Source: Candidatus Hodarchaeota archaeon (lineage in GTDB: Archaea; Asgardarchaeota; Heimdallarchaeia; Hodarchaeales; Hodarchaeaceae). Taken from it: a stretch of DNA of 12,825 nucleotides. Shown here piece by piece: positions 1 through 12,825 of this stretch. Under the pieces are notes generated by a model. That model did no database searches, had not been told where the DNA came from, and worked only from the letters and a program-made list of their open reading frames with translations. The stretch's first letter is position 1; every line of letters starts with the position of its first letter. The translations under genes and the position numbers were made by a program. The DNA lies in the NCBI GenBank assembly GCA_016839785.1, contig JAEOTQ010000015.1, forward strand, positions 1 through 12,825. The letters are read 5' to 3'.

Positions 1-304
1 ACCCTCTTCGAGAACGAGACTTTACTGATGTATAAGCTTGATACTGACTTAAATCTTCAAAAATTTTTTGGAAAACTATCCCATACTTGTAGATCGTAAC
101 AGTTGACAGCGGAACGGAATTACGGCTCTCTTCGGCACGACCAACTATTTCTTTAGATTTTTCAATTAGATTATTTGTGCTCTCGCTCAAACGAAACCCT
201 TTTTTTCCACTATTCACGCGCATATGTTCCTGAGGGAAATATTTACTAGCAAGGGCGTTGAATTGAGTCAATACATAACTTTTCGAATCAAATCGAGAGG
301 CCAT
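1..304 (-). CDS. Hypothetical protein, partial (runs off the left edge; not in the ORF track)
   Basis: Manual translation from ATG at 304-302, just after an in-frame TGA: MASRFDSKSYVLTQFNALASKYFPQEHMRVNSGKKGFRLSESTNNLIEKSKEIVGRAEESRNSVPLSTVTIYKYGIVFQKIFEDLSQYQAYTSVKSRSRRG. Open for 101 codons to the edge. Alternative ATG at 223. Confidence 0.7.
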   Translation of the reverse strand, partial: MASRFDSKSYVLTQFNALASKYFPQEHMRVNSGKKGFRLSESTNNLIEKSKEIVGRAEESRNSVPLSTVTIYKYGIVFQKIFEDLSQYQAYTSVKSRSRRG

Positions 305-364
305 TCGTCACTAGTCCTTAGTCTTATTATTGAAAGAGAAATATACCCAATGTGGGGTTCGGAT

Positions 365-392
365 TAGCGAAATAATTGTTGATTCTTCGCTA
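365..392. terminator. Inverted repeat (possible terminator or RNA hairpin) downstream of the HTH regulator
   Basis: TAGCGAA (365-371), 14-nt spacer, TTCGCTA (386-392). It lies 40 bp past the stop at 432, after T-rich tracts on the minus strand. Confidence 0.3.
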
Positions 393-431
393 TTAGATTA
401 GAGAAAGCATGTAAAGAACTGATTAAAGAAG

Positions 432-1109
432 TTATTCATCTTCCACGGGAGTAAATAACTGCCAATCACTCATCTTAAAGTTTAAGATCATATCTTCGCC
501 ATCTGGACACTCAACACGCAGGACTAGTTGTTTTTTACTCTTTAACACAACTTCAGGATGGAGACATCCTTCTCGTAACTTCTCTAATAAAAAACGAACA
601 TATGAATCAGAGATAGCTGTTAATGATCCATTCTGTAAGTTTTCAGCGACCTGTCCAGGGAAGATCTGTACTGTTCGTCCACTTCGTTTTGTCTCGATAA
701 GACCTACATCTTCTAGACGGGTGAGATGATAACGGACAGTATCATGATGTACTGAAGGTTCGATCCCTTGGGCTATTTGGCTCTGGAATGATCCAGGATG
801 ATTAAGGACATAAGTAAATATTTTACTGGCAGTTGAGGGACGGAGAACCGTATAAATCCTTTCAGCTTCAGCTGATCGCAGTCCTGCAGGATAATAAACT
901 CTTTTACCTGCATATTTAATAGATTTAATCAACGAATCCTCCTCAAGGCGTTTTAAATGCCAATTAAGAGTACCTTGAGGGAGTTCAAGGAATTTTGCTA
1001 AATCAAAAAAATAGGACCCAGGATTTTCAGCTAAAATAGAGTAAATTTTCCGGCGTACGGGATGTAATAATAAACTGAGACTCTCGGTATCATCCGATGT
1101 AAATGCCAT
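432..1109 (-). CDS. Transcriptional regulator with two tandem winged helix-turn-helix domains (ArsR/HTH_24-like, archaeal COG3398-type)
   Basis: Two similar wHTH units: HPVRRKIYSILAENPG..DLAKFLELPQGTLNWHLKRLEEDSLI and STASKIFTYVLNHPG..QIAQ..HDTVRYHLTRLEDVGLIETKRSGR. A ~70-aa C-terminal extension follows. Confidence 0.85.
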   Translation of the reverse strand: MAFTSDDTESLSLLLHPVRRKIYSILAENPGSYFFDLAKFLELPQGTLNWHLKRLEEDSLIKSIKYAGKRVYYPAGLRSAEAERIYTVLRPSTASKIFTYVLNHPGSFQSQIAQGIEPSVHHDTVRYHLTRLEDVGLIETKRSGRTVQIFPGQVAENLQNGSLTAISDSYVRFLLEKLREGCLHPEVVLKSKKQLVLRVECPDGEDMILNFKMSDWQLFTPVEDE

Positions 1110-1309
1110 ATGGGAATCGTTCCCTATAGTTGATTATAATAATGATTAATATGCAGAGAAGATTGACATTTAATTAATGTTTTTCAGGGGATTCCCCATT
1201 TCATCGAGCGTAATAAGTTACTCTACGAGTCATTTCTCCATCGATCGTTTTTCGAATAACTCCCTTTTTTTCCGACACACTTAAAATTTTAGGTCTTCTT
1301 AATTACGTT
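1110..1309. promoter_or_regulatory. Divergent promoter region (HTH regulator / hydrolase) with several dyads
   Basis: GGGAA-tcg-TTCCC 1112-1124; ACATT-taatt-AATGT 1166-1180; GGGGA-t-TCCCC 1187-1197. BRE/TATA-like GAAAAACATTAATTAAA on the minus strand at ~1169-1185. TATA-like CTTAAAAT at 1280-1287, 22 bp before ATG 1310, which fits a leaderless transcript. Confidence 0.45.
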
Positions 1310-2206
1310 ATGAGTAATCACTCGAAGAATTGTGGTCGTATAGCCATTTTAGTTCATGGGTTTGCTGGAAAAAAAGATTTTATGGATGAAATCGAGGAAT
1401 ATCTTGCATTTCCTGCTTATACCAAGATATATGATGATGTAATAAACGTAACCTACTATAGTTCGAAATATGGATTAAATTTCAGTCGTCCTTATGATTT
1501 AAAAACTCCAATTTACGATCCTGAAATAGAGCAGACATTATCCAATCATCTTCTTGATTTAATATATTCAGCAATTGTAGACCGAGAATTGCCCATTCTT
1601 ATTGATATATTTGCCCATTCGATGGGGGGATTAGTCACAAGAGCCATGATAAAATTTCTGATGCCTCTAAAAGATGAGAATTTTAGGGTTTCTAGAGTTT
1701 TCTTGTTGGGAACGCCTAATCATGGAACAAGACTAGCTCAAAGGATAATTAACATTCCGACAGATCTTCTTCTGACAGGATTGAACATTGCTCTGGAAAT
1801 CCCAAGAGGAGGAGTGAGTATGAGTGATTGGCAGATACTTAAATCCCAGTTCATTCAAATGGTACCAACTTCCAACTTTCTTAAGAATCTTAATAAGGAA
1901 CTAACAAAGGGAGAAAAAGCTGTAAAATGGTTTACAATTAGGGGATTAAACTCCTCTGGACTATTAGAATCTGTATGGCAACCATTTCTATTTAGGAAGT
2001 TATGGATAAATCGAAAATTTCCATACTTGCATATTGGACTGATTCCCAATGATGGAGTTGTAGATGCCGACAGTGTGCCATTAAAACATGCTGAAAATCT
2101 CACTGTTCCAAGTGCCACTCATATGGATCTACTTAAGTGGAATTCAAAGAAATCTGGCAAACTAGTCCGAGATTTATTATCACCACTTATTCTTTCTGAT
2201 TCCTAA
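1310..2206 (+). CDS. Alpha/beta-fold hydrolase (lipase/esterase, PGAP1/DUF676-like)
   Basis: Oxyanion motif ILVHGFAG, nucleophile elbow AHSMGG, LLGTPNHG, acid residue in NDGVV, catalytic His in THMDL. No evident signal peptide. Confidence 0.9.
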   Translation: MSNHSKNCGRIAILVHGFAGKKDFMDEIEEYLAFPAYTKIYDDVINVTYYSSKYGLNFSRPYDLKTPIYDPEIEQTLSNHLLDLIYSAIVDRELPILIDIFAHSMGGLVTRAMIKFLMPLKDENFRVSRVFLLGTPNHGTRLAQRIINIPTDLLLTGLNIALEIPRGGVSMSDWQILKSQFIQMVPTSNFLKNLNKELTKGEKAVKWFTIRGLNSSGLLESVWQPFLFRKLWINRKFPYLHIGLIPNDGVVDADSVPLKHAENLTVPSATHMDLLKWNSKKSGKLVRDLLSPLILSDS

Positions 2207-2210
2207 CATT

Positions 2211-3053
2211 CTAGTGGAATCGTGCAACGATATCATTCCGAAATTTCATGACGTTATTGAGCAAGAGCTCTGTGCTATGGGTAGTAATTATCATCTTAAA
2301 CTGCATACGATAATCAAGTGAATAAAGGAAAAACTCAGGTTTATAACCAAATACTCCAGTGTAGATATCGCATACCTCCTGAATTTTCTCTTTTGTCGAT
2401 TTTAGGTCTCCTAATGGCGCTCCCCAAATGAATGTATATCGTACCACTTCTTCTTCTATCAATTGGAGTGCAAATGTTCTGATACTTCGTATTCTGGACT
2501 TCTTGGCATGTAAAGCTTGAGCTTCTGTGTCTCCAATTCGTCGTTTAATTCTCCGTTTGTAAATTGTAATATTTGAGGTCATGAAATTCTTATTTGGAAT
2601 GTAGTGAAAAATATCATTGATTGTTCTAATTCTGGTATAGTTTAAAGAAATTTCCACAACTTGACCACGAACCTCATTACCTATGGCGATAAAGTCATCA
2701 ACACGAAATGGCCTTGTGAATACTATATAAATACCTGCAAACAGATTACTAAGCATTTGAGTCGATCCAAATGACACGATTGCTCCTAAAAATGCTGAAA
2801 CACCAATGATTCCCTCTACTGATAGTCCATAAAGAATCATTATAGAGTAAAGGATTAATAAAGCTGTGATGAGTTTACAACCGACTTTAAATAAATTAAT
2901 TATGTCCAGTGGTATTCTACGAATTCGGAAAATCTGAGAAGAGAGGATGAATTGGATAATCCAATTTGCAATTAGTAGAACCAGAATAATAATGATGAGA
3001 AAAACGAATTTTAGTTCTGGTGACAGAGCATCAATAAATGTTTGGGAAATCAT
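2211..3053 (-). CDS. MscS-family mechanosensitive channel protein (paralog 2)
   Basis: Three hydrophobic N-terminal segments, then SNLFAGIYIVFTRPFRVDDFIAIG..GQVVEISLNYTRIRT..YIPN, the MscS TM3/beta-domain signature. Confidence 0.85.
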   Translation of the reverse strand: MISQTFIDALSPELKFVFLIIIILVLLIANWIIQFILSSQIFRIRRIPLDIINLFKVGCKLITALLILYSIMILYGLSVEGIIGVSAFLGAIVSFGSTQMLSNLFAGIYIVFTRPFRVDDFIAIGNEVRGQVVEISLNYTRIRTINDIFHYIPNKNFMTSNITIYKRRIKRRIGDTEAQALHAKKSRIRSIRTFALQLIEEEVVRYTFIWGAPLGDLKSTKEKIQEVCDIYTGVFGYKPEFFLYSLDYRMQFKMIITTHSTELLLNNVMKFRNDIVARFH

Positions 3054-3055
3054 CT

Positions 3056-3916
3056 TTATGACCCCTCCTGGAGTTCAGCGAATATTGTCTCCATTATCGA
3101 CTCCATCAAGTATGGCCAAGTATTGAAAATCGTATACGCGTCAGGTGCGGTAATTAAAAGATAGGTATTTTGACGGTAATCACTTTTTCCAAAATAATAT
3201 GTTAGTTCTTGCCCAAAGATTGGAGCAAATTTTTCACACACCTTTTTTAATCGCTTATTAACCTCAGTAATAGAGATTGGGGGTATAACTGCATTTAATT
3301 GTAGCTGAATCAATCTTCTTAATTTTATATTACGAGAATCAGAATATAACTCAGTTGAAATTACCTTGATAGTGTCTAGAGCGTTTAATCCTTCTTTCTG
3401 TTTTTTTTGATCAGATGGTGATCGTGTGTTGTAATTTAACAACGAAACGTTCAATAAATTACTGTTGGGAATTAGTACAATTGTTTTATCCAATTGGACG
3501 ATCCGTGTGAAAGTTAAACCGATTTCTTCAACAATTCCAATTGCTTCTTGAGCCTGAATCAAATCTCCGACACGAAATGGTCTTGTGATTATTAAATAAA
3601 GTCCTCCATATAAGTTCGTTGCGATTGAGGTTGAAGCAAATCCGATTACTGTAGCTAAAATTGCTGAAAAACCCAAGATAAGTTCTTGACTAGCCCCTAG
3701 TAAGGTGAACGCTACAAATCCAAAAAAGAGAATTTGCGTGATACTAATCCCGAGATTAAGTGCATTTTTTCCCTCAGGGGGAATTTTTGGTAGTCGACGA
3801 ACCATTGACTTAAGGAAAACTCCACCAAACCAGATTAAAATTAGTAAACATACTATAATTAGTACAGGTGCAATTGAATCGACCACATTTTGGAGTAAGT
3901 CTATTAAATCCTCCAA
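3056..3916 (-). CDS. MscS-family mechanosensitive channel protein (paralog 1)
   Basis: TTG start with GGTGA RBS at 3923-3927. Hydrophobic N-terminal helices, then TNLYGGLYLIITRPFRVGDLI..GIVEEIGLTFTRI..VLIPNSNL. Only 2 bp separate it from paralog 2, consistent with an operon. Confidence 0.87.
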   Translation of the reverse strand: MEDLIDLLQNVVDSIAPVLIIVCLLILIWFGGVFLKSMVRRLPKIPPEGKNALNLGISITQILFFGFVAFTLLGASQELILGFSAILATVIGFASTSIATNLYGGLYLIITRPFRVGDLIQAQEAIGIVEEIGLTFTRIVQLDKTIVLIPNSNLLNVSLLNYNTRSPSDQKKQKEGLNALDTIKVISTELYSDSRNIKLRRLIQLQLNAVIPPISITEVNKRLKKVCEKFAPIFGQELTYYFGKSDYRQNTYLLITAPDAYTIFNTWPYLMESIMETIFAELQEGS

Positions 3917-4048
3917 TTTTTCTCACCACTACTAGTTTGGACTGAACCGACTCCAATAATAGAGTTCTTGTTCCATATTTTAGTACGAAAATTGAAAATA
4001 TTTGACCAATTAAAACGATTTGCATTTGGTAGAAAAAACGGAGATTTA

Positions 4049-4064
4049 GGTTACACTTGTAACC
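4049..4064. promoter_or_regulatory. Perfect 7-2-7 inverted repeat GGTTACA-CT-TGTAACC (operator or terminator hairpin)
   Basis: Read directly from sequence. It lies 55 bp downstream of the 140-aa gene and ~130 bp upstream of the MscS pair. A second dyad, GAAAA-atg-TTTTC, follows at 4066-4078. Confidence 0.45.
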
Positions 4065-4091
4065 CGAAAAATGTTTTCAGATGATTAAATA

Positions 4092-4110
4092 GTAAAAAGA
4101 GGAAGGGACG
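4092..4110 (-). terminator. Pyrimidine/oligo-T tract after the 140-aa gene (archaeal-type terminator)
   Basis: Minus strand reads CGTCCCTTCCTCTTTTTAC, 10-28 nt after the stop at 4120. Confidence 0.35.
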
Positions 4111-4119
4111 AACAGGGAT

Positions 4120-4542
4120 CTAAGCTGCGGTCAAAGTCGTAATATCGACCTTGCTTACACCCTTGATTTCCTTTAATTCGTCCTGGAGTTGGTCTCGTGA
4201 GATAGTCAAGTCGCTAGAATCGAGGTAACCCTCGTAAGTACACGAGTCTTGTGTGAAACACAGACCTGTACTATATAACGTCTTGATTTTACTACGCATG
4301 AACACAACGCCCAGTTCCTGCAAAAAGTCAGGTGAGAGTTCACCGATTTCAATGGCTACTTTTACCACTTCGGGACTTTTCGTTGGGATTATCCGGATAA
4401 TCTTTGTTGAAGGGGCGAGGATCATTACTGCTGAGCTTTCCTCCACATCTTTCGGTCGCAATGTTTCCAGGAAATCTGCGGGTAGAGATATGGGTTTTGA
4501 TTCTTGTAGTTGGATCATTTTTGCTATTGTGACTGCAGACAT
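4120..4542 (-). CDS. Small protein, probable AbrB-like N-terminus plus ACT-like C-terminal domain (putative regulator)
   Basis: N-terminal LQESKPISLPADFLETL..VMILAPSTKIIRIIP resembles the AbrB swapped-hairpin pattern. C-terminal VVKVAIEIGELSPDFLQELGVVF..LQDELKEIKGVSKVDI fits ACT beta-alpha-beta topology. GGAGG at 4555-4559. Confidence 0.6.
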   Translation of the reverse strand: MSAVTIAKMIQLQESKPISLPADFLETLRPKDVEESSAVMILAPSTKIIRIIPTKSPEVVKVAIEIGELSPDFLQELGVVFMRSKIKTLYSTGLCFTQDSCTYEGYLDSSDLTISRDQLQDELKEIKGVSKVDITTLTAA

Positions 4543-4657
4543 TCTAATTTTATGCCTCCACGTATATTATATTTATTAGGGAGTATTCCGATGTTTGAAA
4601 GTGTTTTTGGCATGATATGTGCCTAACGTTTCTTACGAAGAGATTGGCTAGCTTCAT

Positions 4658-4673
4658 GTTTAAAAGGCTTTTT
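4658..4673 (-). promoter_or_regulatory. Candidate archaeal BRE-TATA promoter for the 140-aa gene
   Basis: Minus strand AAAAAGCC-TTTTAAAC: purine-rich BRE followed by a TATA box. Would imply a ~90-nt 5' UTR containing the GGAGG RBS. Confidence 0.4.
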
Positions 4674-5219
4674 ATTTTTGTCTTGTTTTCGCCTGATTCC
4701 ATGATTGTGCCCTTACCTCACATTATCGAAATTCGTCCACAAATCCACTATTTGTACTCGTTTATGGCGAAGATAGGGGTAAGTTCCCTTAACTCGAATA
4801 TTTGCTTAAAACTTTCTCTTCGTAGGTATTTTGACTCATTCGCCTTTTTCATAAATTTTTCTGGAATAATTTTCAAAAAATCTGCTTGATTTTAATAGTA
4901 ATGTCATTTTTTCGATTGATAAGCGTTATTGTACCTTGGTCTTCGTTTTTGTTTTTAACTTCCCTGAATTATAAGTCCATTGTTACTTAAGAATAATATC
5001 TCTTGAATATCCCAGATTTTAAATCATTAAAGCCTTCTTTTTATGTTTTCAAGTAGGTGATATTTTTCACTTTGAATAAGTTTAGTTTATCTCTACCTGT
5101 ATCTCTCCTCTCATGAAAATGTGATTAGTAATTCCAAAGCAAGCTAGAATATTCATGTCGCTGGAAAAATCTTTATTTTTGTTAGATATATTCACTGTCT
5201 CAAGATCTGTATTTATTCC

Positions 5220-5235
5220 ATAAGGCTAGCCTTAT
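5220..5235. promoter_or_regulatory. Perfect 16-bp palindrome ATAAGGCTAGCCTTAT upstream of the GTPase unit
   Basis: Self-complementary over 16 bp, 80 bp upstream of ATG 5316 and just 5' of a TATA-like TTTAATTT (5243-5250). Confidence 0.5.
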
Positions 5236-5315
5236 TAGTAGCTTTAATTTCGATTAAGGTTGAGGAACATACTTGTTAATCCGTTCTTCTGCCCTTTACT
5301 ATAGGGTGAGTACTC

Positions 5316-5942
5316 ATGGTATTAGATAGAGACATTAGATTGACTATTTTAGGGCACACTGGTGTTGGGAAGACCAGTCTCATAAAAAGGTTAAAGGGGG
5401 AAGATCCCGCAGACACAGAAAAGACGATGGATATAATTATCGAGAGAAAAAAAATGATTCTCTTGTCTGCAGCCAAACAATCAAAATTATCATTAGAACG
5501 CTACCGTAAATACAATATTATAGCCGTTGATAATCCTGGTGACTTCAAGTTACGACGAAAATGGCGTGAAGCCATGCGTAAGTATAAAACTGATGGGATT
5601 CTCTTTATGCTTGATCCTTCGCAACCTGTAGAAACTCAACGGGTTGCGATGGAAGATTCATTTAATTACTTTCTTGACAGTCTAAGTTTGGATCCTGAAA
5701 AGGCAGATAAGAAAGCAAGAAAGAAGAAAACATTGTTTGTGTTCGTAGTCAATAAGATGGATACGATAAATCATGATGAAAAACAAGCTAGTGAATTTTT
5801 AGACAATTTTGAACCCGTAGTCAAAGACTTCAAGATGACATTCCCTTTTGCTGTGTTTGAACGTGTATTTATTAGTGTTCAGGACTCACCTTACGAAAAG
5901 ATTGATGAAATCTTTGAGAAGTGTAAACAAGCTTTGTATTGA
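5316..5942 (+). CDS. Ras-superfamily small GTPase, Arf/Sar1/SR-beta-like
   Basis: G1 GHTGVGKT, G2 Thr in TEKTM, G3 DNPG followed by Arf-like switch II FKLRRKWR, GILFMLD strand, G4 NKMD, G5 ISVQ. RBS GGGTGA at 5304-5309. Confidence 0.9.
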   Translation: MVLDRDIRLTILGHTGVGKTSLIKRLKGEDPADTEKTMDIIIERKKMILLSAAKQSKLSLERYRKYNIIAVDNPGDFKLRRKWREAMRKYKTDGILFMLDPSQPVETQRVAMEDSFNYFLDSLSLDPEKADKKARKKKTLFVFVVNKMDTINHDEKQASEFLDNFEPVVKDFKMTFPFAVFERVFISVQDSPYEKIDEIFEKCKQALY

Positions 5943-5968
5943 ACTAAAAATACTGAACTGGATCGCCT

Positions 5969-6964
5969 ATGACTGATATTCACCAGGTAATTGTGAAGAA
6001 TGTTCCCCCAAAGGGATTGGATGTCGTAGCTGCGACGATTACAAAAAGTCAGATCCAGGATTTATCGCAATATATCCCTAAAAAACGCCCCAAGGAATTC
6101 AATGGAGTATATTTGACAAAATTTCTACATAACTCAGGAAAAATTGGATTGAGATTTACCTTTGACGATGGCACCGACCAATTTGGTAGAAAAGCAATAA
6201 AAACACATACACTTATTATTGATAATTCTTTCTATAATGCAAATACAGCCTTGTACTTTATTTCCCCACTTTTAAATAAGAGTTTAACGGTAGAGGGAAG
6301 TTCTCTTCTTCGATTTGAGGATTTTGAGAGTATTGAACCTCATCCAATCTCATCGAAACTAGTAGAAATGCTATTATGTAAAAAACATGTGAGTCTTGAG
6401 AGTCAATCTGAACAATCTTCTTATTCGTTGATCCACATTTTTAGCACTTTAGACAGAATAATACCACCCCTACTTACATCTCGATTTTCATTTCAGACTT
6501 TTATTGATCAATCACAAATTTCTGACGCAAAAAAGATAAGTCTTGTATATTCAAATTCTGATATTGCAAATTCTATTGCTCTAGATCAAATCAAGGATCA
6601 AGTCTCAGAATATCCAACTGTCCGAGCCCTCACTGACTCATTACATGATTTACCAACCTTACGTGGATTACAGAAGCAAATTTTCCTAGGAATACCTGAA
6701 AAACGTTTGAATTTCCGTATTCATTTGCGATTCGGAATAAAAACATTTGCACATATTAAAAAAACCCTTGAAATGGGTTTACATGTTAATGATCTGATAA
6801 AAATCGTTGATGGGCCCTATAGAGGGAAAAAGGCCCATATTGAAGACATAGATTCTGATAATGACCAGTTATCAATCATACTGATCGGAAAAGGAGCAAA
6901 AAGACCCATTACTATTCCTGTGAGTTCAGTATATTTAATGGAACCTTTAAACAGTAAGGAATGA
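5969..6964 (+). CDS. Putative GTPase-associated protein: GAP1-N2/GAP1-M-like region plus C-terminal Spt5/NusG-type KOW domain
   Basis: 26 bp downstream of the GTPase on the same strand. Motifs KGLDVVAAT, GTDQFGRKAIKTHTLII and LDRIIPPLLTSRFSFQTF. C-terminal GLHVNDLIKIVDGPYRGKKAHIEDIDSDNDQLSIILIG..PITIPVSSVYLM is a clear KOW motif. The CDS and KOW are solid; the GAP1 call is by motif memory. Confidence 0.6.
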   Translation: MTDIHQVIVKNVPPKGLDVVAATITKSQIQDLSQYIPKKRPKEFNGVYLTKFLHNSGKIGLRFTFDDGTDQFGRKAIKTHTLIIDNSFYNANTALYFISPLLNKSLTVEGSSLLRFEDFESIEPHPISSKLVEMLLCKKHVSLESQSEQSSYSLIHIFSTLDRIIPPLLTSRFSFQTFIDQSQISDAKKISLVYSNSDIANSIALDQIKDQVSEYPTVRALTDSLHDLPTLRGLQKQIFLGIPEKRLNFRIHLRFGIKTFAHIKKTLEMGLHVNDLIKIVDGPYRGKKAHIEDIDSDNDQLSIILIGKGAKRPITIPVSSVYLMEPLNSKE

Positions 6965-6996
6965 CAATAGAAAGAAAAATATTACCATAGAAGTGT

Positions 6997-7230
6997 TTAG
7001 TCCGAAATATCTATTACTTCAAATAATCGAGCAACACAAACGGCTACCTCTGGATCGTCGTCTTTCAAAGCTTCTTCTAATATTGATTTACTTTCTAAAA
7101 AATTATATTTAAATAAATACCGAGCTACAGACATCCTTTCAAACTTGTCTGGATCATTTAACAATTTCTGAATCATTTCGTCACGCATACACGGTTTATT
7201 CGTTGTCAAGTTGATCTTTGACCCCTCCAA
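6997..7230 (-). CDS. Small HEAT-repeat (PBS-lyase type) protein
   Basis: Two repeats: IQKLLNDPDKFERMSVARYL and LEEALKDDDPEVAVCVARLF. TTG start; an internal ATG is also possible. Confidence 0.7.
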   Translation of the reverse strand: MEGSKINLTTNKPCMRDEMIQKLLNDPDKFERMSVARYLFKYNFLESKSILEEALKDDDPEVAVCVARLFEVIDISD

Positions 7231-7296
7231 TATCTTATTTTAAATCATTCTTCCTATAATACCTTGTAGTAGGAGAGATTATTCGTATAATATAGA

Positions 7297-7320
7297 TTTT
7301 AAACTCTCAAGAACTTGAGA
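7297..7320 (+). promoter_or_regulatory. TATA box followed directly by a perfect 7-2-7 inverted repeat (candidate repressor site)
   Basis: TTTTAAAC (7297-7304), then TCTCAAG-AA-CTTGAGA (7305-7320), ending 2 bp before ATG 7323. Confidence 0.5.
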
Positions 7321-7322
7321 AA

Positions 7323-7928
7323 ATGAAATTCTTCTTCAATAATACTGAAACTGTAGAGCTAAAAGAGAGAAAAAGGATGCGAATTAAACAAATTTACAAT
7401 AGAGACCATCAGAAAAATAAGAAGATGGTTTCAGAATATACATCTAAATATTATTATACAGTAGAATCTAAAAAAAAGCCAAATAATGAAGGATGGATAT
7501 TTGAATGGAAAAAAACTCCTTTCAAAGAAATTTTCAGGAAGAAATGGGAGGGAAATTTATTCGAGCTGTTCAAAGGAGAGGCTGAATATTATATAATGGA
7601 AAATACAGAGAATGAGGAAATTGGACTGGTTGTATTTGAACACCTAAGCCATTCAAATCGTACACGTATTTGGGATATTATGATTCAATCAGAATACCAA
7701 AGAAATGGATACGGAACACTTTTACTTAATTATGTGCAAACTAAAGCTGAAAATCTTAAATCCAGAGCATTAGTTTTGGAATGTCAAAATACTAATTATA
7801 AAGCAATTAATTTTTATATAAAAAATGGATTTAATCTCATAGGGTTTGATCTAGAAGCCTATATACAAGAACAAGGAGGGGGAATCGAAGTTAGGTTTGA
7901 AATGGGTAAGAATTTAAGAACTATTTAG
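7323..7928 (+). CDS. GNAT-family N-acetyltransferase (streptothricin acetyltransferase-like)
   Basis: Acetyl-CoA motif A IWDIMIQSEYQRNGYGTLLL and motif B LVLECQNTNYKAINFYIKNGFNLIGFD. The true start may be the later Met at 7377 (MRIKQIY). Confidence 0.88.
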   Translation: MKFFFNNTETVELKERKRMRIKQIYNRDHQKNKKMVSEYTSKYYYTVESKKKPNNEGWIFEWKKTPFKEIFRKKWEGNLFELFKGEAEYYIMENTENEEIGLVVFEHLSHSNRTRIWDIMIQSEYQRNGYGTLLLNYVQTKAENLKSRALVLECQNTNYKAINFYIKNGFNLIGFDLEAYIQEQGGGIEVRFEMGKNLRTI

Positions 7929-8005
7929 TTTAATCGGGTTATAAAAATATCAATCTGAATCAGGTAATAAAATAGCAATTCTATCTTAACACTGGATGAA
8001 AGTTC

Positions 8006-8716
8006 ATGGCTAGAACCAATTCAGCTCACGTTGATGCAAAGGAAATTGATGTTATTTTAACAACTTTAGAAGATGCAACATCAATATTAAAAGATCCATT
8101 AGTTACAAACATATCCAAAACACAACGAAATCCATTTAAAATACTTATTGCTACTATTTTAAGTTTACGAACTAAGGATGAGACTACTTACAAAGCAAGT
8201 AGAGCACTCTTTGATGTAGCTGCAACTCCAGAGGAAATCCTTGAGCTACCTGTAGAGGAACTTGAAAAAATCATATATCCAGTCGGATTTTATCGTCGTA
8301 AAGCAGAAACAATTCGAAATATTTGTCAACGACTTCTAGAGGAATATGATGGGAATGTTCCTTCAACTCTCAAGGAATTACTAAGTTTCAAAGGAGTAGG
8401 AAGAAAAACTGCTAATTTAGTCGTCACTATGGGATTTGGAAAACCAGGGATTTGTGTGGATGTACATGTTGCTCGAATAACACAACGAATTGGTATCATT
8501 CCTATAAAAGGTGAGAAGGAGGGCAAGGTGGTATTTCACGATGCAGATAGCGTTGAAATGATGTTACGTAAAATCCTACCTAATAAATGGTGGATTCCAA
8601 TTAATGATATCTTAGTAAGATGGGGGCAAAATATTTGTACCCCAACAAGTCCAAAATGCAGTCAATGTCCAATCTTTTCAAAATGTTTGAGAATAGGGGT
8701 GAAAAAGAGCCGGTAA
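8006..8716 (+). CDS. nth: Endonuclease III (HhH-GPD DNA glycosylase/AP lyase)
   Basis: PFKILIATILSLRTKDETT, HhH LLSFKGVGRKTANLV with catalytic Lys, ICVDVHV with catalytic Asp, and 4Fe-4S motif C-x6-C-x2-C-x5-C (CTPTSPKCSQCPIFSKC). Confidence 0.95.
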   Translation: MARTNSAHVDAKEIDVILTTLEDATSILKDPLVTNISKTQRNPFKILIATILSLRTKDETTYKASRALFDVAATPEEILELPVEELEKIIYPVGFYRRKAETIRNICQRLLEEYDGNVPSTLKELLSFKGVGRKTANLVVTMGFGKPGICVDVHVARITQRIGIIPIKGEKEGKVVFHDADSVEMMLRKILPNKWWIPINDILVRWGQNICTPTSPKCSQCPIFSKCLRIGVKKSR

Positions 8717-8732
8717 GCTCGATTCATTCTGT

Positions 8733-9893
8733 TTAATATTGTAAACGAGATTGCCTTATTGTAGCAAATGACCCTGTGACATATTTCTCTGTTTCTACTC
8801 CTCCACGAAAGGTATTAGTATTAAATCCTTTTTCTTTAGCTAAAGAATAGGAAATAAATTCTACTGGTATAGTTAATACTAAGGGAGATAGTATCGAATC
8901 ATCAGGTAACAAAAGTGGTAAAGTTCCAGAGGAGGATTGAGTTACTAATTTCTCATTGACAATGATTACAGTTTGAGCTCCAATTTGATTTTTTAAAACT
9001 GGTTCAATTTCCAAAATTCGATCATAACACTTTTCATCTGGGGCTAGGAAGATCACACTTGATTTATTGGTAGTAATAAAATATCTTGTATGACAGTATT
9101 CTTCAATATCACAGGAAAATCCATGAAGAGTGAATTCAAACATTTTATAGGCACCAAACAAGCTAGTAGGAGAATTAGGGCCTGAACCAACAAAAGAAAC
9201 ATTCGTTGCTGTAGTTACTAATGATTGCCCAATTTTTATGAGTTTATCTCTATTATTCACAGCCTTTTCTACAAGAGAAAATGCCTTTCGAACTTTTCCT
9301 AAGTAAATCTCTTGTCTAGAAGACAAAGAAGCAAATAACAGACATAATGTCCCTAAATTCGCCAGATATGTCTTGGTTTGGGCTACATCATTCTGGTAAC
9401 CAATATATTGCTTGGCGACTTCTGAGGTATATGAAGTAGTAAGCAACGATTCAGATGGGGAGGCATGTATTAAAAGATAAATATCAGTTTCTTTTACAAT
9501 TTTTCCTTGGGGATTATCCGTCAATACTAGTGTTCTCGCTTTATGTTTACGAGCAAATCGTAATGCTTCCAATACACGGAGAGTTCCTCCTGAAACGGAA
9601 ATACCTACTACTAATGAGTCCTCAAGTTTTTTCGGGTTAAAATAATTAACAAATTCGAAGGGTTCATAATTACGAACTTCAAATTCAGGACACCACCTTT
9701 CTGCAAGAAGAGCACCGTACCATGCAGCACAATGACTATCACCACACCCAGTTAAGATGATTCTTTTTATATCCATATCTTTAACTATACTAGCGATCTT
9801 ATCAACGCTATTATTGCCAAGGATCGATTGAAGGATACGAGGTTGTTCTAGCATTTCAGTCAGCATATAATCTGGATTATTCATGATCATCAA
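8733..9893 (-). CDS. Double SIS-domain protein (GlmS isomerase-domain/FrlB/GlmD-like sugar-phosphate isomerase, deaminase or deglycase)
   Basis: MLTEMLEQP, LTGCGDSHCAA, GISVSGGT, VAQTKTY, GAYKMFE, IEEYCH. No N-terminal glutaminase domain. The RBS position (GAGG at 9895-9898) favours ATG 9890 or 9884 over TTG 9893. Confidence 0.85.
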   Translation of the reverse strand: MMIMNNPDYMLTEMLEQPRILQSILGNNSVDKIASIVKDMDIKRIILTGCGDSHCAAWYGALLAERWCPEFEVRNYEPFEFVNYFNPKKLEDSLVVGISVSGGTLRVLEALRFARKHKARTLVLTDNPQGKIVKETDIYLLIHASPSESLLTTSYTSEVAKQYIGYQNDVAQTKTYLANLGTLCLLFASLSSRQEIYLGKVRKAFSLVEKAVNNRDKLIKIGQSLVTTATNVSFVGSGPNSPTSLFGAYKMFEFTLHGFSCDIEEYCHTRYFITTNKSSVIFLAPDEKCYDRILEIEPVLKNQIGAQTVIIVNEKLVTQSSSGTLPLLLPDDSILSPLVLTIPVEFISYSLAKEKGFNTNTFRGGVETEKYVTGSFATIRQSRLQY

Positions 9894-9976
9894 TCCTCAA
9901 GTTTAAGAAGTTTATAAGAACTTTAAACGATGTAAACCAATATTTCCCTTATATTATTTACTTGATTCGACTATTT

Positions 9977-10288
9977 TCAGTCTGGAGATTTCCCAAAAAA
10001 TTTTAGAATAAGTACAACAAGTTTCATGATTTTAAGTTTCCTTAGAATCACCAGGGGGAGTTTGGCTCTGATAAAGTAGCTGTAAGCTTCAGGTTCACTA
10101 TATCCCAACTTTTCAGCGAGTTTAACTGATTTTATGTTGTCTGCATCCCATCTAGGATCGAATCCACTCTCTAGAATGTATTCTATCAAGTATGCTGCTG
10201 CTATAGTTGCTAATCCTCTACGACGATATTCTCTTTTTGTTACTATTTGGATTTCATATGCCTGTTCAACAGGAGGATGTGAAGAGTA
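9977..10288 (-). pseudogene. 5'-truncated GNAT acetyltransferase remnant (YdfB/GNAT_acetyltran-like C-terminal half)
   Basis: The frame of the 70-aa ORF stays open 33 codons upstream of its TTG: YSSHPPVEQAYEIQIVTKREYRRRGLATIAAAYLIEYILESGFDPRWDADNIKSVKLAEKLGY. Motif A (YRRRGLAT) lies upstream of any start codon, and the frame is closed by the Hel308 TAA. Confidence 0.75.
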
Positions 10289-12517
10289 TTAGTGAAAAAA
10301 ATCAGGTGTACCATTAACTTCGGCTTGGGTGTCCGCTTCTGATGTCTTAATTTTCTTAGTTTCTTTTAAAATGGCTTTTGCTAGTTCCTTACCAAAACCA
10401 GGAATATTCTTCAGCTTGGATTGACTCATTCCCGCCAGTTGGGTAGTATTACGAATCCTGTGATCAAGTAAAATTCGAGCTCTTTTTCGACCAATACCCT
10501 TAATAGTAGTTAAACTCACTGCATCACTTTTAATACCATATTTAACTCTTTCTGATAAAGACTCGGCCTTTTTAGTCAGAAAAAGAAATCGAGGATTGTT
10601 TTTAGCAAAAATGGAGGCAATTTCACTTATTGCACCAGTAAGCCATGTAGCAGTATCCGTAATTCGGTGAACATCACCGGATCCTATTTTATATCTAAGA
10701 ATTAACTTCTCTATGGGTAATTCATTGACCCAATCCCAAAGGAATAACGCTGTATAGAAATCTCGCAAACGAAAATCATATTCTATATCATCTTTCGTTG
10801 GAGCGGGTTTAATTAGACGCGAGGCAAATTTATCAAATCTTTTTTCAGCCACAGCTTGATTAGCCTTTCCAAACATAAGTGTAACCATATCTGGAGTACC
10901 CACCAACAGATCAAATAAAGCTAATGGATGAATTTTCGATGATCCCCTTTTTACTACCGTTTTTAATCCTTCTACAACATTTGCTGCAGTTTCTGGATCA
11001 AGATACAGTTGACTGACACGGACTCCATAGTGGGTAGCTCTCAGAGTCTCACGTGCATTTAGGGGATCTATCATTTCCCAAACAATCAACATATCTATTA
11101 CCTCCCGAATTTTTCCTTCCAGAAGTACAGCTTCATATTGAAAGCCATAGAATGTTTTTTCGAAAAAATTAAGTAGCTCTTCAACATCACGAATGACTTT
11201 GGAAGCAATCAATCCAAGAATACTGCGCCGAAGGGCTGGCATAGCTGCTAACTTCGAATAGACCGCTTCTGGTCCTTTTAAAATGTATCTATCCATGAGC
11301 CATTGAACAACATGTGGTTGTTTTGCAATTAATAGTGCTTCTCCCTCTGTATCATATTGAGGTCTCCCTGCTCGACCACGCATTTGTTTGTACTCCAGTG
11401 TCATAATAGGATATGAGCCCCGTTCTACTGAATATCGATAAACACTGGAGATAATTACTCGTTTGGCTGGTACATTTATTCCAGCGGCCAAGGTAGGAGT
11501 GGCACAGAGGATTTTTATTATTCCCTCTTTAAAGGATTCTTCAATTATTGTACGTTGATTGGAATTCAACCCAGCATGATGAAATGCTACTCCTTTATGC
11601 ATGCAAGCTACTAATTGTTGGGATAAGGGGTCTGAAATGTTGGTAGTTAATGCTTTGGCTTTTTCAGTCAATTTCTTTTTATCAACGAGTTCAAGCAAGG
11701 GTTCGAGCTGATCACCTATCTTATTGGCAGTGGTAACTGCAGATCTACGAGAAGGATTGAAAATAAGTAATTGTTCTTGTGAATGGAAGGAATCAAGAGA
11801 TAGATTGATTAGGGGTTCTTTTTTCTTGTATGGTATATCACGAGTGGTATAATCGGAATATGTAATATAATTATCATAATAAATCCCTTCCTTCAGTGGA
11901 ACTGGTCGCCAGTCACTTTGTACTAGTTCAGCTTTTAACCATTCAGCTAGTTCTTCACTATTTCCAACTGTGGCACTCAGAGCAACAATTTGCAATTGAG
12001 TGTTTCTAAGTAACAACCGCGCTAATAGTATTTCAAGAGTAGGTCCACGGTGTTGATCATTTAGTAAATGACACTCATCAACAATGACAAGACTTACTTC
12101 TTCCTCTATCCAGCTAACTTGATGTCGTAGAAGCGCATCAAATTTCTCATTTGTGGAGACAATGATATCATACCGAGGAAGATAATGGTCCTTTGAATCG
12201 TAATCACCTGATGTAATTGCAACTTTTACACCTAGATCCTGGAACCGTTTGAAATTTTGATATTTTTCACTTGCGAGTGCACGCAAGGGGCATAAATAGA
12301 CAACTTTGCTTCCTTTTTCTGTTACATGCTGTAATGCGGCAATTTCGGCAAGTAATGTTTTTCCAGCCGCAGTAGGAATAGAAATTACGAGATTTTTACC
12401 TTCTAACAAACCTTGTTTAATAGCTGCTTCTTGGGGAGGATATAACTCCTTTATGCCATCAGCTTCAATGATTATTTTTTTGATTCCAGATTGAACTGGT
12501 AATGCGTCAATATTCAT
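10289..12517 (-). CDS. hel308: ATP-dependent Ski2-like DNA helicase Hel308 (Hjm)
   Basis: ELYPPQ Q-motif, IPTAAGKT, PLRALASEK, DECH, ALSAT, AFHHAGL, ATPTLAAGINVPA, QMRGRAGRPQYD, and C-terminal HhH GIGRKRAR with the RAR motif. 742 aa. Confidence 0.95.
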   Translation of the reverse strand: MNIDALPVQSGIKKIIIEADGIKELYPPQEAAIKQGLLEGKNLVISIPTAAGKTLLAEIAALQHVTEKGSKVVYLCPLRALASEKYQNFKRFQDLGVKVAITSGDYDSKDHYLPRYDIIVSTNEKFDALLRHQVSWIEEEVSLVIVDECHLLNDQHRGPTLEILLARLLLRNTQLQIVALSATVGNSEELAEWLKAELVQSDWRPVPLKEGIYYDNYITYSDYTTRDIPYKKKEPLINLSLDSFHSQEQLLIFNPSRRSAVTTANKIGDQLEPLLELVDKKKLTEKAKALTTNISDPLSQQLVACMHKGVAFHHAGLNSNQRTIIEESFKEGIIKILCATPTLAAGINVPAKRVIISSVYRYSVERGSYPIMTLEYKQMRGRAGRPQYDTEGEALLIAKQPHVVQWLMDRYILKGPEAVYSKLAAMPALRRSILGLIASKVIRDVEELLNFFEKTFYGFQYEAVLLEGKIREVIDMLIVWEMIDPLNARETLRATHYGVRVSQLYLDPETAANVVEGLKTVVKRGSSKIHPLALFDLLVGTPDMVTLMFGKANQAVAEKRFDKFASRLIKPAPTKDDIEYDFRLRDFYTALFLWDWVNELPIEKLILRYKIGSGDVHRITDTATWLTGAISEIASIFAKNNPRFLFLTKKAESLSERVKYGIKSDAVSLTTIKGIGRKRARILLDHRIRNTTQLAGMSQSKLKNIPGFGKELAKAILKETKKIKTSEADTQAEVNGTPDFFH

Positions 12518-12540
12518 TGGTACCCCAAATAATCAGATGA

Positions 12541-12825
12541 TTAAATCTTCTGAACCCGACCTGGTTGGGGCTCGAACAATTTTCCTATTCGAATCATTTT
12601 GGCTAAAGCTTGCTCAACTTGGTTTCGATCTAAACCATCTTCAACCGCTTGATTAATGATTGAATTTATGGCAATAGGTTCATTTTCTGATTCCTTTAAC
12701 ATATTATCAATTAATGCGTCAATCCGATCCAGTCTTCTTCGACTTTGATCACTTAGACCAGAAGAATATTTATCGATGTCTAGTTTCCCCGTCTCAGCAT
12801 CCTTAGCTAATTTTTCTAATGTCGC
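12541..12825 (-). CDS. mcm: Replicative helicase MCM, C-terminal end (partial; not in the ORF track)
   Basis: Manual translation: ATLEKLAKDAETGKLDIDKYSSGLSDQSRRRLDRIDALIDNMLKESENEPIAINSIINQAVEDGLDRNQVEQALAKMIRIGKLFEPQPGRVQKI*. DxETGKLDID and GxxFEPxPG are hallmarks of the archaeal MCM linker and C-terminal winged helix. It ends 23 bp before hel308. Confidence 0.88.
   Translation of the reverse strand, partial: ATLEKLAKDAETGKLDIDKYSSGLSDQSRRRLDRIDALIDNMLKESENEPIAINSIINQAVEDGLDRNQVEQALAKMIRIGKLFEPQPGRVQKI

Follow-up and report, generated by a model that had tools for sequence, protein, structure and literature searches.

The locus described here raises the question of what a protein might do in which a KOW domain is joined to the neighbour of a small GTPase. 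Membrane traffic and nutrient signalling in eukaryotes characteristically involve DENN and longin proteins that regulate small GTPases. What is known of the Asgard forerunners of these proteins comes mainly from sequence and predicted structure, and few have been paired with a client GTPase. The DNA that we analyzed, referred to below as the window, is a stretch of 12,825 nucleotides from Candidatus Hodarchaeota archaeon (assembly GCA_016839785.1, contig JAEOTQ010000015.1). An open reading frame at 5969-6964 on its forward strand encodes 331 amino acids plus a stop codon and begins 26 nt 3' of a GTPase gene (Table 1). The locus is single-copy and syntenic across the genus, and its neighbours are housekeeping genes, for example those for EndoIII, an SIS protein and Hel308. 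No Rfam families and no tRNA genes were found in the window.

Table 1. Features of the GTPase and DENN-KOW genes, given as positions in the window.
Feature	Position	Strand	Basis
Small GTPase, Arf/SR-beta-like, 208 aa	5316-5942	+	Pfam, alignment A3, synteny
DENN-KOW protein, 331 aa and stop	5969-6964	+	ORF, translation, homologues, AlphaFold2
Longin subdomain, aa 1-120	5969-6328	+	AlphaFold2 secondary structure, VIA-align
Strand 1-2 loop, aa 13-18 (PPKGLD), with near-invariant G16	6005-6022	+	Conservation, predicted contacts
Arg74 codon AGA in motif DDGxDxFGR, candidate arginine finger	6188-6190	+	Conservation, predicted loop position
DENN core and helical d-DENN-like part, aa 122-270	6332-6778	+	VIA-align, Foldseek
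In-frame ATG, Met269, non-conserved, not a start	6773-6775	+	Comparison with other long forms
Spt5-derived KOW, aa 271-325	6779-6943	+	HMM, fold, identity, dN/dS
Pfam PF00467 match, aa 273-301	6785-6871	+	Pfam search
C-terminal tail, aa 326-331 (low confidence), and stop codon	6944-6964	+	AlphaFold2 pLDDT

The part of the protein that precedes the KOW domain was characterized by its predicted structure. AlphaFold2 modelled the full-length protein with a pLDDT of 91.1 and a pTM of 0.80, residues 328-331 of the tail falling below a pLDDT of 50, and the DENN part alone with a pLDDT of 91.7 and a pTM of 0.90. In the predicted structure a longin fold (strands 4-12, 16-22, 47-53, 59-69 and 75-84, then helices 86-102) is followed in the same chain by an alpha/beta DENN core and a helical d-DENN: residues 122-270 alternate between helices and strands (141-144, 175-179, 192-195) and then continue in helices 216-269. 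A Foldseek search with the DENN-only model returned DENN or longin-DENN structures at all of ranks 1-9 (E 2.3e-6 to 3.9e-3), with a probability of 1.00 for DENND1A and DENND10 and below 0.1 after rank 9. DENND1B and DENND1A stood at the top (E 2.3e-6 to 2.8e-5), and 6nzd_H, 7mge_C, DENND10 (8p0v_M), 6ulg_N and 8dhb_J were also among these nine. Of these chains, 6nzd_H is from the FLCN-FNIP2-Rag-Ragulator entry, 7mge_C from the C9orf72-SMCR8-WDR41-ARF1 entry, 6ulg_N from an FLCN-FNIP2 entry and 8dhb_J from the active FLCN GAP entry.

Structural alignment with VIA-align, which is independent of Foldseek, matched the module to DENND10 (8p0v_M; Z 9.5, 232 aligned) and to DENND1A (6ekk_A; Z 9.4, 246 aligned over residues 1-270). 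The longin subdomain was matched to a Lokiarchaeota longin (8yqg_B; Z 9.0, 115 aligned), Lst4 (Z 7.9) and FNIP2 (Z 7.6), and residues 122-262 to the C-terminal DENN domain of folliculin (6nzd_H, Z 5.9; 3v42_B, Z 5.8; about 130 aligned). These structural matches are modest, with TM-scores of 0.40-0.47 and an rmsd of about 5-6 Å over roughly 240 residues. Sequence models gave no match, and residues 1-270 hit no Pfam family. The Pfam families DENN, uDENN, dDENN, Folliculin, Avl9, C9orf72, longin and others matched none of 40 members at E-values up to 5, a profile search against PDB sequences produced a single spurious match (a periplasmic binding protein, E 0.024), and the ESM Atlas gave no usable match for residues 1-268. 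PF02141 matched nothing in the genome, and the controls were equally silent. DENN membership is therefore assigned from predicted structure, and we file the protein as a DENN fold rather than as a member of a named DENN sequence family. As predicted, residues 1-270 are a compact DENN module made of a longin domain, a DENN core and a helical d-DENN. The same genome also encodes a separate folliculin-like protein that Pfam does recognise (G000:C230).

The upstream gene encodes a small GTPase that passed the Pfam cut-offs for Arf (24.8 bits, cut-off 22.3) and SRPRB (27.0 bits, cut-off 25) and scored 32.3 bits with MMR_HSR1. Its motifs comprise a G1 GHTGVGKT, a switch II DNPGD with an Arf-like spacing G-D-x3-R-x2-W, and a G4 NKMD. 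At the position after the switch II glycine all 27 sequences of alignment A3 carry Asp or Glu, not the catalytic Gln; this set of orthologues and paralogues shows no variation at D72, P74, G75 and W83 and almost none at D76. In 18/18 genus loci the DENN gene is immediately preceded by the GTPase gene. Counted by genomes, the GTPase is present in 20/21 of family f1, 1/2 of f2, 1/1 of f3, 27/31 of f4 and 0/27 of f5-f7, and the DENN family in 17/21, 1/2, 1/1, 28/31 and 0/27, respectively. The family-level phyletic patterns of the two proteins thus match, and the DENN family is limited to four families of one class. In f4, the other Heimdall family, the DENN homologue stood beside the GTPase in 0/8 loci examined.

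A predicted complex of the two proteins with GTP and Mg reached an ipSAE of 0.74, compared with 0.02 for the best control. In the calibration of the method, 58 of 80 solved complexes and 2 of 110 mismatched pairs attained this mark; the score may reflect the model's memory of solved longin/DENN-GTPase complexes. Three runs agreed in at least 98% of contacts, with a partner pLDDT of 90 in each. On the DENN side the predicted interface consists of longin residues 11-77 only and includes none of the DENN core; on the GTPase side it comprises the P-loop (15-16), switch I (34-39) and switch II (75-82). In particular, DENN residues 16-18 are predicted to contact GTPase residues 15, 75-76 and 78-79, R74 to contact switch I (34-36) and F72 to contact the P-loop residue G16, although these last two contacts may again reflect memory of solved complexes. 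Since GTP was supplied as input, the model cannot tell a GAP from a GEF or an effector. Taken together, adjacency, phyletic patterns and the predicted complex make the upstream GTPase the likely partner of the DENN protein. An earlier note on this DNA, made from its letters, had described the protein as a KOW domain fused to a GTPase partner; the partnership held up, and the DENN identity of the partner had been missed.

The geometry of the predicted interface centres on residues that are conserved in the family. At least 90% of 40 sequences share G16 of the DENN protein, and R74 is invariant in 40/40 sequences of alignment A2 and 35/35 of A4. In the AlphaFold2 model R74 lies between longin strands 59-69 and 75-84, which is the strand 4-5 loop. 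Folliculin, SMCR8 and NPRL2 insert a catalytic arginine of the longin domain at the nucleotide pocket. A recent preprint takes an arginine located between strands 4 and 5 of the longin as the defining feature of Avl9-type DENN GAPs (bioRxiv 10.64898/2026.01.05.697756), and Asgard longins of FLCN/SMCR8 type with an arginine finger are described in another study (PMC12290439).

The C-terminal domain was confirmed as a true KOW of the Spt5/NusG type without an NGN domain, in agreement with the earlier note. PF00467 matched the whole protein with 24.2 bits (cut-off 22.3; E 2.8e-5) and the last 63 residues alone with 27.6 bits (E 2.4e-6), and it matched 10/10 long members of alignment A2. The top NCBIfam model was that of Spt5, TIGR00405, which aligned with the 63 residues over profile positions 90-140 of 145 (E 3.8e-5). 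On the whole protein its alignment spans positions 47-140, and the 24.1 bits lie far under the whole-Spt5 cut-off of 69.95; the match is one to the KOW part only, and we therefore conclude that no NGN domain is present. NCBIfam rplX reached only an E-value of 0.11. AlphaFold2 folds residues 276-323 into a five-stranded, SH3/Tudor-like barrel that, as a predicted structure, superposes on the KOW domains of T. maritima NusG (2xhc_A; Z 9.7, rmsd 1.4, 56 aligned), M. jannaschii Spt5 (4zn3_A; Z 9.5) and P. furiosus Spt5 (3p8b_B; 33% identity over 58 columns, rmsd 1.8).

Because 55 residues carry little signal, KOW domains were compared by identity rather than in a formal tree, with uL24 and eS4 sequences taken from four relatives and eL14 left out. 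The fused KOWs share 28-41% identity with the Spt5 KOWs of the genus, versus 16-26% with uL24 and 7-23% with eS4, and over their whole length, starting at 'GL..D', they align with the Spt5 KOWs without a gap. The residues that had been quoted as an Spt5 C-terminal pattern in the last 63 amino acids, counted from the in-frame ATG at 6773, were borne out, and several KOW-bearing lineages retain an acidic, Spt5-like C-terminal tail. A genuine Spt5 is encoded elsewhere, on contig C148 (G000:C148), and when the 4.04-Mb assembly was searched in six frames with PF00467, only two sites came up, that gene and ORF 5969-6964. The models for uL24 (TIGR01080) and eL14 (PF01929) found nothing in this assembly, which is 84.5% complete. 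The KOW domain probably descends from the 3' end of the lineage's own spt5. A database search for longer proteins with the 63-residue KOW alone gave four matches, all within the DENN-KOW family, and so found no other KOW fusion, which we regard as weak evidence.

The in-frame ATG (codon 269) falls at the border of the two domains, which lies about two residues further on, and it would suit a mis-assembly or a pair of genes in which a separate KOW protein starts at 6773. We consider the chance of such an artefact negligible. For the junction we turned to contigs assembled from two runs, which belong to two studies. Contig X2 record 13 matches the window over 6393-7300 with 0 differences and contig X3 record 16, from a different study, over 6584-6832 with 1 difference; both span position 6770, near which a mis-assembly had been a concern. 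The reading frame is unbroken, with no stop between the domains, in all 26 KOW-bearing proteins, which come from four sources (NCBI, JGI, ENA and Logan). In other long forms the equivalent of Met269 is I, L, V or W, and the ATG at 6773-6775 thus has no special meaning. Furthermore, the short forms have no separate downstream KOW ORF, and their stop codon abuts the next gene. Among five species (G000, G002, G005, G006 and G007) dN/dS of the KOW was 0.10-0.32, and that of the N-terminal part was 0.07-0.18 in the same pairs, apart from a value of 0.34 for L003/L005, which are nearly identical (dS 0.05). In the KOW the closest pair shows no nonsynonymous change; overall this domain evolves faster than the DENN part (pN 0.15-0.23 vs 0.12-0.14). 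Long forms occur in 6/18 genus genomes with a full-length match, so that the fusion is not confined to one genome. These results demonstrate that the DENN-KOW fusion is under purifying selection and is no artefact.

The DENN family comprises 56 homologues (database clusters), all in Asgard/Heimdall-labelled records, and 23 of the 56 are long; the source genome holds one copy. In a tree of family proteins the KOW is carried by 26 of 66 rows and is absent from 40, one of which (P0016) is a fragment ending before the KOW position. Every member outside family f1 lacks it. Since most family members are without a KOW, the domain is dispensable for the core function. Four lineages bear it, with a mutual KOW identity of just 22-33%; the glycine motif GP-x-x-G is retained in three of these, and in the fourth the P is replaced by S or Q (P0030, P0060). 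The best tree of the 66 rows implies four KOW changes, or five if the fragment is counted. A tree that groups all 26 KOW forms together was not rejected (AU p 0.0635), and several histories are therefore possible: a single gain with later losses, a single gain at a late date, or several captures from Spt5. Across the 66 family proteins and 31 representatives found among 1.84 billion proteins, the C-terminus is a KOW or nothing. In a separate comparison, a 279-aa neighbour of a paralogous GTPase was considered as a relative of the DENN family and rejected (hhalign probability 1%).

As an explanation of the whole, we favour, with moderate confidence, a DENN-type GAP that carries a lineage-specific, Spt5-derived targeting domain. 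The two genes would form a GTPase switch module specific to part of the Heimdallarchaeia, in which an Arf/SR-beta-like GTPase with a DNPGD switch II, and hence no catalytic glutamine, would be bound by the DENN module through its longin subdomain, as the complex predicts. The invariant Arg74 of the strand 4-5 loop would then be inserted at the nucleotide pocket and lead to GTP hydrolysis. In this lineage a probable copy of the organism's own Spt5 KOW and tail is joined to the DENN C-terminus through a short flexible linker, and this KOW may serve as a targeting or adaptor domain that recruits the GAP, alone or together with the GTPase, to a ligand of the kind that Spt5 KOWs bind, possibly the ribosome, RNA or the termination nuclease FttA/aCPSF1. 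The parts of this proposal differ in strength. The domain identities, the fusion with its conservation and selection, the Spt5 descent of the KOW and the genomic and phyletic link to the GTPase come from direct observation, whereas binding and interface are model predictions. On whether the DENN protein acts as a GAP we are evenly balanced. By analogy with Spt5 and NusG the KOW ligand might belong to the transcription or translation machinery, a suggestion that we hold only tentatively and think rather doubtful. That the KOW docks the GTPase switch on the very surfaces used by Spt5, on FttA/aCPSF1 or on the lead ribosome, seems decidedly improbable.

Other readings of the DENN module and of the KOW have to be weighed against this one. 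The module might be a GEF, an effector or a scaffold, as in DENND1-Rab35, with the KOW still serving in targeting; we think this unlikely, though by no means far-fetched. Its top whole-module structural matches, DENND1B and DENND1A, are Rab35 GEFs, and the predicted complex, as stated, does not separate GAP from GEF. In addition, an Asgard Roadblock-GTPase-DENN operon is read as a candidate GEF by Liu et al. (bioRxiv 10.1101/2020.10.19.343400). On the other side, the predicted interface is longin-only, without the DENN core, and is centred on the invariant strand 4-5 arginine, and the absence of a catalytic glutamine from the GTPase in 27/27 sequences calls for a residue supplied in trans. A distinct doubt concerns the KOW itself, which could act inside the module, as an autoregulatory lid on the DENN body or the GTPase, or could bind an unrelated ligand. 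We regard this as a real possibility, if clearly the lesser one. KOW/Tudor-like barrels are generic binders, VIA-align also lists many barrels other than NusG (Tudor, NdhS, PWWP) at Z 7-8, and both the 40 rows without a KOW (the one fragment included) and the fast divergence between lineages would fit a role within the module. However, the linker is of low confidence (mean pLDDT 57 for residues 261-270) and the model without the KOW has a pTM of 0.90 rather than 0.80, which together suggest that the KOW has no fixed docking; the GP-x-x-G motif kept in three of four KOW lineages and the Spt5-like acidic tail kept in some likewise argue against a role within the module.

The earlier note had also offered the idea that the KOW is a swappable C-terminal bait or effector, with the protein acting as a GTPase-associated adaptor of a conflict (defence) system. 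A few observations lean in this direction: one of 40 members has a very weak match (E 0.14) to Pfam GAP1-M, which is associated with GTPases in conflict systems; PADLOC finds a weak, generic GTPase similarity to LeoA in the GTPase (E 7.7e-5); and the region of the DxxGR motif recurs in large proteins (1013 and 1060 aa) of other Asgard genomes. Nevertheless, the C-terminus has just the two states described above, with no other domain in 19 distant members or in the 40 of A2, and PADLOC gave no match for the DENN-KOW protein or for three neighbouring window proteins tested. The locus, moreover, is syntenic and single-copy among housekeeping genes across the genus, and selection on it is purifying, not diversifying. 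The idea of a swappable domain was thus not upheld, and we consider a conflict-system role highly improbable.

Monomeric DENN proteins (DENND1A/B and DENND10) and Avl9/DENND6A, the class of DENN GAPs that act on Arf-family GTPases, likewise combine a longin domain, an alpha/beta core and a helical d-DENN in one chain. The present protein differs from them in being archaeal and KOW-bearing, in having an activity that is predicted, in being about 100 residues shorter than the eukaryotic modules, and in the lack of any sequence-model match. With the Avl9-type GAPs, as that preprint describes them, it has in common the arginine between longin strands 4 and 5 and a presumed Arf-like client; its predicted interface is longin-only, whereas Avl9 is there predicted to use the cDENN too. 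Similarities also extend to FLCN-FNIP, C9orf72-SMCR8, GATOR1 (NPRL2-NPRL3) and the Asgard FLCN/SMCR8-type proteins, with which it shares the longin domain and its strand 1-2 loop. These longin GAPs place an arginine finger in the nucleotide pocket of a GTPase of Arf or Rag type (PMC12290439), an arrangement that in our case is predicted. Among the structural matches, 6nzd_H, 6ulg_N, 7mge_C and 7o2w_A are of FLCN-FNIP2 or C9orf72-SMCR8 entries, to which the Lst4 longin can be added. In contrast, eukaryotic longin GAPs are heterodimers of two longin-DENN subunits, and no gene for a second subunit adjoins that of DENN-KOW; the 'GP' motif of longin GAPs is not literal in DENN-KOW either, where the conserved G16 has no adjacent P.

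The study of Liu et al. (preprint 2020, bioRxiv 10.1101/2020.10.19.343400; 2021) reports expanded families of Heimdall DENN paralogues with architectures unlike the eukaryotic ones, and an Asgard operon of a LAMTOR1-like Roadblock protein, a Rab-like GTPase and a DENN protein, which likewise places an Asgard DENN gene in a putative GTPase operon. Unlike that operon, the locus studied here is a two-gene putative operon with no Roadblock/LC7 among 13 window proteins scanned, and its GTPase is Arf/SR-beta-like and without the catalytic Gln, compared with the Rab-like GTPase described by Liu et al. With regard to archaeal Spt5 and bacterial NusG, the C-terminal 55 residues of DENN-KOW form the same KOW barrel, closest to theirs in both sequence and fold. 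Archaeal Spt5 consists of NGN and KOW, whereas DENN-KOW is without an NGN, and no binding to the RNA polymerase clamp is therefore expected. DENN-GTPase modules in Asgard archaea are already in print (Liu et al.), and the DENN-KOW fusion is apparently undescribed: as the earlier note had supposed, a literature search, which covered running text, gave no such architecture, only incidental name matches.

The pair is compact and closely matched: the DENN module, of 270 aa, has a single invariant arginine, and the GTPase, of 208 aa, has no catalytic glutamine of its own, so that the question of GAP or GEF can be tested directly. The KOW hints that one lineage has connected the switch to a KOW-binding machine. 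Should this prove to be FttA, RNA polymerase or the ribosome, GTPase signalling would be tied to transcription or translation in an unexpected way, and if docking on the surfaces used by Spt5 were true, it would amount to a direct wire from eukaryote-like GTPase signalling to core gene expression. Even otherwise, the fusion is a clean natural experiment, because sister species carry the gene with and without the KOW.

The C-terminal KOW domain that the earlier note had placed in the last 63 residues of the DENN-KOW protein proved to be real and of the Spt5/NusG type. The Pfam KOW model (PF00467) matched residues 273-301 at 24.2 bits, above its curated cut-off of 22.3, and the last 63 residues alone at 27.6 bits; the top NCBIfam model was archaeal Spt5 (TIGR00405), with NusG models next, and the bacterial uL24 model reached an E-value of only 0.11. 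AlphaFold2 modelled a KOW barrel at residues 276-323, and this predicted barrel superposed on T. maritima NusG (Z 9.7, rmsd 1.4 Å, 56 residues), M. jannaschii Spt5 (Z 9.5) and P. furiosus Spt5 (33% identity, rmsd 1.8 Å). As the note had also stated, the NGN domain is absent, because TIGR00405 scored 24.1 bits, far under the 69.95 required for a whole Spt5, and the 63 residues alone covered only profile positions 90-140. A six-frame PF00467 scan of the whole source assembly (4.04 Mb, 84.5% complete; the window is its contig C99) matched at just two sites, in the true Spt5 gene (contig C148) and in the DENN-KOW ORF. The in-frame ATG at 6773 is incidental: the other long forms, that is, family members with the KOW, have I, L, V or W there.

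uL24 and eL14 were not found in the incomplete source assembly, and we therefore compared the Spt5, uL24 and eS4 KOW domains of four relatives. The fused KOWs were nearest to Spt5: identity was 28-41% to the genus's Spt5 KOWs, as against 16-26% for uL24 and 7-23% for eS4. Their alignment to Spt5 has no gap between the 'GL..D' start and the last strand, and several lineages have behind the KOW an acidic tail resembling the Spt5 C-terminus. This identity, the gapless alignment and the acidic tails make the 3' end of the lineage's own spt5 gene the most likely source of the fused KOW. The four lineages with the KOW are nearer to Spt5 than to one another (22-33%), which fits either one old capture with fast divergence or repeated capture. 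Another genome of the genus has a second KOW ORF in addition to its Spt5 (G002:C71, locus L037, 488-580, +; 188 aa), with a NusG-like KOW at its extreme C-terminus; this ORF may be a paralogue, part of a mobile element or contamination.

The fusion is no artefact, and it is maintained. The junction near 6770 is not a mis-assembly: two runs, each of a different study, yielded assembled contigs that bridge it (6393-7300 with 0 differences and 6584-6832 with 1 difference), and one of these runs may be the source sample. Nor is the fusion confined to one genome: a full-length homologue was found in 18 genomes of the genus, 6 with the KOW (the source assembly G000 and G001, G002, G005, G006 and G007) and 12 without, and 56 database clusters comprised 23 long forms (329-355 aa), 32 short forms lacking the KOW (259-274 aa) and 1 truncated fragment. 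Purifying selection was seen in KOW codons (dN/dS 0.10-0.32; Nei-Gojobori, five species) alongside values of 0.07-0.18 for the N-terminal part in the same pairs and 0.34 in the near-identical pair L003/L005 (dS 0.05), all of them rough because dS is near saturation in most pairs; the KOW of the closest pair had zero nonsynonymous changes. On a family tree built on the N-terminal 268 columns, KOW forms fell at four places (a main clade of 22, together with P0016, a fragment cut before the KOW position; P0025 with P0059; P0030; P0060), requiring four changes of KOW gain or loss with the fragment left out. A tree uniting all 26 KOW forms was not rejected (AU p 0.0635).

Residues 1-270 had no match in Pfam, NCBIfam, PDB sequences or the ESM Atlas, and a profile without the KOW columns found only 31 representatives among 1.84 billion proteins, the distant ones being 250-350 aa long and without extra domains. 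AlphaFold2 models built with family alignments reached a pLDDT of 91.1 (full length) and 91.7 (residues 1-270, pTM 0.90); in the model, the first 120 residues have the longin order of strands and helices, and an alpha/beta core and then helices occupy residues 122-270. When the 1-270 model was searched with Foldseek, ranks 1-9 were all DENN or longin-DENN and the probability collapsed after them; these ranks comprised DENND1B, DENND1A, DENND10 and chains of FLCN-FNIP2 and C9orf72-SMCR8 entries (6nzd_H, 6ulg_N, 8dhb_J and 7mge_C). VIA-align, which is independent of Foldseek, matched DENND10 (Z 9.5, 232 aligned) and DENND1A (Z 9.4, 246 aligned), as well as a Lokiarchaeota longin domain with residues 1-120 (Z 9.0) and the folliculin DENN domain with residues 122-262 (Z 5.9). 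On the strength of these matches, residues 1-270 are thus predicted to form a compact DENN module. Since no DENN-related sequence model matched any of 40 family members, what we assign is the fold only, and no named sequence family.

A 441-aa ORF in the same genome (G000:C230:1432-1617, +) scores above the Pfam Folliculin cut-off at 29.1 bits; it is of the published class of Asgard FLCN-like proteins, distinct from the DENN-KOW family. Two other Asgard genomes, G024 (L103:273-3311, +) and G143 (L104:1021-4200, -), encode proteins of 1013 and 1060 aa whose N-termini have the family's strand 3-5 region and a 'DxxGR...H.L' motif (E 6.6e-7 and 1.5e-6); the N-termini are followed by long helical stretches, and Pfam gave no match to these proteins. 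The two could be very large relatives of the longin part.

The GTPase encoded upstream matches Pfam Arf and SRPRB above their cut-offs, with G1 GHTGVGKT, G4 NKMD, an invariant switch II D-(N/C)-P-G-D and Arf-like switch II spacing (G-x4-R-x2-W). Whereas Arf, Ras and the published HodArfR1 (Q72) have a catalytic Gln, all 27 of 27 sequences of this GTPase have Asp or Glu at that position. Its gene lies immediately upstream of the DENN gene in 18/18 loci of the genus. Across the families of the class (f1, f2, f3, f4 and f5-f7), the DENN partner was found in 17/21, 1/2, 1/1, 28/31 and 0/27 genomes and the GTPase in 20/21, 1/2, 1/1, 27/31 and 0/27, an identical distribution at family level; the two genes were unlinked in 8/8 f4 loci examined and ~1 kb apart in f3. 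The complex predicted with GTP and Mg had an ipSAE of 0.74 versus 0.02 for the best of three controls, a mark reached in calibration by 58/80 solved complexes and 2/110 mismatched pairs, although our custom alignments and ligands depart from that calibration and the pass may stem from likeness to solved complexes. Contact agreement between runs was at least 98%, and the partner pLDDT was 90 in each of three.

A paralogous GTPase, 52% identical and with the same DNPGE/D switch II, is present in G000 (L088, contig C198, 3768-4439, -) and as one copy each in 20/21 other genomes of the genus. Tail-to-tail with it lies a 279-aa ORF of no known family (L088, 2914-3750, +). This ORF has no relation to the DENN family (hhalign probability 1%) and may be a second, different partner.

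Features of the window around the DENN-KOW gene
Feature	Position	Strand	Remarks
MscS-type mechanosensitive channel, tandem paralogue	2211-3053	-	
MscS-type mechanosensitive channel, tandem paralogue	3056-3916	-	
140-aa protein	4120-4542	-	divergent from GTPase gene
Conserved intergenic block	about 4543-4800		~250 nt, non-coding; adjoins 140-aa gene; common to genus genomes (alignment)
Small GTPase ORF	5316-5942	+	208 aa; 26-nt gap before DENN-KOW ORF
DENN-KOW ORF	5969-6964	+	331 aa; KOW at 3' end
Small HEAT-repeat protein	6997-7230	-	71-84 aa; convergent to DENN gene
GNAT acetyltransferase gene	7323-7928	+	between HEAT gene and endonuclease III

The HEAT-repeat gene is convergent to the DENN gene in 16/18 loci of the genus (L005 stops short of this side and L007 lists none), and in short-form loci the two stop codons abut; no free-standing KOW ORF was found in short-form loci of the genus. 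In the other Heimdall family the HEAT-repeat gene does not adjoin the DENN homologue. Only the main KOW-bearing clade has the GNAT gene at this spot (loci L001, L003, L004 and L006); short-form loci and G001 lack it there. Conservation of the 140-aa protein is extreme: its first 68 residues are letter-for-letter the same in other species of the genus (L008, L012 and L016), identity runs over 96 residues in L019, and the DENN proteins of the same species are only ~50% identical. Its sole Pfam hint is weak (VNG_1110C-like, E 0.061). The intergenic block matched no Rfam family and no tRNA, and may represent a promoter region, a leader or an RNA not yet described; a 90-aa ORF at 4617-4889 is spurious, conserved only since the underlying DNA is.

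R74, P100 and P166 are invariant across the whole DENN family, and Q6, G16, K51, D70, F119 and a few others nearly so. R74, the last residue of the motif DDGxDxFGR, sits in the loop that links longin strands 4 and 5. On the DENN side, the predicted interface with the GTPase is confined to longin residues 11-77: F72 is in contact with P-loop G16 of the GTPase, R74 with switch I residues 34-36, and the loop holding G16 of the DENN module with both the P-loop and switch II. The Avl9/DENND6A 'DENN GAPs' are defined by a conserved Arg between strands 4 and 5 of their longin domain (bioRxiv 10.64898/2026.01.05.697756), and FLCN, SMCR8, NPRL2 and Asgard FLCN/SMCR8-type longins have an arginine finger and a strand 1-2 loop motif (PMC12290439). 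Because of the geometry of the R74 loop, these precedents and the missing catalytic Gln of the GTPase, we favour a GAP as the most likely role of the DENN module, with about an even chance of being correct; R74 would then act at the nucleotide pocket of the Gln-less GTPase. That the module instead serves this GTPase as a GEF or an effector seems unlikely, although a GEF role has been proposed for other Asgard DENN modules (Liu et al., bioRxiv 10.1101/2020.10.19.343400).

The KOW, in turn, is probably a flexibly tethered module, since its linker is of low confidence in the model and pTM is higher without the KOW. The KOW domain of NusG binds ribosomal protein S10. In archaea, both protomers of the termination nuclease FttA are contacted by the Spt5 KOW, and the NusG KOW binds Rho (PMC11616081). 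The fused KOW may have kept a ligand of this kind. The earlier note had also suggested a swappable C-terminal bait or effector, as in the adaptors of conflict systems. This suggestion found no support: among orthologues the C-terminus varies between two states only, KOW or nothing; the DENN-KOW protein and three neighbouring proteins of the window were compared with PADLOC and matched none of its models; the locus is present in one copy and keeps its synteny, with housekeeping genes around it; and selection on the DENN-KOW protein is purifying.

The general kind of protein is known, because Asgard DENN proteins and a Roadblock-GTPase-DENN operon have been reported, with Heimdall lineages showing expanded sets of DENN paralogues and atypical architectures (Liu et al., bioRxiv 10.1101/2020.10.19.343400), and longin GAP-like proteins of Heimdallarchaeia are in print (PMC12290439). 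In the text of the literature we found neither the Pfam-invisible DENN family, nor its pairing with a Gln-less Arf-like GTPase, nor, apart from incidental name matches, a fusion of an Spt5-type KOW to DENN, each of which may possibly be entered in a table; the note, too, knew of no described protein of such architecture. Some members are labelled 'KOW motif-containing protein' or 'NusG' in public records. The DENN-KOW/GTPase locus is a good experimental handle.
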